Shown: one piece after another, positions 1 through 64,000 of the stretch
Layout: every line of letters begins with the position of its first letter
How positions within the stretch are numbered: the first letter of the stretch is position 1
Assembly: GCA_017938205.1 (NCBI GenBank)
Contig: JAGBCA010000004.1
Coordinates: 434 to 64,433 of the forward strand
Reading direction: 5' to 3'
Length of the DNA stretch: 64,000 nucleotides
Source: Clostridia bacterium
GTDB taxonomy: Bacteria > Bacillota > Clostridia > Oscillospirales > CAG-272
Made by a program: the position numbers and the translations under genes
The notes under the pieces: model-generated
The model's input: only the letters and a program-made list of their open reading frames with translations
Told to the model about the DNA's origin: nothing
Databases searched by the model: none

Positions 1-1006
1 GCGCATCCTCATCAAGATTATCCAGCGCAACGATCACAGGCAAACGTCCAACAAGCTCGGGGATGATACCGTATTTTACAACATCATGTGCGGTAACGTC
101 CTTGTATACTCCCTTTTCAACGCGCTCCTTTTTCGTTTCTTTTTCGGTGGCAAAACCAATGATCTGATTTCCTTTGCGTTGTTCGATGATCTCTTCGATA
201 CCGTCAAATGCACCGCCGCAAATAAAAAGTATATTTTTTGTATCGATCTGGATAAACTCTTGATTCGGATGCTTACGCCCGCCCTGCGGAGGTACGTTTG
301 CTACAGTCCCCTCCAGAATCTTGAGAAGTGCCTGCTGAACGCCTTCTCCGGAAACGTCTCTCGTAATAGAACGGTTTTCACCCTTGCGAGAGATCTTATC
401 GATCTCATCAATATAAATTATACCGCGCTCGGCAAGTGCCACGTCATAATCTGCAGCCTGGATCAGACGTAAAAGAATATTTTCAACGTCCTCGCCAACG
501 TAGCCGGCTTCGGTCAGGGTGGTTGCATCCGCAATAGCAAAGGGAACCTTAAAGCTCTTTGCAAGCGTTTGCGCGATATAGGTCTTACCAACACCGGTGG
601 GGCCGAGAAGAAGAACATTGGATTTTTGAATTTCCACTTCATCCTCGGTCTGCTCGGATTTTTGTCTTGATTTTTTGTTTTTCTTTCCGTTTTCGGGAAG
701 AAGAAAAATGCGCTTGTAATGATTGTAAACGGCAACGGCGAGTGCAAGCTTTGCTCCATCCTGTCCGATAACGTATTCATCGAGCATGGCTTTAATTTCT
801 TCAGGCTTAGGAAGAGATTCAAAGCTCATCTCTTCATTATCCTCGCTTAGTGGAAGCAAATGCTCGTCAATAAAATCCGCACAAACGCCAATACAGCTGT
901 CGCAAATAAAGCAAGTACCGTCTTTTCCGGGGATCAAGGCCGCAGCCTCTGTCTCGCTTCTGCCGCAAAAAGAGCAGCTGCGCACTACGCTTTTTTTATC
1001 TGCCAT
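1..1006 (-). CDS. clpX: ATP-dependent Clp protease ATP-binding subunit ClpX; the C-terminal end lies outside the window
   Basis: The reverse complement from 1006 reads [15 protein letters not shown], the N-terminal zinc-ribbon CxxC motifs. A Walker A motif [13 protein letters not shown] lies near 575-615. The gene sits directly downstream of clpP and tig, as in many Firmicutes. Confidence 0.9.
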
Positions 1007-1009
1007 GTC

Positions 1010-1600
1010 TTACTTCAAGTCCTTTTTTGTAATTACTTTATCGATTAGTCCGTATTCCATCGCCTCTGCAGCAGACATAAAATTATCCCGCTCGGTATCT
1101 TTTTGAATGGTTTCAAGCGGCTTTCCGGTCTGCTCGGCGAGAAGGGTATTCAGCTTTTCACGAATGCGGAGAATATGATCTGCATGGATCTTGATATCCG
1201 ATGCCTGCCCCTGCATTCCACCGAGAGGCTGATGGATCATCACCTCTGCGTTGGGAAGAGCAAATCTCTTGCCCTTTGCACCGCTGGAAAGAAGGAATGC
1301 GCCCATAGAAGCAGCCATACCAATGCAAATCGTAGAAACATCGCACTTGATATAGTTCATAGTATCGTAGATCGCCATGCCTGCGGAAATCGAGCCGCCG
1401 GGGCTATTGATGTAAAAATAAACGTCCTTATCCGGATCCTGCGCTTCAAGATACAGCATCTGTGCAACGACCAGGGAAGCGGTGGTGTCATTTACTTCAT
1501 CGGCAAGAAAAATAATTCGGTCATTTAAAAGTCGGGAATAAATATCGTAGGAGCGTTCACCGCGCGAGGTCTGCTCCACAACAACAGGTACAAGTGCCAT
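1010..1600 (-). CDS. clpP: ATP-dependent Clp protease proteolytic subunit ClpP
   Basis: The 196-aa ORF carries typical ClpP sequence ([36 protein letters not shown]). It lies between tig and clpX. Confidence 0.95.
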
Positions 1601-1623
1601 ATAAGTATCTCCTTTATTAAATT

Positions 1624-1666
1624 ATAAAAAGCAGCCGAAAGTCAAGAAACTCTGACCCTCGGCTGC
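1624..1666 (-). terminator. Intrinsic terminator downstream of tig
   Basis: The GCAGCCGA...TCGGCTGC hairpin (1631-1666) is followed by a U-run on the minus-strand transcript. Confidence 0.6.
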
Positions 1667-1680
1667 AAAACACCTTTGGT

Positions 1681-2955
1681 TTACTCGGTAACGGCGTTGT
1701 CCTTAACAAACTTCATTGCAGCCGCAACGCAAAGATCGGCCTTGATATCCTCAGCGGCCACCATCGTCTTTACGTTCTCTTCGGGAACATTATAAGCCTC
1801 TGCAATTCTCTTGTACTCAGCCTCTACCTCTTCATCGGTAACGGTAATGCCTTCCTTCTTAACGATCGTCTCAAGCGCAAGGCGAACCTTAACCTGCTTT
1901 TCAGCCTGAGGACGCATTTCCGCACGAAGCGCATCCAGCGTCATACCGGTGTATTTAAGATAGGTGGAGAGATCAAGTCCCTGCATCTTCAGTCTGTTGT
2001 CATAGTCGCGCACATAGTTCTCGGTTTCAGCCTCAAACATAGGCTCGGGAATTTCGCCGATGAGATTCTTAATAAGAGCCTCGGCCAATGCGTTTTCAAA
2101 ATCGCTCTCAGCCTTCTTTTCGTTTCTCTTAACCATTTTATCCTTAATGTCGGCTTTATATTCATCCAGCGTATCAAATTCGGAAACATCCTTCGCGAAC
2201 TCATCATCCAGAGCAGGGAGCTCCTCAAACTTAATGCTGTTGAGAACCGTCTTAAAGGTAGCCTCCTTACCGGCAAGCTCCTTTGCATGATAATCCTCAG
2301 GGAAGGTAACTACAACGTCGAACGCATCGCCGATGTTCTTTCCAACGATCTGATCTTCAAAGCCGGGAATGAAGGAACCGGAACCAAGCGTCAGATCGTG
2401 GTTCTCGCCCTTACCGCCCTCAAAGGCAACGCCATCGATAAAGCCCTCATAATTGATGTTTACGATATCGTTCTTCTTTGCAGCTCTGTCGGTGATCTCA
2501 ATGGTTCTTGCGTTTCTCTTGCGAGCACGCTCTACCTCTTCGTCCACTTCCTTCTTGGTCACTCTGGCAACCTTTTTCTTTGCCTTGAGTCCCTTATACT
2601 CCTTGAGATCCATCTCCGGCTTAACGAAGCCCTCCGCCTTCAGGACAATATCCCCCTCGGTGGAAACGATGTCAAACTTAGGAGTGCCAACGATGGAAAG
2701 TCCGCTTTCCTTAACTGCCTCCTCAAATGCCTCGGGAAGGCAAGCGTTGATTGCATCCTCAAAGAAGATACCCTTGCCATAAAGCTTCTCAACGATGTAC
2801 TTGGGTGCCTTGCCCTTTCTGAAGCCGGGAATATTCATATTCTTAACGGCTTTCTTGTATGCGTCCATTTCTGCTTTGTCAAAAGCTTCCTTGCTAACGG
2901 AAAACTCCATCGTAAAGCCGGACTTTTCGGTTAACTCCTTTTTCAAAAGGCTCAT
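1681..2955 (-). CDS. tig: Trigger factor (peptidyl-prolyl isomerase)
   Basis: The 424-aa ORF has a central FKBP-like segment (GFIDGVAFEGGKGENHDLTLGSGSFIPGFEDQIVG). It shows the tig-clpP-clpX synteny and has a GGAGG RBS. Confidence 0.93.
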   Translation of the reverse strand: MSLLKKELTEKSGFTMEFSVSKEAFDKAEMDAYKKAVKNMNIPGFRKGKAPKYIVEKLYGKGIFFEDAINACLPEAFEEAVKESGLSIVGTPKFDIVSTEGDIVLKAEGFVKPEMDLKEYKGLKAKKKVARVTKKEVDEEVERARKRNARTIEITDRAAKKNDIVNINYEGFIDGVAFEGGKGENHDLTLGSGSFIPGFEDQIVGKNIGDAFDVVVTFPEDYHAKELAGKEATFKTVLNSIKFEELPALDDEFAKDVSEFDTLDEYKADIKDKMVKRNEKKAESDFENALAEALIKNLIGEIPEPMFEAETENYVRDYDNRLKMQGLDLSTYLKYTGMTLDALRAEMRPQAEKQVKVRLALETIVKKEGITVTDEEVEAEYKRIAEAYNVPEENVKTMVAAEDIKADLCVAAAMKFVKDNAVTE

Positions 2956-3086
2956 TGTTTTTCCTCCGGAAAATATATTATTTAATTATTTGTCTAATAA
3001 AACCATTTAATTATACAATAAAAGAAATGTTTTGTCAAGCCCTAAAGCACAGATAAAAAGTTGAATTTTGCAACAAATTTGATTTT

Positions 3087-3809
3087 TCAAACAATTTTGG
3101 GAAGAAAATCCAAATAATCTGCCGAAATCAAGTGAAAAGAAATGCCGTCATAGTCGAAATCCTTGGGGAGTACATACCCACCGTGGATATGACCGAAAAA
3201 CACCTCTTTTATCTCATATTCCTTTAAAAGCTCGTAGATTCCCGGCGTACGTTTATCGTTCCACACAGGAGGGAAGTGCAAGAATACAAGAATCTCCTTA
3301 TCGGGGGCATGAGTCTTAAGACGAACCGCCTCGGAAAGGCTCGTCCTTAAACGCCCCGTTTCTCTTGCAATGATTTTCTCAAAATCCGCCGGCGTGACGG
3401 TCTTCATCGCATCTGCCTCCAAATACCAGCCACGCGTACCGGCAATAATATATTTCTCGGTTTCGTGCGCGTTGTTATAAAGAAACGAAATGGTACGGAT
3501 CCCATGTTTATCAAAAAACTGTCTGTGCTTTGACATCGTGGACCACCAGAAATCATGGTTGCCCTTTCCGAGAATTTTTTTGCCGGGCAGAGCATCCAAA
3601 AATTTAAGATCCATGAGCGCCTCATCCAGATCGATCGCCCAGGAAGTATCGCCGGGAACAACCACGGTATCGGTATCAGAAACAACAGAGCGCCAGTTTT
3701 TTTCCAGTCTCTGCATATAATTTTCCCAGCGTTTTCCAAAAATCTCCATCGATTTATTCGTTGCAGCAAGCGTTGAAAGATGAAGGTCGGAAATGGTAAA
3801 TAATGACAT
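3087..3809 (-). CDS. Metallophosphoesterase family protein
   Basis: Calcineurin-like phosphoesterase motifs are present (ISDLHLS, GDTSW, GNHDFWW, GHIHG). I chose the start at MSLFTISDLHL (ATG at 3809); the longer 288-aa ORF adds an unlikely hydrophobic leader. Confidence 0.8.
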   Translation of the reverse strand: MSLFTISDLHLSTLAATNKSMEIFGKRWENYMQRLEKNWRSVVSDTDTVVVPGDTSWAIDLDEALMDLKFLDALPGKKILGKGNHDFWWSTMSKHRQFFDKHGIRTISFLYNNAHETEKYIIAGTRGWYLEADAMKTVTPADFEKIIARETGRLRTSLSEAVRLKTHAPDKEILVFLHFPPVWNDKRTPGIYELLKEYEIKEVFFGHIHGGYVLPKDFDYDGISFHLISADYLDFLPKIV

Positions 3810-3897
3810 TTTTGTTTTCTCCAAAAAATGAATAATTGCTGCGTAATGGAGGCAAAATAGAATCGCAAACAAAAGGTTTGCAGAAAAGAGATTAAAG

Positions 3898-4089
3898 ATG
3901 GAAGACAAAAAGTATTCTACCGAATGTGAGACCGGAAAATGCATCAAGGGCATCGTTTGCGATGCCGCACATTGTGCATATAATAACGGTCACAGTGCGT
4001 GTTGCGCAAAGCAGATCACGGTCGGCCCCGCCGATGCAGATTGCTCCTCTGACACAGTTTGTGCCACCTTCAAGCCCAAAACTTATTAA
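3898..4089 (+). CDS. Small cysteine-rich DUF1540-like protein
   Basis: This is a 63-aa ORF with the pattern C..GKC......CDA.HC.YN....C.A..I.V.......C....C.TF, typical of DUF1540 proteins in Firmicutes. Confidence 0.6.
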   Translation: MEDKKYSTECETGKCIKGIVCDAAHCAYNNGHSACCAKQITVGPADADCSSDTVCATFKPKTY

Positions 4090-5567
4090 TTCGCAGCGAA
4101 TTTCATGACCGCATCTGCCATCTCGTCCTTGTCGATGATCGTGCTGAAGCGAACAGATTTACGATCAAGGCCGGAAAGCGGCGCAGGGATCTCGGTTGCG
4201 GTTGCGGATCTGAGCGCCTCCAAAGCTTCAAGGCCGTCAATATCCTTGGAGGGATCTAAGGCATTCAATACGTCCTTGGCGAATTTATAAGGCGAAGCGG
4301 TGGAAACCGTCAGCATTTTTCTCTCTGCCTTATAGATGCTCTTATATTGCGCGGCAGCATGTGCTGCTACAGCAGTATGAGTATCTATAAGGTAGTTTTC
4401 TTTTTGGAAGATAAGGCGGATCGTTTCCTTCGTCTGCTCCTCTGTGGTATAATAGCCGACAAAGGTTTCCTTGATCTTCGCAAAATCCGCGTCGGTAAGC
4501 TTGTACGATCCGTTCTCCGAAAGTGCTTTCATATAGTTTGCCGTTCTATCCGCACCGCAGACAAGATATAAAAGTCTCTCAAGATTTGAGGAGATCAAAA
4601 TGTCCATAGAAGGCGAGATAGACGGCATAAAGGGGCGATTGCGATCATAAACGCCGTTTGCAAGAAAATCCGTAAGAACGTTATTGCGATTGGAGGCGCA
4701 CACAAGATGATGGAAGGGAAGACCGCAGAGCTTTGCGATATAGGCGGCAAAAATATTACCGAAATTTCCCGTAGGAACCGTAATGTCGATCTCCTCACCC
4801 ATCCGGATTGCACCGCTTGCAACCATATCACAATAAGCGGATACATAATACGCAACCTGCGGAACGAGACGCCCCCAGTTGATGGAGTTCGCGCTGGAAA
4901 GAAAAATATTGTTTTTCGCAAGCTCCTCGCGGATCGAAGCATCGGAAAAGATCCTCTTAACACCGGTTTGCGCATCATCAAAATTGCCGCGAATGGCCAT
5001 TACGGAAACATTTTCTCCTTCGCCGGTCTGCATCTGCAGCTTCTGAACACGGCTAACGCCATCCGTGGGGAAGAACACCTGGATCTTCGTTCCGGGAATA
5101 TCTCGATAGCCTTCCATGGCCGCTTTTCCGGTATCACCCGAAGTCGCAACCAAAATAAGTGCCGTTTTATCCTCGCCACACTTTTTGAGCGCGCGGGTAA
5201 AAAGACGTGGCATGAGCTGAAGCGCCATATCCTTGAAGGCGCAGGTCGGGCCGTGCCAGAGCTCGAGCACGTGCATATCGTGAAGAGAAGAAACGGGCGC
5301 AGGTGATGGGCCGAATTTCTCCTCAGCATATGCAAGAGCTGCATCTGTCAAAAGCTCCTCCTTGGTGTAGTCCGTCAAAAAAGCAGACAAAACGGCAGAG
5401 GAACGCTCTGCATAAGAGAGCGGAATAAGAGATTTTATAAATTCTGCCCCGAATTTAGGCATCGTTTCCGGCATATATAATCCTCCGTCGGGCGCAAGAC
5501 CTCGCTTGATCGCCTCTGCGGAGCTTACATTATTTTCAGCAAAACCTCTTGTGCTTACGTAATTCAT
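4086..5567 (-). CDS. thrC: Threonine synthase
   Basis: It starts MNYVSTRG and has the PLP-lysine motif HGPTCAFKDMALQ. I chose the start at 5567, which is preceded by GGAAAGGA. Confidence 0.9.
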   Translation of the reverse strand: MNYVSTRGFAENNVSSAEAIKRGLAPDGGLYMPETMPKFGAEFIKSLIPLSYAERSSAVLSAFLTDYTKEELLTDAALAYAEEKFGPSPAPVSSLHDMHVLELWHGPTCAFKDMALQLMPRLFTRALKKCGEDKTALILVATSGDTGKAAMEGYRDIPGTKIQVFFPTDGVSRVQKLQMQTGEGENVSVMAIRGNFDDAQTGVKRIFSDASIREELAKNNIFLSSANSINWGRLVPQVAYYVSAYCDMVASGAIRMGEEIDITVPTGNFGNIFAAYIAKLCGLPFHHLVCASNRNNVLTDFLANGVYDRNRPFMPSISPSMDILISSNLERLLYLVCGADRTANYMKALSENGSYKLTDADFAKIKETFVGYYTTEEQTKETIRLIFQKENYLIDTHTAVAAHAAAQYKSIYKAERKMLTVSTASPYKFAKDVLNALDPSKDIDGLEALEALRSATATEIPAPLSGLDRKSVRFSTIIDKDEMADAVMKFAAN

Positions 5568-5587
5568 AATTATCCTTTCCAAATATC

Positions 5588-6019
5588 TCAATGCGTTTTA
5601 TATGCTGAATTCATATCGAATGCGTTTTCAATATGAACAAGCTTATGTACCTTGATTTTGTTTTTTTGATTTTTTTCCGTATAGATTTCAATTATATCCA
5701 TACGCATCATGCATCCGATTTCTTTGTGTGTGCGACGTGCGTATTCGTTGGCAACACGTATCAGTCGTCGTTGCTTTTCCGGATTTACAGATGCAGCAGG
5801 ACGTGCCTCAAAGCCTTCTTCCGCTCCTATGCTTCTCGTTTTAACCTCAACGAAGCAGAGAGTGTGCTTTTTTCGAGCTATTATATCTATCTCGCCCCAT
5901 TTGCCAACATAATTGCGTTCAAGTATCCGATATCCTTTACGGCGAAGATATCGAGCTGCGGTCGTTTCGCCGTAATTTCCAAGTTGACGGCGAGGGGTTA
6001 AAATCTTTAAAATATTCAT
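5588..6019 (-). CDS. YraN-family (UPF0102) endonuclease-like protein
   Basis: The 143-aa ORF contains GE.AA..YL...GY.IL.RN......GEIDIIA........FVEVK.R. It sits downstream of rnhB, as is commonly seen. Confidence 0.8.
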
Positions 6020-6615
6020 TTATCAAGAAATTTTAAAAAACTTTTTCTATATATCGGCGATGGTCCATGAAGCCGTACCGCATCCATATGATCCTTCGTC
6101 GGATACCCCTTATGCTTTGCAATGCCGTACATAGGATAGGCGGCATCAAGCGCAACGCACATTCGGTCACGCGTTACCTTTGCCAAAACAGAAGCCGCAG
6201 CAATGGACATAGATTTGCTGTCTCCCTTCACGATCGGGAAGGCGGGCAGAGAAAATCCGCGGTTGCAATTACCGTCAATCAGTGCACAATCGGGACGAAC
6301 AGAAAGCATATCGATGGCTCTTTGCATAGCCAGCATAGAAGCATTTAATATATTGATAGAATCGATCTCTTCCGGCGATGCCTCGGCTATACCGTATGCC
6401 AACGCTTTTTCGGTGATTATATCGAATAGTGCTTCTCGTTTCTTCTCGGTAAGCTTTTTGGAATCATCGAGTCCATCAATGGAAAGTCCGAGAGGAAGAA
6501 TAACGGCCGCCGCAACAACCGGTCCGCAAAGTGGACCGCGCCCCGCTTCATCACAGCCGCAAACGACTGTATATCCTCGCGCTTGCATTTGAGTTTCAAT
6601 TTCAAACGATGGCAT
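6016..6615 (-). CDS. rnhB: Ribonuclease HII
   Basis: The 199-aa ORF has the motifs [16 protein letters not shown] and DDSKKL. It follows rbgA, as in Bacillus. Confidence 0.92.
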
Positions 6616-7489
6616 TGTTACCTCCTTCCGGCAATTCCAAACTGATGCGTCCGATCACACCGCCGCGAAATTCATCCAAAAGCATTGTAGCGGTTCGTTC
6701 CGTGTTGATCTCACCGCCGGATACAAGAAAACCGCGCTTTCTACCAACTGCCTCAAAAATATCATATCCGTCAAGATCGGCAATCGCTTCATATTGCAGA
6801 CGGTATCTTTCGCAAAAGGCCTTTGGAGCAACGTCAACCAAGCGGCGGCAAAGAATCATCGCCATTTCCTCGATATCTAAGATCTGATCGCGTATTGCGC
6901 CGGTCAAAGCAAGATTTTCGCCAACGGTGGCATCCTCAAACTTTGGCCACAAAACACCGGGCATATCCAAAAGATCCAAGCCAATTGTCGTAGGGATCCA
7001 TTGTTTATTCAGGGTAACGCCGGGTCGATCCTCAACCTTGGCTTTTTTTGCGCCTGCAAGGCGATTGATTAGGGAGGATTTTCCTACGTTGGGAATACCA
7101 ACGATCATGGCCTTGATCCGTCTGCCCTCCATCCCCTTATTCTTATATCGCTCAAGCTTTTCTGCCATAACGGATTGTATGCTTTCGGAGAGATCGGAAA
7201 GACCAAGCCCGCTTTGTGAATCGATCAGTACGCATGCACGCCCCAATGCGCGGTAATAGCTGACCCAACGACGGCTGATTGCAGGGTCTGCCAACGAAGA
7301 CTTTGTTAAAACCGTAATGGTTGGCTTTTCTTTAAGAATCGCTTCAATTTCGGGATTTTTAGAGCTTTTGGGAATGCGTGCATCGAGCAGCTCAAAAACA
7401 AGATCCACAGAAGGCAGGCACTCGGCCATTAGACGGCGTGTTTTCGCCATATGTCCGGGAAACCATTGTATTGGATTCTTTTGTTGCAT
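6602..7489 (-). CDS. rbgA: Ribosome biogenesis GTPase A (YlqF/RbgA)
   Basis: It starts [11 protein letters not shown] and has a circularly permuted GTPase layout ([20 protein letters not shown]). Confidence 0.92.
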
Positions 7490-7523
7490 AACCGGTCCTT
7501 TCTCTTACAAGGAAATTTAAATC

Positions 7524-8429
7524 TTATTTTACTGCGCCAAAGCGGTCAAAAGGAAAGAAACGAAGAATGACCTTGCCGAGAATGGCATCCTCACTGAATG
7601 TTCCGGCCGCACTGCGAGAATCCAGCGAAACGTTTCGATGATCTCCCATCAGGAATACACACCCCTCGGGTACGGTTGTGAGCGGAAGCTCATTATACTG
7701 ATAATACGGATCGTCAATAAAAATATAAGCACTTTCATCAAGGAGCTCACCGTCAACGTAAACCTCTCCGTTGGAGCGTATCATGACCGTTTGTCCCTCT
7801 GTGGCAATCACGCGCTTTACGATGGGCTTTGCAAGCGTATTATGAACGCCCGCCTTGGACGCGTCCTGAATTACAACAATGTCTCCTTGTTTGGGAGAAT
7901 AGAAAAGATCAGAGATGATCAAATGCTCCTTATCATACAGCGTATTCTCCATAGAGCCGCCGTCAACAACGGAATGACGGAAGAAAAAAGCCATAGCGAC
8001 AAGAACAAAAGCCAACGCAAAGACGAACATCTCCAAAATGTCAAAGCAACTGTCGATCCTGCGGGTTGCGCTTGTACTGCCATTGCTGTTCGGCTCTGCA
8101 TTTTGATCGCTATTTTCGTTTACCTCATCCGAGGAAGACGCACTTTCAAAATCGCTTTCTGTTTCTTTTGTTTCGGTCTGCTTCTGTGAGGGAAGAGAAG
8201 CAAGCTCTTCATCGGTAAAAAGCTCATTTTCATCGTCTAAAAAAGCATCCTCATCATCCGAAAGAGATTGCGGAAGCATTTCCGAGGTGTTGCTTTTTTT
8301 CGATTCTTCAAGATCATCATTTGCATACGCATCATCGGGAACAATAATCTCATCCTTCGTATTTTCATTGAAGGCCATATCGTCCTCGGTGATCGGCTCA
8401 GAAGCACAACTTTTATTTTCGTGATCCAT
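7524..8429 (-). CDS. lepB: Signal peptidase I with a long acidic N-terminal extension
   Basis: The C-terminal 170 aa carry the S26 motifs (GGSMENTL, KRVIA.EG, GDHRNVSLDSR). They are preceded by one TM segment and about 125 aa of D/E/S-rich sequence. Confidence 0.88.
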   Translation of the reverse strand: MDHENKSCASEPITEDDMAFNENTKDEIIVPDDAYANDDLEESKKSNTSEMLPQSLSDDEDAFLDDENELFTDEELASLPSQKQTETKETESDFESASSSDEVNENSDQNAEPNSNGSTSATRRIDSCFDILEMFVFALAFVLVAMAFFFRHSVVDGGSMENTLYDKEHLIISDLFYSPKQGDIVVIQDASKAGVHNTLAKPIVKRVIATEGQTVMIRSNGEVYVDGELLDESAYIFIDDPYYQYNELPLTTVPEGCVFLMGDHRNVSLDSRSAAGTFSEDAILGKVILRFFPFDRFGAVK

Positions 8430-8581
8430 ACGTAAACCTCACCAAAATAATTTATAAAATATATTTTATCATAAAATTATTTAAAATACAAGTGTTGAAC
8501 AGCGGATTTCATATATTTTTCAAAAAAATAAAAATTTAAAATCTGTTTCGGTAAAAAAAACAGAAAAAAACGCAATTTCAC

Positions 8582-8610
8582 TTGACAAAAGAAGAACTTT
8601 CGCATATAAT
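8582..8610 (+). promoter_or_regulatory. Sigma-A type promoter upstream of aspartate kinase
   Basis: TTGACA (8582-8587), a 17-nt spacer, then TATAAT (8605-8610), about 30 nt before the start codon. Confidence 0.6.
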
Positions 8611-8641
8611 GTTATAATAAAAACACTTTAGAGGTAAAGCA

Positions 8642-9955
8642 ATGAGTTTGAAAGTTTTAAAATTCGGCGGTACGTCCTTGGCGGATGCAGAGCATTTTCG
8701 TCAGGTCGCAAATATTATTAAAAGCGAGCCCGAGAGAAGATACGTAGTAGCCTCTGCTCCCGGAAAGAGATATAGCAGTGACATAAAGGTCACGGATATG
8801 CTCTATAAATGCTACGAGCTTTCTATCAACGAAGAAAGCGTTGACGAGATCTTTGAGGAAATTTGCGAAAGATACAATTCGATTATTCGCGATCTGGAAC
8901 TGGATATGGATCTCTCCGAGGCTTATGCAAAGATCCGCCTTTCTTTGGCACATAATTCGGGCCGTGATTATATCGCCTCTCGCGGCGAATATCTTAACGC
9001 CATGATCTTGGCTAAATATCTCGGCTTTGACTTTATCGATGCGAAAAAGGTGATCTTCTTTAACGATGACGGTAGCTTTGATGCAGAGAAGACCAATAAC
9101 ACCATGAAGGAATATCTCAGCCGTCATACCTACGCGGTCATCCCCGGCTTCTACGGCTCTATGCCCAATGGAACGATCAAAACCTTCTCTCGCGGAGGAT
9201 CGGATATCACCGGCTCGATCGTTGCAAGAGCAGCCAGTGCATCGCTTTATGAGAACTGGACGGACGTTTCCGGCTTCCTTATGGCTGACCCCCGCGTGGT
9301 TCCCGATCCCAAGCCGATCGATGTGATCACCTACAAAGAGCTTCGTGAACTCTCCTACATGGGTGCTACCGTACTGCACGAGGACTCGATTTTCCCTGTG
9401 CGCTATTCCAAAATTCCGATCAATGTCCGCAATACCAATCGCCCCGAAGATAAGGGAACGATGATCGTCCCGCAGGACGATGCCGCCGTTGGTTCGATCG
9501 TCACGGGTATAGCAGGCAAGAGCGGCTTTTCCACGATCTCGGTAGAAAAGGATATGATGAATTCCGAGCTTGGCTTCGGTCGCCGCGTTCTTCAAGTAAT
9601 TGAGGAAGCAGGCATATCCTTTGAGCATTTGCCCTCCGGAATTGATACACTTTCCGTTGTCCTTTCCTCCAAGGAGCTGGCAGGGAAGCGTGCCGACATA
9701 ATGGCAGGAATCTGCAAGGCAGTCAACCCTGATAATATTTACGTAGAAGAAAATCTCGCTCTCATCGCCGTTGTAGGCCGCGGTATGGTTAAGGCCAAGG
9801 GTACCTCTGCAAGAATTTTTGCGGCGCTTGCGGCAGCAGACGTTAACATCCGTATGATCGACCAAGGCTCCTGCGAGATGAACATTATCATTGGCGTTGA
9901 TGCAAACGATTACGTTGTTGCGCTCAATGCGATCTATAATGAATTTGTAAAATAA
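8642..9955 (+). CDS. Aspartate kinase
   Basis: The 437-aa ORF starts LKFGGTSLADAE. It has an amino-acid kinase fold and two C-terminal ACT-like regions (LIAVVGRGM, NIRMIDQGSCEMNIIIGV). Confidence 0.9.
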   Translation: MSLKVLKFGGTSLADAEHFRQVANIIKSEPERRYVVASAPGKRYSSDIKVTDMLYKCYELSINEESVDEIFEEICERYNSIIRDLELDMDLSEAYAKIRLSLAHNSGRDYIASRGEYLNAMILAKYLGFDFIDAKKVIFFNDDGSFDAEKTNNTMKEYLSRHTYAVIPGFYGSMPNGTIKTFSRGGSDITGSIVARAASASLYENWTDVSGFLMADPRVVPDPKPIDVITYKELRELSYMGATVLHEDSIFPVRYSKIPINVRNTNRPEDKGTMIVPQDDAAVGSIVTGIAGKSGFSTISVEKDMMNSELGFGRRVLQVIEEAGISFEHLPSGIDTLSVVLSSKELAGKRADIMAGICKAVNPDNIYVEENLALIAVVGRGMVKAKGTSARIFAALAAADVNIRMIDQGSCEMNIIIGVDANDYVVALNAIYNEFVK

Positions 9956-9963
9956 TTCTTATT

Positions 9964-10004
9964 AAAAAACGCCGTGCGCTCTGCTGAGTACACGGTGTTT
10001 TTTA
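9964..10004. terminator. Bidirectional hairpin between convergent genes
   Basis: AAAAAACGCCGTG...CACGGTGTTTTTT lies between the aspartate kinase stop and the stop of the 10038 gene. Confidence 0.55.
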
Positions 10005-10037
10005 ATATTAAGTAGATAATTCAGAGCAGAAATACAA

Positions 10038-10997
10038 TTAACCCTTGCGATTTTTATACCAGTTTTTCGCCGCTGTCAGCGTTTTTACGCAACTGTCGTG
10101 CACGTGCATCCAATCGGGATCGATTCGCTCCCAGCTTGTTTGCATCATGCCTAAGAGATGGTCGCCGCTAAGATTTTCAACGCAATATTTCGTCAGACCT
10201 TCGAAGTTATCCACCTTTGACCAAACACTTCCGGTTGGAACCTGATCATAGCCAAGAGCATCCATCTTTTTGAATGCATCCAGACTGCCGCCCCAATAGT
10301 CACCAAGCGCATCACGGTCAAAAATATTGGTATAATACCAGTTACATTGAACGATGGATCTTGGCATCTTTGAGAAAAATGCATCCGGCTGCGACCAGGA
10401 CATATCTGCCCAGATCCATGCACGCGCATCGTTCTTTTCAACGCAATCCACAAGATAATACAGATCATGCCACCAAAGATCCCCCTGACGGATAGCGGCA
10501 AAATACAAACCCTTCTGATTCTGAGCAGTTTCTTCGTCCATACCAAGATGGAAATGCTTAGGCTTAAAGAGGGAACAGACCTCATCGATCAGATCCTTGC
10601 ACACCTGATAATACGTCGGCGTAGAAAGCATACGGGAATAATCCTTGAGCCATATATCATGTGCTGCGGAAAAATTCAATTTAGGAATCAGCTCAAAGCC
10701 CATCCCCTCCAAACGTTTGATCTCCGCGCGCATCATATCATGATCCCATGAATTGCGTACGTTGATCTCGGGATGAGATTCATATTTGAGGGCCTCTGCA
10801 ACATCAATTATCAACGTATCTATACCTGCGGTTCGAAGATCTTCAGTGTGCTTATTCCAGCAATCTCTATCGAAGAGGAAAACAGGGGATGCCTCAGGTG
10901 TAGACCGATGTTCACGTCCCTTAGAATTTCCTTCTTCGCGCCAAAGATTGGAACCAAGATGCAATAGCTCTATCCATCTGAATTTATTGTTTCCCAT
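10038..10997 (-). CDS. GH20-like TIM-barrel glycoside hydrolase domain protein (catalytic domain only)
   Basis: The 319-aa ORF has segments GFELIPKLN and HFHLGMDEE. These are colinear with GIEVVPCIQTLGH and RIHIGMDEA of the two long GH20-like ORFs in this window. Confidence 0.5.
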   Translation of the reverse strand: MGNNKFRWIELLHLGSNLWREEGNSKGREHRSTPEASPVFLFDRDCWNKHTEDLRTAGIDTLIIDVAEALKYESHPEINVRNSWDHDMMRAEIKRLEGMGFELIPKLNFSAAHDIWLKDYSRMLSTPTYYQVCKDLIDEVCSLFKPKHFHLGMDEETAQNQKGLYFAAIRQGDLWWHDLYYLVDCVEKNDARAWIWADMSWSQPDAFFSKMPRSIVQCNWYYTNIFDRDALGDYWGGSLDAFKKMDALGYDQVPTGSVWSKVDNFEGLTKYCVENLSGDHLLGMMQTSWERIDPDWMHVHDSCVKTLTAAKNWYKNRKG

Positions 10998-11162
10998 AAA
11001 AGTCTCCGTTTCTTATATAATGACATTTTCATTGTAACACACATTGTTTTTTTATTCAAGGTGAATTTTCGGATTAACCTTTTTTGGGAATAAAACAACA
11101 TTTTTTGGATAAAAAAAGGCTTTGCAACAAAAACAAAGCCTTTTTTTATAAAGAATAGGGAA

Positions 11163-11582
11163 TTACGCAAGCACGCTAAGAGTTTTCTCGACCCAAGCCT
11201 TAACGGTTGCCATTTCCTCTGCAGAAACATTTTTAAGGAACTTGAAGGGAAGACCTCCGTTGATATAAAGAATATCCTCGATCACGTTCGCATTATTCGT
11301 TTTTGCCATTTCAACAATTTTAGCAGCATTCTCAGGTGTACCGTCAATTATGAAAGCGATATTTGCAGTTACGCTCTTTTTTAAGGAACGCATAAAGCGG
11401 CAAAAGCTATCGGGCATAGAAGGCTTCGCAGAAGCCACGATCACGATCAGTCTTTCACCATCACAGGGATAAGCGGGCATAATAACGTCCGTTGCCTTAT
11501 CAGCCTGGATCAGCTTCGTAACCTCATCTGCAATAGCAAGAAGCTTTCCCTTGCTTGTCTGGGTCAATACACGCATTCTCAT
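11163..11582 (-). CDS. Hypothetical protein (possibly a flavodoxin-like fold)
   Basis: A 139-aa ORF with an RBS (GGAGGA) and an alternating beta/alpha-like pattern. I recognise no diagnostic motif. Confidence 0.45.
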   Translation of the reverse strand: MRMRVLTQTSKGKLLAIADEVTKLIQADKATDVIMPAYPCDGERLIVIVASAKPSMPDSFCRFMRSLKKSVTANIAFIIDGTPENAAKIVEMAKTNNANVIEDILYINGGLPFKFLKNVSAEEMATVKAWVEKTLSVLA

Positions 11583-12000
11583 TTAAAAATCCTCCAAAAA
11601 ATAATAGATAATTCATTTTAACATACCGAGAAGCAAAAAGCAATAGAAATCGCAGAAATTAACGAAAACGACAAAAAAAGCACGCTGAAGAACCATAGGG
11701 GATATTTATTGCAATATATATCCAATTATACAAAAGGCAAATTTTGTATAATTGAGGGAACTATTTTTAAGCTAAATAGGGGTTTTTGATAAGTTTTTCG
11801 GCTGATTTGCGGATTTTTCAATTTTAATAATGGATAATAACAAATTGTCTAAAATAAGAGATAATTACTATGAAGATCATTCTGATTTAAAAACATTTCA
11901 TTCAATGATCGCAAAAAAACAAAAAAGCAAAAAGGGAAGCCAAAATTTGCGTATTCAGGCTTGTAATTTTTGCTTTTTTCATTTATAATGTTTATAGAGA

Positions 12001-12264
12001 CTAAACGATGCTCCGATGACGATTTAAGTATTTTATTCTCGTAGCTTCCCCGCCACGCAAATGACGCTCGGATTTATTTTTATCGAGTATCTCCTTGGCG
12101 CGCTGATACAAAACCGGATTTACGTGCTTCAGCTTTTCCGTTAGATCTTTATGTATCGTGCTTTTGCTTATTCCAAAATGCAATGCGGCGCCACGCACTG
12201 TATCTTCGGTTTCGATCACGTATTCAGCAACGGCCTCGCAACGTTCTTTTCCATACCAATGCAT
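12001..12264 (-). CDS. spoIIID: Sporulation transcriptional regulator SpoIIID
   Basis: The 87-aa product has ...VRGAALHFGISKSTIHKDLTEKL...ERHLRGGEATRIKY, which matches the SpoIIID HTH and C-terminal basic motif. I chose the start at 12264, behind GGGAGG. Confidence 0.88.
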   Translation of the reverse strand: MHWYGKERCEAVAEYVIETEDTVRGAALHFGISKSTIHKDLTEKLKHVNPVLYQRAKEILDKNKSERHLRGGEATRIKYLNRHRSIV

Positions 12265-12318
12265 ATGAAAAACCTCCCGACATTCTCTACTCAAATATAT
12301 GAAAGGCATTCTCAAGAT

Positions 12319-13095
12319 ATGATCAAAGAAGAAACAAAATTCGTTGATTCCTATGTGTTCGAAGGAATGACGTCGATACGTGCAATTCTTAAGGGCATCG
12401 ATACCGGAACTAGCGACCGAACAATAAAAAAAGTGATTTTTGATCAAGAAAAACTTAAAAAAATAGCAAAAGAAATAGGATATCTTAAGGCAGTTTCGAA
12501 AAAATACGGTTTTGAAATAGAGGGAAGCGATAGTGCAACCATCGATTCATATACACTCGGAACATCTCACGGCGGAATTATCGCTTTGTGCTCCGAGCGA
12601 ACAATACCTCCTCTCTCTTCCCTGCCGAACGAAACGGAAAAAAACGGCTTTTTTGTTATGATCCAAGGAATCGAGGACCCTTATAACTTTGGATATTCAT
12701 TGCGCTCTCTTTACGCTTGCGGTTGTACAGGAATCATTCTTCCAAAGCGAAATTGGATGAGCGCAGCCGGCGTTGTAGCGCGCAGCTCTGCCGGTGCATC
12801 GGAGCTCTTCCCTATGTATTCCGCAGAAGCAATCGATGCCGCTCATTTTTTCAAGGATCGCGGATATACGGTTGTATGTGCAGATGAAAACACCGAGAAT
12901 GTGCTCGGAAAATGCACATTGAAACTTCCTTTATTGCTGATCGTTGGCGGTGAGAAGCGCGGCATTTCCTCCGCGCTGATGCAGCTTGCTGACACAATCG
13001 TCAAAATTCCATACGCACGTCACTTCCCCGCTTCCCTTTCTGCCGCATCTGCAACCACGATTCTTGCATACGAGATAGCACGTCAGAATTTCTGA
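12319..13095 (+). CDS. TrmH/SpoU-family RNA 2'-O-methyltransferase
   Basis: SPOUT motifs are present (GIEDPYNFGYSLRSLYACG, LIVGGEKRGIS, IPYARHFPASLSAASATTILAYE). I chose the start at 12319, because the upstream part of the ORF overlaps spoIIID in antisense. Confidence 0.82.
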   Translation: MIKEETKFVDSYVFEGMTSIRAILKGIDTGTSDRTIKKVIFDQEKLKKIAKEIGYLKAVSKKYGFEIEGSDSATIDSYTLGTSHGGIIALCSERTIPPLSSLPNETEKNGFFVMIQGIEDPYNFGYSLRSLYACGCTGIILPKRNWMSAAGVVARSSAGASELFPMYSAEAIDAAHFFKDRGYTVVCADENTENVLGKCTLKLPLLLIVGGEKRGISSALMQLADTIVKIPYARHFPASLSAASATTILAYEIARQNF

Positions 13096-13202
13096 TTTCC
13101 CCCTAAAAAAAGAAGCCGCCCGATCCCATTGTACAAACGCAACTCAAGGTCGGGCGACAACATTAAATCAATAATTATCTGTTTTTTTGACCTTTGCTTT
13201 CA

Positions 13203-14054
13203 TTATCTGTTTCCGCAGCCACAGCCTCCGTTGTTGCGTTGCGGCGTGTTCTGCTCGCAGAATACACCTTCACCTCCGCGGAACTGCGCAACGGGAAAGG
13301 CGATCGTTCTGAAAAGAGCGCACGGATTTTCATCATTCGTTGCGGCAACACATTCCTTTTCGGGAACGCTGTAATCGGAGGCCTGAACAAGGATCTGCGT
13401 CGGACGAACGATACGAATGACAGAAAAAATGCCAAACGAAACGTATACACGCGTACCCGTAGGATTGTTCACCAAGGGTCCATCCAGCTCTATGCTGATC
13501 GAATCGGGGATCTCGGGAATCAAAGTCGGGCACTGCTCGCAGGATGGAGAGCAATCGCACTCTACGCAAGTTCCAAGCACGATCGGCTCAACGGTTTCGA
13601 CGATAGCAACCGGGGCGTTGCTGCTCACGGTATCAACGTCCGCTATGTTGCAAGCGTTGTTTTCGGGAGAGGACGAAAAGGTTGTAACTCTTCCTTCCCC
13701 GCCGAAAAGCACCACGTCCTTTTCAAAAATACTGATTCCTCGGAAGCTCTGCGTACGTCCTGCAAGGCAAGCCTCCAAATCTACCTGAACGTAATAGCGC
13801 ACCGTGATACGGTAAAAGCCGCAGTTAAACGGCACCTCGTCTACGCCTACGAACGCCCACAGAAGCTCAGCGCTACGCGTGCGAACGTTGGTCGCATTTT
13901 GAAGGATCTCTTCCCCGCTTGCCGTGAGATATACGCGCGTATTCTCAAAGCAATCGCGATCACGGCAGCTATCCAGAATCCGATGCGTATCAATGGCAAT
14001 CGTACCTCTGGTGTTACAGGAGAGCGTATTGTTGTTGTTTCTGTTCTCCAGCAT
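13203..14054 (-). CDS. Cysteine-rich hypothetical protein (about 16 Cys, C-terminal GGCGCGNR)
   Basis: A 283-aa ORF with an AGGAGA RBS. The antisense 295-aa ORF is Arg-rich and typical of a shadow frame. I recognise no family. Confidence 0.6.
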   Translation of the reverse strand: MLENRNNNNTLSCNTRGTIAIDTHRILDSCRDRDCFENTRVYLTASGEEILQNATNVRTRSAELLWAFVGVDEVPFNCGFYRITVRYYVQVDLEACLAGRTQSFRGISIFEKDVVLFGGEGRVTTFSSSPENNACNIADVDTVSSNAPVAIVETVEPIVLGTCVECDCSPSCEQCPTLIPEIPDSISIELDGPLVNNPTGTRVYVSFGIFSVIRIVRPTQILVQASDYSVPEKECVAATNDENPCALFRTIAFPVAQFRGGEGVFCEQNTPQRNNGGCGCGNR

Positions 14055-14204
14055 ATAACTTCTCCTAAGCTGTTATTATAGGTTTAAACCACGAAGTCGA
14101 ATATCAACCTCAATACTATTGTATGATAAAATATCAAAAGCGTTATTTCTTGTAATTTCACATTTTCATGATCAATATTTATATTCTTCGCTTTAGGAGG
14201 CTTT

Positions 14205-14984
14205 ATGGGAAAATTTGACGGTATTCTCCTCTGCAGTGATTGGGACGGCACCATCTCCGATGGTGGAGCTTTGCTCCGCGCAAATACGGATGCGATCCGA
14301 TATTTTCAGAGCGAAGGGGGCTACTTCACACTCGCAAGCGGTCGATACGCAGGGCATTTCAAGCAATTCGAGCAGGATATCGTTCCGAACACTCATATTA
14401 TTTGTGTCGGTGGATCATGTATAATGAGCAAAGAAGGCGAAATCCTTTATGAGCAATTTTGCAATGAGCATTTTGAAGAATATGCAAAGCTTCTGCTTCA
14501 AGAGGACTCTCCGTATCAATACGTCCAAGTCACGCTCCGCGGAACCGATCCTGTTCATTTTGACAAAAAATCGATTCTTACAGAGCAAGCACACGCGATT
14601 CTTTCAAGTCCTACAATATATAAAGGAATTTTTCTGACGGAAATGACGGACACGGCTGCCGCCGCAGCACTAAAATATGTTGCTCCGTTAACCTTTGAAG
14701 GTTATATGCCCATGCGCAGTTTTCCCTTCTCTATCGAGCTAATTCCTAAAAACGGAGGAAAAGGCAAGGCAGTTCGTTGGTTAGCTGAAAAAATCGGTGC
14801 CAATCTCGTGGTTGCCGTTGGTGACTACGAAAACGATTGTGATATGCTTCGTATGGCCGATTACGGCTACGCTGTTTCCGGCGGATCACCGCTCGCGAGA
14901 GCGGCCGCAAACCGTTTTGCTTCTTCTGTAAAAGGAGGGGCTGTTGCATCCGTTATTGAAGAGCTTGACCGCGAAATTTCATAA
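14205..14984 (+). CDS. HAD-IIB (Cof-type) phosphatase
   Basis: HAD motif I is DWDGT, GGKGKAV lies toward the C-terminus, and motif IV is GDYENDCDML. Confidence 0.8.
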   Translation: MGKFDGILLCSDWDGTISDGGALLRANTDAIRYFQSEGGYFTLASGRYAGHFKQFEQDIVPNTHIICVGGSCIMSKEGEILYEQFCNEHFEEYAKLLLQEDSPYQYVQVTLRGTDPVHFDKKSILTEQAHAILSSPTIYKGIFLTEMTDTAAAAALKYVAPLTFEGYMPMRSFPFSIELIPKNGGKGKAVRWLAEKIGANLVVAVGDYENDCDMLRMADYGYAVSGGSPLARAAANRFASSVKGGAVASVIEELDREIS

Positions 14985-15026
14985 AAGCACGCCGCGAGCG
15001 CAAAAAGCACTCACGGCGTTTATACT

Positions 15027-15950
15027 TTAATCTATATCCTCAACAACAGTTGTTGGCGGCTCATCAAGAATTTCAGGATGCAAAAGGATCCTCTTCATTC
15101 TTTTCATAGCAGAGGCGTAATAATAACCGTCACAGATTCTCTCATCCGTTACAACCTTGAAGGTAACAAAATGATGTCGCTCCTTTGTTCCGTCCCGCTT
15201 TACCGCATCGGCCGAATAAATGCTTCCGTATGAAAGAAATACAGGAAGTGTACCAAAATCATACAAATGATGGTAAATGGCAGGAATACCAAGTGATCCC
15301 ATCGAGGTAATAAACATGGAACCGTGAAATGGGCTGACACGTAAAAGAAATTTAGGAAGAAGACCGAAATAATCTAAGAAGCGAAGAACGGCAACTGCCC
15401 CACGGAACAAAAGGCCCGGCAGGCATTTCGTCAGAACCCTTGCAACATTATCAAAATCAGAGGGGGCATCCAGAGCCTTTTTTGCAACGGTTTGAAACTT
15501 CTTATACACGTTAAGGGCTGTATCACGCGGATCAAATTCTACCTTAATACACGTATCGGGAGATGCAAGCGTCATCTCCTTTTTTATAACCATATTGCAT
15601 TCGATATTTTTTCTTGCATAGATCTTCTGCCCTGCAATAAAACGATTGATGCCGGGGCGTTCTGAAACCGTACGCACATAGGCCGCCAATATAATGTGAA
15701 GCAGGGTCATGTCCGTATAGCCTTCTTTGCGCTTCTTGTCAATATAAAGCTCCGCGTTATGAATATCTATAACGTCCTCAAAGTGGTTTTGTGCATCGGA
15801 ACGAACCTTCATTATGTAGGGTTCAACATACGACATCGGAGGCAATGTGCGGACTTTGCGCCCCTCCTTTCGATCACCGAGGCGACGACGTCTTTTTTTA
15901 TAAGCGGGTGTATCGTAGGTTACGATATCTTCATGTCTGAAATCTTGCAT
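15027..15950 (-). CDS. Stand-alone 2-oxoacid dehydrogenase E2-type (CAT-like) acyltransferase domain protein, with DERICDG in place of DHRxxDG
   Basis: The 307-aa ORF has a C-terminal TFKVVTDERICDGYYYASAM colinear with the E2 catalytic motif. There is no lipoyl or subunit-binding domain. Confidence 0.6.
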   Translation of the reverse strand: MQDFRHEDIVTYDTPAYKKRRRRLGDRKEGRKVRTLPPMSYVEPYIMKVRSDAQNHFEDVIDIHNAELYIDKKRKEGYTDMTLLHIILAAYVRTVSERPGINRFIAGQKIYARKNIECNMVIKKEMTLASPDTCIKVEFDPRDTALNVYKKFQTVAKKALDAPSDFDNVARVLTKCLPGLLFRGAVAVLRFLDYFGLLPKFLLRVSPFHGSMFITSMGSLGIPAIYHHLYDFGTLPVFLSYGSIYSADAVKRDGTKERHHFVTFKVVTDERICDGYYYASAMKRMKRILLHPEILDEPPTTVVEDID

Positions 15951-16119
15951 TGGATTTCCTCACAATCCGGATTAAATTTTAAAATCGATCCATAGCGACA
16001 TTTTATCACAAAACAGTACAAATGTCAAGTTTTTTCTTAACCACGGGGAAAATGGCTCCAAGAAAAAACGGTCGGGCAAAAAATCCCAACCGTCTTTTCT
16101 TCATATTAACAGAAAGAGA

Positions 16120-16521
16120 TTATGCGTATGCCTTGATCGCGTCGGGGCAATCCTCAACCGCGATAGAAGCAGTCATAACAAGGTTTACGTCCTTCGTGAT
16201 ATTCTCAAGCTTTTTGAGCATTACCTCAAAGCCTGCCACGTCATCGCCGCATATCTTCAAGGAGGAATCGATAAACAGATCGGTGATATCACTGTTGGAT
16301 GCCAGAATACCGGAAATAAATCCATAAAGCGAAACGGCGTCAACAATACCGTATGCATCGGTATCAATGAGTCTTGCCTTGTATGTAATGTCGAGCTTCA
16401 GCTTATCTCCTTTTTCGACACAAACAACAGAGCCATTAGAGGTAGCAACCGCGTTATTGACAAGCTCGATGAGGGTCTTGGTTTTTCCGCTTCCCTTTGC
16501 TCCGATAAATAATTTAATCAT
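16120..16521 (-). CDS. Small P-loop NTPase-like protein, function unknown
   Basis: The 133-aa ORF has a Walker A motif GAKGSGKT at residues 7-14 and a possible Walker B motif DLFIDSS. Confidence 0.55.
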   Translation of the reverse strand: MIKLFIGAKGSGKTKTLIELVNNAVATSNGSVVCVEKGDKLKLDITYKARLIDTDAYGIVDAVSLYGFISGILASNSDITDLFIDSSLKICGDDVAGFEVMLKKLENITKDVNLVMTASIAVEDCPDAIKAYA

Positions 16522-16673
16522 AGTTCAAGTCCTCCTGAATTTTAAAATGCCGACCGTATGGTCTTCGTATATATATTCTATATCAAATAAAGAAAAATTG
16601 CAAGTGTTTTTTTCAAAAAAACAAGCATTTTTAGCAAGTTTTTTTACAGTTTTCACAATTTTCACAAAAAAGA

Positions 16674-18017
16674 TCAGATTTTTTTGATACCTTTCTCCAA
16701 AACCTTCGCAAGCTCTTCATATCCGGGCTTGCCGAGAAGTGCAAACATATTCTTTTTATATGCTTCAACGCCGGGCTGGTCAAAAGGATTAACGCCAAGA
16801 ATGTATCCGGAAACGGCGCAAGCAAGCTCAAAGAAATAAACGAGATAGCCAAAGGATGCAGCCGTTCTGTCCTCAAGCTCGATCACAATATTCGGAACAC
16901 CGCCGTCGTTGTGTGCCAAAAGGGTTGCAAGCATTGCGGTTTTATTCACATAATCGAGAGTTTTACCTGCAATGAAATTCAGACCGTCTACGTTTGCTTC
17001 GTCCTCGCAGATGGTGTAATTTCCGCCGCAATCCTTGACAGTCAAAACCGTTTCGAAAAGATTTCTTTGCCCCTCTTGGATATACTGACCGAGAGAATGC
17101 AGGTCGGTGGAAAAAATAACCGAATCAGGCAAGATGCCCTTATTATCCTTTCCTTCGCTCTCGCCATACAGCTGCTTCCACCACTCGTTCAGCATCAAAA
17201 GGAAGGGCTCATAGCCTACTAAGATCTCAACGCACTTCCCTTTTCTTGAAAGCGCGTTTCTGAGAACGGCATATTTCAGCGCTGCGTTTTCTTCAATAGA
17301 TTCGGAAGAAAGCTCGCGCATAGCTTCTGCCGCCCCCTGCATCATGGAATCAATATCAATGCCCGCAACTGCAATGGGAAGCAAGCCCACAGCCGTAAGA
17401 ACAGAATATCTTCCTCCAACGTCATCCGGAACAACGAAGGTTTCATACCCCGCCTCATCCGAAAAATGCTTCAGCGTTCCGCGTGCTTTATCCGTGGTAA
17501 CGAAAATACGCTCTCTTGCACCTTCCACGCCGTATTTTTCAACCAGCAGCTTTTTAAATACACGAAAAGCAATGGCGGGCTCGGTCGTGGTTCCGGATTT
17601 GGAGATCACGTTGATGCAAATATCCTTGCCTTCGCAAATGGAGAGGAGATCGTTCAAGGCGGTTGCGGAAATCGTATTACCGGCAAAGTAAATATCGGGC
17701 GTATCCTTTTTCAGATTGTTATAGAGCGGGCTCTTGATAAATTCGATTGCGGCTCTTGCGCCGAGATACGAGCCACCGATTCCAATAACAATAAAAATAT
17801 CACAATTGCTTTTAATTTTTTCTGCCGCGATTTTTATTCTTGAAAATTCATTTTTGTCATAATCTGCAGGAAGTGTTGACCAACCAAGAAAATCATTTCC
17901 TGCTCCTGTTTTTTCTTTTACTGCGCGAAGCGCAAGTGCGGCGGCCGCAGAAAGTCCCGCACACTCATTCTCATTTACAAACCCTTTGACAAAGGTATCA
18001 GACACATGAAGCTTCAT
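16674..18017 (-). CDS. pgi: Glucose-6-phosphate isomerase
   Basis: The 447-aa ORF has Firmicute-type PGI motifs ([34 protein letters not shown]). Confidence 0.93.
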
Positions 18018-18102
18018 TTTTATCTCCTAAATGTTTTTGTTATTTATTATACACCATACGCGTTTGTTTTTCAATATCTTTTTGATTTTTTTGTGTAGTT
18101 TT

Positions 18103-19266
18103 TTATCTAAGATCCGCACGTGCTCCCATAATAAAATTCATTACCATACGAATAAAGACATTGAGATAGGATATTTTATTTACGTCCTCACAAACAACGA
18201 TGTCGCTTTCGCCGATCCGCTCTCCATCCAGTTCGTAATAGATTTTTCCGACAGCATCTCCTGCATTCAGCGGCGCCCGTAGTGTCTTCGGAATTTCATA
18301 CACGCACTCCACTGCGCTCCCGCTTTTTTTGATCACGGCAGAAAACGGAGTGTTTTCTACCCATACTGAGGTTTTGACCCCGCGCAAAACAGGTACGGCC
18401 TCCAAAGTCTCGCGCTCTTTACTATAAATTCCGTAATGTGCAAATCCATAGTCTAGCAACCCGGTTGCAATGGAATTTCGTGAATCACGACTCTGTGCCC
18501 CCATAATTACACAAATGAGAGAAAGCCCGTCGCGCTCTGCCGTTACACTGATACAATACCCTGCTTTGTCTGTTGAACCCGTTTTCAAGCCCGTGCAGCC
18601 TTTATAAAACCGTACGAGTCGATTCGTATTCGTAAGAGTAAAAGCACCGTCTCTGATGGAATCCTGCCACAAACGGCTGTATTCTGTGATTTTTGGATGC
18701 TTGATCAGTTCTCTCGACATGATTGCAATATCCTTTGCGCTCGTGAGATGGGCCGTTGTAGTATCATCAAGACCTGTTGTGTTCTCAAACTTCGTCGACG
18801 CGAGCCCCAATTCTTTTGCGCGCTCGTTCATTTTTGCAACAAAGAGCTTTTCAGTACCACAGGCATGCTCCGCTAAAGCGACGGCCGCATCATTCGCACT
18901 CGCGATCACGCAGCATTTCAAAAGCTCCTCTACGGTAAACTCCTCGCCCTCCTTCATAAAGACCTGGCTACCGCCCATGCCGGCGGCGTTGGCACTGATC
19001 CTGACAATGTCCGTTAAAGCGATTTGTCCGGCCTCAATAGCCTCCATGACGAGTAAAAGCGTCATTACCTTCGTGACAGAAGCAGGAGAGAGTGCTTCAC
19101 TCTCGTTTTGTGAAAACAAGACGGTTCCTGTCGTTGCCTCCATCAAAACGGCGCTCTTCGCCTCTACGGAATACGGATCCGTTTCCTCTGTTGCAAATCC
19201 CCTCACCGGGGTCATGGCACAAATCATAACGCTAGCTATCATTAAGATCAAAAAGATTCGCTTCAT
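18103..19266 (-). CDS. D-alanyl-D-alanine carboxypeptidase (S11, PBP5 family; dacB/dacF-like)
   Basis: It has a signal peptide and the motifs SVTK (SxxK), SANDA (SxN) and KTGST (KTG). I chose the start at 19266, behind AGGAGA. Confidence 0.88.
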   Translation of the reverse strand: MKRIFLILMIASVMICAMTPVRGFATEETDPYSVEAKSAVLMEATTGTVLFSQNESEALSPASVTKVMTLLLVMEAIEAGQIALTDIVRISANAAGMGGSQVFMKEGEEFTVEELLKCCVIASANDAAVALAEHACGTEKLFVAKMNERAKELGLASTKFENTTGLDDTTTAHLTSAKDIAIMSRELIKHPKITEYSRLWQDSIRDGAFTLTNTNRLVRFYKGCTGLKTGSTDKAGYCISVTAERDGLSLICVIMGAQSRDSRNSIATGLLDYGFAHYGIYSKERETLEAVPVLRGVKTSVWVENTPFSAVIKKSGSAVECVYEIPKTLRAPLNAGDAVGKIYYELDGERIGESDIVVCEDVNKISYLNVFIRMVMNFIMGARADLR

Positions 19267-19432
19267 ATATTTTCTCCTTGTGTTTTTTCTATACATTTTA
19301 TACGCGCACTTTAGAAGAATATGACTATAAAGAAAAATTTAGAGGGAAATTGTAAAGTTTTTGCTTTTTCTTGTAAATGAAAAAAAAATATGCTATACTT
19401 ATGTTTGTATACATTTTTTAAGGAGTTTTGCT

Positions 19433-20476
19433 GTGAAAGACCAAAATCTCAGAAAAACCTTCAGATTATATGATCCCGCAAGAGAAGGCAAGGGTATCAG
19501 TAAAAGCGCCTCCGAGCTTCCGATGGGCTTTCGCCGTTTTTTTATTTCTTTCAGAGATAATATCGGTAAGCTTGTTTCGGTAAATATTATTATGGTACTC
19601 GGTAATTTCCCTTTGCTTTTTGCGATTGCAGCCTTGGCCGGATATACGCAGAATGACGTTTCGTTGCCTGTGTCCGATCTTTTTCAGAACGTTCGTCCAT
19701 TGCTCACCTTAAACGAGACCGATGCGCTCTCGCTCGTTTTTTACGGCATGGAGGGGATGCAGCATCAAACGCTCACTCCAAGCATTGCAACGTATGTTTT
19801 TTATGGCATCGGCGTTCTGTTTCTCTTTACCTTCGGCGTTGTAAACGTTGGATGCGCATACGTGCTTCGAAATCTCGCGCAGGGAGAGCCCGTTTTTGTA
19901 TGGACAGATTTTTGGTACGCCGTTAAACGTAATTATAAGCAGGCGATCCCGATGGGAATTATTGATGCACTGATCTGCGTTCTTCTTCCCTACAATATTT
20001 ATTCGATGCTTTTGAATACAACGACCTTCTTCGCCTCCTTCATGCTTTGGTCAAACATCTTTATCTTCCTTGCGTTTTTCTTTATGCGGTATTACATTTA
20101 CGTGCAGATGGTGACCTTTAAGCTATCCATTTTCAAAATCATTAAAAATTCCCTGATCTTCTCCTTACTTGGTATCAAACGAAATCTTGTAGCCTTTCTC
20201 GGCATACTGATCGGCGTGATTCTTGAAGCGATCTTCATCTTCTCATTTGGCGGTCTTTTGCTTCCCTTTGCACTTGCCGCTCCGCTGATCCTATTCCTTT
20301 CGCTTTTTGCCTATATGAAGGTTTTTGCAGCATACGCAAAGATCGATCAATATATGATCGCCCCCTACAAAGAAAGCGCACCCGCCGAAACGGAAACAGA
20401 GGAGCCGATCATGCGCGATGATGTTACGGAAAGAGAGCGTCTCGCCGAAATTAAAAGAAAAAACAATATCGAATAA
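19433..20476 (+). CDS. DUF624 (YesL-like) integral membrane protein
   Basis: A multi-TM ORF. A GTG start at 19433 lies 8 nt after AGGAG. The family call is from memory of YesL-like proteins. Confidence 0.55.
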   Translation: MKDQNLRKTFRLYDPAREGKGISKSASELPMGFRRFFISFRDNIGKLVSVNIIMVLGNFPLLFAIAALAGYTQNDVSLPVSDLFQNVRPLLTLNETDALSLVFYGMEGMQHQTLTPSIATYVFYGIGVLFLFTFGVVNVGCAYVLRNLAQGEPVFVWTDFWYAVKRNYKQAIPMGIIDALICVLLPYNIYSMLLNTTTFFASFMLWSNIFIFLAFFFMRYYIYVQMVTFKLSIFKIIKNSLIFSLLGIKRNLVAFLGILIGVILEAIFIFSFGGLLLPFALAAPLILFLSLFAYMKVFAAYAKIDQYMIAPYKESAPAETETEEPIMRDDVTERERLAEIKRKNNIE

Positions 20477-20481
20477 GCATC

Positions 20482-20513
20482 AAAGCAGATGGATTTTCCA
20501 TCTGCTTTTTTAA
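20482..20513 (+). terminator. Intrinsic terminator
   Basis: AAAGCAGATGGA-TTTT-TCCATCTGCTTT followed by a T-run. Confidence 0.8.
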
Positions 20514-20582
20514 TTAGTTTTTTAATTATGGTAAAGATTTAACTAAAAGTAATATTATATATAAAATCTTCTGTAAAATCTA

Positions 20583-20611
20583 TTGACATATTTGGGATTT
20601 GATGGTATGAT
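20583..20611 (+). promoter_or_regulatory. Sigma-A type promoter of the decarboxylase operon
   Basis: TTGACA (20583-20588), a 17-nt spacer, then TATGAT (20606-20611). Confidence 0.55.
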
Positions 20612-20698
20612 ATATGTGGTGAAAATTGGACTATTTCAAATAAACGGTACAATAAACACCATCACTTTGTTATTATTAAGGAAGGAGAGATTTGCCTA

Positions 20699-22132
20699 TT
20701 GGCAAATCGGGAATTCAATTTGGACAAATTTACAACCCCCGAAATTTCTGCGCTTCAGACGGCAGAAGAGCTGCGTGAGCAGCTGGAAGCTACCCAAGGT
20801 GCAGAAATCAGAACCCAGCTCGCTCAGATCTTTGATGAGTCGACCTTCGTGGAGATCGGCGCTTACGTGAAGCGTTCCTTCTCCGATTATGTAAAGACCG
20901 AGAAGATGGACGAGCTTGAGGGCGTGATCTGTGGCTACGGTGCTATTGACGGAAAGCTGGCCTTTGTATTTGCAGAGGATGCTGCAAGACTTGGCGGCGC
21001 GATCGACGATCGTCATGCAAAGAAGATCACCGATCTTTATCAGCTTGCCGTGAAGAACGGTGCTCCCGTGATCGGAATCTTCAACTCCACCGGTGCTGAT
21101 ATATTTTGCGGTGCCTCTTCCCTTGCGGCATACGGAAAGATCATCAAGGCTGTAAACGATGCATCCGGCGTTATCCCCCAGATCGCATACGTTGCAGGTA
21201 AGTGCCTTGGAACTGCCGCAACCATTGCCGCTATGTTTGACTTTGTTATCAAGGCTGACGGCGCAGACTTCTACGTTACCGCTCCGAGTCTCACCGGCGC
21301 AGAAAATGCGCAGGCTGACAAAATTTCCTATGTCGGTGACGGTGCACAGTGTGCAGGCTTCATCCGCTCCCTGGTTGCATTTCTTCCTGAGAATGCCGCT
21401 GTCGGCGCAGATGTTGGCGAGTGTGCGGATAATCTGAACCGTATGGTTGGCGATCTCGACTTCGGCGGTGATGCGCTCTCTATGATCGCAACGATTGCAG
21501 ATAACGGCGTATATTACGAAATCGGTAAAGATACAGCTCCTGCACTTTCCACCGTGTTCACTACCTTTGGTGGCGTAAAATGCGGTGTTGTTGCAACCTC
21601 CTTTGCAAAGAATGAAGGACGTCTGACCGCAGCTGCGGCTAAGAAGGCGGCGGATTTTGTATCCTTCTGCGATCTTTTCTCGATTCCCGTTGTGACTCTC
21701 GTTGATTCTCTCGGTCTTGCAACCGATGCGGAGAACGAAAAGGCATTTGCTGATGCACTTGCAAGACTTGCCGTTGCTTACGCTTCCTCTGAGAATGCAA
21801 AGGTAACCGTGATTGCAGGTCATGCCATCGGAGCCTCCTTCGTTTTGCTTGGCTCTAAGGCACTGGGCGCAGATATCGTTTATGCAACGGATGACAGCGA
21901 GATCGGTGCGCTTGCCGCAGATAGCGGTGTTGCATTTGCATGGAATCGCTACGTTACCGAAGAGACTAAACGTGAGACTCTTGCAGAGGCGTGGAAGGCA
22001 AGCGTTGCTTCTCCCGTTGCCGCAGCAGCGACCGGCGAGATCGACGATATTATCAGTGTTAACGAGCTGAGAGCTCGCATCTGCTCTTCCCTCCTTATGC
22101 TCTCCGCAAAAGGCAAGCATCTTGCTCTGTAA
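20699..22132 (+). CDS. Carboxyltransferase (12S / MmdA / PccB-like) subunit, divergent
   Basis: The 477-aa ORF has a TTG start after GGAGAG. It is colinear with acyl-CoA carboxyltransferases in both halves, but its motifs differ (NSTGADIFCG where I recall DSGGARIQEG). Confidence 0.75.
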   Translation: MANREFNLDKFTTPEISALQTAEELREQLEATQGAEIRTQLAQIFDESTFVEIGAYVKRSFSDYVKTEKMDELEGVICGYGAIDGKLAFVFAEDAARLGGAIDDRHAKKITDLYQLAVKNGAPVIGIFNSTGADIFCGASSLAAYGKIIKAVNDASGVIPQIAYVAGKCLGTAATIAAMFDFVIKADGADFYVTAPSLTGAENAQADKISYVGDGAQCAGFIRSLVAFLPENAAVGADVGECADNLNRMVGDLDFGGDALSMIATIADNGVYYEIGKDTAPALSTVFTTFGGVKCGVVATSFAKNEGRLTAAAAKKAADFVSFCDLFSIPVVTLVDSLGLATDAENEKAFADALARLAVAYASSENAKVTVIAGHAIGASFVLLGSKALGADIVYATDDSEIGALAADSGVAFAWNRYVTEETKRETLAEAWKASVASPVAAAATGEIDDIISVNELRARICSSLLMLSAKGKHLAL

Positions 22133-22147
22133 TACGGAGGTCGTGCT

Positions 22148-22519
22148 ATGTATACTTTATTGGCTATTACCCCCGACATGTATTCTCAAAAGCTGATCAG
22201 CGGCAATGTCCCCCCTCTTGAAATTCTCGGCTTCGGCGCAAAGATGATGGGAATTGGTATGCTCGCAGTTTTTTCTGTTCTTTGTCTGCTGTGGGGCGCA
22301 CTCACGCTTTTCAAGATCTTTTTTTACGATCTTCCTGCGAAGAAAAAGACTGAAAACGAAGCACCCGAAGCTCCTGCTCCGGCGGCTCCCGCGGTTGCAC
22401 CCATTCCTGCCGCAAATGAAGATGAGGAGCTGATCGCCGTTCTTGCCGCCGCCATCGCGATGGCCGAAAGCGAATGCATCGGTGCGAAGTTCAGAGTTGT
22501 TTCCTTCAGAAGAAAATAA
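22148..22519 (+). CDS. OadG / MmdD-like small membrane anchor subunit
   Basis: The 123-aa ORF has one TM segment and an Ala/Pro linker. Its C-terminal EELIAVLAAAIAMA...FRVVSFRR is typical of decarboxylase gamma/delta subunits. Confidence 0.75.
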   Translation: MYTLLAITPDMYSQKLISGNVPPLEILGFGAKMMGIGMLAVFSVLCLLWGALTLFKIFFYDLPAKKKTENEAPEAPAPAAPAVAPIPAANEDEELIAVLAAAIAMAESECIGAKFRVVSFRRK

Positions 22520-22569
22520 ACAAATGGTAACCGCCACGCCGAACAAAGTGGGGAGAAAAGGATTTTAAA

Positions 22570-22980
22570 ATGAAGAAATATAATATTACTGTTAACGGCA
22601 ACCTCTACGAGGTATTTGTTGAAGAAGCGGATGCAAGCGGCGCCGTTGCCGCTCCCGTAGCCACCCCTGTTGCTGCTCCTGTTGCGGCACCCGTAGCCGC
22701 TCCCGCTCCCGCAGCTGCACCCAAAGCTGCCGCTCCCAAGGCAGCTGCTCCCGTAGGTGCTGCCGGTGCTACGAAGGTAAACGCTCCTATGCCCGGCACG
22801 ATCCTTGACGTTAAGGTTTCTGCAGGCCAGGCAGTTAAGAAGGGCGACGTTATCTGCGTTCTTGAGGCCATGAAGATGGAGAACGATATTCCCGCTCCCT
22901 GCGACGGTGTTATCGCTTCTGTAAACGTTCAGAAGGGTGCTACCGTAAACGCCGGCGATCTTGTTGCATCTATCAACTAA
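22570..22980 (+). CDS. Biotin carboxyl carrier subunit (1.3S / MmdC-like)
   Basis: The 136-aa ORF has an Ala/Pro-rich linker and a biotinyl domain with the biotinylation motif EAMKMEN. Confidence 0.9.
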   Translation: MKKYNITVNGNLYEVFVEEADASGAVAAPVATPVAAPVAAPVAAPAPAAAPKAAAPKAAAPVGAAGATKVNAPMPGTILDVKVSAGQAVKKGDVICVLEAMKMENDIPAPCDGVIASVNVQKGATVNAGDLVASIN

Positions 22981-23006
22981 ATTTTTAGAAAGTACAGGTA
23001 CCAACT

Positions 23007-24482
23007 ATGTCTGATGCTATCATGAATTTCCTTAGCAAGACGGGTATCGCGGCTTTCTTGGGTTATGGAGAGAATGGGCTCGAGGATGGGCTCTGGTGGA
23101 AATATCTCGTAATGTACGTGATCATCGGAGTGCTCTTTTATCTTGCAGTTGTAAAGAAATTTGAGCCGCTTCTTCTCCTTCCGATCGCCTTCGGTATGCT
23201 TCTTGCAAATCTGCCGCTTGCAGAACTTATGCACATGGAATATTTCTTTGATGAGTTCTACCTTGCAAAGGATAGCGGTACATTAAGTTATCAAGTCGAA
23301 AATTTTGTTTCTTTGTTGCGCGACGAAGGCTTCAAGCTCAGTGCACCTATCATTGAAGAAGGAATGTTCACCGGCGAGAGCCTTTATGATTTCAAAGCCG
23401 CTTTTGCTTCAGTTCTTGATGCGAATGGAGAACTGACTAAGGATGCTATGAAAACGATCAAGGTATGCCTGGAAGAATCCGGCCTTGCGCAAAGCGTATC
23501 GTTAAAAGAAAGCGGCGCGATTACGGTTAAGATGTCTACAGTGATTAAACAGGTTGTCAATTACGGCGGCCTTGTAGATATCCTCTACCTCGGCGTTAAG
23601 CTCGGCATTTACCCCTCATTGATCTTCCTTGGTGTTGGTGCAATGACCGACTTCTCGCCCTTGATCTCCAACCCGAAGTCCCTTCTCATGGGTGCGGGTG
23701 CGCAGTTTGGTGTTTTCGCAGCCTTCTTCTTTGCGCTTTTCCTCAATTTCTCTCCCATGGAAGCAGGCGCTATCGGTATCATCGGCGGTGCGGACGGTCC
23801 TACGGCGATTCTTGTTACCAAAACCCTTGCTCCGCAGCTTCTTGGAGCGATCGCCATTGCTGCTTATTCCTACATGGCTTTGATCCCGATCATTCAGCCT
23901 CCCTTTATGAGATTGTTGACTACCGAGAAGGAACGCAAGATCCGTATGAGTGCACTCCGTCCTGTATCCAAAGTCGAAAAGGTAGTCTTCCCCATTATTG
24001 TAACACTTCTTGTTGTGCTGATCGTTCCCGATGCCGCACCGTTGGTTGGTTTCCTTATGCTTGGTAACCTCTTCAACGTTTCCGGCGTAACCGACCGTCT
24101 TTCCAAGACCGGTCAAAATGAGCTGATCAACATTGTTACGATCTTCCTCGGAATTTCCGTTGGAGCAACTGCCAATGCCAAAAACTTCCTCGATTTGCAA
24201 ACAATTTACATCATCTTCCTCGGCCTTGCTGCCTTTGTTGTTTCCACTTGCGGCGGTTTGATCGTCGGTAAGATCATGTGCAAGCTTACGGGCGGTAAGA
24301 TCAACCCCTTGATCGGTTCTGCAGGTGTTTCCGCCGTTCCTATGGCGGCACGTGTTGCGCAGGATGAGGGCAGAAAGGCCGATCCCGGAAACTTCCTTCT
24401 TATGCACGCCATGGGTCCCAACGTAGCCGGCGTAATCGGCTCTGCGGTTGCCGCAGGTGTATTCCTTAGCTTCTTTGGTTAA
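23007..24482 (+). CDS. Na+-transporting decarboxylase beta subunit (OadB/MmdB/GcdB family)
   Basis: A 491-aa polytopic membrane ORF with KKFEPLLLLPIAFGMLLANLP, FLGVGAMTDF and GSAGVSAVPMAARV. Confidence 0.88.
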   Translation: MSDAIMNFLSKTGIAAFLGYGENGLEDGLWWKYLVMYVIIGVLFYLAVVKKFEPLLLLPIAFGMLLANLPLAELMHMEYFFDEFYLAKDSGTLSYQVENFVSLLRDEGFKLSAPIIEEGMFTGESLYDFKAAFASVLDANGELTKDAMKTIKVCLEESGLAQSVSLKESGAITVKMSTVIKQVVNYGGLVDILYLGVKLGIYPSLIFLGVGAMTDFSPLISNPKSLLMGAGAQFGVFAAFFFALFLNFSPMEAGAIGIIGGADGPTAILVTKTLAPQLLGAIAIAAYSYMALIPIIQPPFMRLLTTEKERKIRMSALRPVSKVEKVVFPIIVTLLVVLIVPDAAPLVGFLMLGNLFNVSGVTDRLSKTGQNELINIVTIFLGISVGATANAKNFLDLQTIYIIFLGLAAFVVSTCGGLIVGKIMCKLTGGKINPLIGSAGVSAVPMAARVAQDEGRKADPGNFLLMHAMGPNVAGVIGSAVAAGVFLSFFG

Positions 24483-24499
24483 TAGAAAGGAAAAATAGA

Positions 24500-25900
24500 A
24501 TGTCGAAAGTTTTAATTACCGAAACCGTGCTGAGAGATGCCCATCAGTCTCTCGCCGCTACGAGAATGACCACGGAGGAAATGCTCCCCATTCTCGATCA
24601 GATGGATAAGGTTGGTTACTATTCCCTGGAGGCATGGGGCGGCGCTACCTTTGATTCCTGCCTTCGTTTCCTGAAGGAAGATCCTTGGGAAAGACTCCGC
24701 ACCATTCGTAACCACGTAAAGAACACGAAGCTCCAGATGTTGTTCCGCGGTCAGAACATTCTCGGATATCGTCACTATGCAGATGATGTTGTTGAGTATT
24801 TTGTTCAGAAATCGATTGCAAACGGTATTGATATCATCCGTATCTTTGATGCTCTCAACGATGCAAGAAACCTCGAAACTGCAATCAGAGCCACCAAAAA
24901 GGAAAACGGCCATGTGCAGGCTGCGATCTGCTACACCACATCTCCATATCACACCAACGAGGGCTTTGCACAGTATGCAAAGCAGCTTGAAGAGATGGGC
25001 GCGGATTCCATTTGTATCAAGGACATGTCCGGTCTTCTTAAGCCCCTGGATGCATATCAGCTCGTAAAAACTCTCAAGAACACCGTAAAGGTTCCCGTTC
25101 ACCTGCATACGCATTACACCGCAGGTCTTGCCTCCATGGCGCTTCTCAAGGCGATTGAGGCAGGTGTTGACGGTGTTGATACCACTATTTCTCCTCTTGC
25201 AATGGGTACGTCTCATACTCCCACCGAGGCCCTTGTTGCGACACTTCAGGGATCTCCCTACGATACCGGTCTTTCCCTTGCTGATCTTGACGTTGTTGCA
25301 AAGCACTTTAACGGCATCCGCGAGAAGTATCTTGCAAACGGTCTGATCGACCCCAAGGTTCTTAAGGTTGACGTAAATGCACTTCGTTACCAGGTTCCCG
25401 GCGGTATGCTTTCCAACCTGCTCTCTCAGCTGAAGATGGCAGGCAAATCCGACAAGCTGGAGGAGGTACTGGAGGAGGTTGCGAACGTTCGTCGCGATGC
25501 CGGCTTCCCGCCCCTTGTAACGCCTTCCTCTCAGATCGTTGGCACGCAGGCTGTAAATAACGTTCTCTTCGCTGAAGAAGGCCGTTACGCACGTGTAACG
25601 AAGGAGTTCAAGGCTCTTGTTCGTGGCGAGTACGGTAAGTGCCCCGCAGAGCTTGATCCCGATTTCAAGAAGAAGATCATCGGCGATGATGAGATCATCG
25701 ACTATCGTCCCGCTGATAAAATCGCGCCCGAGATCGATTCCCTTCGTCAGCGTGTTGCTCCTTATGAGGAGCAGGAGGAGGATCTTCTCTCTCTTGCGCT
25801 CTTCGAGCAGGTTGCAATCAAGTTCTTCGAGCAGAGAAAGCAGGAAAAATACGGTCTGGATGCCAATGCCGATCCCAAGAACGGCATTCACCCCATCTGA
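24500..25900 (+). CDS. Oxaloacetate decarboxylase alpha / pyruvate carboxylase subunit B-type (5S) carboxyltransferase without a biotinyl domain
   Basis: The 466-aa ORF has an N-terminal ITETVLRDAHQSL and the segments CIKDMSGLL and HLHTHYTAGL. It ends before any AMKM biotin domain. Confidence 0.88.
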   Translation: MSKVLITETVLRDAHQSLAATRMTTEEMLPILDQMDKVGYYSLEAWGGATFDSCLRFLKEDPWERLRTIRNHVKNTKLQMLFRGQNILGYRHYADDVVEYFVQKSIANGIDIIRIFDALNDARNLETAIRATKKENGHVQAAICYTTSPYHTNEGFAQYAKQLEEMGADSICIKDMSGLLKPLDAYQLVKTLKNTVKVPVHLHTHYTAGLASMALLKAIEAGVDGVDTTISPLAMGTSHTPTEALVATLQGSPYDTGLSLADLDVVAKHFNGIREKYLANGLIDPKVLKVDVNALRYQVPGGMLSNLLSQLKMAGKSDKLEEVLEEVANVRRDAGFPPLVTPSSQIVGTQAVNNVLFAEEGRYARVTKEFKALVRGEYGKCPAELDPDFKKKIIGDDEIIDYRPADKIAPEIDSLRQRVAPYEEQEEDLLSLALFEQVAIKFFEQRKQEKYGLDANADPKNGIHPI

Positions 25901-25914
25901 TCGTTGCTGCATAT

Positions 25915-25952
25915 AAAAAAGCTTATGGCGAAATTCGCCATAAGCTTTTTTT
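25915..25952. terminator. Bidirectional terminator between convergent genes
   Basis: AAAAAAGCTTATGGCGAA-A-TTCGCCATAAGCTTTTTTT is a perfect palindrome flanked by A and T runs. Confidence 0.8.
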
Positions 25953-25963
25953 ATAATTTGAAA

Positions 25964-27862
25964 TCAAGGACGACGCATTTTTTCTACGTAATAAAGATGC
26001 ACAAACGGCGTTTCCCTGTTTTCAAAGGAAAGACGCTCGGCAGAAAGCTCCTCGATCGTTTCGATCTCGCCGCAAAGATATGCATTGACACGCTGGATCG
26101 CACGAGAAATTCTTGCACGAACACCACCAAAGCGCATATCCTTTTCCTCAAAGCCAAAGGGCTTGTTACATCTGTAATAGCGCGCCGCATACAGCTCGTG
26201 CAATTGATCGAGATCCGAAATCAGCGCTTGCATTTTGGGTATCAAGGCTGCAAGCTCCGCATTATCCTTCGAATCATACGCTTTCTTCAACCGAATACCG
26301 AGATCGCATTTTTGCATTATGACCCTTGCATAAGCTTCTATAATTTCAAGAAGCTCACCCTCAAGCCCTTTTGCCTTGCATTTAGCGATCCGTGCATACG
26401 CCTCAGAAAAATGTTTTTCTAAATTTAAATAAGAAAAGTTTTTATCAAACAAGCCAACCAACGGATCCTGATAAAATACCTGCTTTGAAATAACCGGGAT
26501 ATTGTGCTCCACCTCCGCAAAGGAGTAAGGAGCGTCGTAATCGTATTGCGGATTATCGCAACCAAGATCATCAATATCCATTGCAAGGAAGCTTTCCGCC
26601 TCCATCTCTGTGCATGCTCTGAATGCTTCTGCAAGCCGCGCGGGCGTTACATCGCCGCCGGCGTGAAACTCCGCATACAGCTGAAAGCCAAGCAATGCAT
26701 TAAAAAAGTCGCATTCGCTGTAATCCGAATTCCAAACCGTAGCAAAAACATGATTGATACCCTGCTTTCGGCACATTTCAAGTGCAGGATACGTGCTTTC
26801 CATCGTTTGTCTGTATTTGGGAGCAAATCCGGTCCATGTCCAAACACCTCCGGCAAAAATAACGTCCCCCATTGCCTGATGCGCGCTCAGAAGCTTTTGA
26901 TAAGTATTGGCATTCGTATGATAATAGTCCCAATAAACAAGAGAAAGCCCCTCGGGGATCGTTTCTTTGATATTCTCCGGAATTTTTGCAGTTATATCAT
27001 AGTAATCGTTCGTTTTTGAGCCCAAGCGGAAGAACATATCGCTCCACATCATAGGAACGAAATCATAGCGGCGGCAGATCTCCACCACGCGTCTGAGATG
27101 GCGAAGAAGCGTTTCATAGCGATTGGTGGGGCCATGCAGCTCGTAATATTTACCCATGCATACACCGTGCGCCTCATCCATTCCGATATGAATACGATTT
27201 GTTTTAAATACGCGACGTACCGTTTGTATCATACACTCGATAAAACGGTAAGTTTCTTCACTGTCGATCAAAAGAACCGAAGGATTGTCAAACAAATGCG
27301 CATTTGCCTTCCAACGCTGCACCTTGCTAAGGTGTCCGAGCGTTTGTATACAGGGCACGACTTCAATGCCGAATTTTGAAGCGTAAGCCACAATCTCGCT
27401 AAGCTCCTCCTCCGTATATGCGCCTCGCATATAGCCAAAATACGGATATTCCTTTACTACGTACATATCCTCGGTATATACCATCAGCATATTCAGACCC
27501 ATACGCGCCATATACGATATAAAGGTCTTCCACGTCTCAACCTTCGGTGCCGTTCCACCAAGAGAAACGTCAATCATCACGCCGCAGGTCTCAAAAACCT
27601 CATCTTCTTTTATGTCAAGATCCTTGTCCGCACCAAAACCTTTAACGTGATGCACGAGCAGCGTAAAAGCACGCATCGCTCCTGCGATCGAAGAATATTC
27701 AATACAGCAGAACCCGTCCCGTAATGTCACAGAATGCCCTTTATCTGTTTTTCTGAAATTAATTTTCAGTCCTTCGCAAGATACGTTTACATTTAAAATC
27801 TTGGCAAGAGCAAAAAGCCCGTCGTGAAGTTCGGAGCATTCTCCGTAAAAGCAAATTTTCAT
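25964..27862 (-). CDS. GH20-family beta-N-acetylhexosaminidase-like glycoside hydrolase
   Basis: The 632-aa ORF has a TIM-barrel core with QTLGH and HIGMDEA (D-E catalytic pair). It is a paralog of 56586..58529. Confidence 0.7.
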   Translation of the reverse strand: MKICFYGECSELHDGLFALAKILNVNVSCEGLKINFRKTDKGHSVTLRDGFCCIEYSSIAGAMRAFTLLVHHVKGFGADKDLDIKEDEVFETCGVMIDVSLGGTAPKVETWKTFISYMARMGLNMLMVYTEDMYVVKEYPYFGYMRGAYTEEELSEIVAYASKFGIEVVPCIQTLGHLSKVQRWKANAHLFDNPSVLLIDSEETYRFIECMIQTVRRVFKTNRIHIGMDEAHGVCMGKYYELHGPTNRYETLLRHLRRVVEICRRYDFVPMMWSDMFFRLGSKTNDYYDITAKIPENIKETIPEGLSLVYWDYYHTNANTYQKLLSAHQAMGDVIFAGGVWTWTGFAPKYRQTMESTYPALEMCRKQGINHVFATVWNSDYSECDFFNALLGFQLYAEFHAGGDVTPARLAEAFRACTEMEAESFLAMDIDDLGCDNPQYDYDAPYSFAEVEHNIPVISKQVFYQDPLVGLFDKNFSYLNLEKHFSEAYARIAKCKAKGLEGELLEIIEAYARVIMQKCDLGIRLKKAYDSKDNAELAALIPKMQALISDLDQLHELYAARYYRCNKPFGFEEKDMRFGGVRARISRAIQRVNAYLCGEIETIEELSAERLSFENRETPFVHLYYVEKMRRP

Positions 27863-27881
27863 TTTTTCCTCCTATAATAGA

Positions 27882-28733
27882 TCAGCATGCGATCAGTAAG
27901 ATCGAACCGATCGCAAGTGCAACGCCGATCTTCTTACGTACCGAAAGCTTTTCTTTCACTAAAATTCTTGCAAAAACCGCGGAAGAAACGATGGCACCGC
28001 CGTTAAGCACAGAGAAAACGATCACACTTGGAAGCACGCCGGAAAGATAAAGATTGAGTATATTCGCTCCGGCCATACAAAGGCCAATAATGATAGCGGT
28101 TTGATAAAATCCTTTTTTGGGCTTCGGCCGTTTTTTGGGCATGATGATCAGCGTAGCAAGAACCATGATCGCAAATGAGATTACAAGAAAACCGTACATT
28201 TGATTTTTTTGCTCAGACATACGGAAGACCTTTTGGATCACAGCAACACTACCCGCAGCAAGCATAGCAGAAACTGCATACAGCAACCATTTGAGACTTA
28301 CACCACCGTTCTTTACTTTAACACCAACGGCAAAGGCAACCAGCAAAATCGCTATACCTATATATTGGCGTAGGATCGGATATTCACCGTAAGCAAAGGC
28401 ACTGAATATGATCGGAACAAGGAATCCGGAGGAATAGAACATAGACGTGAGCGCAACGTCTCCATGCTTCGTAGCCTGCATCAAAAGGATCTGACTTGAA
28501 AGAGTGAAGAACGCATATAAAACGGCCAATATGAGCGTCTCCCAACGAAGAGGAAATATCTCACGCCAACCAAGCACAAGAAAAATAATACCGCCCGTCA
28601 AAAACAAAAACAAGTTAAACGTATAGATGTTATTCTTCTCATCCAGGCAATCATTCGATTTTTTGGAAAAAACACTTTTTAATCCTGCGCACAATACACT
28701 GCACAGGAGCAATACGTATTTCATTTTTTTCAC
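27882..28733 (-). CDS. EamA/DMT-family transporter
   Basis: A 283-aa ORF with about 10 predicted TM segments in two repeated halves. Confidence 0.65.
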   Translation of the reverse strand: MKKMKYVLLLCSVLCAGLKSVFSKKSNDCLDEKNNIYTFNLFLFLTGGIIFLVLGWREIFPLRWETLILAVLYAFFTLSSQILLMQATKHGDVALTSMFYSSGFLVPIIFSAFAYGEYPILRQYIGIAILLVAFAVGVKVKNGGVSLKWLLYAVSAMLAAGSVAVIQKVFRMSEQKNQMYGFLVISFAIMVLATLIIMPKKRPKPKKGFYQTAIIIGLCMAGANILNLYLSGVLPSVIVFSVLNGGAIVSSAVFARILVKEKLSVRKKIGVALAIGSILLIAC

Positions 28734-28820
28734 CTCACATTTTTATGATTCCATCTTAACATAGAAAACACAAAAAATAAATGGAAAAAATAAAAAATAT
28801 ATGGACTTTTTTGTTTTTCT

Positions 28821-29660
28821 ATGATAGAATTAAGATACTCGCAAATGGAGGCTAAAGCATTGTTTTATTCAGAGAACGAACTATTTTTTGACCATTGGAT
28901 CCAACTTCATATAATTAAATGCGGCAAGCGTACGAATGCGGTGGATCATTCCTTTGGCCCAAAATCAAGAAAGCATTCCTGGCTTATTTTTGTTAAAAAC
29001 GGAGAAGGCGTACTAAAAACCGGAGGCGGTTCGTACAAGTTTCACGAACACTGCGTTTTTTCGACCTTTCCGAATCAAGAATTTGAGTACACGTTTTCAG
29101 GATATTCCGACATTATGTGGATATGCTTCGACGAAGCGGTTTCTATTCTTCCGAATCATCTTGGACTTCACCCACATTCACCCGTCAAATATATTGAAGA
29201 TTTCGGAAAAGTTGAGGACGCCTTCGATGCTATGTATTCCCTTTCGCGTTCAAATCTCCAAAGCGATCAATACAGAATTTTATCACACTTTTATGCGCTT
29301 TTTGCGATATTAACCGAAAAAACACGAGAGGTTCGGATACCCGATGCTTCATACGCGGATTATGCTATTCGTTATTTTGAAAACAATTATATGAATGATA
29401 TATATATAACCGATTTAGCAAAAACACTTGGAATAGAGAGTAGCTACTTATCTAAGCTCTTTAAAAAACAAGTGGGATGCAGTCCCATCGAATATCTTAC
29501 AAAAGTACGTATCGATAAAGCCAAGCAGCTTCTGAAATTTCCACCCTATTCAATAAAAAACGTCGCAAAGGCTGTCGGTTTTTCGGATCCTCTTTATTTC
29601 TCAAAAATATTCAAGCATTATACCGGCTTAAATCCTACTGAATTTACAAAAACAACATAA
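28821..29660 (+). CDS. AraC-family transcriptional regulator
   Basis: It has a C-terminal double HTH (LAKTLGIESSYLSKLFKK..., GFSDPLYFSKIFKHYTGLNPTEF). It is divergent from the transporter/GH20 pair. Confidence 0.88.
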   Translation: MIELRYSQMEAKALFYSENELFFDHWIQLHIIKCGKRTNAVDHSFGPKSRKHSWLIFVKNGEGVLKTGGGSYKFHEHCVFSTFPNQEFEYTFSGYSDIMWICFDEAVSILPNHLGLHPHSPVKYIEDFGKVEDAFDAMYSLSRSNLQSDQYRILSHFYALFAILTEKTREVRIPDASYADYAIRYFENNYMNDIYITDLAKTLGIESSYLSKLFKKQVGCSPIEYLTKVRIDKAKQLLKFPPYSIKNVAKAVGFSDPLYFSKIFKHYTGLNPTEFTKTT

Positions 29661-29661
29661 A

Positions 29662-29701
29662 AATGCGCAGTATGAGCGGCTCTTCGCTCATACTGCGCAT
29701 T
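29662..29701. terminator. Bidirectional terminator (perfect 17-bp stem)
   Basis: AATGCGCAGTATGAGCG-GCTCTT-CGCTCATACTGCGCATT lies between the convergent AraC gene and ftsH. Confidence 0.8.
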
Positions 29702-29708
29702 CAAATTA

Positions 29709-31922
29709 TTAAATATCTTCGCTATCATCCTTGGAATCGGTGGATTTTTCATCCGCACGGAGATTACCAAAAAGCCCGTCGAGATCAATAGGCGGATTGT
29801 TTTCTGCCTCTGCCTTCGCCTTAGCCTCTGCCTCTGCGCGCTGTCTTGCCTCTTCCTCTTCCTTCTGCTTCTTTTCATAAGCAGATTTGTTTTCGGCTTC
29901 GCTCTTGCGACGTTTTTCGTCCGCAATATTCAAAATATCCGTGATGGTAGGATTCTCCATTTCCATAGCGGCACGGAACTGCTCCTCATCCATCGATTCA
30001 TTCTTAAACAGATATTCTGCCACAAAATGAAGCTTATCGATATGCTCGGTAAGGATCTTTGTGCAACGCTCGTATGCATTCGCGATGATGCCGCGAATCT
30101 CTGCATCGATCTCTGCCGCCGTTGCCTCAGAGTAATTTTTGCCGGAGGAGAAATCTCTGCCAAGGAATACCTCGTCAGAGGAGTGCTCCGATCCGTAAAG
30201 CACCGTGCCAAGCTTTTCGCTCATACCGTAGCGCGTTACCATAGAACGAGCGATCTGCGTTGCCTTCTGAATATCACTGGATGCACCCGTGGAAATATCG
30301 TCAAGAACGATCTGCTCCGCTACGCGACCGCCGAGAGAGAGCACGATCTGATCGATCATCTGATTTTTGGAGGTGGTCATCTGATCCTTGGTGGGAACGC
30401 TGACGGTTACACCGCCGGCACTTCCCGCGGGAATGATCGTGATATGCTTCACGGGATCGGTATGCTTACAATAATAGGATGCCACCGCATGACCTGCCTC
30501 ATGGTAAGCGCAAAGCTTGTTGTCTTCGGGGGTACGAACCTTCGCCTTCTTTTGAGGACCAAGGAGGAGCTTCATATACGACTGCTCGATATCCTCCATA
30601 CCGATCAGGGACTTACCGCGCTTAGCGGCAAGAAGCGCTGACTCATTCATAAGGTTGGCAAGCTCAGCACCCGTGAAGCCGATGGTAGTCTGCGCGATCT
30701 TGCGAAGATCCACCGTCTCCTCCAGGGGCTTATTGCGACAATGCACGCGAAGGATCTCTTCTCTGCCGCGCATATCGGGATAATTCACCGTCACACGACG
30801 GTCAAAACGACCGGGGCGCAGAAGCGCGGGGTCAAGGATATCCGGACGGTTGGTTGCCGCCATAACGATAACACCGGAATTGGTGCCAAAGCCATCCATT
30901 TCAACAAGCAGCTGGTTCAACGTCTGCTCACGCTCGTCATGTCCGCCGCCAAGGCCTGCACCTCTGTGACGTCCAACGGCGTCGATCTCATCGATAAAGA
31001 TAATACTTGCAGGCGTTTTTCTTGCATTGTCAAAAAGATCGCGTACACGCGAAGCTCCAACGCCCACGTACATTTCCACGAAATCCGAGCCGGAGATCGA
31101 GAAGAACGGAACGCCCGCTTCACCTGCAACAGCCTTCGCAAGCAAGGTTTTACCCGTACCGGGAGGGCCTACAAGCAAAACGCCTCGGGGAATCCTTGCG
31201 CCGAGCTTTACGAATTTGGCAGGATCCTTTAAGAACTCAACAACTTCCTCAAGCTCCGCCTTCTCCTCTTCACATCCTGCAACGTCGGCAAATTTCACGG
31301 CATTTTTATCATTCACGTTCACCTTTGCCTTAGACTTTGAGAATCCTCCCATTTTGCCGCCTCCCATAGAGGACGAGCGCATCACGAAGATCCAAAGCGC
31401 AATGAATACAACGGAGATAATAATATAAGGCAGATAAACCTGATACCAAGGCGTTTCGGCAACCTTCGCAATATCAAACTTTTCAAGATGCGTATTTCCC
31501 GCATCCTTCATTGCGACAGCCTTTTCGTGTATCGTATCCAGCTGAATGTTATAGCTAAGCTCATATTCGACAGTCGAATAATCCGGTTTGCCATCCTTCA
31601 TCTTGTAGACATACGCAACGGCATTTCCCTCTTCGTCTACCAGCTGTCCACTTGAATCTCTTCTGGTTTCGTCTATAATATTTCCGTTTTTGTCCAGAGG
31701 ATTCCCGTTTTTATCCTTCTCTATCTCCCATATTTTCATGGTCAGGCTGAGATTGCCATCCAGCTCAAATTCAACAACCTGATCTCTATCAAACATTTCC
31801 AAAATATCTGAATAGACCTTCTCTTCGCTCTTACTCAGGTTGCGATTGAAGATCGAAACTCCGACAACAACCGTCGCTACCACAACCAAGAGAAGGATGA
31901 TGTTCTTAAAATTTGCCTTCAT
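29709..31922 (-). CDS. ftsH: ATP-dependent zinc metalloprotease FtsH
   Basis: The 737-aa ORF has Walker A GPPGTGKT, the SRH region and the zinc motif HEAGHA. It follows tilS, as in Bacillus. Confidence 0.95.
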
Positions 31923-31969
31923 TCAGGATTCCGTACCTTTCTTTGTATTAAAGGGATCATTTCCCCCGT

Positions 31970-33343
31970 TTAGAAAAAGAACGCGGCGGTGAGCGCATTT
32001 TCCGAATGCGCACCGTCATCTCGCACGCCGAAGCCGGGCACCCAAACAATGCCCTTTGCATCACATAGAATGGGAATCGTTTCCCTCTCTCGCAACGGAA
32101 GCTTCCGGTCGTTAAAAATCTTTTTCAGTTTATGTGTCATGCCACCGTAATAATAAGCATCACCGTCCCTGCGATAACGCACGAACAATTCGCCTTCAAT
32201 TATAGCAGAGGCTAAATTTACTTTGATTGAAAAATTGTAAATATTTGGCGAAAAATTTTCACACTCGCCACGTGTCAGCAGAAAAGCGCCTCGCGTAAGC
32301 AATAAAGGACGATCGATCTCCAGGCTTTTTGCAAAGCTTTCGCTTCCTGTCTCGTTCTTCTCTCGCTTTTTCAAATAGCAAATGTCCGTATCGGCAAAAA
32401 AGCAAAGATCTCCTGCAAGATCGAATGAAAAAGGGGTATTTTCAGCAATGCGCGTACCAATGGCATCTATCTGCTGTCGCGAAAGCCTTACTCTGTGATC
32501 TTCACACCATTTGAGCATAACGCGGGCAAATATCGCAGGATGAAGCGGCGCAAGTTTATCGCGGGAAATCCCATCTTCTTTTATCAAGGAATAAATCTTG
32601 TCAGCCTCTCTGTTTAAAAAATCATTATCACATATTAGGTTGCGACAAACACGGCGAACCGATACCTCCGGTGAAGCAGAAAGACGAGAAAGCTTCGGTA
32701 AAATTTCATGTCGGATATAGTTTCTCGTGTACGCCGTATCAAGATTCGTTTCATCCTCGATATATAAAATACCTTTTTCGGAAAGAGCGGAGCGAATATC
32801 TTCCTTTGACAATCCGATCAATGGACGAATAATATTTTCACGTACGGGAGGGATCCCGGCGAGACCGCCGCTTCCGCATCCGCGCATCAGATGAAAAATA
32901 ACGGTTTCAAGATTATCCGTGGAATTATGGCCAAGTGCAATCGAAGAAATATCATTTCTGCTTTGAATTATATTGTAAAAACAAGAATATCTTGCATTTC
33001 TTGCCGCTTCTTCTATGCCAATGCTCTCACTTTCGGCAAGTGCAGGAACATCGGTATGCAACAGACAAAAATCCACTCCGAGCGATTTGCAGATCTCCTC
33101 GGTAAAGTGCGCATCTCGGTCAGCGGTTTCACCACGGATGCCATGATGCACGTGAACCGCGACCAAAGGAAAGCGATTTTCTTTTTGATACCGTAAGAGA
33201 AGATGTAGCAAGAGCATAGAATCCGCTCCGCCCGAAAAGCCAACAAGCACACCGCGCAAAATCTGCTCCTGCATGCCATACTCTCGAATCGTCGAAAGAA
33301 AGCTTTTGTACGCTAAGTCAAACGTCATTTTATTATCCTTCAT
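31970..33343 (-). CDS. tilS: tRNA(Ile)-lysidine synthase
   Basis: It has the PP-loop motif GFSGGADS. tilS-ftsH synteny supports the call. The start could instead be the ATG at 33328. Confidence 0.88.
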   Translation of the reverse strand: MKDNKMTFDLAYKSFLSTIREYGMQEQILRGVLVGFSGGADSMLLLHLLLRYQKENRFPLVAVHVHHGIRGETADRDAHFTEEICKSLGVDFCLLHTDVPALAESESIGIEEAARNARYSCFYNIIQSRNDISSIALGHNSTDNLETVIFHLMRGCGSGGLAGIPPVRENIIRPLIGLSKEDIRSALSEKGILYIEDETNLDTAYTRNYIRHEILPKLSRLSASPEVSVRRVCRNLICDNDFLNREADKIYSLIKEDGISRDKLAPLHPAIFARVMLKWCEDHRVRLSRQQIDAIGTRIAENTPFSFDLAGDLCFFADTDICYLKKREKNETGSESFAKSLEIDRPLLLTRGAFLLTRGECENFSPNIYNFSIKVNLASAIIEGELFVRYRRDGDAYYYGGMTHKLKKIFNDRKLPLRERETIPILCDAKGIVWVPGFGVRDDGAHSENALTAAFFF

Positions 33344-34721
33344 TTCGAAGGTCTTCCTCGAGCGTTCTGAATTTTGTGAACTGACCGATCCAGCCCATCT
33401 TCACGTTACCTACCGAGCCGTGACGGTTTTTAGCGATAATGACCTCTGCGGTATTTGCGCTCTCTGCTGCCGCATCATCGTCAGAACCGCTGATATCCTT
33501 ATAATATTCATCTCTATAAAGGAAGAGAACAATATCGGCATCCTGCTCGATAGATCCTGAATCTCTAAGATCGGCAAGCGTCGGCTTCTTTCCTGCACCG
33601 GGACGGGATTCGGTTCCGCGGTTCAGCTGTGCGCAACAAATGATAGGAATACCAAAATCCTTAGCCATGATCTTGAGATTTCGGGAAATATCACCAACGG
33701 CAACCGCACGGTTATCCGTATTCATCGTGCTCTGCATAAGTCCGATATAGTCTATGATAACCATACCGAGATTGGGAATACGGCGCAGCTTGGCCTTCAT
33801 ATCGGTTGCAGTGATCGCTGACGTATCATCCACGTAGATCTCACAGCCGGAGAGCGTCGTAATTACTCCTGCAATATTATCCCAGTCCTCCGGCTTAAGC
33901 TGGCCGGAGCGAAGGCTGTAAGAATCGATCAAAGCCTCGCTGGAAAGAATACGTGTCACGAGCTGTTCACCTGACATCTCGAGCGAAAAAATACAAACAG
34001 CCTTACCGGAGGCCTTTGCGGCGTTCACTCCGATATTCATGGCAAACGAGGTTTTTCCCATACCGGGACGAGCGCCTACGATCACAAGATCGCCGGCACC
34101 CATTTGCACGAGCATTCTGTCAAGCCCCGAAAATCCTGTTTTCTGCCCCGATATAGCCCCTTTATTTTCGCATTTTAATTCCAATTCTTGATACACGTTT
34201 TGCATAATATCTCGAATATGGCGAAAATCCTTAGTGGTATTGTTATGCGAAATATCAAAAATCTTCTGCTCGGCGGCATCCACGATCTCACGCACGGGAG
34301 CGGCCGCCTCGTACGCAGAGGTATTCACCTCGTCGCAAATCTGAATGAGTCTGCGAAGCGTTGCATTATCCTTTACAATTTTCGCATAATCCAATACGTT
34401 GGATGCGGAAGGCACGGATTGTGTCAATAAGGAAATATACTGAATGCCCCCTGCCTCATCTCGATCTCCCTGCTCAACCAAAGCGTTCACGAGCGTAACG
34501 GCATCGATCACCTTGCTCTGCATAAACATTTTAACAACCGCGCTGTAAATATGCTGATGCTCAGCCAGATAAAAATCCTCCGGCTGAATCATCCCGCCGA
34601 TTTTGTCAAACGCCTCGGGCTTAATAATAACCGAGCCGAGCAATGCCTGCTCCGCTTCAACGGAAAACGGCATTTGTTTCATGTATCCGGAATCCATAAC
34701 AGTCTCTCTTTTCAAAATCAT
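33333..34721 (-). CDS. dnaB: Replicative DNA helicase (DnaB family; DnaC in B. subtilis nomenclature)
   Basis: It starts [13 protein letters not shown] and has Walker [12 protein letters not shown]. It lies downstream of rplI. Confidence 0.95.
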
Positions 34722-35161
34722 TCGTGAACGAGAACCTCAAAGGTAGCACCGATATCGGCGAGAATTTTAATATCCACGGAATAATTTCCGTATGCCTTGA
34801 TATTATCCTTCAAGGTGATCTTTCTCTTATCTACGTCCATGCCGATCTTTTTTGCAAGCGCCTCGGCAATATCCTTTGCAGTAACCGAGCCGTAAAGACG
34901 TCCGTCTGCTCCGTGACCCATCTGAATGTCGATCTTAATTCCCTTGATCTTCTCCGCCAGAGCCCGTGCAGCCTTACGATCCTCCTCGATCTTAAACTGC
35001 TTTGCCTCTTCCTTGCTCTTCAATTCTCCCGTAGACTTTGCATCGGCGATCACAGCCTTTTTCTGAGGAAGCAGAAAATTGCGTGCGTATCCATCGGATA
35101 CGTCTACGATCTGATCCTTCTTTCCCTGCCCCTTAACGTCACAAAGCAAAATTACCTTCAT
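34718..35161 (-). CDS. rplI: 50S ribosomal protein L9
   Basis: The 147-aa ORF starts [33 protein letters not shown]. Confidence 0.95.
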
Positions 35162-35179
35162 TGTTTATTATCTCCTTTA

Positions 35180-37174
35180 TTAAGCATCAAAAAAATCGTC
35201 AATTGCGGCCTTCAGCGTCTCGATTACGGACAAGGTGGAGTCCGCCACCACCTGCGCTCCGGCAACGTCAAAATGGCCGCCGCCATGGAATTTTTCCAAG
35301 ATCAACTGCACATTGATCTTACCCGTGGATCTACCGGAAATATGAATTTGATCTCCGATTCGAACCAACGTGAACGCTGCCTCTACGTTTTTCAGCGTCA
35401 ACATTTTATCCGCCGCCTTGGAAGCAATAACGCGGAAGCTTGCATCCGTTTCGCCCTCACAGCTCGAGATCGCCACACAATCTCGGTACATCGTGATGGA
35501 GGTATGGAAGCGCGCCTCCTTGGACAGATCCTTCGGATCGGTCTTAAACAGATCATACACATCCGAGGGGCTTGCACCTGCGCCACGCAAATACTGTGCG
35601 GCCGCAAAGGTTCTCGTTCCCGTATTTCTTGTGAACTGCTTGGTATCAAGCAAAATGCCTGCAAGCAGAAGATCCGCTTCGGATTTGAGCAGCGTTTGAG
35701 AGGTTGCCGCATTTTGGAGCATCTCCGTTACAAGCTCACAGGCGCTGGAAGCAGAGGGCTCAATATACGAAAGCTTGACCCGATCTTCCACCTTTTCCAT
35801 TTTTCTGTGATGATCGATGATCGCCACGGAATTGACACGAGCAGCAATATCTTCAAATTGTGCTCTACCCAAGGTTCCTACGTCCACGATGATCAAAAGC
35901 GTATCGCTCGTAACAAGATCCAGCCCCTCCGCGTTATCAACGAAAACCTGCGAATAGGAAGGCTCTGCCTGCATCAAGCGAATGCACGGTGCAAGATTTT
36001 TATCACGCATATCAACGGCAATGTTGGTTTTTGTACCACACATCTGCGCAAGCTTCGCAATTCCCACGCAGGCACCGAAGGAATCAAAATCTCCATACCG
36101 ATGTCCCATGATCAGAACGTTGTCCGAGCGAGCGATCAAGGCCGTCAGCTGATTTGTGAAGGTTCTTGAACGAACGTTGGAGCGCTTATAAACCGATTTG
36201 GTTCTGCCGCCGTAATACTCAACACCCTCACGGGATTTATACACTGCTTGGTCACCGCCGCGCTGCAAAGCAAGGTCAATGGCCTCACTCGCCATTGCCT
36301 CGCGCTCTGCAAGCGTTTCACCACTGCACGAAACACCGATAGAAACAGTGATCGAAATACCGTCTCCCAAACGCGTATCACGAATGGAATCGAGAATCGA
36401 AAAGCGATCCTCTATGCAAGCAAGCATAGCCTTTTGGCTGAAGAGCATGATATACTTATTGTTTGTATAGGATTTTATGACACCGTTCATATCGGATGCC
36501 CAACGCTTCAGGCAATCATCGACCTCGTTCACCGCATTCTTATACTTCTCATGCACGTACTGCAAAACATCCTCGACGTTATCGATTGCAATATACGCCA
36601 CTGCAACCTGCTCATCGTTATATTTTTGCTCCATAACCGAAAGCTCGGTAATATCCGAAAGCATCAATAAAGAGAGCTCGTTTTGACTGTCCAAGGAAAA
36701 AACCTCGGTTCTGTAAACCGTTTTGTCAACCCGAACAGTTCTGCGCTCATCTTCACTGTCCGACAAAGCAAGATCGCCAAGAAGGACCTCGATATTAAAA
36801 CCGATATAATTTTCATCCTCAGGCAATATTTTACGGGCCGCATCATTATACCACAGCAAGCAACCGTACATATCGAGGATAAAGGAAGGATACGCCGTAT
36901 TGCGCAGCATACCGCCAAGCGCATGATTCACGATCGAATGCACGTCTGACCTCGGTGCTACACCCGTACGCTTGCGGCGAATCAAACCAAGAACCATCAC
37001 CTCGATCAAAAGAGCAAGCGCCGATATAAGGACAGCCAATGCGGGAAGCATAGAGGTGTAAGCCATTAAAATCGCAAGCACGACCATATGCACGCAGGCA
37101 AAGGCAATTACGGTAACGTATTCATCTCGAGAGGCAAACGGAACCTTATCTTTCTTTTGCTCGTTAAAAATCAA
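35180..37174 (-). CDS. gdpP: Cyclic-di-AMP phosphodiesterase GdpP (YybT; DHH/DHHA1)
   Basis: The 664-aa ORF has two N-terminal TM segments, a degenerate GGDEF region, the DHH motif IIDHHR and a C-terminal GGGH. It shows the yybS-gdpP-rplI-dnaB synteny. Confidence 0.88.
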   Translation of the reverse strand: MIFNEQKKDKVPFASRDEYVTVIAFACVHMVVLAILMAYTSMLPALAVLISALALLIEVMVLGLIRRKRTGVAPRSDVHSIVNHALGGMLRNTAYPSFILDMYGCLLWYNDAARKILPEDENYIGFNIEVLLGDLALSDSEDERRTVRVDKTVYRTEVFSLDSQNELSLLMLSDITELSVMEQKYNDEQVAVAYIAIDNVEDVLQYVHEKYKNAVNEVDDCLKRWASDMNGVIKSYTNNKYIMLFSQKAMLACIEDRFSILDSIRDTRLGDGISITVSIGVSCSGETLAEREAMASEAIDLALQRGGDQAVYKSREGVEYYGGRTKSVYKRSNVRSRTFTNQLTALIARSDNVLIMGHRYGDFDSFGACVGIAKLAQMCGTKTNIAVDMRDKNLAPCIRLMQAEPSYSQVFVDNAEGLDLVTSDTLLIIVDVGTLGRAQFEDIAARVNSVAIIDHHRKMEKVEDRVKLSYIEPSASSACELVTEMLQNAATSQTLLKSEADLLLAGILLDTKQFTRNTGTRTFAAAQYLRGAGASPSDVYDLFKTDPKDLSKEARFHTSITMYRDCVAISSCEGETDASFRVIASKAADKMLTLKNVEAAFTLVRIGDQIHISGRSTGKINVQLILEKFHGGGHFDVAGAQVVADSTLSVIETLKAAIDDFFDA

Positions 37175-37200
37175 AATAAACCCTCCTAAGTCTAAATATC

Positions 37201-38172
37201 TTATTCCTTTGAAACACGGTTAGAAATGATCGTAACGTACGTGCCAAGGAAGGAAAGGATCTGCACAGCAGAAACATTCAAAAGGATCAACAAAAAGCCG
37301 ATAACAAGAAGTGAATATCCTCTGCGTTTCGCTTGTGCGGCAACGAAAATCAAATGACGAACCCCGATATAGGCAAAGACCGCCATAAATATAACCAATA
37401 GATTTTGAACCGAGCCGCCAAAAACCGACTCACCGGAGCCTGTCAAAAACGATAGCACGACAAGCAAAATATAAAAGTACGCCGTTATTCTTGACGGAAG
37501 AAAACGCCATGCACGAATATAAGCATCGTCATGCTCGGCATAAGCAACCATGCGCGAAAAAATCTTGCACACAAGGCCGCAAAGCGCGAACGCAGCAACA
37601 ACGAGGTAAGAAACCGAAAGCCGAGCCACATTCAAAAGCATCTCCTCGGAATCCTGCCGCGAAAACAAATAGATACGTACCCCGTTTTCGTCCGTTACGT
37701 AAAAGTCTGATAGCAGATCGATCAAAGCAACCTTTTGAGATTCCAAAAATGTTCCGAGATAGTCCGTAACGGAATTTATACTGTATTCTTTCGTTATACC
37801 TGCAACGGACAAGAAAAGAGCAAGCAATAAATAAACAACGAAAAAAGCAGTCATAGCAAGAACTGTATCCGTTTTATTAAGACGCGCCCGATACATGAAC
37901 CCAAGAATAAGGCCACAGCAAAGTCCGGCGCAAACCGAAAACACTCCGCGAACGCCCCCAAGGAAAGAAACCGCGATAAGCGCTAATGAGATCGACGCGC
38001 AAAGAAGCTTTGATTTTGGTGCAAACCAAAGCAAAAGTGCGAAAAATGATGCAAGCGGTAGAATTAAAAAATCAAAAAAGAAGATAGCACCAATGCCAAA
38101 AAGAATCGTTAGCACGGAAAGAAGAGCTATAAAGCTCTTTGGAGTGATGCCCTCTTTAAAACGCTGTTTCAT
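37201..38172 (-). CDS. YybS-like (DUF2232) membrane protein
   Basis: A 323-aa polytopic membrane ORF immediately upstream of gdpP, as in Bacillus. Confidence 0.7.
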   Translation of the reverse strand: MKQRFKEGITPKSFIALLSVLTILFGIGAIFFFDFLILPLASFFALLLWFAPKSKLLCASISLALIAVSFLGGVRGVFSVCAGLCCGLILGFMYRARLNKTDTVLAMTAFFVVYLLLALFLSVAGITKEYSINSVTDYLGTFLESQKVALIDLLSDFYVTDENGVRIYLFSRQDSEEMLLNVARLSVSYLVVAAFALCGLVCKIFSRMVAYAEHDDAYIRAWRFLPSRITAYFYILLVVLSFLTGSGESVFGGSVQNLLVIFMAVFAYIGVRHLIFVAAQAKRRGYSLLVIGFLLILLNVSAVQILSFLGTYVTIISNRVSKE

Positions 38173-38351
38173 AAAAATGCGCTCCTGAAATAAATTACCA
38201 TTCTATATTATACCACTCTTTATTCAATTTGTAAAGGATTAAAAGCAAATTTATTTTAAATATATAAAGTATTGTTAAAAACGCATTTTTCTCTTGCAAT
38301 CGGATGAAAAATGATGTACAATAATGATATACAAAAAAGGAGGTGCGACTT

Positions 38352-40496
38352 TTGAAGGAAGTACTGCGTCTTGATGACTGTGTGTCATCTCTTCGCGGCG
38401 TTGGCGCCGCAAAAGCAAAGCAGCTTGAGAAGCTTGGTATTCTTTCCGTTCGAGATCTACTGTATTATTTTCCGCGTGCATACGAACGTCGCGGAGATAT
38501 TCGCAAGCTCTCAGAGGCAGAAGAGAATCTTTCAAACTCCTTTTTGCTTACTGTTGGAACAAAAGTCACAACTGCAAAAATACGTAGTGGTTTTTCTATA
38601 TCAAAGTTTCGCGCCTTTGACGAGAGCGGATCTGTGGAGATCATGTTTTTCAATTCCCCGTTCGTCAAAGACGTTTTCCATCTCGGAACCGTTTTTCGTT
38701 TCTATGGGAAGCTTTATTTCCATAAGGGACGCCCAACACTTTCTAATCCCAAATACGAGGCTTATATAGAGGGCATTCCGCTAAAAAATTATGTTCCTGT
38801 CTACTCTTTAACAGAAGGATTGACATCAAATGCAGTTACCAAGCTTGTAGAGCAATGCATGACCGATGCTTTAAGTGCGCTATCGGACCCGTTGCCCGAG
38901 CACATTCGTCTTTCACTCAAGCTTCCGACTTTGAGTTATGCGATCCGTGCCGCGCATTTTCCGCAAACAGATGCCATGCTTTCTGCGGCGCTTCGCCGCC
39001 TTGCTTTTGATGAAATGCTTTTATTTGCTCTTCAGATTGCATATGCAAAGAAGGAGAGGGATACTCGGATCGGTGTAACCATCCCCCCATGTAAGGTTTC
39101 TGAGCTCACTGCGCTTCTACCTTACGAACTAACTGCATCGCAAAAGCGCTCCGTTAATGAAATCTATCGTGATATGACGACGATCAACAAAGAGGGATAT
39201 ACACCCACAATGGCGAGGATCCTCGTTGGTGACGTTGGATCGGGAAAAACCGTGTGCGCTGCTTTGGCAGCTTACATCGCCATAAAAGGTGGATTTCAGG
39301 TTGCCTTCATGGTTCCGACCGAAATTCTCGCAAGACAACATTATACCGAGCTTTCCTCCCTCTTTTCAAAGCTTGGCATAAGAACCTCACTTTTGCTTGG
39401 AGCATCCACTCAAAGCGAAAAAAACAGAGTTTATTCCGAAGCAGAAAAAGGCGAAACAGATATTATAATCGGTACGCACGCCCTTCTTTCCGATAAGGTC
39501 ATCTTTAAAAATCTCGGTCTTGTTATTACCGATGAGCAACACCGCTTCGGCGTTGTTCAACGTGCAACGCTAAAAGAAAAAAACAGTGCCGCGCATCTTC
39601 TCGTCATGAGTGCAACTCCGATACCGAGAACACTTGCGCTCGCGCTCTACGGCGATCTTGATGTTTCGCGATTGACAGAGCTCCCTGCAGGACGAAAACC
39701 GATCGATACCTTTGTAGTAGATGAAAGCTACGAGTCACGTCTGATCGCTTTCATCGAAAAGCAGGTGAACGAAGGCGGACAGTGTTACGTTGTCTGCCCT
39801 GCTATTGAACAGGATGAAGAGGAGGAGTATTTCTCTCCGGAGCGTTTAAATGTATCTCCCACGGTGACTTCCGTCAGCAAAATGAAGAGTGCAATAGAGT
39901 ATGCAGAACGTCTTTCGACATTACTTCCCTCTCTTCGCATTGGTTGCTTGCACGGCAAAATGAAAGCCGCACAAAAGGACGAAATCATGCGTGATTTTTC
40001 CGCCGGAAAAATTCATGTTCTTGTCAGCACGACCGTCATTGAGGTTGGAGTCAATGTCCCAAACAGCAACCTGATGATCGTTCAGAACGCAGAGAGATTC
40101 GGACTTTCACAGCTTCATCAGCTTCGCGGTCGTATAGGTCGCGGAAGCAGGAAGTCCTATTGCGTGTTGGTTACCGGCGATAATGCAGAAAGCGCTCATG
40201 CGCGCTTATCTGTTATGAAACGGACGACCGATGGATATGAAATTGCCGAACAAGATCTTTTGCAACGGGGTCCCGGTGATTTCTTTTCTCAGAATTTATC
40301 AGATAATTTCAGGCAGAGTGGCGGAATTTCTTTTCGCTTTGCAAAATTGTGCGAGGACACCTCTCTATTCGATTCTGCTTTTTCAACTGCTAAAAGTATA
40401 ATTCAAAGCGACCCATCTCTCGACCATCCCGATCATCAAGCGCTGAAAAAAATCCTTATCACCGCAAAAATTTCAGACGTTGCCTCTCTCTCATAA
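38352..40496 (+). CDS. recG: ATP-dependent DNA helicase RecG
   Basis: It has the helicase motifs GDVGSGKT, DEQHRFG and QLHQLRGRIGRG, plus an N-terminal wedge domain. The likely start is the TTG at 38352, 8 nt after AGGAGG; the open frame begins at 38343. Confidence 0.92.
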   Translation: MKEVLRLDDCVSSLRGVGAAKAKQLEKLGILSVRDLLYYFPRAYERRGDIRKLSEAEENLSNSFLLTVGTKVTTAKIRSGFSISKFRAFDESGSVEIMFFNSPFVKDVFHLGTVFRFYGKLYFHKGRPTLSNPKYEAYIEGIPLKNYVPVYSLTEGLTSNAVTKLVEQCMTDALSALSDPLPEHIRLSLKLPTLSYAIRAAHFPQTDAMLSAALRRLAFDEMLLFALQIAYAKKERDTRIGVTIPPCKVSELTALLPYELTASQKRSVNEIYRDMTTINKEGYTPTMARILVGDVGSGKTVCAALAAYIAIKGGFQVAFMVPTEILARQHYTELSSLFSKLGIRTSLLLGASTQSEKNRVYSEAEKGETDIIIGTHALLSDKVIFKNLGLVITDEQHRFGVVQRATLKEKNSAAHLLVMSATPIPRTLALALYGDLDVSRLTELPAGRKPIDTFVVDESYESRLIAFIEKQVNEGGQCYVVCPAIEQDEEEEYFSPERLNVSPTVTSVSKMKSAIEYAERLSTLLPSLRIGCLHGKMKAAQKDEIMRDFSAGKIHVLVSTTVIEVGVNVPNSNLMIVQNAERFGLSQLHQLRGRIGRGSRKSYCVLVTGDNAESAHARLSVMKRTTDGYEIAEQDLLQRGPGDFFSQNLSDNFRQSGGISFRFAKLCEDTSLFDSAFSTAKSIIQSDPSLDHPDHQALKKILITAKISDVASLS

Positions 40497-40519
40497 CGAA
40501 AAACGAAAGGAACATCTAT

Positions 40520-41755
40520 ATGTCATACCAGCCTTTGGCCGATCGTATGCGCCCTACGTGCTTTGACGAAATTGCGGGCCAATCCCACCTTGTTGGAAAA
40601 AACGGGATTTTGCGAAAGCTTTCCGAGCATGGCCGTATTCCGAACATGATATTCTTTGGCCCTCCCGGTACGGGAAAAACTACGGTCGCAAACATCATTG
40701 CCAAGGAATCCGATATGCAGCTTTATAAGCTGAATGCGACCACGGCCTCTATCTCCGACATCAAGGAGGTCATACAATCCACGGAAAATATGTTTGCGCA
40801 AAACGGCACCCTTTTATATCTCGATGAAATTCAATATTTTAACAAGAAGCAGCAACAGTCTCTCCTGGAATTTATGGAGAACGGAAAGATCACCTTGATC
40901 GCATCCACAACGGAAAACCCCTATTATTACGTTTACAACGCGTTGCTTTCACGTTCCTCTGTTTTTGAATTTCACTCTGTGAAGCCGGAAGAGTGTATTC
41001 CTTCACTTCAGCGAGCGATCGACAGTCTGAATGAAGAATTTTCAACAAAGAAATTTGCAAGCAATCAGATTCTGCATACGATCGCATCCTGTTGCGGCGG
41101 AGATGTTCGTATGAGTATTTCTGTGCTTGAAAATGCATTTTATATTTCCAATGATGAGATCACGGAGGAAAACGTGCAGGCATTGCTTCCCTCTGTTTGC
41201 GGGCATTTCGATCGGAGCGGAGACGTACACTACGATCTTCTCTCCTGCCTGCAAAAGTCTATTCGAGGCTCGGATCCCGATGCAGCTGTCTTTTATCTTG
41301 CAAAGCTTTTAGCCGGAGGAGAGCTGCTTTCCGTTTGTCGACGCTTGCAGGTCATTGCAAGCGAGGATATCGGTTGTGCTTATCCGATGGCCGCTGCTAT
41401 TACGCGCGCATGCACCGAAAGCGCCAAGGAGATCGGGCTGCCCGAGGCAGCAATTCCGCTTGCCAATGCGGCTGTAATTTTAGCAACCTCTCCTAAATCC
41501 AACTCCGCACACAATGCATACTTTGCAGCAAAAGCCGACCTGGATGCAGGACTTGGAATAGAGGTTCCCTTCCATTTGCAAAGTCCCGGCTTCGTTGGGT
41601 ATAAATATCCTCACGACTACGAAAACTCCTACGTAGAGCAACAGTATCTGCCAAATGATCTCATAGGTAAACGGTACTACGTTTTCGGAAATAACAAAAC
41701 CGAACAGGCAGCCAAGGTTTATTATGACCTGATTCGAAAAAACAAACGCACGTAG
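40520..41755 (+). CDS. rarA: Replication-associated recombination protein A (RarA/MgsA)
   Basis: It has PLADRMRP, Walker [10 protein letters not shown], the DEIQYFNK box and a C-terminal MgsA domain. Confidence 0.9.
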   Translation: MSYQPLADRMRPTCFDEIAGQSHLVGKNGILRKLSEHGRIPNMIFFGPPGTGKTTVANIIAKESDMQLYKLNATTASISDIKEVIQSTENMFAQNGTLLYLDEIQYFNKKQQQSLLEFMENGKITLIASTTENPYYYVYNALLSRSSVFEFHSVKPEECIPSLQRAIDSLNEEFSTKKFASNQILHTIASCCGGDVRMSISVLENAFYISNDEITEENVQALLPSVCGHFDRSGDVHYDLLSCLQKSIRGSDPDAAVFYLAKLLAGGELLSVCRRLQVIASEDIGCAYPMAAAITRACTESAKEIGLPEAAIPLANAAVILATSPKSNSAHNAYFAAKADLDAGLGIEVPFHLQSPGFVGYKYPHDYENSYVEQQYLPNDLIGKRYYVFGNNKTEQAAKVYYDLIRKNKRT

Positions 41756-41797
41756 CCCCTCGCTTCTTTCATTCTCTTCAACCTTTCATAATAAAAC

Positions 41798-41826
41798 TTG
41801 ACAAACTGCGTTTTATCTGCTATAAT
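41798..41826 (+). promoter_or_regulatory. Sigma-A type promoter upstream of the lipid kinase gene
   Basis: TTGACA (41798-41803), a 17-nt spacer, then TATAAT (41821-41826). Confidence 0.6.
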
Positions 41827-41892
41827 TAGTTTACATACTTTGTCAAATATTGTATCAAGTGCAAAAATGCATTTCTGCGATCGGAGAATGCT

Positions 41893-42849
41893 ATGATATA
41901 TCATTTTATACTCAATCCCAAGTCCGGTAAAAAAACGCGCGATCTCGGTTTTGAGGATGCAATCAAGGCCGCTTGTGTCAAGCGCCAGCTCAGCTTTCAT
42001 ATATATTATACCACTTGCGAGGGAGATGCCACCGAATACGTGCGCTCCATGGTTCGTATATCCTCTGAAAAGCAACGTTTTATTTGCGTTGGAGGCGACG
42101 GAACGATCAACGAGATCGTGAACAGCGCACCCGAAAACCCGAACGTTGAATTTGGCGTTATCCCCCGTGGCTCGGGAAATGACTTCGTGAGGAATTTTAC
42201 CAACGGAAAAAAATTTCACGATATCGATGCGCAGATCGACGGAGAGCCGATTTCTTTGGATCTGATCCGTTGCAACAATATGTACTGTGTCAATATGGTG
42301 AACATCGGTTTCGATTGTGCCGTTGCCAAAGAAGCGGATTACATGAAGAAAAAGCGCATGGTTCCCGGCTCGCTTTCTTATATCGTAGGTGTTATTAAGG
42401 TGCTTTTCAGAAAGTTCGGAACGCCCATGAAGCTTATTTTTGACGATGGCGAAGTGATCGAATCTGAGCTTTTGTTGACTGCGATCGGAAACGGTCAATA
42501 TTGCGGTGGTGGCTTTGATGCTGCTCCGAAAGCGGTTTTAAATGATGGATTGATGGACATTTGCATTATCAATAAAATCTCGCGTTTTACATTTATCAAG
42601 CTTGTAAAAAGCTATAAATCAGGCACCCATCTTGAAAATAAAAAGGCAAAAGAATTCATTCGATATCGCAGAGTTTCTCATTTCCGCATGGAATTCGAAG
42701 CCCCGATTCCCATTTGTGTGGATGGCGAGATCAAGGGCGCAAAATCCATTGATTTTGATGTTATTCCTAACGGATTTCGCTTTGTTATTCCTAAGGGATC
42801 AAAGATGAAATTTTCCGCCGCACAGGAAAAGGAAGCGCTCCCTGTTTAA
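41893..42849 (+). CDS. Diacylglycerol/lipid kinase (DagK/YegS family)
   Basis: It starts NPKSGKK and has the catalytic-domain signature GGDGTINE followed by GSGNDF. Confidence 0.85.
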   Translation: MIYHFILNPKSGKKTRDLGFEDAIKAACVKRQLSFHIYYTTCEGDATEYVRSMVRISSEKQRFICVGGDGTINEIVNSAPENPNVEFGVIPRGSGNDFVRNFTNGKKFHDIDAQIDGEPISLDLIRCNNMYCVNMVNIGFDCAVAKEADYMKKKRMVPGSLSYIVGVIKVLFRKFGTPMKLIFDDGEVIESELLLTAIGNGQYCGGGFDAAPKAVLNDGLMDICIINKISRFTFIKLVKSYKSGTHLENKKAKEFIRYRRVSHFRMEFEAPIPICVDGEIKGAKSIDFDVIPNGFRFVIPKGSKMKFSAAQEKEALPV

Positions 42850-42875
42850 TATTTTTTCTTATTGGAGCTTTCAAT

Positions 42876-45128
42876 ATGAGTTTTTTCGAGAAAAGACCGC
42901 TCAGCATAATACTTTGTATTTTGCTGGGCGGATTTTCTCTTTTTACGCTCGTTCCCTCGAGCATTCGAATTTTCGTGCTTGGCACGATCGCACTTCTCTT
43001 ATTATTGTTTTTTATTCTGCACAGGAAAATCGGATTTCTTCCGTTCGTTTCCATGATCGCGCTTCTGATCTCCTTCGCTCTCTCATTTTTATATTTCGAG
43101 CAATTTTTTCCAATATACGATCGTGTCACCGGCCCTACGGTAATCACGGGACGAGTTACCGATATTACATATCAAGAATCGTTTGGCGCTATGTTCACCA
43201 TGAAGACCAAAAGGATCAATCGTCTCCCATTCTCCTCTTCAAAAATTCTTGTCTGTTTCACACCGGAGGAGGGGCAGGATCTCGACTTTGAAATTAACGA
43301 TGAGGTTTTGCTCTACGGAGAAATCGAGGCACTTGCAAGCACGGATTCAGGCTTTGACGAAAAGCAGTATTATGAAGCTCGTGGCGTGCAAGGCATCGTC
43401 AGAGACGCAGAAGCCGTTTCTTTTACAAAAAATACGCATTTTTCTCTTCTAAAATGGATCAAGAACATTCGAGAAACGGTACAAAATTACATAATGCGTG
43501 CATCGGACGAGCAAACGTCAGGACTTTTGGCAGCACTGATTCTTGGCGAGAAATCTGCGCTCCCCGGTCAGATTCGCCTTGATTTTAAACGAATCGGTCT
43601 ATCCCATGTTCTTGCTGTCAGCGGTATGCATCTTGCCATTCTGACTGCAGGATTGCATAAGCTTCTGTCACTCGTAGGCTTGGATAAAAAATGGCGAAGC
43701 CTCATCTCCATGCTTTTTGTAGTCATATACATGGGGCTCACGGGATTCCCCGTCTCAGTTCTCCGCGCCGGCGGCATGGTTTTAATATCCAATCTTTTGT
43801 TTCTGCTTGCAAAAACGCAGGATCCTTTTACGAATCTCATGATTTCCGTATCTGCAATATGCTTGATATCCCCCTATGCGGTTCATGATCTTTCGCTTTT
43901 ACTTTCCTTCTTTGCAACGGTCGGCGTTCTCGTTGCAGTTCATATTTTTGAAGATGTTCCGTACTATATATCCTGGTGGCTGAAGGGATTGATCGCTATC
44001 CTCTCCTCCCTCTTATCCTCCTTCTTTGCAATCGCCTTAACGCTTCCCTTTTCCGTTTTCAATTTCGGAAGAATGTCCTATATTGCCCCCATAACTACGC
44101 TCATCTTTTCGGTGCTCGTGGAAATCTTCATGTACCTCGGAAGTATATTTCTTCTCGTCGGTGCACCAAAATTTCTCTCTTTCCCGATCGCTTGGCTATC
44201 GGACTTTATCGTGGATCTCTCGGCATGGTTTGCAAAGCTCACTAACGTTTATATCATCGCTGACACACTGATTGTAAAGATCCTTTGCGTTGTATTCTAC
44301 ACGCTTCTGATTCTCTTCCTGATCATAAGGATCGAGCATAAGAAGACCGCGCTTGCTCTCCTTCTCATTCCATTTATTTCGATTTTTATTTTCGGATACG
44401 TAAGTACGGTACAGACAGTCCAAGACGATCGCATCGTATACTTTTCCGACACAAATAAGAACGAGGTTCTTCTTGCAATCCAAAACGAAACCGTCACGGT
44501 AACAAACCTTACGAACAACACCAATGCAGGGCGTAGCTATTTATTAGAGCAGTTAGATCGGGAAAATATTCTTACCTTGGATTTTCTATGGATTCCTCAA
44601 TATACCGCAAATCTGCCAAAGGCGCTTTCCGATATACTTTCAAGCATCCCTATCCGTCATATTTATCTGCCAATGCCAACAAATGAGGCGGAAGAAGAGG
44701 TATACGCATCTACAAAGGAGGCACTTGCCGATTTTCGTTGTACCTTTAGCAAATACGAAACCGGAGAAACCATCGCAAACAAGGATCTTCGGCTATATCC
44801 CGTATATCGCGCACCGATGGAGGATGGATGCAGGGTCATCCTAACACTGAAGTTGAACGAGAAATATTATACTTATATTTCAAACGGCGCTATCGAAGAG
44901 CGAAACACGGATCTTGCAAATTACGTCATGGCAGTCAGCGATACGGTTATTTTTGGTTGCCGCGGAAGGAGCTATACGAAGGATTATTACCTTGAACAAT
45001 CATCTCCGCATACAAAAACATTGATATTCGCGACGAACGATATCTATATCACACAAGACGTTTACGACGACTATAAATCACGCGCACGACTCTTATATCG
45101 TCCGAAACGTGTTGTACTCACAGAGTAA
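42876..45128 (+). CDS. comEC: ComEC/Rec2-family DNA internalization channel protein with a degenerate C-terminal metallo-beta-lactamase region
   Basis: The 750-aa ORF has an N-terminal OB/DUF4131-like region and a competence domain (GLSHVLAVSGMHLAIL). The C-terminal 250 aa lack any HxHxDH motif. Confidence 0.82.
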   Translation: MSFFEKRPLSIILCILLGGFSLFTLVPSSIRIFVLGTIALLLLLFFILHRKIGFLPFVSMIALLISFALSFLYFEQFFPIYDRVTGPTVITGRVTDITYQESFGAMFTMKTKRINRLPFSSSKILVCFTPEEGQDLDFEINDEVLLYGEIEALASTDSGFDEKQYYEARGVQGIVRDAEAVSFTKNTHFSLLKWIKNIRETVQNYIMRASDEQTSGLLAALILGEKSALPGQIRLDFKRIGLSHVLAVSGMHLAILTAGLHKLLSLVGLDKKWRSLISMLFVVIYMGLTGFPVSVLRAGGMVLISNLLFLLAKTQDPFTNLMISVSAICLISPYAVHDLSLLLSFFATVGVLVAVHIFEDVPYYISWWLKGLIAILSSLLSSFFAIALTLPFSVFNFGRMSYIAPITTLIFSVLVEIFMYLGSIFLLVGAPKFLSFPIAWLSDFIVDLSAWFAKLTNVYIIADTLIVKILCVVFYTLLILFLIIRIEHKKTALALLLIPFISIFIFGYVSTVQTVQDDRIVYFSDTNKNEVLLAIQNETVTVTNLTNNTNAGRSYLLEQLDRENILTLDFLWIPQYTANLPKALSDILSSIPIRHIYLPMPTNEAEEEVYASTKEALADFRCTFSKYETGETIANKDLRLYPVYRAPMEDGCRVILTLKLNEKYYTYISNGAIEERNTDLANYVMAVSDTVIFGCRGRSYTKDYYLEQSSPHTKTLIFATNDIYITQDVYDDYKSRARLLYRPKRVVLTE

Positions 45129-45174
45129 AACAGGCCGTCACAGATGCAAAAAAGCATTTGTGACAGCCTGTTTT
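45127..45174. terminator. Bidirectional terminator between comEC and ychF
   Basis: AAAACAGGCCGTCACAGATGC-AAAAAA-GCATTTGTGACAGCCTGTTTT. Confidence 0.75.
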
Positions 45175-45185
45175 ATATTTATATC

Positions 45186-46280
45186 TTATACGTTGAAAAG
45201 GAATTCTACGATGTCGCCATCCTTCATAACGTATTCCTTACCCTCGCTACGAAGTAAGCCCTTTTCTTTTACCTTGTTGCGATCGCCCTCGCGAACAAGA
45301 TCATCAAAAGCAACCACCTCCGCACGGATAAACCCACGCTCGAAGTCTGTATGTATTTTACCTGCCGCCTGCGGAGCTTTCGTTCCCTTGGTAATCGTCC
45401 AAGCGCGAACCTCCTTGGGGCCGGCCGTTAAAAAGCTGATAAGACCAAGAAGAGAATATCCGGCACGAATAAGCTTGTCCAATCCGCTCTCTTGGATTCC
45501 GAGATCGGAAAGGAAGCTCTCCTTCTCTTCTCCTTCAAGCTCTGCAAGCTCGGCCTCGATCTGTGCGCTGACGGCAATGATGCCGCTTCCCTCGCTTTCT
45601 GCGTGCGCCTTCAGTGATTGATAGAAGGGATTACTTTCATATTCTCCCGCAACCTCACCCTCGCTTACGTTAGCAACGTAAATGATCGGCTTCAAGGTCA
45701 AAAGGCGGGATTCCTCGATCCAGGCAAGCGCATCGTCACTCAAATCAAGGCTACGTGCACATTTGCCTTCCTCAAGACAGGTCTTGATCTTTGCAAGAAC
45801 GTCAAGCTTTTCAAGAAGCTTCTTATCGGCTCTTGCGGCCTTCGTTGTTCTTTCGATCGCGCGCTCAACGATCTCAAGGTCAGAAAGTATCAACTCAAGA
45901 TTGATGGTTTCAACGTCACGGATGGGATCGATCGAACCTTCTACGTGAATAATATCATTGTTCTCAAAGCAACGGACAACGTGAACAACGGCATCCACCT
46001 CACGAATATTAGCAAGAAACTTATTACCAAGCCCTTCACCCTTGGATGCGCCGCGAACAAGACCGGCGATATCCACAAATTCGATAACGGCAGGTGTATA
46101 TTTCTCAGGATTGTACATCTTCGCAAGAACGTCAAGCCTTGCATCCGGAACGGCAACCACGCCTACGTTGGGATCAATCGTACAAAACGGATAGTTTGCG
46201 GATTCGGCACCCGCATTTGTCAAAGCATTAAAAAGCGTGCTCTTTCCCACGTTAGGAAGGCCGACAATACCAAGCTGCAT
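45186..46280 (-). CDS. ychF: Redox-regulated ATPase YchF
   Basis: The 364-aa ORF has [18 protein letters not shown], a TGS domain and the C-terminal [10 protein letters not shown]. Confidence 0.95.
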
Positions 46281-46325
46281 ATAAAATAACTCCTTTGGGT
46301 TTATCCTTGCTTATAAGCAAAAAAA

Positions 46326-46599
46326 TGGTGCGGGCGACAGGACTTGATTCTCGCGCGAACTACGCGCTGCGGTCATTCGCGGCTCTGACAGTCCACCGGA
46401 CTGTCATTCAGTTCCGCTCCTACTTCAAGTCCGTCGTACAACCTACACTTGCTTACATAAAATGGTGCGGGCGACAGGACTTGACTCTCGCGCGAACTAC
46501 GCGCTGCGGTCATTCGCGGCTCTGACAGTCCACTGGACTGTCATTCAGTTCCGCTCCTACTTCAAGTCCGTCGTATAACCCACACTTGCTTACATAAAA
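46326..46599 (-). repeat. Two tandem 137-bp units, each ending with a copy of the last 22 nt of tRNA-Leu (including CCA)
   Basis: The units are 46326-46462 and 46463-46599 and differ at 4 positions. TGGTGCGGGCGACAGGACTTGA recurs at 46326, 46463 and 46600, an exact 137-bp period. Each unit has strong internal self-complementarity. Confidence 0.9.
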
Positions 46600-46683
46600 T
46601 GGTGCGGGCGACAGGACTTGAACCTGCACATCGGAGATACCAGATCCTAAGTCTGGCGCGTCTGCCAGTTCCGCCACGCCCGC
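46600..46683 (-). tRNA. tRNA-Leu (anticodon UAG), CCA encoded
   Basis: The reverse complement is GCGGGCGTGGCGGAACTGGCAGACGCGCCAGACTTAGGATCTGGTATCTCCGATGTGCAGGTTCAAGTCCTGTCGCCCGCACCA. It folds as a class II cloverleaf with a long variable arm and anticodon loop CTTAGGA. Confidence 0.9.
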
Positions 46684-46695
46684 AAAGCTATTAGT

Positions 46696-46724
46696 ATTTT
46701 ACCATAAAGGTAAAAAAAAAGCAA
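46696..46724 (-). promoter_or_regulatory. Putative promoter of tRNA-Leu
   Basis: On the minus strand: TTGCTT (46724-46719), a 17-nt spacer, then TAAAAT (46701-46696), 12 nt before the mature 5' end. Confidence 0.5.
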
Positions 46725-46776
46725 GCCCTTACGGTAATCTTTTTGCGATAACGCAAGAAAAAGTTAAAAAAAGGGG

Positions 46777-46805
46777 TTGACTTTCTCTGAAAGTTCTGTT
46801 ATAAT
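46777..46805 (+). promoter_or_regulatory. Promoter of tRNA-Ser
   Basis: TTGACT (46777-46782), a 17-nt spacer, then TATAAT (46800-46805), 13 nt before the tRNA 5' end. Confidence 0.65.
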
Positions 46806-46818
46806 ATAGAAGTCCGTT

Positions 46819-46909
46819 GGAGAGATGGCCGAGTTGGTCTAAGGCGCACGACTGGAAATCGTGTAAACCCTAACCGGTTTCATGGGTTCGAATCCCATTC
46901 TCTCCGCCA
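46819..46909 (+). tRNA. tRNA-Ser (anticodon GGA), CCA encoded
   Basis: GGAGAGATGGCCGAGTTGGTCTAAGGCGCACGACTGGAAATCGTG...GGGTTCGAATCCCATTCTCTCCGCCA. It is a class II tRNA with a long variable arm and anticodon loop CTGGAAA. Confidence 0.9.
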
Positions 46910-46970
46910 TAATATAAGCACCCCATTATGGGGTGCTTATATTATTTTATGGCTGATAGAATGAGGATGA
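46908..46970 (+). repeat. Left copy of a roughly 63-nt direct repeat bracketing the AT-rich cassette
   Basis: CATAATATAAGCACCCCATTATGGGGTGCTTATATTATTTTATGGCTGATAGAATGAGGATGA recurs at 48416-48478. I estimate about 80 percent identity by eye. Confidence 0.75.
46913..46941 (+). terminator. Intrinsic terminator after tRNA-Ser
   Basis: TATAAGCACCCC-ATTAT-GGGGTGCTTATA followed by TTATTTT. Confidence 0.75.
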
Positions 46971-47095
46971 GAAGCCATCGTCGCGCAGCGACTTGGGTTC
47001 GCATACCGCGCGAAGAGTGCGTCAAGCTTACTTGTAAGCGGCGAGCGACGGTATATTCGAGAGATTTTCTCGAGAACAACCATTCTCTCCACTAT

Positions 47096-47134
47096 AAAAA
47101 CGAACTTTTGTCTACCAGATAAAAGTTCGTTTTT
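47096..47134 (+). terminator. Strong intrinsic terminator
   Basis: AAAAACGAACTTTT-GTCTACCAGAT-AAAAGTTCGTTTTT followed by TCGTATTTTT. Confidence 0.8.
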
Positions 47135-47267
47135 TCGTATTTTTGAGCTTATATCTCACTAATAAAACATCGGTGTTCTTTTTATTACTCTTGGCTCAAA
47201 TAAAAAACGCCAAAAAACTTGCAACAGAAGAAATTCAAACACCCCTCAAAAAACTATTAAAAAACTA

Positions 47268-47296
47268 TTGACAACTTATAGTTGATATGTTATAAT
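47268..47296 (+). promoter_or_regulatory. Consensus sigma-A promoter of the two-gene cassette
   Basis: TTGACA (47268-47273), a 17-nt spacer, then TATAAT (47291-47296). It is preceded by a tandem AAAAACTATT AAAAAACTATT. Confidence 0.7.
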
Positions 47297-47323
47297 TGCA
47301 TTAAGAAAAGGAGGATGAATATT

Positions 47324-47662
47324 ATGGAGTACGAAAAAATAATTCTTGATTTATTGATGCGAGTTAAAGAGTTGGAGGAAAAAGTAGAACAACTTTCAAA
47401 GGAAAAGAAGAACAATTCAAAAAAGCAACCAGGAATAGCTGAAATCAGAGAATACATTATAGGGCTAAAACAGAAGGCAGCAGAAGATGGACTTCCCTAT
47501 ATTGTCTTAAAAGCCAATGACATACACAAAGCTATGGAATTAAAAAGCCGTATGCCTGCCGTTTGCAGTGCTATGAAACAATGTATGAATATGGGAGATA
47601 TTGTTTTGCATAAAACTGCAAGCGGATTTTCCTCAACATTCGAAATCCAATATACAATTTAA
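47324..47662 (+). CDS. Hypothetical 112-aa protein (N-terminal coiled coil plus a C-terminal domain of unknown function)
   Basis: An ATG lies 9 nt after AGGAGG. The frame stays open in AT-rich DNA. I recognise no family. Confidence 0.65.
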   Translation: MEYEKIILDLLMRVKELEEKVEQLSKEKKNNSKKQPGIAEIREYIIGLKQKAAEDGLPYIVLKANDIHKAMELKSRMPAVCSAMKQCMNMGDIVLHKTASGFSSTFEIQYTI

Positions 47663-47698
47663 TGGAAATACAGAGCTATACTGATTCGTTTTTGGTGA

Positions 47699-48364
47699 TT
47701 GAAAGTGCACGGACACAAATATTCTTCAAAAAAAGAGAAGTGGATTAGTAATGGTCACGGCGGCCATGTATTAAAACGGACATATTCGTATAACCACACT
47801 AACGATGTATTTACGATTTTCCTGCTGTGTTTTTTATTTGCTGCGCCCTTTTTGATTGCACGCAACCTAAAAGAGCGGAGGCGATTTTCAAATCACAAAT
47901 CTTTTATTAAACGGTTAGAGGAAAGCCAACAGCGCAGCTTGGAGAAACTACAGCAAACAAGGCAAAGCCTTTGGAATACTATAAAAAACAAACGCAAAGG
48001 CGAAAGTGATAATCATTGGATCAGAAGACTAAAAAGATATGGTTTTACAACAGATGGAGTGCATATAAAAACAGGAATAGAATATCAACTCAAAACAGAA
48101 ACGGAGAAATCTAAAATGAATGTTTATATCAAGGACAAATTAAAGAAGTTAGAAGGCGAAACTTTTTACACTGTAACAGGCAAACCATATACATATGAAT
48201 TCGTGGGCGAAAACATAATAAAGCCGAATAGAGCAAATTATAGGATTCATTTATCGAATTTTGAAAAAGCAATAAAAATAAATCCAACTGAATTACGTCA
48301 AATAAGAGAGGTTAGAGGCCCTTCTTATGTATTTGGAATAATAACGGATAAAAGATTTTGTTAA
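47699..48364 (+). CDS. Hypothetical 221-aa protein with one TM segment, a basic coiled region and a C-terminal domain of about 80 aa
   Basis: A 666-nt frame is open in AT-rich DNA, which is unlikely by chance. It has a TTG start with a weak RBS. An alternative internal start at ATG 48116, behind GGAG, would give only the 82-aa C-terminal domain. Confidence 0.5.
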   Translation: MKVHGHKYSSKKEKWISNGHGGHVLKRTYSYNHTNDVFTIFLLCFLFAAPFLIARNLKERRRFSNHKSFIKRLEESQQRSLEKLQQTRQSLWNTIKNKRKGESDNHWIRRLKRYGFTTDGVHIKTGIEYQLKTETEKSKMNVYIKDKLKKLEGETFYTVTGKPYTYEFVGENIIKPNRANYRIHLSNFEKAIKINPTELRQIREVRGPSYVFGIITDKRFC

Positions 48365-48415
48365 ATGTAGCGGAACGGTATTTGGATCATAATACATCTT
48401 TTTGCTACTCTTTCG

Positions 48416-48478
48416 CATAATATTAGCACTCCATTTTTTGGGTGCTTATATTACTTTACGGTGAAAAATAAGGATGGA
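48416..48478 (+). repeat. Right copy of the roughly 63-nt direct repeat
   Basis: CATAATATTAGCACTCCATTTTTTGGGTGCTTATATTACTTTACGGTGAAAAATAAGGATGGA matches 46908-46970. Confidence 0.75.
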
Positions 48479-48489
48479 ATAACAAAAAT

Positions 48490-48521
48490 GAGGCAGAGAT
48501 CCAAGCTCGGATCTCTGCCTC
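48490..48521 (-). terminator. Intrinsic terminator of the EF-G paralog gene
   Basis: GAGGCAGAGATCC-AAGCTC-GGATCTCTGCCTC has U-rich tracts on both sides. Confidence 0.8.
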
Positions 48522-48542
48522 AAAAATATTTTTCAGGTTGTT

Positions 48543-50612
48543 TTAAGCATCCTTTTTCGCTTCGGCAATGATTTTATCCGCAAGGTTTGCAGGAACCTCG
48601 TCGTAGCGAATAAACTCAAAATCGAATCTGCCGCGGCCTTGCGTTGCGGCGCGAAGTGCGATCACGTAGTCGGTCATTTCCGCGAAGGGTGCCTCCGCAA
48701 TAACAACCTGCGTATCAGAGCCATCCTCTGCCGGCTCAATTCCCATTACCTTGCCACGGCGCTTATTGAGATCGCCCATAATGTCGCCAACATAGCTATC
48801 GGGAATGTAAACCTTCAATGCGCCAACGGGCTCAAGAAGCACGGGAGAAGCCTTGGGAAGGCCCTCACGGTATGCAATAGCTGCTGCGAGCTTGAAGGAG
48901 ATTTCATTCGAGTCTACGTCGTGATACGAGCCATCATACAGATTTGCCGCAAGATGAACCATGGGATAACCCGCCAGCACGCCCTTCTGCATGCACTCCT
49001 GAAGACCGGACTCAACCGCCGGGAAAAAGTTCTTCGGAACAGCACCACCAAATACGCTCTCGGTAAAGGTCAAGCCCTCTGCCTCACCGGGCGAAAACTT
49101 GATCTTTACGTGACCGTACTGACCCGAACCGCCGGACTGCTTCTTATGCTTACCCTCTACCTCAACGGACTTCTTGATCGTCTCGCGATATGCAAGCTTC
49201 GGCTTCGTGAGATTTACGGATGCACCAAAGCGCGCCTTCAGCTTGGAAACGATAATATCCAGATGAATATCACCAAGACCGGAAACTGTCAACTGCTTCG
49301 TCTCGGGATTGTTTTCATATTTCAGTGTCAGATCCTCTTCAAGCAGACGCGCCATACCGCCGGAGATCTTATCCTCATCCCCCTTTGCAGCAGGTGTGAT
49401 CGCCATTGTCATATAAGGCTTCGGATAAGAGATCGGTGCATAAGAAACATTGGCCGCGCCCGTCGTCAGCGTATCATTCGTATTCGCGCTGACAAGCTTT
49501 GCGGTAACACCAATATCGCCGCAGGCAAAAGCATCTGCCTCAACCTGCTTTTTACCGCGAAGCATAAATATCTTGTTGAATTTCTCGTTTGTACCGGTAC
49601 GAACGTTTCGAAGTGACATATCCTTGCGAAGCTCACCGTTCATAACCTTGAAGTAAGACATCTTTCCTACGAAGGGGTCTGCAACGGTCTTGAATACGAA
49701 AACAGAGGTATCTGCAGCTGCGGGATCGATCGCGATATCAGATCCGTCTGCCAGCTTCTCTACCTTTCTTGCAAGAGGTCTCGGGAAGGACTCCGCAATG
49801 GTATCAAGGAAGGTTTTAATGCCCCAGTTCTTGATCGCCGCGCCACAGAATACGGGAACGATATCACCCGTAATAATCCCCTGGTGGATCGCTTCAAGCG
49901 CTTCCTCGCGGGAAATGGGCTGCTCGTTGAAGAATTTATCCATCAGCTCATCGCTCGTCTGCGCGATCGCCTCAAGAAGAATGTTATGATATTCATCGCA
50001 AACATCCTTGAATTTATCGGAGATCGAGCTACGAACGTACTCACCCGTTGCCTTCTCGAAAGTATAAACGCACATTTCAACAAGGTTAGCAAAGCCGATA
50101 ACCGTATCACCGTCAATGATGGGGATCTGAATTGGGCAAACCGTCAATCCGTATTTTTCGCGGATCGCACCGAACACCTTATAAAAACGAGCCTCGGGAT
50201 CATCAAAGCGGTTGATGAAAAAGGCCTTTGGGATACCTGCATCGTTTGCCATTTTCCAAGCAAGCTCCGTTCCAACCTCAATACCCGCCTTACCGTCAAC
50301 TACGATAATAGCAGCATCTGCCGCGCGAACACACTGACGTGCCTCACCTTCAAAATCAAAGAAGCCGGGCGTGTCAAGAATATTGATCTTTGTACCATTC
50401 CAAAGCATCGGGGCCATTGCGGCAGAAACCGAATAGCCTCTCTTGATCTCTTCGGGATCGTAGTCACAAACAGTGTTACCGTCTGCAATCGTTCCGGGAC
50501 GATCCGTCAGACGAGAAATATATAGCATGGACTCCGCGAGCGTCGTCTTTCCACCCCCGCTATGTCCGAGGAGTGCAACGTTTCTAATGCTTTTTGTGAA
50601 AACTGTTTCCAT
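48543..50612 (-). CDS. Elongation factor G family GTPase (paralog outside the str operon)
   Basis: The 689-aa ORF has the five-domain EF-G layout, with G1 GHSGGGKTT, G3 DTPG and G4 NRFD. It is not flanked by rpsL, rpsG or tuf. Confidence 0.8.
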   Translation of the reverse strand: METVFTKSIRNVALLGHSGGGKTTLAESMLYISRLTDRPGTIADGNTVCDYDPEEIKRGYSVSAAMAPMLWNGTKINILDTPGFFDFEGEARQCVRAADAAIIVVDGKAGIEVGTELAWKMANDAGIPKAFFINRFDDPEARFYKVFGAIREKYGLTVCPIQIPIIDGDTVIGFANLVEMCVYTFEKATGEYVRSSISDKFKDVCDEYHNILLEAIAQTSDELMDKFFNEQPISREEALEAIHQGIITGDIVPVFCGAAIKNWGIKTFLDTIAESFPRPLARKVEKLADGSDIAIDPAAADTSVFVFKTVADPFVGKMSYFKVMNGELRKDMSLRNVRTGTNEKFNKIFMLRGKKQVEADAFACGDIGVTAKLVSANTNDTLTTGAANVSYAPISYPKPYMTMAITPAAKGDEDKISGGMARLLEEDLTLKYENNPETKQLTVSGLGDIHLDIIVSKLKARFGASVNLTKPKLAYRETIKKSVEVEGKHKKQSGGSGQYGHVKIKFSPGEAEGLTFTESVFGGAVPKNFFPAVESGLQECMQKGVLAGYPMVHLAANLYDGSYHDVDSNEISFKLAAAIAYREGLPKASPVLLEPVGALKVYIPDSYVGDIMGDLNKRRGKVMGIEPAEDGSDTQVVIAEAPFAEMTDYVIALRAATQGRGRFDFEFIRYDEVPANLADKIIAEAKKDA

Positions 50613-50853
50613 TTTGTTTGGTTCTCCTGTATGCTATGAATTGATGTCCAGCACCTCTGCCAATACATCTTATTTTAATTATACATCATAAAAAACACAA
50701 TTTCAAGAACTTTTTTTGAGTTAAACCAACATAGAGCGTAGAATTTTCCTTCTTATTTTTGTTCACATTACACAATTTTTCTAAAAAAAGAAAACGAGAC
50801 GGTGCTTGAAATGGTCAAGCGCTCCGTCTCATGAATTAAATACTTATTTATGC

Positions 50854-52257
50854 TTAATTTTGACTAAGTCCGTCCGCATCATCGGCGGCTTGCTTACGAA
50901 GCTTCATATTCGCCAAGGCCTGATAGATATTTTCGATTCCGATCAAAGCAATTCCCTCTGGCACGCGCAAAGCCGGCGTAATATTTTTCTTAGGAAGGAC
51001 GATTTTCGTGAATCCGAGACGCACCGCCTCCTTTACACGATACTCAATATGCGATACGGCACGAACCTCACCGGCAAGACCGATCTCACCGAAGGCGATC
51101 AGATCATCTGCGATCACGCGGTCGGTAATACCGCTGATCAACGCCATTGCAATTGAAAGATCTGCACTCGGCTCATCCAAACGAATGCCACCGGCAACGT
51201 TGAGATATACGTCGTTCTCATAAAAACGGAGTCCCATTCTTTTCTCAAGCACCGCCATTAAAAGACACATACGGTTATAATCAAAGCCGTCTGCCGTTCG
51301 CTTTCCGACGGGATAGGTCGTTTTCGTTACCAAGGCCTGGATTTCGGAAATGATCGGGCGGCTTCCCTGCATCACGCATCCGGCGCAGGAGCCGCTGGTA
51401 TTTTTCGGCCGCTCCGCCATTACCACCTCGCTGGGATTTGGTATTTCCTCAAGTCCGCGTTCACCCATTTGAAAAACGCCGATCTCATTGGTTGACCCAA
51501 AACGGTTTTTGATGGCTCGGATGATACGGTAGGAATTGGTTCGCTCACCTTCAAAATACAAAACGGCATCCACCATGTGCTCGAGAATTTTAGGACCGGA
51601 GATTCCGCCTTCCTTATTCACGTGGCCAACGAGAAAAACCGCCGCGCCACTGTTTTTTCCATAATGAATAAGAGAAAGCGCGCTTTCCCGCACCTGCGTT
51701 ATACTTCCCGGCGCTGAGGAAAAGCGCTCGATCGTAAGTGTTTGCACCGAGTCAATGATCAAGACCTGCGGCTGAATCCGATCACATTCGCCAAGAATTG
51801 CCTCGACGTCCGTTTCCGTGAGAAGAAAAATATTCTCTCCTTTGATCCCAAGTCGTTCAGCACGAAGCTTGAGCTGACCGGTTGATTCCTCACCGGATAC
51901 GTACAAAACACGCCGATCTCTTGAAAGCTCATCACATATCTGCAAAAGAAGAGTTGATTTTCCAATGCCGGGCTCGCCCGAAAGCAAAACCGCACTTCGC
52001 TCAACGAGACCGCCCCCCAACACACGGTCCAGCTCAGCCATTCCTGTTTTTGCACGTAAATAATCGGGCTGCTCAAGCTCCGAGAACGGAACTGCCTTGT
52101 TTTTCGGCGTTGCACGCACGGAGACTTTTGTTTTTTCCTCCTGCATCTGCTCCTCGTCATAGGAATCCCATGAGCCGCAATCCGGACATTTTCCGATCCA
52201 ACGAATACTCGTTGCGCCGCATTCACGGCAAACAAACATGATCTTTGGTGTTTTCAT
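50854..52257 (-). CDS. radA: DNA repair protein RadA/Sms
   Basis: It has an N-terminal zinc finger CRECG...CPDCGSW, Walker A GEPGIGKST, KNRFG and a Lon-like C-terminal domain. Confidence 0.93.
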   Translation of the reverse strand: MKTPKIMFVCRECGATSIRWIGKCPDCGSWDSYDEEQMQEEKTKVSVRATPKNKAVPFSELEQPDYLRAKTGMAELDRVLGGGLVERSAVLLSGEPGIGKSTLLLQICDELSRDRRVLYVSGEESTGQLKLRAERLGIKGENIFLLTETDVEAILGECDRIQPQVLIIDSVQTLTIERFSSAPGSITQVRESALSLIHYGKNSGAAVFLVGHVNKEGGISGPKILEHMVDAVLYFEGERTNSYRIIRAIKNRFGSTNEIGVFQMGERGLEEIPNPSEVVMAERPKNTSGSCAGCVMQGSRPIISEIQALVTKTTYPVGKRTADGFDYNRMCLLMAVLEKRMGLRFYENDVYLNVAGGIRLDEPSADLSIAMALISGITDRVIADDLIAFGEIGLAGEVRAVSHIEYRVKEAVRLGFTKIVLPKKNITPALRVPEGIALIGIENIYQALANMKLRKQAADDADGLSQN

Positions 52258-52269
52258 TGTAACATCCTT

Positions 52270-53007
52270 TTAGTTATTCTTCGATTCCGTTTCCATTATA
52301 CCACAAAGAATGGCAAAACACAATTGCTTTTGATATTCTTTTTCACAAAGTTTTTCACATTCCACGGGATTAGAAAGAAAACCGCATTCGATAAGCACGG
52401 CAGGACACGAAAGATTTTCCAAAAGATATAAGCCATCCCCTGCTCGAATGCTGCGGTTGTTCTTTGGTTGTAGCTTTTCCTTTACCTGCCCTTGAATAGA
52501 GGCAGCCAATTGATAACTGACCGCATTGTTTTCAGAATAAAAGACCTGCAAGCCGCTGTATTTAGGATCGGAAAAGGAATTCATGTGTAAGCTGATAAAG
52601 GTAGCATCTGAATACGACTGTGCAACCTTTACCCGATTTTTTAAATCATATATTTTTCTTAGGCCCTTGATATTTTCTGCCTCAGTATAAAGCAGCTTAT
52701 CTTCGGTTCTTGTATAAACAACCGTATATCCAAGCTCTGTAAGCTGACTTCCCAGTTCCATTGTGATTTCAAAATTCAGATCTTTTTCGTATACACCGTT
52801 TTGACCTATCGTTCCGCAATCCTCGCCTCCATGCCCCGCATCCAAAACATAAATTTTTTCCTTGGCATCGTTCCATGCGGGAATACTGTCGGGATGCGAT
52901 AAAAATATCGGCACAGCACTAAATAGCAGAGCCAATGAAAGCAAAAAGGAAAGAAACACGGCTTGCAGTCGAAATTTCCTATCATAAATAATATGAGTAG
53001 ATAACAT
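52270..53007 (-). CDS. N-acetylmuramoyl-L-alanine amidase (Amidase_3; CwlD-like)
   Basis: It has DAGHGGEDCG, an N-terminal membrane anchor and SLHMNS. I prefer the start at 53007, 5 nt after GGAGG; the open frame extends to 53031. Confidence 0.8.
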   Translation of the reverse strand: MLSTHIIYDRKFRLQAVFLSFLLSLALLFSAVPIFLSHPDSIPAWNDAKEKIYVLDAGHGGEDCGTIGQNGVYEKDLNFEITMELGSQLTELGYTVVYTRTEDKLLYTEAENIKGLRKIYDLKNRVKVAQSYSDATFISLHMNSFSDPKYSGLQVFYSENNAVSYQLAASIQGQVKEKLQPKNNRSIRAGDGLYLLENLSCPAVLIECGFLSNPVECEKLCEKEYQKQLCFAILCGIMETESKNN

Positions 53008-53043
53008 TACAGCCTCCATACGATACACCATATGGAGGCTGTA
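53008..53043 (-). promoter_or_regulatory. Perfect 13-bp hairpin that sequesters the Shine-Dalgarno sequence of the amidase gene
   Basis: The minus-strand RNA reads UACAGCCUCCAUA-UGGUGUAUCG-UAUGGAGGCUGUA and is immediately followed by AUG. GGAGG pairs with CCUCC. Confidence 0.6.
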
Positions 53044-53055
53044 AAAAAAGTATGC

Positions 53056-53655
53056 TTATTTTTGTTTTTTCATTTTAAAAACATCCATGATATGACGGCA
53101 TCCGCATCCCATACGATATCCAAAGTGCACAACGAGAGCTGCGCAGAAAGTTAAAATGAGGAAACCAACAGACTGCCAAAGGAAAAAGAAATCTGTTGCC
53201 GATCCGTTGAGGGGCTCAAAAATAAATTTCAGCGCACCCATATACATCGCGGAAGTGAAACGTAAAAGAATGTTGGGAATTGAGAAAAGGGCATCAAAAA
53301 ATCCGATACCGCTTAAAATGTAAATTCCCTTCCCAAGAATACTCAGGATCGCAAGCACAAAGTTCGGAACACCGGCAAAAAGTCCAAGATAAAGACCCTT
53401 GTTTTTATTGTATTCCATACGCCCGGCATCGATGCGGATACGATCCTTCGCGCCAAACTCCCATGCTGCGAAATAAAGCAATGCAAAAAAGAAAACAGTG
53501 GAAAAAAGCGAAACCAAAAGATAAAGCGTCAATGTCCAGGTGCTGTCCAAAACTATGGAAGCAGAAAAATAGAGCATCAGCGCAAATATGGTGATTCCAA
53601 ACTGATTGATGTATAAGCGAACGATATCATATGAGTTCTCTTTAAAAAATCGCAT
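53056..53655 (-). CDS. Hypothetical integral membrane protein
   Basis: A 199-aa ORF with 5-6 hydrophobic segments. I recognise no family. Confidence 0.55.
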   Translation of the reverse strand: MRFFKENSYDIVRLYINQFGITIFALMLYFSASIVLDSTWTLTLYLLVSLFSTVFFFALLYFAAWEFGAKDRIRIDAGRMEYNKNKGLYLGLFAGVPNFVLAILSILGKGIYILSGIGFFDALFSIPNILLRFTSAMYMGALKFIFEPLNGSATDFFFLWQSVGFLILTFCAALVVHFGYRMGCGCRHIMDVFKMKKQK

Positions 53656-53802
53656 AAGTACTCCGTCTTATTGTATTTACACCTCTATTCTATCACAGCA
53701 TAAAGAAAAAGCAAGGCAAAACGATAAATGTTTACACTTTATCCACTAAAATTAAAATTTATTTTGTATAATAGAAGTAGTGAAAATCAGGAGGTATTCC
53801 AA

Positions 53803-54819
53803 GTGGCAGTTCTCACAATGAATAATGCCGAGTTCCGCACTTTCCCATTGATTTTGCGGGATTATGCATCCTACACGACCGCGATCCGCGGCAACAGTAA
53901 AAAAACGGTTTGCGAATACCTTCTGGACCTTCGTACCTTTTTTCGCTTTATGCGTATGCGAGAGGAAGCGTTGGATCTGACCATGGACGAATTTGAATCG
54001 CTTTCGATCAGTCATATGGATTTAGAAGATGTAAAACGCATTACAACGCAAAATATCATTGATTTTTTGATGTTTATCGGAACGGAGCGAGATAATTCAA
54101 CCACCACGCGTATGCGCAAGCTCAGTGCGATCAAATCCTTTTTTCACTATCTATACACAAAAAAACATCTGATCGACAGCAATCCCGCCGCAGACGTCGA
54201 AGGTCCTAAAGCAAAAAAAGCACTTCCGAAATATATGACGCTTGAAGAATCCATCCGTTTTCTCGAAGCTGTCCAAAATGATTCGGAATCCAAAACAGTA
54301 ACGCGCGATCTTTGTATTTTCACTCTCTTTCTGAACACCGGTATGCGACTCAGCGAGCTGACAGGTCTGAATCTCGACAGCTTTGATTCCGATCTTACAC
54401 AGGTCAAAGTTCTTGGTAAAGGAAACAAAGAGCGTATAATCTATCTAAATGATGCTTGCAAGACAACATTGAAAGATTATTTACGCGTTCGTCTGGACCC
54501 AAAATACATTCGAACAGATGAAAAGGCGCTCTTTATCAGCCGTCTGGAAACGCGCATTTCTGCCAAAACAGTCCAATGGCTGACGGGTAAGTATCTTAGT
54601 GCGGCGGGACTTGGCCACCGTGGCCTTTCCGTGCATAAGCTTCGCCATACGGCGGCTACGCTGATGTACCAAACGGGAAAGGTGGATATCCGTGTTCTCA
54701 AAGATATCCTTGGGCACGAGCAACTCAACACCACACAAATTTATACGCACGTAGTGAGCAGAAACATGGAGGAAGCGGTCGCACAAAATCCGCTTGCTTC
54801 CCTGCATAAGAAAAAATAA
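53803..54819 (+). CDS. Tyrosine site-specific recombinase (XerC/XerD-like)
   Basis: It has an N-terminal SAM-like domain and a C-terminal catalytic region with RLSEL, HKLRHTAAT, LGHEQLNTTQIYTHV. A GTG start at 53803 lies 8 nt after AGGAGG; ATG 53818 is an alternative. Confidence 0.82.
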   Translation: MAVLTMNNAEFRTFPLILRDYASYTTAIRGNSKKTVCEYLLDLRTFFRFMRMREEALDLTMDEFESLSISHMDLEDVKRITTQNIIDFLMFIGTERDNSTTTRMRKLSAIKSFFHYLYTKKHLIDSNPAADVEGPKAKKALPKYMTLEESIRFLEAVQNDSESKTVTRDLCIFTLFLNTGMRLSELTGLNLDSFDSDLTQVKVLGKGNKERIIYLNDACKTTLKDYLRVRLDPKYIRTDEKALFISRLETRISAKTVQWLTGKYLSAAGLGHRGLSVHKLRHTAATLMYQTGKVDIRVLKDILGHEQLNTTQIYTHVVSRNMEEAVAQNPLASLHKKK

Positions 54820-54831
54820 ACGGAGATATTC

Positions 54832-55674
54832 ATGAAATTAGGAGAAAAAATCAAAGCAGAAAGAAAACGACTCGGTTTGACGCAAAATGCGATCGCCGGT
54901 GATCATATCACGAGAAATATGCTCAGCGCTATAGAATCCGGGAAGGTCCATCCATCGCTTGAAACGCTCCGTTATCTCTCATCAACACTTGGGCTTCCGA
55001 TCGGCTATCTTTTGGACGATGAAGCGGATCTGTTTTTTTACAAAAAAGAAAAAAGCATTACTGCCATAAGAAAAGCATTTGCGGATAAGAAATACAAGAT
55101 CTGTCTTTCAATGATAGAGGCACTCGGAGATACGGATGACGAGATCTGTTATATTAAGGTTTGTGCTTCCTTCTTTCTTGGCAAGCAAATGACGATCGCC
55201 GGAGATCTTTCACGCGCGGCGCATTGCTTCGAAACCTGTCTTTCCTGCATGGATGCCTGCATATACCCTACAGAGGAATTCCGGACTTTAATTCCCCTCT
55301 ATTCCGCCATTATCCGCAATGTTCAATCACCACTTCTGGAGCTTGATGCCGAGGCATTTGAAAACGCGTTCTTCTCTTCATATGACTACGAATTTTACCA
55401 CTATCTGAACCTGGATTTTGATTACAAATACACGAACAGAGTTTTCAAGCTTCATATGCAAGCAAAGGCGCTCATGCGTTCCAGAAAATACACCGAGGCA
55501 ATTTCGATCCTCGAGCAGCTTGAGGATATGAAAGGGCCGGATGAATACAACTCCTGCGTGATCCTCGGTGTATATACCGATCTTGAAAATTCTTATAAGG
55601 AAATGATCAATTTCGAAAAGGCCTATCGTTATGCAACCAAACGAATTTCGCTTCTTGAGGGATTCCGCACCTAA
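54832..55674 (+). CDS. XRE-family HTH regulator with a TPR-like C-terminal domain
   Basis: It has an N-terminal HTH (GEKIKAERKRLGLTQNAIAG...SAIESGK) and an all-helical C-terminal region of about 200 aa. Confidence 0.75.
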   Translation: MKLGEKIKAERKRLGLTQNAIAGDHITRNMLSAIESGKVHPSLETLRYLSSTLGLPIGYLLDDEADLFFYKKEKSITAIRKAFADKKYKICLSMIEALGDTDDEICYIKVCASFFLGKQMTIAGDLSRAAHCFETCLSCMDACIYPTEEFRTLIPLYSAIIRNVQSPLLELDAEAFENAFFSSYDYEFYHYLNLDFDYKYTNRVFKLHMQAKALMRSRKYTEAISILEQLEDMKGPDEYNSCVILGVYTDLENSYKEMINFEKAYRYATKRISLLEGFRT

Positions 55675-56456
55675 CAAATATCCGAAAGAGAGCCAAAGCT
55701 ATATCCCATAGAGCGCCATTCCTTAATTAGTTCGGGCAATATTTTCGCATTCGTGGACGAGGTTGGGTGGAGTAAAATAATAGCACCGTTGTGCGTATTA
55801 TTCAGCAAGATCCGCTTTGCTTTTTCACAGTCCATCTGACGGTCATTATCCCAATCCGCGTATGCAAGGCTCCAGAATACGGTCTTGTATCCGAGATCAC
55901 GCGCATACGCTAAATGCGCTTCGTCATAGCGCCCTTCGGGGAAACGGAAGATTTTCTCCATCTGTTCGCCGGTGCGCTCGGTATAGACACGCTCAAGGGC
56001 TTCGAGATTATTTTTCATCTCATCCTTTGTACAACGCGTCATATCCGCATGATTTTCCGTGTGATTGCAAACAATATGCCCCTCTGCGCTCATTCTTTTG
56101 ACAAGATCTGTATTTTTTCGTATAATATGGCCGAGCAAGAAAAAAGCACCGGGCACGTTCTCTGCTTTCAGGACATCCAGAATTTTTTCAACGTTTCCGT
56201 TTTCATACCCCGCATCAAAGGTAAGATACAGAACTTTTTTCTCGTCAACGTCACTTCTGTTCTCATCAATAAATATAGCACCATATTCTTCGATCATTTT
56301 TTCATCATCTGGCAAAATTGGTCTTTGATGCCCGTTTTTCTTGATATAAAAGCTTTGGGGACGGCCTTCATATGCCTGCGCCGATAATAGCAACGCAGAA
56401 AAAAGGAATAAAACCACTACAATTAAGGTTAATGCTCTTTTTTTCATCATACGCAT
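55671..56456 (-). CDS. Polysaccharide deacetylase (PdaA-like delta-lactam de-N-acetylase)
   Basis: It has a signal peptide and NodB motifs (LTFDAGYENG, HTENH, ILLHP). Confidence 0.8.
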   Translation of the reverse strand: MRMMKKRALTLIVVVLFLFSALLLSAQAYEGRPQSFYIKKNGHQRPILPDDEKMIEEYGAIFIDENRSDVDEKKVLYLTFDAGYENGNVEKILDVLKAENVPGAFFLLGHIIRKNTDLVKRMSAEGHIVCNHTENHADMTRCTKDEMKNNLEALERVYTERTGEQMEKIFRFPEGRYDEAHLAYARDLGYKTVFWSLAYADWDNDRQMDCEKAKRILLNNTHNGAIILLHPTSSTNAKILPELIKEWRSMGYSFGSLSDIC

Positions 56457-56585
56457 CCTTTCAAAGAGATCTTCCCTTCTATTTTCTCACTATTTTTGAT
56501 TTTCACCCAAGGAAAAAATGCGCATAAAAGGAAAAGCTATCGCTAAGCAAAAATGCAAAGCGATAGCTTTTTGTTTTAAATTCAA

Positions 56586-58529
56586 TCATGCATTGCCCCA
56601 AGCGGAGGCAACACCCAAATACGAATGGCAGAACGAAAGATGATTGCTCTTTCTTGTGGCAGGCAGACGTGGTTCATCGAGTTCCTCGATACAGTTGATT
56701 TTTCCATCCAAGTATGCCCCGACAAGATAAATCGCAGTATCCAAGCGTGCAAGCACACCGCCAAAGCGGCGGTCAATCACATCCAGGCCAAATGCCTGAT
56801 TACGCATAAACCAAAGATCTCTGTACTTCTTTCTAAGCACCTTCACGCTCTCGATAATTGCAGGAACATCCGAATCAATCAGCTTACGCAAGGCATCCTT
56901 GTTTTTCGAAAGATATGCATTACGCAGGCGAACGCCGATATCATACTTCTCCGAAAGAGCATCGCAAAGCGCAATATACATTTCAAGCGATACTTCAAAT
57001 TCCGGATATTTACCTACGTACTGCAAAAGCTTTGCCTTCTGCTTTTGAAAATGCGCCTTAAAATCGAGTTTAATTGCCTCGGTATCAAACAATCCCGCAA
57101 GCGGATCCTGCCACATAAGATAGAACGTAGGATTCACAAGCGATGGAGAGCTATCAAGGGATCGATTCGTAAGATTTTCGGGTGCCATGGAATCCACAAG
57201 ATCATCCTTCATTGCAAGGAGATCCTCTACCCCCTCAGCATTGTCGATGTCAGCAATATCCAAAATCATTTGTGCGGGGGCTTTTACACAGAAATCACAT
57301 CTGTGCTTGATCTCATCAAAGGTGGGCGCATCATTATACATATGCTCCGCATAGAGCTGATAGCCGAGAAGGTTGCAGAAGAAATCTCTCTCCGTGCTCT
57401 GATCTCCCCATGTTGTAACGATTATGTTTTTTACGCCCAGATCCTTACAAAGCTTCAGCGAAACCTCAGATGCGGCACGCGTAAGATAGTAGTTGACGCA
57501 AAAGCCGTGCCAATCCTGAACCGCACCGCCAAACCACATCGTGCGTCCGCTCGACTTCAAGGAACGGATCTCGCGTTCAAGGTTCGTAGTATCCAAGGAG
57601 GTATAATCCCAAGCCGTCAACTCAATATTTTCCGGAATCTTGTTTTTCATTTCCTCGGGAACGTCATGGTTGGTAATATCAAATCCAACCGAAGATGCAC
57701 CGATGCGGAAGAACATGTCCGCCCAGATGTTGGGTTGCAACCCCATGCGCTCACATATTTTTGCAACACGTGCAAGATGCTCACAGAATATATCCTCACG
57801 CGGAACGAATCCGTGCTTTGCAAAATAAGCACCCGTGCCAAGATTCATCGTTTCATCAAATCCGATGTGTACACGCTTGGTGCGAAGCGGGCGCATCGCG
57901 GCTTCCAGCATACATTCAATAAATTTATAGGTTTCCTCTTCTCCGACAAGCAAACAGTTGCCTGTATCTCTGATCGGCGCAAACTGCCCCCAATGCAGAG
58001 TATGCCCAAGATGTCCAAGACACTGAATGGCGGGAATGATTTCGATACCGAGATTATAGGCGTAGTCATCCAGCTCCTTGATCTGCTCGTCTGTATGACG
58101 GCCTCTCATGTAACCAAAATACTCATATTCTGGAACGTGATATGACTCTTCTCTATAGAAAAGAAACATATTGAGTCCCATCATGGCCATCTTACGCATG
58201 CAGCTCTTGAGAGCGTCCACGTTCATCAATGCGCCGTGTGAAAGATCCACCATGCCGCCGCAGATATCAAACTTTGCATACTCTTCTTTTTTAAACGGCT
58301 TTTCACCGTCCTTGGATTCTTGCAAAAGAAGGCCAAGCGCTCTGAAAAATTCGCAGGGGCGGCTATAAACGATCTTTGCTTCCTTTCCGTCGAAAGAAAC
58401 AAAGAGATGATCCCCTTTATCAACATAGGTTTTGATTCCGCACTCACACAAGCCAAAACCGTAATCAGGCGCAAGGATTTCTATACCCTTCTGCACCGCG
58501 GAAATATCGCCAATAAAATTAAAATTCAT
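56586..58529 (-). CDS. GH20-family beta-N-acetylhexosaminidase-like glycoside hydrolase (paralog of 25964..27862)
   Basis: The 647-aa ORF has QCLGHLGH and HIGFDET and is colinear with the other long GH20-like ORF along its whole length. Confidence 0.7.
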   Translation of the reverse strand: MNFNFIGDISAVQKGIEILAPDYGFGLCECGIKTYVDKGDHLFVSFDGKEAKIVYSRPCEFFRALGLLLQESKDGEKPFKKEEYAKFDICGGMVDLSHGALMNVDALKSCMRKMAMMGLNMFLFYREESYHVPEYEYFGYMRGRHTDEQIKELDDYAYNLGIEIIPAIQCLGHLGHTLHWGQFAPIRDTGNCLLVGEEETYKFIECMLEAAMRPLRTKRVHIGFDETMNLGTGAYFAKHGFVPREDIFCEHLARVAKICERMGLQPNIWADMFFRIGASSVGFDITNHDVPEEMKNKIPENIELTAWDYTSLDTTNLEREIRSLKSSGRTMWFGGAVQDWHGFCVNYYLTRAASEVSLKLCKDLGVKNIIVTTWGDQSTERDFFCNLLGYQLYAEHMYNDAPTFDEIKHRCDFCVKAPAQMILDIADIDNAEGVEDLLAMKDDLVDSMAPENLTNRSLDSSPSLVNPTFYLMWQDPLAGLFDTEAIKLDFKAHFQKQKAKLLQYVGKYPEFEVSLEMYIALCDALSEKYDIGVRLRNAYLSKNKDALRKLIDSDVPAIIESVKVLRKKYRDLWFMRNQAFGLDVIDRRFGGVLARLDTAIYLVGAYLDGKINCIEELDEPRLPATRKSNHLSFCHSYLGVASAWGNA

Positions 58530-58554
58530 AACTTACATAAAACCTTTCTAAAAA

Positions 58555-60360
58555 TCAAAGCACCTTATAAAGAGGTCCATATGCGGCACAAGCTCTGTAA
58601 TCCTGCCCCTCTTTATCGCTACCGAAGGCGTTCCAAGCAGCGGGACGGAAAATATCCTTAGCTGCCACGTTGTGCATACAAACCGGAATGCGAAGCATGG
58701 ATGCCATCGTGATCAAATCAGCACCAATGTGACCGTAGCTGATAGCGCCGTGATTTGCACCCCAATGGTTCATCACCTCATAGGCATTTTCAAACGGCGA
58801 TCCGCTAACACCATCGCAACGAGGAACAAACCAAGTGCAAGGCCAAGTATAGTCCGTTCTCTTCCAAAGTGTATCCGTCACCTCGTCGGGTAAATCAACC
58901 GTCCAGCCCTCCGCAATTTGAAGCACGGGGCCAAGCCCCTTCACAAGGTTCAAACGGATCATCGTGCAAGGGATCTCAGCGTTCGTAACAAAACGGGACG
59001 AAAATCCACCGCCTCGGAAGTATCCTGCATCGGCAGGCGCCCATTCAACGGCATCCATAATCGCCTTTTGATCTTCGGCAGTTACGTTGTACCATTCCTT
59101 CATCAAGGCCGTTCCATCTGCATCCTTCGCACGGCAATTTGCATCCAGACAAGCGGCGCCGGAGTTGATCAGATGGATAAATCCGTCCGCTTCAGCCGCA
59201 CGCCCCTCGATTTCATACCCGGTCGCGCGTTTAACTGCCGCTCCCGACCAGTAGGTACGTACATCTGCAAAGATCTGCGCGCGGTTGGTCAGCAGCTTCA
59301 TAAAGAGCATTCCGATACCGTTGAGCGTATCGTTTTCGGTAGCAAGAATATAAGGCTCACGTGCTCCGTTCCAATCGAAGGAGGTATTCAAGATAGCCTC
59401 GCCAAAATCGCAGTTCGGATAAAAATCCGTCCATTGACGCTGTCCCTGGAAGCCTGCCGCGATCGCATTGTGACCAACGGCCTCTTCTTCACAGCCCTTA
59501 GGAAGATTTGCGTTTCCGTTCATAAGATCCTTGATGATCACAGCCATCAAAACGCAGAATTCAAAATCCTTCTGCTTTTGTTCATCCGATTTACGCAAGG
59601 AATCCGGGTTTTTATCAAATCCCATTTTACAGTTCTCTTTCGCCCATGCCAGTGCGCGTGCATATTCTTCCTTGTCGTAGATCCCCTCGCTCATGCGGCG
59701 GATCACCTCAACCTCATCCACCGATTCCACACGAAGTCCAAGATACTCCTCCATAAAACTTACATCGATCTGTGAGCCCGCAATGCCCATACAAAGCGAG
59801 CCGATCTGAAGGTAAGATTTGCCGCGCATCGTTGCAACGGCAACAGCCGCTCTGCCAAAGCGAAGCAGCTTTTCCGCAACGTCTGCCGGGATCGAAGAAT
59901 CGTCCGCGTCCTGAACGTCATGTCCGTAGATACCAAAAGCAGGCAAGCCCTTCTGTGCATGACCGGCCAGAACTGCAGCAAGGTATACTGCACCGGGACG
60001 CTCGGTTCCATTAAATCCCCAGACAGCCTTGATCGTATGAGGATCCATATCCATGGTTTCTGACCCGTAGCACCAGCACGGAGTTACCGTAATGGTAATG
60101 GCAACACCCTCTTTTTTAAACTTCTCTGCGCATGCAGCAGCCTCGGCTACACGGCCGATGGTTGTATCTGCAATTACAACGCGAACAGGATCTCCATTCG
60201 AATAGCGGAGATTCGCTTTAAGAAGCGCAGCAACACCATCTGCCATACGCATGGTTTGCTCTTCAAGAGACTCTCTTACACGAAGAGGACCGCGTCGTCC
60301 ATCGATCGTTGGACGAATTCCAATTACGGGATAATCACCGATCAATCTGTTTTTTGCCAT
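58555..60360 (-). CDS. fucI: L-fucose isomerase
   Basis: The 601-aa ORF has an N-terminal [11 protein letters not shown] and the size and overall sequence typical of FucI. Confidence 0.88.
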
Positions 60361-60470
60361 AAAAGTTCTCCTTTTTCATCAATACTTATTGACTTTATTA
60401 TAATTCAGTGATACAATTTAGTCAATCCATAAAACACATCAAAATCTTAACAAAACTTAGGTGGTATTCA

Positions 60471-61310
60471 ATGAACCCTTCCGTTTCTCTCTCATCCAAC
60501 GCCCATTACGACGATTTCGCGGTCTCTTTTGCAGAAAGAAGAGACGTAGGAGACGAATGGAATCTGATCGAATGGAATAAAAAGCATCTTGAGATCGATT
60601 GTCACCGTCTATATTACAGAACCGATCATAATGGCGGAAAAGCGATGCTGCACTTGATCGACCGAAGCATTGAATTAGAGGCAGGCAAGCTGTATTTTAT
60701 CCCCGCATTTACGATTCTTCAAAGCAAAATTGACGGACGGATGAATAAATATTACATTCATTTTCGTTCGAATTCCCCCGAATTACGGCTTCACCGCTTT
60801 TTATCCAATCAGTATTTTGTTGATAGTACGCCGATGACCGAAGCGCTTTTTGAGACAGTCATCGATAATTATACCAAAAACACGGTTCAGGCAGGCATGA
60901 AGGTTCGCGGAGCAATGCAGCTGTTGCTTTCTGATTTTTTTAAGGACAGCTCCTCTGCTCATAAGGATCTTTCGCGTTTTGAATCCGTTCTTTCTTATAT
61001 TGAAGAAAACTACAGCACAGATATTCCGCTCTCTTTCCTCGCATCTAAAATGAACGTAAGCACCATTTATTTCTCCAATTATTTCAAGGCAACCTTCCAT
61101 ATCAGCCCTAAACAATACATCTTAAATAAGCGACTCGCGGAAAGCCAACGCCTTCTCCTCGAAACCGATATGACCATCAGCGAAATTGCAGGCGCCGTTG
61201 GTTTTTCAAATGAAAACTATTTTTCTGAATATTTTTCTGAAAAAATTGGCATATCCGCATCCAAATATCGGCAGCGTGCTCTTCCAAAAAAACGAGAATC
61301 GATTTTTTAA
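60471..61310 (+). CDS. AraC-family transcriptional regulator
   Basis: It has a cupin-like N-terminus and a C-terminal double HTH (GFSNENYFSEYFSEKIGISASKYR). It is divergent from fucI. I chose the start at 60471, behind AGGTGG. Confidence 0.88.
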   Translation: MNPSVSLSSNAHYDDFAVSFAERRDVGDEWNLIEWNKKHLEIDCHRLYYRTDHNGGKAMLHLIDRSIELEAGKLYFIPAFTILQSKIDGRMNKYYIHFRSNSPELRLHRFLSNQYFVDSTPMTEALFETVIDNYTKNTVQAGMKVRGAMQLLLSDFFKDSSSAHKDLSRFESVLSYIEENYSTDIPLSFLASKMNVSTIYFSNYFKATFHISPKQYILNKRLAESQRLLLETDMTISEIAGAVGFSNENYFSEYFSEKIGISASKYRQRALPKKRESIF

Positions 61311-61321
61311 TTATAAAAAAC

Positions 61322-61360
61322 GCCATCCTCATATTATATTTTTTGAGGATGGCATTTTTT
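61322..61360. terminator. Hairpin terminator between convergent genes
   Basis: GCCATCCTC...GAGGATGGC flanked by A and T runs. Confidence 0.65.
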
Positions 61361-61383
61361 ATTGAATTTTTATCTTAGCAGAA

Positions 61384-61815
61384 TCATTTAGCGTAGAAAT
61401 ACATTGAATAACCGTCAAGGCTAATTGGTAAAGTTGGTTCTTCAGTACCATCTGCGTATGTGGTCATAGCAACTACCGCATGGCCTGTTTTGTTTCCTAT
61501 TGTTATACGGTACTCCGTGCCTTCGGGATTTCTACCCGATACGGTATAGCTTCCTTCGTAGATATTATCATTCGTAATATCTGTAATCCTGATCTTTCCA
61601 TCAATCGCATAGAGTCGCATATCAATCGTCTTTGCTTCGGGGTGCGTGCTGCTTTTTTCTGCTACCGCATCGTAGACAACTTGATCTCCCTCTACGTGCA
61701 TAATCGTCCGCATTTTCCATTCGTAATCTTCAATTTTTGTTCGTTCAAATCCGCAAGCAGAAAGAGTCAGCATCAATGATGCGATAAGCATAAGAATGGA
61801 TATTGTTTTCCTCAT
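61384..61815 (-). CDS. Putative lipoprotein
   Basis: It has a signal peptide with lipobox LTLSAC. It is translationally coupled to the upstream HTH membrane protein, with the stop and start 1 nt apart. Confidence 0.65.
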   Translation of the reverse strand: MRKTISILMLIASLMLTLSACGFERTKIEDYEWKMRTIMHVEGDQVVYDAVAEKSSTHPEAKTIDMRLYAIDGKIRITDITNDNIYEGSYTVSGRNPEGTEYRITIGNKTGHAVVAMTTYADGTEEPTLPISLDGYSMYFYAK

Positions 61816-61816
61816 T

Positions 61817-62353
61817 TTATCTTCTCCGCGTTTTGTAAACACCTATAACCGATACAACTGCAAGCATGGCCGCAATAACAATTCTGCCAAACTTTAAGTT
61901 TCCATTTCTAATATATATATCCGTCGGGCCGTCATAACCGCCTATATTCGAAACGTTTGAATCGATTTCATCCATAGCGTGTAGAAAATATATGTACTCA
62001 GTCAACACTCTTGCAATCAAAAGAAGCGTAAGCACAGCCAAAACAATAAATACGATCCTCCATACCTTTCTATGAGTTTCGTTTTTCTTTGCAAACTGCT
62101 CATTTAACATTTCAAGCTTGGCTGCTAATGCCTGTATTTCGTTCGTTTCGGTCGGCACTATAGCTTCTCCGAGCAGCATATTTACAGTTGTATCCAATTT
62201 CTCTGCAAGATTTATAAGCATTTCAGAGTCCGGAACGGATAATCCCTTCTCCCATTTTGAAATAGTCTGTCTGACAACGTTTAGTTCGATAGCCAATTCT
62301 TCTTGCGAAAGCCCTTTTGCTTTGCGGAGGTTCTTTATATTCTCACTTAACAT
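61817..62353 (-). CDS. Membrane-anchored XRE-family HTH protein
   Basis: It has an N-terminal HTH (NIKNLRKAKGLSQEELAIELNVVRQTISKWEKG) followed by two TM segments. I chose the start at 62353, behind AGGAGG. Confidence 0.75.
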   Translation of the reverse strand: MLSENIKNLRKAKGLSQEELAIELNVVRQTISKWEKGLSVPDSEMLINLAEKLDTTVNMLLGEAIVPTETNEIQALAAKLEMLNEQFAKKNETHRKVWRIVFIVLAVLTLLLIARVLTEYIYFLHAMDEIDSNVSNIGGYDGPTDIYIRNGNLKFGRIVIAAMLAVVSVIGVYKTRRR

Positions 62354-62454
62354 AGATAAATCCTCCTTTTCGATAATATTATACACCAAAATTTCCGTTG
62401 CATCAAGCAACGAATGTTAACATTGCTTTTTTGCGTGTTTTTTCTAAAGTTATA

Positions 62455-62479
62455 CCCTCGCTCCATTATAGAACGAGGG
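62455..62479 (-). repeat. Copy 1 of a conserved 25-nt hairpin motif
   Basis: CCCTCGCTCCATTATAGAACGAGGG lies just 3' of the stop of 62486..63475. A near-identical copy is at 63609-63633. Confidence 0.7.
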
Positions 62480-62485
62480 CATTTT

Positions 62486-63475
62486 TTAGTTCTTTTTATC
62501 TTTATCCGCTACCCAATTACATAGCATCATTACGATCGGAAACAAAACGCCGCCTATTGCAAAAACTAACCAAGAGATATGCCAATGATTTGTAAGGAAA
62601 CTCCATGTAAGATATATTGCCGTGAGAACGCCCCAATAGGCAAAGCCTACTGCTTCTTTTACGCTCGTTCTCTTTTTCTCTTTCTCGGTAAATTCTCCTT
62701 CTTTGAGTAGTTTCTGCATACTTGCATTTTGAACGCCCACAACAATGAAAATACTTGCGCCTATTCCCGCAACAATTATCAACAAAGCAAGCATCATTAT
62801 CGAAAGAAATTCATTATCCGCAAAAGCGGAGACGATCAACGGAATCGGAGAGAAAATGCACAGACAAGTCGCTATAATGTTGAACTTAATATATGTATCT
62901 CTAAACTTCTTTTTTCTTTCCGTTACCATTCCTTTGACGCCGTATTCAAGCTCAAACGGGATATTCTTATCGAGAAAGGCATACGGCTCATTCTTGAAGC
63001 CGCAATAAATGTAGATCGGAACGGCACACAAAACAAATGCAAACAGAACGGTTAAACCAATCGCCCCCGCCAGTGTTTCCGTCATAATCGGATCGGATAG
63101 CTCTGATAAAGTACTCAATACAATAAGAGCAATTGGAGAAAGGATGCATAAGAGAGTGGCAAGAGCAATACGAAAAGAGGCAAGTTTTCTCTGTTCAAGA
63201 TATGTATTTGCTTCTTCGATTGAAATCTTCTTTACAGATGTTTCCAAAGAAGCATCATTTGAAAATTCCTCATCCTCAATGTTATCCTTCAAAAGATAGT
63301 CCGTTGTGACACCGAATAACGTGCTAAGCTGCAATATCTTTTCCAAATCGGGAATGCTTTGTGCGCTCTCCCACTTGGAAACTGCTTGCCTGGATACGTT
63401 CATCTTTTCGGCAAGCTCCTCTTGTGACCATCCGTTCCTTTTTCGCAATCTGATAATTTTGTCAGCTAAAATCAT
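62486..63475 (-). CDS. Membrane-anchored XRE-family HTH protein (polytopic)
   Basis: It has an N-terminal HTH (IIRLRKRNGWSQEELAEKMNVSRQAVSKWES) followed by about six TM segments. Confidence 0.78.
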   Translation of the reverse strand: MILADKIIRLRKRNGWSQEELAEKMNVSRQAVSKWESAQSIPDLEKILQLSTLFGVTTDYLLKDNIEDEEFSNDASLETSVKKISIEEANTYLEQRKLASFRIALATLLCILSPIALIVLSTLSELSDPIMTETLAGAIGLTVLFAFVLCAVPIYIYCGFKNEPYAFLDKNIPFELEYGVKGMVTERKKKFRDTYIKFNIIATCLCIFSPIPLIVSAFADNEFLSIMMLALLIIVAGIGASIFIVVGVQNASMQKLLKEGEFTEKEKKRTSVKEAVGFAYWGVLTAIYLTWSFLTNHWHISWLVFAIGGVLFPIVMMLCNWVADKDKKN

Positions 63476-63608
63476 AAAACTACCTCATTTAACAATTTAG
63501 CAAAGCGCCATGCTTCACCGTGTCTTTATTATATCAAAAAACACAGTTGCGCGCCACCCCCCAATGGCTTTCAATGTGTCAACCATCGGTTGCTTTTATC
63601 TGATTGTT

Positions 63609-63633
63609 CCCTCGCTCCATTATGAATCGAGGG
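63609..63633 (-). repeat. Copy 2 of the conserved 25-nt hairpin motif
   Basis: CCCTCGCTCCATTATGAATCGAGGG lies just 3' of the stop of 63641..63910. Confidence 0.7.
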
Positions 63634-63640
63634 CTGTTTG

Positions 63641-63910
63641 CTAAGAAACAAAGAATACAACGATGGAACAAATGAATATAAATGCAGCCGTTCCGATACT
63701 GAAATAAGCTACCTTGCGACTATTGTTCCATTGCATATAGCTTTGGCAAAGCATAGTTACACCCATCAAAGGCATAAAGACGTTGATGGCCTGATCCCAA
63801 ATATCAAATATCTGCAATACCGCCAATACCACAACAGATAGGCTTGCAAGAACTGATATTACGGTAACGACCTTATGCAATAAGGGTGCGTCTTTCCAAT
63901 TTGTTTTCAT
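63641..63910 (-). CDS. Small 3-TM membrane protein, function unknown
   Basis: An 89-aa hydrophobic ORF with an AAGGAGAA RBS that overlaps the stop of the upstream partial ORF. Confidence 0.55.
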   Translation of the reverse strand: MKTNWKDAPLLHKVVTVISVLASLSVVVLAVLQIFDIWDQAINVFMPLMGVTMLCQSYMQWNNSRKVAYFSIGTAAFIFICSIVVFFVS

Positions 63911-63912
63911 TG

Positions 63913-64000
63913 TCAGTTCTCCTTTTCGGCAGTTGAGTTTTTGCTTGAAAATTTCTTCTTAAAGATCAGACCAGCAACGAAGAACGCCAAGCTCGGCAGA
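63913..64000 (-). CDS. Partial ORF (C-terminal end of a membrane protein; the start is outside the window)
   Basis: The minus frame reads ...LPSLAFFVAGLIFKKKFSSKNSTAEKEN-stop. The stop is adjacent to the next gene's start. Confidence 0.35.
   Translation of the reverse strand, partial: LPSLAFFVAGLIFKKKFSSKNSTAEKEN

What the first reader, a model, noticed from the sequence alone, without database searches (positions are those of the whole stretch)
46326..46599. Tandem 137-bp structured units that reuse the 3' end of tRNA-Leu
**Repeat structure**
- Directly 3' of tRNA-Leu(UAG) on the minus strand lie two head-to-tail 137-bp units that differ at only 4 positions.
- In RNA sense each unit ends with the same 22 nt as the tRNA: the 3' half of the T arm, the acceptor 3' strand and CCA.
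- That 22-mer therefore occurs three times at an exact 137-bp period (46326, 46463, 46600 on the plus strand).
- A partial fourth junction is visible left of unit 1 (CTTGCTTATAAGC versus CTTGCTTACATAA).

**Internal structure**
- The other 115 nt of each unit do not form a cloverleaf but are highly self-complementary.
- A 12-bp closing helix (CGACGGACTTGA with TCAAGTCCTGTCG, one bulged A) recruits the tRNA-derived segment.
- There is a 9-bp hairpin TGACAGTCC-NNN-GGACTGTCA.
- There is a GCGCG-AACTA-CGCGC hairpin.
- One of the four differences falls in the 3-nt loop of the 9-bp hairpin, so that stem is preserved.

**Possible explanations**
- Serial attachment-site scars of a miniature integrative element that targets the tRNA-Leu 3' end.
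- A family of tRNA-primed or tRNA-mimicking small RNAs, co-transcribed with the tRNA and released by tRNA-processing enzymes.
- The units also lie in the leader of ychF.
Basis: seen in the sequence. Interest (0 to 1): 0.65.

Follow-up and report, generated by a model that had tools for sequence, protein, structure and literature searches.

The report
Miniature hairpin insertion element behind tRNA genes
The two 137-bp repeats behind tRNA-Leu are tandem copies of a small, gene-less, hairpin-forming insertion element that belongs to a large undescribed family lodged behind many different tRNA genes in gut and rumen Clostridia, each copy bracketed by a repeat of the 3' end of its own tRNA.

Summary
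tRNA-Leu(UAG) is followed by two 137-bp head-to-tail units that differ at 4 positions. Each ends in the tRNA's last 22 nt.

The units are not peculiar to this locus. Their 28-nt core hairpin occurs in at least 119 stretches from about 102 species-representative genomes, mostly Oscillospiraceae, Acutalibacteraceae and other Clostridia, and in 8 viral contigs. In 36 of the 135 copies found, the core lies downstream of a same-strand tRNA, 32 of them within 140 nt. These tRNAs carry about 20 different anticodons.

These copies share one architecture:
- tRNA, then a spacer or terminator
- a left arm that is the reverse complement of that tRNA's T-loop and T-stem
- an ~85-nt conserved module
- a copy of the tRNA from about position 55 or 56 to CCA

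Close relatives (YchF 90-96% identical) carry 0, 1 or 2 units at the same site, so this is a recent insertion/deletion polymorphism.

Helix P2 covaries strongly. There is no Rfam, phage, plasmid or literature match. No gene is consistently nearby.

Best reading: a non-autonomous mobile DNA element that integrates at tRNA 3' ends and was duplicated here by unequal recombination. A functional structured RNA is the main rival. The mobilising enzyme is unknown.

The parts
46600..46683 (-). tRNA-Leu(UAG), intact. Its last 22 nt (46600-46621) are the first copy of the direct repeat.
   Evidence: ARAGORN; Rfam tRNA, 57.1 bits.
46463..46599 (-). Unit A, the copy nearer the tRNA (137 nt). In RNA sense it consists of the trailer copy, the left arm, the module and the 22-mer.
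   Evidence: TRF; sequence; fold -57.6 kcal/mol, z -4.7.
46326..46462 (-). Unit B, the copy nearer ychF (137 nt). It differs from unit A at 4 positions.
46562..46585 (-). Left arm of unit A, GTGTGGG-TTATA-CGACGGACTTGA. It is an imperfect reverse complement of the 22-mer (T-loop, T-stem 3' strand and acceptor 3' strand) and forms helix P1.
   Evidence: Fold; left arms in the family match the cognate tRNA, with mean runs of 8.1 against 5.1 nt for non-cognate tRNAs.
46425..46448 (-). Left arm of unit B, GTGTAGG-TTGTA-CGACGGACTTGA.
   Evidence: Fold.
46514..46556 (-). P2-P3 domain of unit A. It comprises GAGCGG, the internal loop AACTGAA/GAG, the 9-bp hairpin TGACAGTCC-AGT-GGACTGTCA and CCGCGA. 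This is the family's conserved core.
   Evidence: Covariance model R1 hit at 46510-46560, 63.4 bits; P2 covariation.
46377..46419 (-). P2-P3 domain of unit B, with loop GGT.
   Evidence: Covariance model R1 hit at 46373-46423, 65.6 bits.
46487..46508 (-). P4 hairpin of unit A, CGCAGCGCG-TAGTT-CGCGCGAG. In the family P4 is a hairpin of variable sequence flanked by CGAG...CGAG.
   Evidence: Folds; family alignment A1.
46350..46371 (-). P4 hairpin of unit B.
46463..46484 (-). Second copy of the tRNA 3' 22-mer (right arm of unit A).
46326..46347 (-). Third copy of the tRNA 3' 22-mer (right arm of unit B).
46306..46325 (-). Trailer after the last unit, TTTTTTTGCTTATAAGCAAG. It is related to the first 15 nt of each unit, so the direct repeat runs from the T-loop to about 15-20 nt past CCA.
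   Evidence: Sequence.
45186..46280 (-). ychF. In relatives without the element it starts 30-35 nt after tRNA-Leu, so the units lie inside a probable tRNA-Leu-ychF transcript.
   Evidence: Pfam families listed; empty sites L144-L146.

Best explanation
**What it is**
The two units are tandem copies of a non-autonomous, miniature DNA insertion element. Its family integrates at the 3' end of tRNA genes in gut and rumen Clostridia.

**Anatomy of a copy**
- A spacer, which in many loci includes a terminator.
- A left arm that is the reverse complement of the local tRNA from about position 54 into the T-stem and sometimes the acceptor strand.
- A conserved module of about 85 nt. It comprises helix P2, an asymmetric internal loop, the near-invariant 9-bp hairpin P3 and hairpin P4.
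- A copy of the tRNA from position 55 or 56 to CCA.

**Shown**
- The element is an insertion relative to close relatives.
- It is flanked by direct repeats of the tRNA 3' end.
- The foreign DNA ends exactly at the second CCA.
- The same module lies behind many different tRNAs.
- The module has a conserved, strand-specific secondary structure.

**Inferred**
- Integration occurs by a crossover inside the roughly 21-22-bp tRNA identity block that starts in the T-loop. Either a trans-acting recombinase or homology-driven recombination could do this.
- The intact tRNA is therefore rebuilt, and the displaced tRNA 3' end is left behind the module.
- The conserved P2-P3 hairpin is the handle that a trans-acting protein recognises.
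- The left arm is kept complementary to the right arm so that the element can fold into a long hairpin.
- In this window one insertion was later doubled by unequal recombination between its roughly 40-nt flanking repeats. The same process gives the 1-copy alleles and could restore the empty site.

**Local consequence**
A stable hairpin array now lies in the tRNA-Leu-ychF transcript.
For: **Presence/absence polymorphism**
- Orthologous tRNA-Leu-ychF loci are empty in L144, L145 and L146.
- L143 has one unit, with a different spacer.
- The window, L001 and L003 have two units. L005 and L006 have one. L007 carries a hybrid unit.

**Family size**
- In gut metagenome contigs the core's depth is 30-80 times that of the flanking single-copy DNA.

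**tRNA linkage**
- 36 of 135 copies have a same-strand tRNA ending less than 700 nt upstream, 32 of them within 140 nt. Together these tRNAs carry about 20 anticodons.
- The unit ends in that tRNA's own 3' end.

**Left arm matches the local tRNA**
- The longest exact complementary run averages 8.1 nt for the cognate tRNA and 5.1 nt for non-cognate tRNAs.

**Same module, different arms**
- An identical module has three different arm sets in three species: L029 (Thr), L095 (Pro) and L129.

**Boundaries of the inserted DNA**
- Within one genome, units behind tRNA-Leu(UAG) and tRNA-Leu(CAG) share terminator, spacer, left arm and module.
- Their similarity stops exactly at the unit's CCA.

**Further signs of mobility and decay**
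- A core is nested inside the P3 hairpin of another unit in L089.
- The acceptor/CCA tail of the right arm decays: 24 mismatches against 12 in the paired part, and several copies have lost CCA. This is as expected of a displaced remnant.

**No coding partner and no transcriptional bias**
- No ORF family is enriched within 2.5 kb.
- Copies not linked to a tRNA show no orientation bias relative to neighbouring genes.

**Structure is constrained**
- In P2, 7 of 8 pairs change on both sides. The covariation score is 0.222 against 0.068 for shuffles, exceeded in 0 of 500.
- P3 has compensatory variants in L114 and L056.
Against: - No recombinase, transposase or reverse transcriptase has been linked to the element. 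No excised or circular form has been seen.
- A classical tRNA-specific integrase would not be expected to serve about 20 different tRNAs.
- How the left arm comes to match each new tRNA is unexplained. Identical modules with perfectly adapted arms argue against slow point mutation. Partly adapted arms in L062 and L119 argue against pure templating.
- Strong, sense-strand-specific structure would equally fit a functional RNA. This includes tandem G.A pairs and a sense strand that folds better than the antisense strand in 29-31 of 34 members.
- The core is present in contigs of metatranscriptome libraries.
- The tRNA-Asp-linked unit is conserved in four species inside a tRNA operon.
- All family members were found with a pattern that fixed the P3 sequence. 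The apparent invariance of P3 is therefore partly due to how they were found.
Confidence: 0.55

Rival explanations
1. The conserved module is a functional structured non-coding RNA. It would be a protein-binding domain with a kink-turn-like internal loop, made from the tRNA promoter or by read-through. Helix P1, borrowed from the tRNA 3' end, would close it and perhaps couple it to tRNA processing enzymes. Mobility would be secondary.
For: - P2 covaries, and P3 and P4 show compensatory changes.
- Non-canonical positions in P2 are almost all G.A or A.G.
- The sense strand folds better than the antisense strand in 29 of 34 members.
- tRNA-linked copies are always co-oriented with the tRNA. In the window and in the tRNA-Asp operons no terminator intervenes.
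- Contigs from metatranscriptome libraries cover the core.
- The module also lies in intergenic regions of viral contigs.
Against: - In most loci a terminator precedes the unit.
- The unit is dispensable in close relatives.
- The CCA tail decays.
- Copies not linked to a tRNA lie in all orientations relative to neighbouring genes, including antisense to both.
- There is no Rfam match even at E up to 10.
- The RNA-library evidence is contigs only. It carries no strand information, may include DNA, and is pooled over the whole family.
Confidence: 0.25
2. The units are deletion remnants (attL/attR scars) of ordinary integrase-encoding prophages or integrative elements that once sat in tRNA-Leu. 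Nothing mobile is left.
For: - The direct repeat starts in the T-loop and runs to CCA. From general knowledge of tRNA-targeting integrases, this is a typical attB identity block.
- Prophage-like viral contigs end next to near-identical tRNA-Leu genes.
- In L115 a unit follows an island-type tRNA 3' fragment.
Against: - The same 85-nt module recurs behind about 20 tRNA types and in loci with no tRNA.
- No integrase lies near any copy.
- The 7 viral contigs that carry the 22-mer lack the module.
- There is no match in 50,697 phage records or 72,556 plasmid records.
- Independent deletions would not leave the same structured 85 nt each time.
Confidence: 0.08
3. The units are decayed tandem duplicates of the tRNA-Leu gene itself (tRNA pseudogenes).
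For: The units share the last 22 nt with the tRNA. They also share a 9-nt match, GCGGAACTG, with its D-arm region (sequence).
Against: - ARAGORN and Rfam find no tRNA in the units.
- The 115 non-tRNA nucleotides are homologous to modules behind unrelated tRNAs.
- The family consensus at the 9-mer is GCGGTAGTG, so the D-arm match is local chance.
Confidence: 0.02

Closest known systems
tRNA-targeting integrative elements and their non-autonomous derivatives (cis-mobilizable elements, CIMEs, flanked by att sites but lacking an integrase; reviewed in PMC5704250)
   Same: - The tRNA stays intact and is followed by foreign DNA.
- That DNA ends in a direct repeat of the tRNA 3' end that begins in the T-loop.
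- The element is present or absent among relatives, and tandem arrays form.
- In some loci the element brings its own terminator for the tRNA.
   Different: - It is only 115-140 bp and has no integrase in cis or nearby.
- One module serves about 20 different tRNAs.
- It carries an inverted copy of the target that makes the element a long hairpin.
- Its conserved core is GC-rich and highly structured, unlike AT-rich att arms.
Bacterial miniature repeats (MITEs, REP/BIME elements, palindrome-associated transposable elements)
   Same: - It is short, without a gene, multicopy and intergenic.
- It forms hairpins and varies between strains.
- It also occurs away from tRNAs in either orientation, and copies can be nested.
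   Different: - The terminal inverted repeat is not a fixed part of the element. It is made of the local tRNA sequence.
- The flanking direct repeat is 21 to about 70 bp, not 2-10 bp.
- One end of that repeat is fixed in the T-loop.
- No partner transposase is known.
Folded single-strand recombination sites (integron attC sites, CTX phage attP)
   Same: - The hairpin is strand-specific and has conserved unpaired bases.
- Its stem recreates the duplex sequence of the target site.
- Units occur in tandem arrays.
   Different: - No integron integrase context and no cassette ORFs.
- Single-strand recombination has not been shown.
- There is no orientation bias relative to the local coding strand.
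Structured non-coding RNAs that cluster near tRNA genes and in phages (ROOL, GOLLD; tRNA-like YrlA RNAs)
   Same: - It lies next to tRNAs and occurs in viral contigs.
- Its secondary structure is conserved with covariation.
- It lives in rumen and gut Firmicutes.
   Different: - No covariance-model match to any Rfam family.
- It is far smaller.
- It is bracketed by target repeats and polymorphic between close relatives.

Membership tests
Site-specific integrative element at a tRNA gene (integrase-mediated) | Direct repeat of the tRNA 3' part flanking the inserted DNA, with the upstream tRNA intact. | tested here: met
   The 22-mer occurs three times. The same arrangement is seen in 29 of 32 tRNA-linked family members.
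Site-specific integrative element at a tRNA gene (integrase-mediated) | A tyrosine or serine recombinase gene inside or next to the element. | tested here: not met
   The units hold no ORF of that kind. No ORF family is enriched within 2.5 kb of 112 copies. The neighbours in the window are ychF, comEC-like, EF-G and two ORFs without a Pfam match.
Site-specific integrative element at a tRNA gene (integrase-mediated) | Specificity for one tRNA species. | tested here: not met
   About 20 anticodons in 12-13 amino-acid classes.
Cis-mobilizable element (att-flanked, mobilised in trans) | Excision or integration by an integrase supplied in trans. | not testable with these tools
   This needs detection of excised circles or an experiment. 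Only the presence/absence polymorphism is shown.
MITE / REP-type miniature repeat | Short, non-coding, multicopy within and between genomes. | tested here: met
   At least 119 stretches in about 102 genomes. At least 4 copies lie in one genome (L053 with two, L062, L119).
MITE / REP-type miniature repeat | Element-specific terminal inverted repeats and a short target-site duplication. | tested here: not met
   The arms differ with the local tRNA. The duplication is 21 to about 70 bp and starts in the T-loop.
MITE / REP-type miniature repeat | A cognate transposase (autonomous partner or REP-associated tyrosine transposase, RAYT) in the same genomes. | not tested
   This would need whole-genome phylogenetic profiling of carrier and non-carrier genomes.
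Known structured RNA family (Rfam 15) | Covariance-model score at or above the family's gathering threshold. | tested here: not met
   Only the two tRNAs pass in the window. Nothing overlaps the units even at E up to 10. Nothing is found on 8 viral loci or on a copy not linked to a tRNA.
tRNA or tRNA-like gene | Cloverleaf detected by tRNA finders. | tested here: not met
   ARAGORN and Rfam RF00005 call only 46600-46683 and 46819-46909.
Kink-turn containing RNA | A three-nucleotide bulge followed by tandem sheared G.A pairs between two helices, bound by an L7Ae-type protein. | not tested
   The resemblance of the loop (N)AGUGAA / GAG between P2 and P3 comes from memory only. An extra unpaired A does not fit the textbook motif.

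The most novel reading that the evidence does not exclude
This would be a previously unrecognised class of mobile element that homes to the T-loop of any tRNA gene. On insertion it would build its own terminal inverted repeat from the target, as an inverted copy plus a direct copy of the tRNA 3' end. It would then move as a folded single strand (DNA, or an RNA intermediate), with the near-invariant P2-P3 hairpin recognised by an as yet unidentified enzyme. In this reading the element could also act on tRNA biology, because its left arm is antisense to the 3' half of the very tRNA it follows.
Probability: 0.25. Interest if true: 0.85.

Novelty: new variant of a known kind. Interest (0 to 1): 0.68.

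Why it matters
**Why the family is of interest**
- tRNA genes are the classic landing sites of prophages and genomic islands. Here a tiny, gene-less element uses the same site in about 100 or more uncultured gut and rumen species.
- It adapts to many different tRNAs and carries a very strongly conserved structured core of unknown partner.

**What could follow**
- Finding the enzyme or protein that reads the P2-P3 hairpin could reveal a new recombination or transposition chemistry, or a new RNA-protein system.

**Practical points**
- The element breaks metagenome assemblies at tRNA loci. Contigs end in the core, whose depth is 30-80 times that of the flanks.
- It adds stable hairpins to tRNA transcripts and, in this window, to the ychF leader.
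- It can be mistaken for tRNA fragments or att sites.

Tried and rejected
**Searches that found nothing**
- Rfam at lenient thresholds on the window, on 8 viral loci and on a copy not linked to a tRNA.
- blastn of the unit against 50,697 phage and 72,556 plasmid records.
- Full-text searches for the concept and for the core sequence itself.
- An exact metagenome scan for the window-specific module/22-mer junction. It gave 0 hits, although two JGI contigs (L005, L006) carry that sequence, so that collection evidently does not hold such short contigs.

**Tests that came out negative**
- All-against-all clustering of ORFs within 2.5 kb of 112 copies showed no shared family.
- Orientation of copies relative to neighbouring ORFs and to the local coding strand showed no bias. 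There is thus no support for co-transcription of the copies not linked to a tRNA, or for lagging-strand-specific insertion.

**Ideas considered and set aside**
- *Primer-binding-site (tRNA-primed reverse transcription) reading.* In most members the left arm pairs with the T-loop and T-stem, not with the 3' terminal CCA.
- *IS200/IS605- or IS91-type insertion next to a fixed tetranucleotide.* The junction sequence varies with the T-loop.
- *Simple insertion into the T-loop of a duplicated T-arm.* The left arm is the reverse complement of T-loop positions that are not palindromic.
- *DNA mini-hairpin motif (GCGNAGC, PMC13037366).* It is present in the copies not linked to a tRNA (GCGAAGC) but not in the window's units. 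The P4 loop is a CGCA tetraloop, not a GNA triloop, so I do not use this as evidence for a DNA-level fold here.

Full report
**1. The observation**

The minus strand reads tRNA-Leu(UAG) (46683..46600), then unit A (46599..46463), then unit B (46462..46326), then 45 nt, then the ychF start codon at 46280.
- TRF reports a period of 137, 2.2 copies and 97% identity.
- The tRNA's last 22 nt, TCAAGTCCTGTCGCCCGCACCA, occur three times at an exact 137-nt spacing. None is expected by chance.
- The units differ at positions 19, 24, 66 and 115.
The energies are -57.6 and -50.9 kcal/mol, with z-scores of -4.7 and -2.7.
- The repeat continues past CCA into the trailer (TTTT..TAAGCAAG). The duplicated target segment is therefore about 40 nt, from the T-loop to about 15-20 nt after the tRNA.
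- Independent assemblies (L001, L003) and contigs from three further runs span the unit-to-unit junction. The array is therefore real.

**2. The units belong to a large family**

The 9-bp hairpin with its flanks (TGAATGACAGTCCNNNGGACTGTCAGAG) was found widely.
- It occurs in 8 IMG/VR viral contigs.
- These stretches come from about 102 different genomes. Nearly all are Oscillospiraceae, Acutalibacteraceae, Faecousia, Ruminococcus and unclassified Clostridia from ruminant and human guts.
- In gut metagenome contigs the core reaches 30-80 times the depth of the flanking single-copy DNA, and contigs break there.

No description of the family was found.
- It has no Rfam match, even at E up to 10.
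- It has no match in the phage or plasmid record collections.
- It has no hit in the paper library, including a search for the sequence itself.

**3. Two contexts**

*tRNA-linked copies, like the window.* In 36 of 135 copies a same-strand tRNA ends less than 700 nt upstream, in 32 of them within 140 nt.
- The tRNAs are Leu (four anticodons), Thr, Met, Ser, Asp, Pro, Trp, Tyr, Arg, Asn, Gln and Gly, about 20 anticodons in all.
- The order of parts is always the same:
  1. tRNA ending in CCA
  2. spacer, usually with a terminator hairpin
  3. a left arm of 8-20 nt, the reverse complement of that tRNA from about position 54 into the T-stem
  4. the module of about 85 nt
  5. a copy of that tRNA's 3' end up to CCA
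  6. usually another terminator
- The left arm matches its own tRNA better than other tRNAs. The longest complementary run averages 8.1 nt against 5.1 nt.
- Identity between the right arm and the tRNA usually starts at C56.

*Copies not linked to a tRNA.* These share P2, P3 and the P4 motif but have other conserved flanks. They lie in intergenic regions, including phage-like contigs.
- They show no preferred orientation relative to neighbouring ORFs or to the local coding strand.
- No ORF family is enriched near either kind of copy.

**4. Structure**

On 47 distinct P2-P3 segments the P2 helix covaries strongly.
- 7 of 8 pairs change on both sides.
- 80 cells carry compensatory changes, against 28 in shuffles.
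- The covariation score is 0.222 against 0.068, exceeded in 0 of 500 shuffles.
- Versions with the partner slid by 1-3 columns pair in only 28-39% of cells, against 91% for the structure itself.

Further points:
- Where P2 positions 5-7 are not Watson-Crick, they are almost always G.A or A.G.
- P3 was fixed by the search pattern. A covariance-model search of about 0.7 Mb of held sequence still found variants with compensatory changes. L114 has CA/TG changed to AC/GT, and L056 has G-C changed to A-T.
- The sense strand (the tRNA's strand) is predicted to fold better than the antisense strand in 29 of 34 members with RNA parameters and in 31 of 34 with DNA parameters. These members are related to each other, so the counts are not independent.

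The fold is therefore under selection on the tRNA-sense strand. The data do not say whether the relevant molecule is RNA or single-stranded DNA.

**5. Evidence for insertion and mobility**

- *Copy number among relatives.* YchF orthologues at 90-96% identity lead to the same tRNA-Leu-ychF locus.
  - In L144, L145 and L146, tRNA-Leu is followed after 30-35 nt by ychF, with no unit.
  - L143 has one unit, with a different spacer and a shorter left arm.
  - Contigs with the identical YchF protein carry two units (L001, L003), one unit (L005, L006) or a hybrid unit (L007).
- *Same module, different arms.* Three species carry a module identical over about 85 nt but with three different, well-matched arm sets: Thr in L029, Pro in L095, and a third tRNA-like end in L129.
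- *Boundaries.* In one genome (JAZRNI01) units follow tRNA-Asp, tRNA-Leu(UAG), tRNA-Leu(CAG) and a fourth tRNA-like 3' end.
  - The two Leu loci share terminator, spacer, left arm and module.
  - Their similarity ends exactly at the unit's CCA.
  - The inserted DNA is therefore delimited by the two copies of the tRNA 3' end, as in Campbell-type integration.
- *Nesting.* In L089 a core is inserted inside the P3 hairpin of another unit.
- *Decay of the tail.* The acceptor/CCA tail of the right arm accumulates mismatches (24, against 12 in the paired part). Several copies have lost CCA. This fits a displaced remnant better than a functional tRNA-end mimic.
- *Units without a tRNA.* Some tRNA-type units have no tRNA nearby (L028, L129). 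One follows an island-type tRNA 3' fragment (L115).

**6. Most likely mechanism**

I take the units to be a non-autonomous DNA element that integrates by a crossover within the 21-22-bp tRNA identity block that begins in the T-loop. This rebuilds the tRNA and leaves the displaced 3' end behind the module.
- The local array then follows from unequal recombination between the roughly 40-nt flanking repeats. The same process yields one-copy alleles and could restore an empty site.
- These steps are inferred, not shown. No enzyme, excised circle or new insertion has been observed.
- The unusual point is that the left arm follows the local tRNA. Identical modules with perfect arms suggest a templated process. 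Candidates, from general knowledge of fold-back synthesis and quasi-palindrome correction, are template switching within the hairpin or an insertion chemistry that copies the target in both orientations.
- The partly adapted arms of L062 and L119, which keep G.T wobbles, show that ordinary mutation also plays a part.

**7. Rivals**

- *A functional structured RNA.*
  - In its favour: the strand-specific structure, the co-orientation with tRNAs, conservation of the tRNA-Asp-linked unit inside tRNA operons of four species, and coverage of the core by contigs from metatranscriptome libraries.
  - Against it: terminators in front of most units, dispensability in close relatives, decay of the CCA tail, and the random orientation of the copies not linked to a tRNA.
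  - The RNA-library evidence consists of unstranded contigs pooled over the whole family.
- *Remnants of ordinary prophages.* This is unlikely, because the same module recurs at about 20 tRNA types without any integrase.
- *Decayed tRNA duplicates.* This is excluded.

**8. Local consequences**

In the relatives without the element there is no terminator between tRNA-Leu and ychF. The units therefore lie in a probable tRNA-Leu-ychF transcript. The last unit's long hairpin is followed by CA and seven T's, so it might attenuate ychF. The simple terminator scan did not call it, and this was not tested further.

**9. Novelty**

The element combines traits of tRNA-targeting integrative elements, namely a T-loop-to-CCA direct repeat and an intact tRNA, with traits of miniature repeats, namely no gene, many copies and a hairpin. 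It meets neither family's full definition. There is no integrase and no single tRNA target. There is no fixed terminal repeat and no short target duplication. I rate it a new variant of a known kind, with a real chance that the underlying mechanism is new.

Noticed in passing
window 46907-48479: Next to tRNA-Ser(GGA) (46819-46909, plus strand), about 1.5 kb (roughly 46975-48414) is an insertion relative to the close relative L143. It is flanked by imperfect direct repeats of about 65 nt (46907-46974 and 48415-48479). These repeats begin at the tRNA's CCA and include its terminator. The insert carries a perfect sigma-70-like promoter (47268-47296) and two ORFs without a Pfam match (47282-47662, 47699-48364).
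   Followed up: partly
window 46946-47134: At the left end of that insert lies a second, different hairpin-rich segment (fold -50 kcal/mol, z -2.5). It ends in CCATTCTCTCCACTA, a diverged copy of the tRNA-Ser 3' end (CCATTCTCTCCGCCA), and is followed by its own terminator (47096-47134). The layout is analogous to the tRNA-Leu units but with another core.
   Followed up: partly
L030 (5857-6010 in tRNA orientation), L092, L136: Some tRNA loci carry units with the same arms and layout but a different or rearranged core. In L030, for example, the first unit keeps only ACAGTCCGGTGGACTGT. The tRNA-tail architecture is therefore wider than the one core family.
   Followed up: no
L031, L084, L109, L116, L070, L079: tRNA-Met-linked units form a subfamily. 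They keep a whole T-arm and an anticodon-arm-like segment (GGGCTCATGCCCGG). Upstream of these they carry the reverse complement of the tRNA-Met anticodon arm. The module sits where the variable loop would be.
   Followed up: no
L016-L022, L026, L033, L040 and other copies not linked to a tRNA: These copies have a conserved 5' part, GGCTCCCC-loop-GGGGTA(A)GCGAAGCG. Its GCGNAGC stretch varies only in N (GCGAAGC, GCGTAGC, GCCGAAGGC). This matches the sequence of the very stable DNA mini-hairpin motif described in PMC13037366.
   Followed up: partly
L020 3390-3420 and 3815-3860; L019: Phage-like contigs that hold the module also have short tandem repeats (GAAGATT repeated, GAAGAGT) and other GC-rich hairpin chains in the same intergenic regions.
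   Followed up: no
L024, L036, L045/L088/L113, L139: A few carrier bins are labelled Sphaerochaetaceae, Synergistaceae, Bacteroidaceae or Eggerthellaceae. This could reflect binning contamination or transfer outside Clostridia.
   Followed up: no

Follow-up and report, generated by a model that had tools for sequence, protein, structure and literature searches.

A recombinase-less mobile gene cassette behind tRNA genes in gut Clostridia, probably carrying an undescribed two-gene conflict module

Between a tRNA-Ser(GGA) gene and an EF-G paralog in an uncultured Clostridia genome lies a short AT-rich segment with two genes, and it raises the question of what this segment is, where it begins and ends, and what its genes are for. 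A sequence-only reading of the window (by which we mean the whole stretch of 64,000 nucleotides that was analyzed) had described it as a foreign two-gene cassette bracketed by direct repeats of about 63 nt and had proposed a defense, abortive-infection, or toxin-antitoxin module. From comparison with related sequences, the best reading, which we hold with moderate confidence, is an autoregulated conflict module on a tRNA-trailer cassette that would be mobilized in trans. The features of the locus are collected in Table 1.

Table 1. Features of the tRNA-Ser(GGA) locus and of the cassette, in window coordinates
Feature	Position	Strand	Basis or remark
Promoter of tRNA-Ser(GGA) itself	46777-46805		Promoter scan 11/12
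tRNA-Ser(GGA), intact	46819-46909	+	ARAGORN; Rfam tRNA 61.8 bits
Left repeat copy: native tRNA-Ser terminator hairpin T1 and tail	46908-46970	+	
T1 hairpin	46909-46945		Perfect 18-bp arms
X module, non-coding	46946-47079	+	GGGTTCGCATACC box; kept behind tRNA-Ser(GGA) in relatives
Pseudo-tRNA-Ser 3' end	47080-47094	+	CCATTCTCTCCACTA vs CCATTCTCTCCGCCA; repeat match 89% over 18 nt; junction comparison
Inserted cassette, about 1323 nt	47095-48417	+	Stretches shared with other copies, flanks unrelated
T2 hairpin, cassette left end	47096-47134	+	18-bp stem, bidirectional terminator-like; one occurrence in window
Left copy of 16-nt end motif TCTTTTTNNTACTCTT, in leader	47177-47192	+	Leader alignment
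Promoter with operator-like repeats	47250-47296	+	AAAACTATT twice; -35 at 47268-47273, -10 at 47291-47296
ORF1, 112 aa, putative autoregulator	47324-47662	+	Long N-terminal helix (2-29), winged-helix domain (38-111)
ORF2, 219 aa, GTG start	47705-48364	+	
Cassette right end: second 16-nt motif copy, then TTCGCA	48397-48417	+	tRNA-CCA-like terminus
Right repeat copy T1': second tRNA-Ser terminator and tail, now 3' of ORF2	48416-48478	+	
Terminator of convergent EF-G paralog, outside cassette	48489-48522	-	
EF-G paralog gene	48543-50612	-	

The foreign composition of the segment is borne out by the numbers. The G+C content of 47095-48418 is 0.334 against a window mean of 0.450, the lowest among windows of the same size (sd 0.036), and GC3 is 0.31 to 0.32 in the segment compared to 0.49 to 0.54 in ychF and the EF-G paralog, which flank it. 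The neighbors of the cassette within the window are housekeeping genes. No integrase or transposase ORF is present in the segment, as had been noted, and an Rfam search returned two tRNAs and nothing else. The two ORFs are laid out as an operon with a single promoter, a gap of 42 nt, and one downstream hairpin. By their substitution patterns, both are real genes under purifying selection, with dN/dS values of 0.14 for ORF1 and 0.13 to 0.18 for ORF2.

ORF1, preceded by the ribosome-binding site GGAGG at 47310-47314, has the extent first described and is probably a dimeric protein combining a coiled coil with a winged-helix domain. In its AF2 model (pLDDT 91.4), helices at residues 38-54, 64-70, and 77-86 and strands at 59-63, 93-96, and 107-111 follow the H-S-H-H-S-S order of a winged helix, and the top Foldseek matches in the PDB were mostly winged-helix domains, all of them weak (best E 0.026). 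Alignment by hhalign to DUF7662 proteins gave 98% probability (E 2e-13, 80 columns), while the Pfam DUF7662 model gave no hit at E <= 1; ORF1 is therefore a distant relative and not a member by Pfam's rule. DUF7662 proteins have the N-terminal helix and the first half of the C-terminal domain in common with ORF1, replace it upstream of ORF2 homologs at loci L001 and L116, and are fused to the C-terminal domain of ORF2 (CTD85, below) in proteins P0139 and P0155; they differ in that ORF1 itself reaches no Pfam DUF7662 score. To our knowledge, the DUF7662 family has no known function, and no paper on it was found in the literature searched.

The promoter had been described as TTGACA-17-TATAAT with a tandem motif just upstream, and both descriptions hold. 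The promoter, which also bears a TG extension, matches at 12 of 12 positions, and the motif AAAACTATT stands at 47250-47258 and 47261-47269; the region also contains AACTAT-N9-ATAGTT (47263-47283). In 9 of 10 distinct contexts, the ORF1-type gene has kept these repeats on its upstream side, and where the winged-helix subtype differs, other repeats take their place, such that four subtypes go with four different tandem repeats beside the -35 box. Because of this covariation and the predicted fold, we infer that ORF1 would autoregulate the operon by binding the AAAACTATT repeats that overlie the -35 box.

The single transmembrane helix claimed for ORF2 is borne out as a predicted one. Its TTG start at 47699 and length of 221 aa were revised: the GTG at 47705 is most likely the start, giving a protein of 219 aa, as long as its full-length homologs. 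The protein consists of a basic N-terminal motif, a hydrophobic helix, long basic helices, a YGFTxDGxHIKTG hairpin, and a C-terminal domain. Residues 34-52 form the single strongly hydrophobic segment (mean Kyte-Doolittle hydropathy 2.34), with six K/R residues on its C-terminal flank and two on its N-terminal flank, and the net charge is +23. ORF2 is thus predicted to be basic and to sit in the membrane by way of a single helix, its C-terminal domain lying in the cytoplasm. This domain, CTD85, covers about 80 aa (residues ~140-218), is absent from Pfam, and comprises at least 332 clusters at 50% identity. It is fused to a Pycsar/CBASS-type TIR domain in P0165 (PADLOC E 2e-49), to HNH in P0194, and also to a kinase, and P0139 unites an ORF1-like helix, DUF7662, and CTD85 in one chain. 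Foldseek searches with ORF2 against the PDB and BFVD gave no significant match, the query being a full-length extended model that probably hid the small C-terminal domain. Among the system models of PADLOC-DB v2.0.0, ORF2 had a weak Csx1 match over its coiled region (E 0.0012, 16.5 bits).

Neither protein fits a family, as had been claimed: Pfam, PADLOC, PHROGs, and NCBIfam gave no hits above noise, PDB sequence profile searches of both gave coiled-coil noise only, homology to toxin or antitoxin families was absent from Pfam, NCBIfam, and PDB sequence searches, and ORF1 hit none of the system-specific HMMs of PADLOC-DB v2.0.0. The two genes do occur together elsewhere. A link to TIR, SIR2, and HNH defense effectors is seen by neighborhood or fusion for relatives of ORF1 and for CTD85, in a handful of inspected examples; relatives of ORF1 adjoin a ThsB-like TIR protein and a SIR2 protein matching the PADLOC candidate PDC-S25 (E 1e-93). 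These associations suggest that the cargo is probably an undescribed conflict module, either defensive or toxin-like. It would be of the abortive-infection, defense, or toxin-antitoxin kind, with ORF1 regulating or partnering a membrane-acting ORF2.

The alternative that survives best is that of an addiction pair that stabilizes the cassette or its neighborhood and has no anti-phage role, with ORF1 as a DNA-binding antitoxin and ORF2 as a membrane toxin. An autoregulated two-gene operon with a small predicted DNA-binding protein first, mobile and present in some genomes only, is what such a pair would look like, and the presence of ORF1-like and CTD85 parts in the single P0139 chain suggests direct interaction. 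The lack of homology to known toxin or antitoxin families counts against it, however, as does the finding that ORF1 also precedes unrelated partners, namely, an unclassified 197-aa protein in one arrangement and small ORFs with SIR2 in another, and a generic regulator therefore fits better than a dedicated antitoxin. We regard this alternative as rather unlikely, yet a serious contender. Many toxin-antitoxin systems double as defenses, so it overlaps largely with the conflict reading.

Less probable still is an ordinary accessory regulatory pair without any role in conflict, such as a transcription factor that senses an environmental cue together with a partner tethered to the membrane. Such a pair would be consistent with the lack of an enzymatic or known effector domain in either protein and with the stand-alone CTD85 genes of distant taxa, which sit in unremarkable neighborhoods. 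It is harder to reconcile with a location on a mobile cassette whose sisters carry GmrSD and a methyltransferase pair, with the CTD85 fusions to TIR and HNH effectors, and with the patchy distribution and low G+C content, and we consider it improbable.

The direct repeats around the segment had suggested how it arrived. The repeat is real: its two copies match at 53 of 65 columns (81.5%), with a local score of 38 against 11.6 +/- 1.5 (maximum 18) across 200 shuffles. Its right copy contains a weakened hairpin (48425-48446), and the tail of its left copy is a decayed, inverted sequence resembling a tRNA-Ser 3' end. Highly significant repeats on either side of an AT-rich segment would be expected if they were attL and attR of an islet that integrated site specifically in the tRNA-Ser terminator region and duplicated it. 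However, the cassette-free loci L057, L038, L017, L024, and L040 already have the duplicated terminator and tail around the non-coding X module, homology to other cassette copies ends at 47093 and at 48412-48417 and not at the repeats, and those other copies adjoin other tRNAs and other terminators without any such repeat. The repeats were rejected as brackets and attachment sites of the cassette since the duplication exists in relatives that lack it, leaving this explanation very unlikely. As a general lesson, cargo genes enclosed by direct repeats beside a tRNA do not necessarily have those repeats as their att sites.

Two features that the sequence-only reading had missed, a third copy resembling the tRNA-Ser 3' end and the strong hairpin T2 next to it, mark the actual junction. 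T1 lies behind tRNA-Ser(GGA) in relatives (L016, L065, L020, L024, L034, L038, and L057), and the order without the cassette is tRNA-Ser, T1, X module, pseudo-tRNA 3' end, and then T1 once more. With 47095-48418 removed, the window aligns colinearly with L057, L038, and L017, and with respect to the pseudo 3' end, T1' stands where it does in those three loci. On this comparative evidence, the X module and the terminator duplication are older than the cassette, and the actual insertion target is the pseudo-tRNA-Ser 3' end. Two tRNA-Ser terminator copies flank the cassette because the pseudo end belongs to the older duplication behind tRNA-Ser(GGA). The region between tRNA-Ser and the EF-G paralog is rearranged among relatives. 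The empty site that had been predicted (tRNA-Ser, a single repeat copy, and the EF-G terminator) was not found among them, the closest relative having its tRNA-Ser inverted, and none of the 80 related genomes with the neighboring EF-G paralog contains the cassette.

The ends of the cassette are defined by other copies. At loci L095 to L103, copies share 86% nucleotide identity over 47249-48412 and 95 to 98% over 47093-47143, with flanks unrelated to those of the window, which puts the boundaries at 47094|47095 and 48417|48418 and not at the repeat copies; since TAA is present at both junctions, each is ambiguous by 3 to 4 nt. The left end is T2, with the core sequence ACTTTTGTCTACCAGATRAAAGT, which at other loci directly follows the CCA terminus of tRNA-Ser, -Met, -Val, -Gln, and -Trp and shows compensatory stem changes. 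The 16-nt end motif has two matches in the 64-kb window, compared to 0.02 expected, and these are at the two cassette ends only. On the right, the cassette ends in ...CTCTTTCGCA immediately before the displaced terminator; this end is merely CCA-like (...TTCGCA or ...TTGCCA), is identical behind different tRNAs, and junctions share just 3 to 5 bp with the target (TAA, CAACA). The copy in the window is without about 80 nt of the leader found in other copies and without one of two right-end repeats, and it may no longer be mobile. T2 was rejected as a lox- or dif-like crossover site, since the junctions fall outside the hairpin and the right end has no half-site. By sequence reading, T2 has no attC features, and no integron integrase is nearby; an element of the IS200/IS605 or PATE type likewise finds no counterpart here, with a hairpin at the left end only, direct 16-nt repeats at the right end, and no tnp genes.

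At other loci, at least six different tRNA genes are followed by the segment. Its left end directly adjoins the CCA terminus of tRNA-Ser(GCT) in L097 and L098, of tRNA-Met in L103, and of tRNA-Val in L109; the copies behind tRNA-Ser(GCT) and tRNA-Met are 86% identical, and those behind tRNA-Val, -Gln, and -Tyr have diverged further. Behind tRNA-Gln, a divergent copy is found at a distance of about 300 nt (L007), and another lies behind tRNA-Tyr past the native terminator (L126), and some homologs are not tRNA adjacent (L001, L122, and L132). A single identical ORF1 protein is found in at least four different right-flank contexts. The tRNA-Tyr locus also supplies a natural comparison: in L126, the tRNA is followed by its native terminator, and in the filled counterpart L125, it is followed by a T2-like hairpin, other cargo, ...TTCGCA, and then the same terminator. 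Elements with the same ends carry other cargo, including WYL with GmrSD, a type II methyltransferase pair, and DUF4177. As judged from these junctions, the cassette is mobile and has no recombinase, and in uncultured gut Clostridia its insertion point is exactly behind tRNA genes. In about 15 elements inspected, no integrase was present from the T2 end to the right end, and no autonomous relative was found. Pattern scans of IMG/VR and tblastn searches of INPHARED and PLSDB gave no phage or plasmid relatives; by this measure, the cassette is not phage or plasmid borne.

We use the name T2-type tRNA-trailer cassette for such a small mobile gene cassette without a recombinase. In the mechanism that we propose, it would enter precisely where a tRNA, or a tRNA-like pseudo end, finishes in CCA and the terminator of that tRNA begins; the incoming T2 hairpin would take over termination of the upstream tRNA, and the native terminator would be displaced to a position behind the cargo. 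With the terminator swapped on insertion, the tRNA would stay functional. Mobilization would occur in trans, most likely by a site-specific recombinase encoded elsewhere, and an excised circle would join ...TTCGCA to TAAAAACGAAC. These cassettes may recognize the junction of any tRNA or tRNA-like CCA end with its terminator through an overlap of 3 to 5 bp, and they may shuttle conflict cargo among gut Clostridia.

It is also conceivable that ORF1 and ORF2 themselves insert the cassette as a novel recombinase or targeting pair that recognizes tRNA ends, given that the cassette has conserved ends and no other genes, ORF1 has a DNA-binding fold, and ORF2 is very basic. This is hardly credible: the elements at L107/L112, L108, L111, and L125 have the same T2, leader, and right end with different cargo and neither ORF, no catalytic motif, nuclease fold, or recombinase fold was detected in the two proteins, and the likely ORF1-binding repeats are at the promoter and not at the ends. 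Equally far-fetched is a prophage remnant made up of a repressor and a superinfection-exclusion membrane protein: a small regulator with a membrane protein does resemble some prophage immunity or exclusion pairs, but neither IMG/VR, the INPHARED phages, nor the BFVD structures held relatives and no inspected context contained phage genes.

Trans-mobilization and a conflict role thus remain our preferred reading. A stronger version, in which T2-type cassettes are an undescribed class of recombinase-less mobile elements and ORF1/ORF2 are a new defense system that senses through the widespread CTD85 domain, is offered tentatively, as less likely to be right in full. If the mobility model is true, tiny cargo units without a recombinase spread among tRNA loci and leave the tRNA undamaged, each unit bringing its own terminator and reusing the native one, and the T2 hairpin, 16-nt motif, and CCA-like terminus are handles for finding variable, defense-rich islets among uncultured gut Firmicutes. 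Should the cargo prove to be a conflict system, it would add a compact two-gene architecture, and the uncharacterized domain that other proteins join to TIR, HNH, and kinase effectors would gain a name and a testable role.

Among known systems, the gene pair resembles type II toxin-antitoxin modules in having two small co-oriented genes under one promoter with the predicted DNA-binding protein first, operator-like promoter repeats, and a location on a mobile element; it differs in having no homology to known families and in the several unrelated downstream partners of ORF1. With two-gene abortive-infection or defense systems that use membrane effectors, such as the transmembrane effectors of CBASS, Pycsar, and retrons, the predicted ORF2 has in common the linking of a small sensor-like domain to a membrane-spanning helix, and the joining of CTD85 to TIR or HNH in paralogous proteins is the typical pattern of effector swapping. 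In contrast to these systems, the cassette has no cyclase, reverse transcriptase, or other signal generator, and no PADLOC model matches.

As a mobile element, the cassette invites comparison with the tycheposons of Prochlorococcus, where cargo including defense genes also gathers beside tRNA genes, partial tRNA copies mark older integrations, and newcomers push older ones outward (bioRxiv 10.1101/2020.12.28.424599). Tycheposons have their own tyrosine or serine recombinase, often replication genes, and a size of at least 10 kb (bioRxiv 10.1101/2020.12.28.424599), whereas the cassettes are without a recombinase and occur in an unrelated taxon, the gut Clostridia. Cis-mobilizable elements (CIMEs) and the accretion of elements at tRNA 3' ends have been reviewed (PMC5704250). 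Like CIMEs, the cassette lies at a tRNA 3' end without integration or transfer genes, is variably present among relatives, stacks in tandem at one tRNA (L125 compared to L126, L011, and the X module with the cassette in the window), and presumably receives its recombinase in trans. CIMEs, however, are decayed ICEs or IMEs with long attL and attR containing the tRNA 3' end, each tied to one tRNA (PMC5704250), while the cassettes, with no integrase and no derivation from an integrase-bearing relative in about 15 elements, are just about 1.3 kb long, carry their own conserved termini (T2 hairpin, leader, 16-nt motif, and ...GCCA/CGCA terminus), share just 3 to 5 bp with the target, and have been seen downstream of no fewer than seven or eight tRNA species. 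Integron cassettes are likewise small mobile units without their own recombinase that insert in trans at a defined site, are bounded by a structured, hairpin-forming site, and carry variable cargo, often defense or toxin-antitoxin genes. Unlike the site that bounds them, T2 is intrinsic-terminator-like and has no R or L boxes, with no integron integrase or attI nearby, and T2-type cassettes bring a strong promoter of their own and take the junction of tRNA CCA end and terminator as their target.

The boundaries of the cassette could be set by comparison with contigs (L095-L103) that carry copies ~86% identical in DNA. The flanks of these contigs are unrelated to those of the window, and the stretches held in common are restricted to 47093-47143 (95-98% identity) and 47249-48412. 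The left end of the common sequence is a hairpin, T2 (AAAAACGAACTTTTGTCTACCAGATAAAAGTTCGTTTTTT), that directly adjoins the CCA end of tRNA-Ser(GCT) in L097 and L098 and of tRNA-Met(CAT) in L103, a Ser-like tRNA 3' end in L101, and a pseudo-tRNA-Met 3' end in L095. In the window it adjoins a pseudo-tRNA-Ser 3' end, CCATTCTCTCCACTA; this third tRNA-Ser 3'-end-like copy and the strong hairpin behind it had escaped the sequence-only reading. The right terminus, ...CTTTTTaCTGCTCTTTGCCA, is conserved in all copies and is followed by a different terminator hairpin in each context, which in the window is the right copy of a 63-nt repeat. Taken together, the two junctions therefore define an insert of ~1323 nt, with an ambiguity of 3 to 4 nt because TAA is present at both. 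The 64-kb window has exactly two copies of the 16-nt motif TCTTTTTNNTACTCTT (0.02 expected by chance), and both lie within the cassette, close to its ends.

Features of the tRNA-Ser locus and the cassette, in window coordinates
Feature	Position	Strand	Remark
Two tandem 137-nt units	46322-46595	minus	after tRNA-Leu(TAG)
tRNA-Leu(TAG)	46600-46683	minus
Segment inverted in L015	46758-46925		tRNA-Ser(GGA) and promoter
tRNA-Ser(GGA)	46819-46909	+
Left repeat copy	46908-46970
Hairpin of left copy	46909-46945		perfect 18-bp arms
X module	46946-47094		non-coding
Pseudo-tRNA-Ser 3' end	47080-47094
Strong hairpin	47096-47134
Cassette	47095-48417
16-nt motif TCTTTTTNNTACTCTT	47177; 48397
Decayed leader end	47213-47243
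AAAACTATT tandem copies	47250; 47261
Promoter	47268-47296		TTGACA-17-TATAAT
ORF1	47324-47662		GGAGG ribosome-binding site
ORF2, likely start	47705		GTG
CTD85	48116-48361		ORF2 residues ~140-218
Right terminus, ...CTTTTTGCTACTCTTTCGCA	48417		last base
Right repeat copy	48416-48478

The sequence-only reading had taken the 63-nt repeats, at an estimated 80% identity, to be the brackets of the cassette. The similarity is genuine, with 53 of 65 aligned columns identical (81.5%) and a local alignment score of 38 compared to 11.6 +/- 1.5 (maximum, 18) after shuffling the target region 200 times. A hairpin forms the center of the repeat and is weaker in the right copy. Being palindromic, this center gives no orientation, and it is the ~25-nt tail behind it that makes the repeats direct. 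The hairpin, T1, serves many relatives as the native terminator of tRNA-Ser(GGA), and five relatives without the cassette (L057, L038, L017, L024, and L040) already have, in this order, tRNA-Ser, T1 with its tail, an X module that is structured, non-coding, and 110-250 nt long, a pseudo-tRNA 3' end, and T1 with its tail once more. Removal of 47095-48418 makes the window colinear with L057, L038, and L017. The duplicated T1 of cassette-free relatives and this colinearity argue that the repeat is older than the cassette and does not bracket it. Judged from these alignments, the 63-nt repeat is part of a separate, older duplication behind tRNA-Ser, and the cassette was inserted afterwards between the pseudo 3' end and the second terminator copy, T1', a junction that mimics a tRNA/terminator junction. 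The empty site anticipated earlier (tRNA-Ser, one repeat copy, and then the terminator of the EF-G paralog) found no support either. Neither ORF1 nor ORF2 was present in any of the 80 genomes sharing the neighboring EF-G paralog, and the region is rearranged among them. The closest of these, L015 (95% amino acid identity in the EF-G paralog), has its tRNA-Ser ~100 nt beyond the EF-G gene and in the opposite orientation to that of the window.

The inverted segment in L015 (8172-8339) comprises tRNA-Ser(GGA) and its promoter, and the surrounding EF-G paralog, tRNA-Leu, and ychF are still colinear; the neighborhood is also a rearrangement breakpoint among other relatives. The X module lies behind tRNA-Ser(GGA) in L017, L024, L034, L038, L040, L044, and L057 as well. 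It consists of an inverted tRNA-Ser-3'-like start, a GGGTTCGCATACC box, and a direct pseudo-tRNA 3' end, and in most inspected relatives (L017, L024, L038, L040, and L057) the tRNA terminator follows once more; the module may be a tRNA-derived repeat, a small RNA, or a mini-element. Each of the 137-nt units, which L015 does not have, has the final 22-26 nt of tRNA-Leu at its end. Their ~90-nt core also occurs behind tRNA-Ser(GGA) in L016 and L065, with the tRNA-Ser 3' end as its last part and another tRNA-Ser terminator copy after it. The pattern resembles that of a small element without coding capacity that copies the 3' end of the tRNA in front of it, whichever that may be.

The ends of the cassette are shared by a wider family of elements. 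In a metagenome scan, the T2 core was found directly 3' of tRNA-Gln, tRNA-Trp, tRNA-Val, tRNA-Ser(GGA), and one other tRNA 3' end, as well as at a few sites away from any tRNA, and its outer stem displays compensatory changes (CGAAC/GTTCG, CGCAC/GTGCG, GTCAC/GTGAC, and GGAAC/GTTCC). A leader of ~200 nt after T2 is conserved across these loci, and the window copy is short by ~80 nt. In L095-L113, the leader ends in inverted tRNA-3'-end-like sequence such as GGTGCGGACAGGGGGATTTGAAC, of which the window has a decayed equivalent, and it holds a second terminator-like hairpin with a covarying stem (GCTGCGG/CCGCAGC versus GAGTCGGAG/CTCCGACTC) that the window copy has lost. The cargo varies: a WYL regulator with a GmrSD-type enzyme (L107/L112), a type II methyltransferase accompanied by an HTH protein and a putative endonuclease (L108), a DUF4177 protein (L111/L113), or ORF1 with a divergent ORF2 (L109). 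In L108, L109, and L111, the right end has the same tandem motif and then ...CGCA, ...GGCA, or ...GACA before the terminator. Insertion was seen directly at tRNA-Tyr, which in the empty locus L126 is followed by its native terminator and in the filled locus L125 by a T2-like hairpin, 1.35 kb of cargo (two ORFs, one of them for a 23S_rRNA_IVP-family protein), ...TTTCTTCGCA, and then the native terminator of L126, with CAACA at both junctions. Counting divergent ORF1/ORF2 cassettes without a recognizable T2, cassettes lie 3' of tRNA-Ser(GGA), Ser(GCT), Met(CAT), Gln(TTG), Val(CAC), Tyr(GTA), and Leu(GAG); those of L001, L122, and L132, which have no nearby tRNA, are exceptions. No recombinase was found between the ends of any inspected element, and T2 and the ORF1 and ORF2 proteins had no match in IMG/VR, INPHARED phages, or PLSDB plasmids.

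Within the window, the cassette stands out in composition. The G+C content of 47095-48418 is 0.334, the lowest of all segments of that size in the 64 kb, which have a standard deviation of 0.036 around the window mean of 0.450. The two ORFs have a GC3 of 0.31-0.32, and the ychF and EF-G paralog genes on either side one of 0.49-0.54. Other low-G+C patches (0.35-0.38, at ~10600-11500, ~28300-28650, 50500-50950, and ~61200) do not come down to this level. The AT richness, the textbook promoter (12 of 12 positions, with a TG extension), the tandem motif upstream of it, and the extent of ORF1 were all read correctly from the sequence. Both genes are real, as comparison with copies of the cassette at other loci shows purifying selection on each (dN/dS of 0.13-0.18). 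The most likely start of ORF2 is a GTG that gives 219 aa and so the same length as in the full-length homologs, and not the start given in the earlier description. At 90% identity, there are 81 homolog clusters for ORF1 and 23 for ORF2, and all homologs with an organism name are from uncultured Clostridia or Oscillospiraceae.

ORF1 was modeled by AF2 (pLDDT, 91.4) as a long N-terminal helix (residues 2-29) followed by a winged-helix domain; Foldseek matches were weak (best E, 0.026), and the top ones were mostly winged-helix domains (for example, those of Stn1, Rpa2, ArsR, CodY, and CtsR). In L001 and L116, the protein upstream of the ORF2 homolog has the N-terminal helix of ORF1 but a Pfam DUF7662 domain, and the profile-profile comparison with ORF1 gave 98% probability and an E of 2e-13 over 80 columns. 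The AAAACTATT repeats, which overlap the -35 box upstream of the ORF1-type gene, are kept in 9 of 10 distinct contexts inspected, most of them with an AACTAT-N9-ATAGTT inverted repeat over the -35 box. Different winged-helix subtypes have different tandem repeats at the same promoter position, namely, AATTAAAG in the DUF7662 loci, AATACATA in L134, and TAGAAT in L122, and from this correspondence we predict that ORF1 binds its own promoter.

The gene downstream of ORF1 is a full ORF2 in some loci and elsewhere a 155-aa protein with a membrane helix and the ORF2 C-terminal domain, CTD85 (L125), a protein of 98 aa made up of the CTD alone (L007), a version split into 63 and 81 aa (L132), a protein of 197 aa with no family assigned that neighbors an integrase and a ThsB-like TIR (L119), or small ORFs and a SIR2 protein on an ICE-like element (L122). 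In L122 (7001-9142), the ORF1-like gene (49% identity), two tiny ORFs, and the 436-aa SIR2 protein, which matches PADLOC candidate PDC-S25 (E, 1e-93; profile positions 94-515 of 517), lie near ParA, RelB/ParE, and an integrase. ORF2 itself has a conserved basic N-terminal motif, a single hydrophobic helix (residues 34-52), long basic helices, and an alpha/beta C-terminal domain modeled at a pLDDT above 90; the net charge of the protein is +23. Six K/R residues flank the hydrophobic helix on its C-terminal side and two on its N-terminal side, and the C terminus is therefore predicted to be cytoplasmic. When 1.84 billion representative proteins were searched with a profile, 332 (clusters at 50% identity) reached E <= 0.001, nearly all matched in CTD85 only and the majority stand-alone proteins of 80-95 aa. 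CTD85 thereby defines a widespread family, whose consensus is W..I...EGE.F.T.TG.PFTY...R......S.FEKA...P........VRG.SYV.AIL.D.RI. Pfam has no CTD85 model, and the cassette proteins matched no PADLOC, Pfam, or NCBIfam family. CTD85 is fused to a CAP12/Pycsar-type TIR (P0165; PADLOC TIR effector, E 2e-49), HNH (P0194), a protein kinase (P0141), DUF6884 (P0183), and DUF7662 (P0155); in P0139, an ORF1-like helix and DUF7662 are joined to it in a single chain, a fusion that links both cassette genes. The alternation of membrane helix, TIR, and HNH around CTD85 suggests that the helix may be the effector part of ORF2.

Our results show that the cassette is a discrete unit that carries its own promoter, moves horizontally, and has been inserted at a tRNA-type CCA/terminator junction, where T2 becomes the new terminator for the tRNA side and the displaced terminator passes to the cargo. 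We hold the mobile-cassette part of this reading with high confidence. Mobilization would occur in trans through a site-specific recombinase, with the 16-nt direct motifs and the CCA-like terminus as candidate recognition elements. ORF1 would be a dimeric autoregulator and ORF2 a membrane-anchored protein with a sensor-like CTD85 in the cytoplasm, and the two together would form a conflict module of the abortive-infection, defense, or toxin-antitoxin kind; this conflict function is put forward tentatively, at slightly less than even chances. The observation is real and of greater interest than a plain pair of hypothetical genes.

The cassette is neither an integron cassette nor an IS200/IS605-type element, since the defining features of both were tested and not found. 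The cargo resembles two-gene membrane-effector systems and type II toxin-antitoxin operons only in architecture. In mobility, the nearest likeness is to CIMEs and tRNA 3'-end accretion (PMC5704250), and tycheposon-shaped tRNA-anchored islands (bioRxiv 10.1101/2020.12.28.424599) are also alike. In contrast to both, the cassette is very small, has conserved ends of its own, overlaps its target by just a few bases, and uses many different tRNAs.
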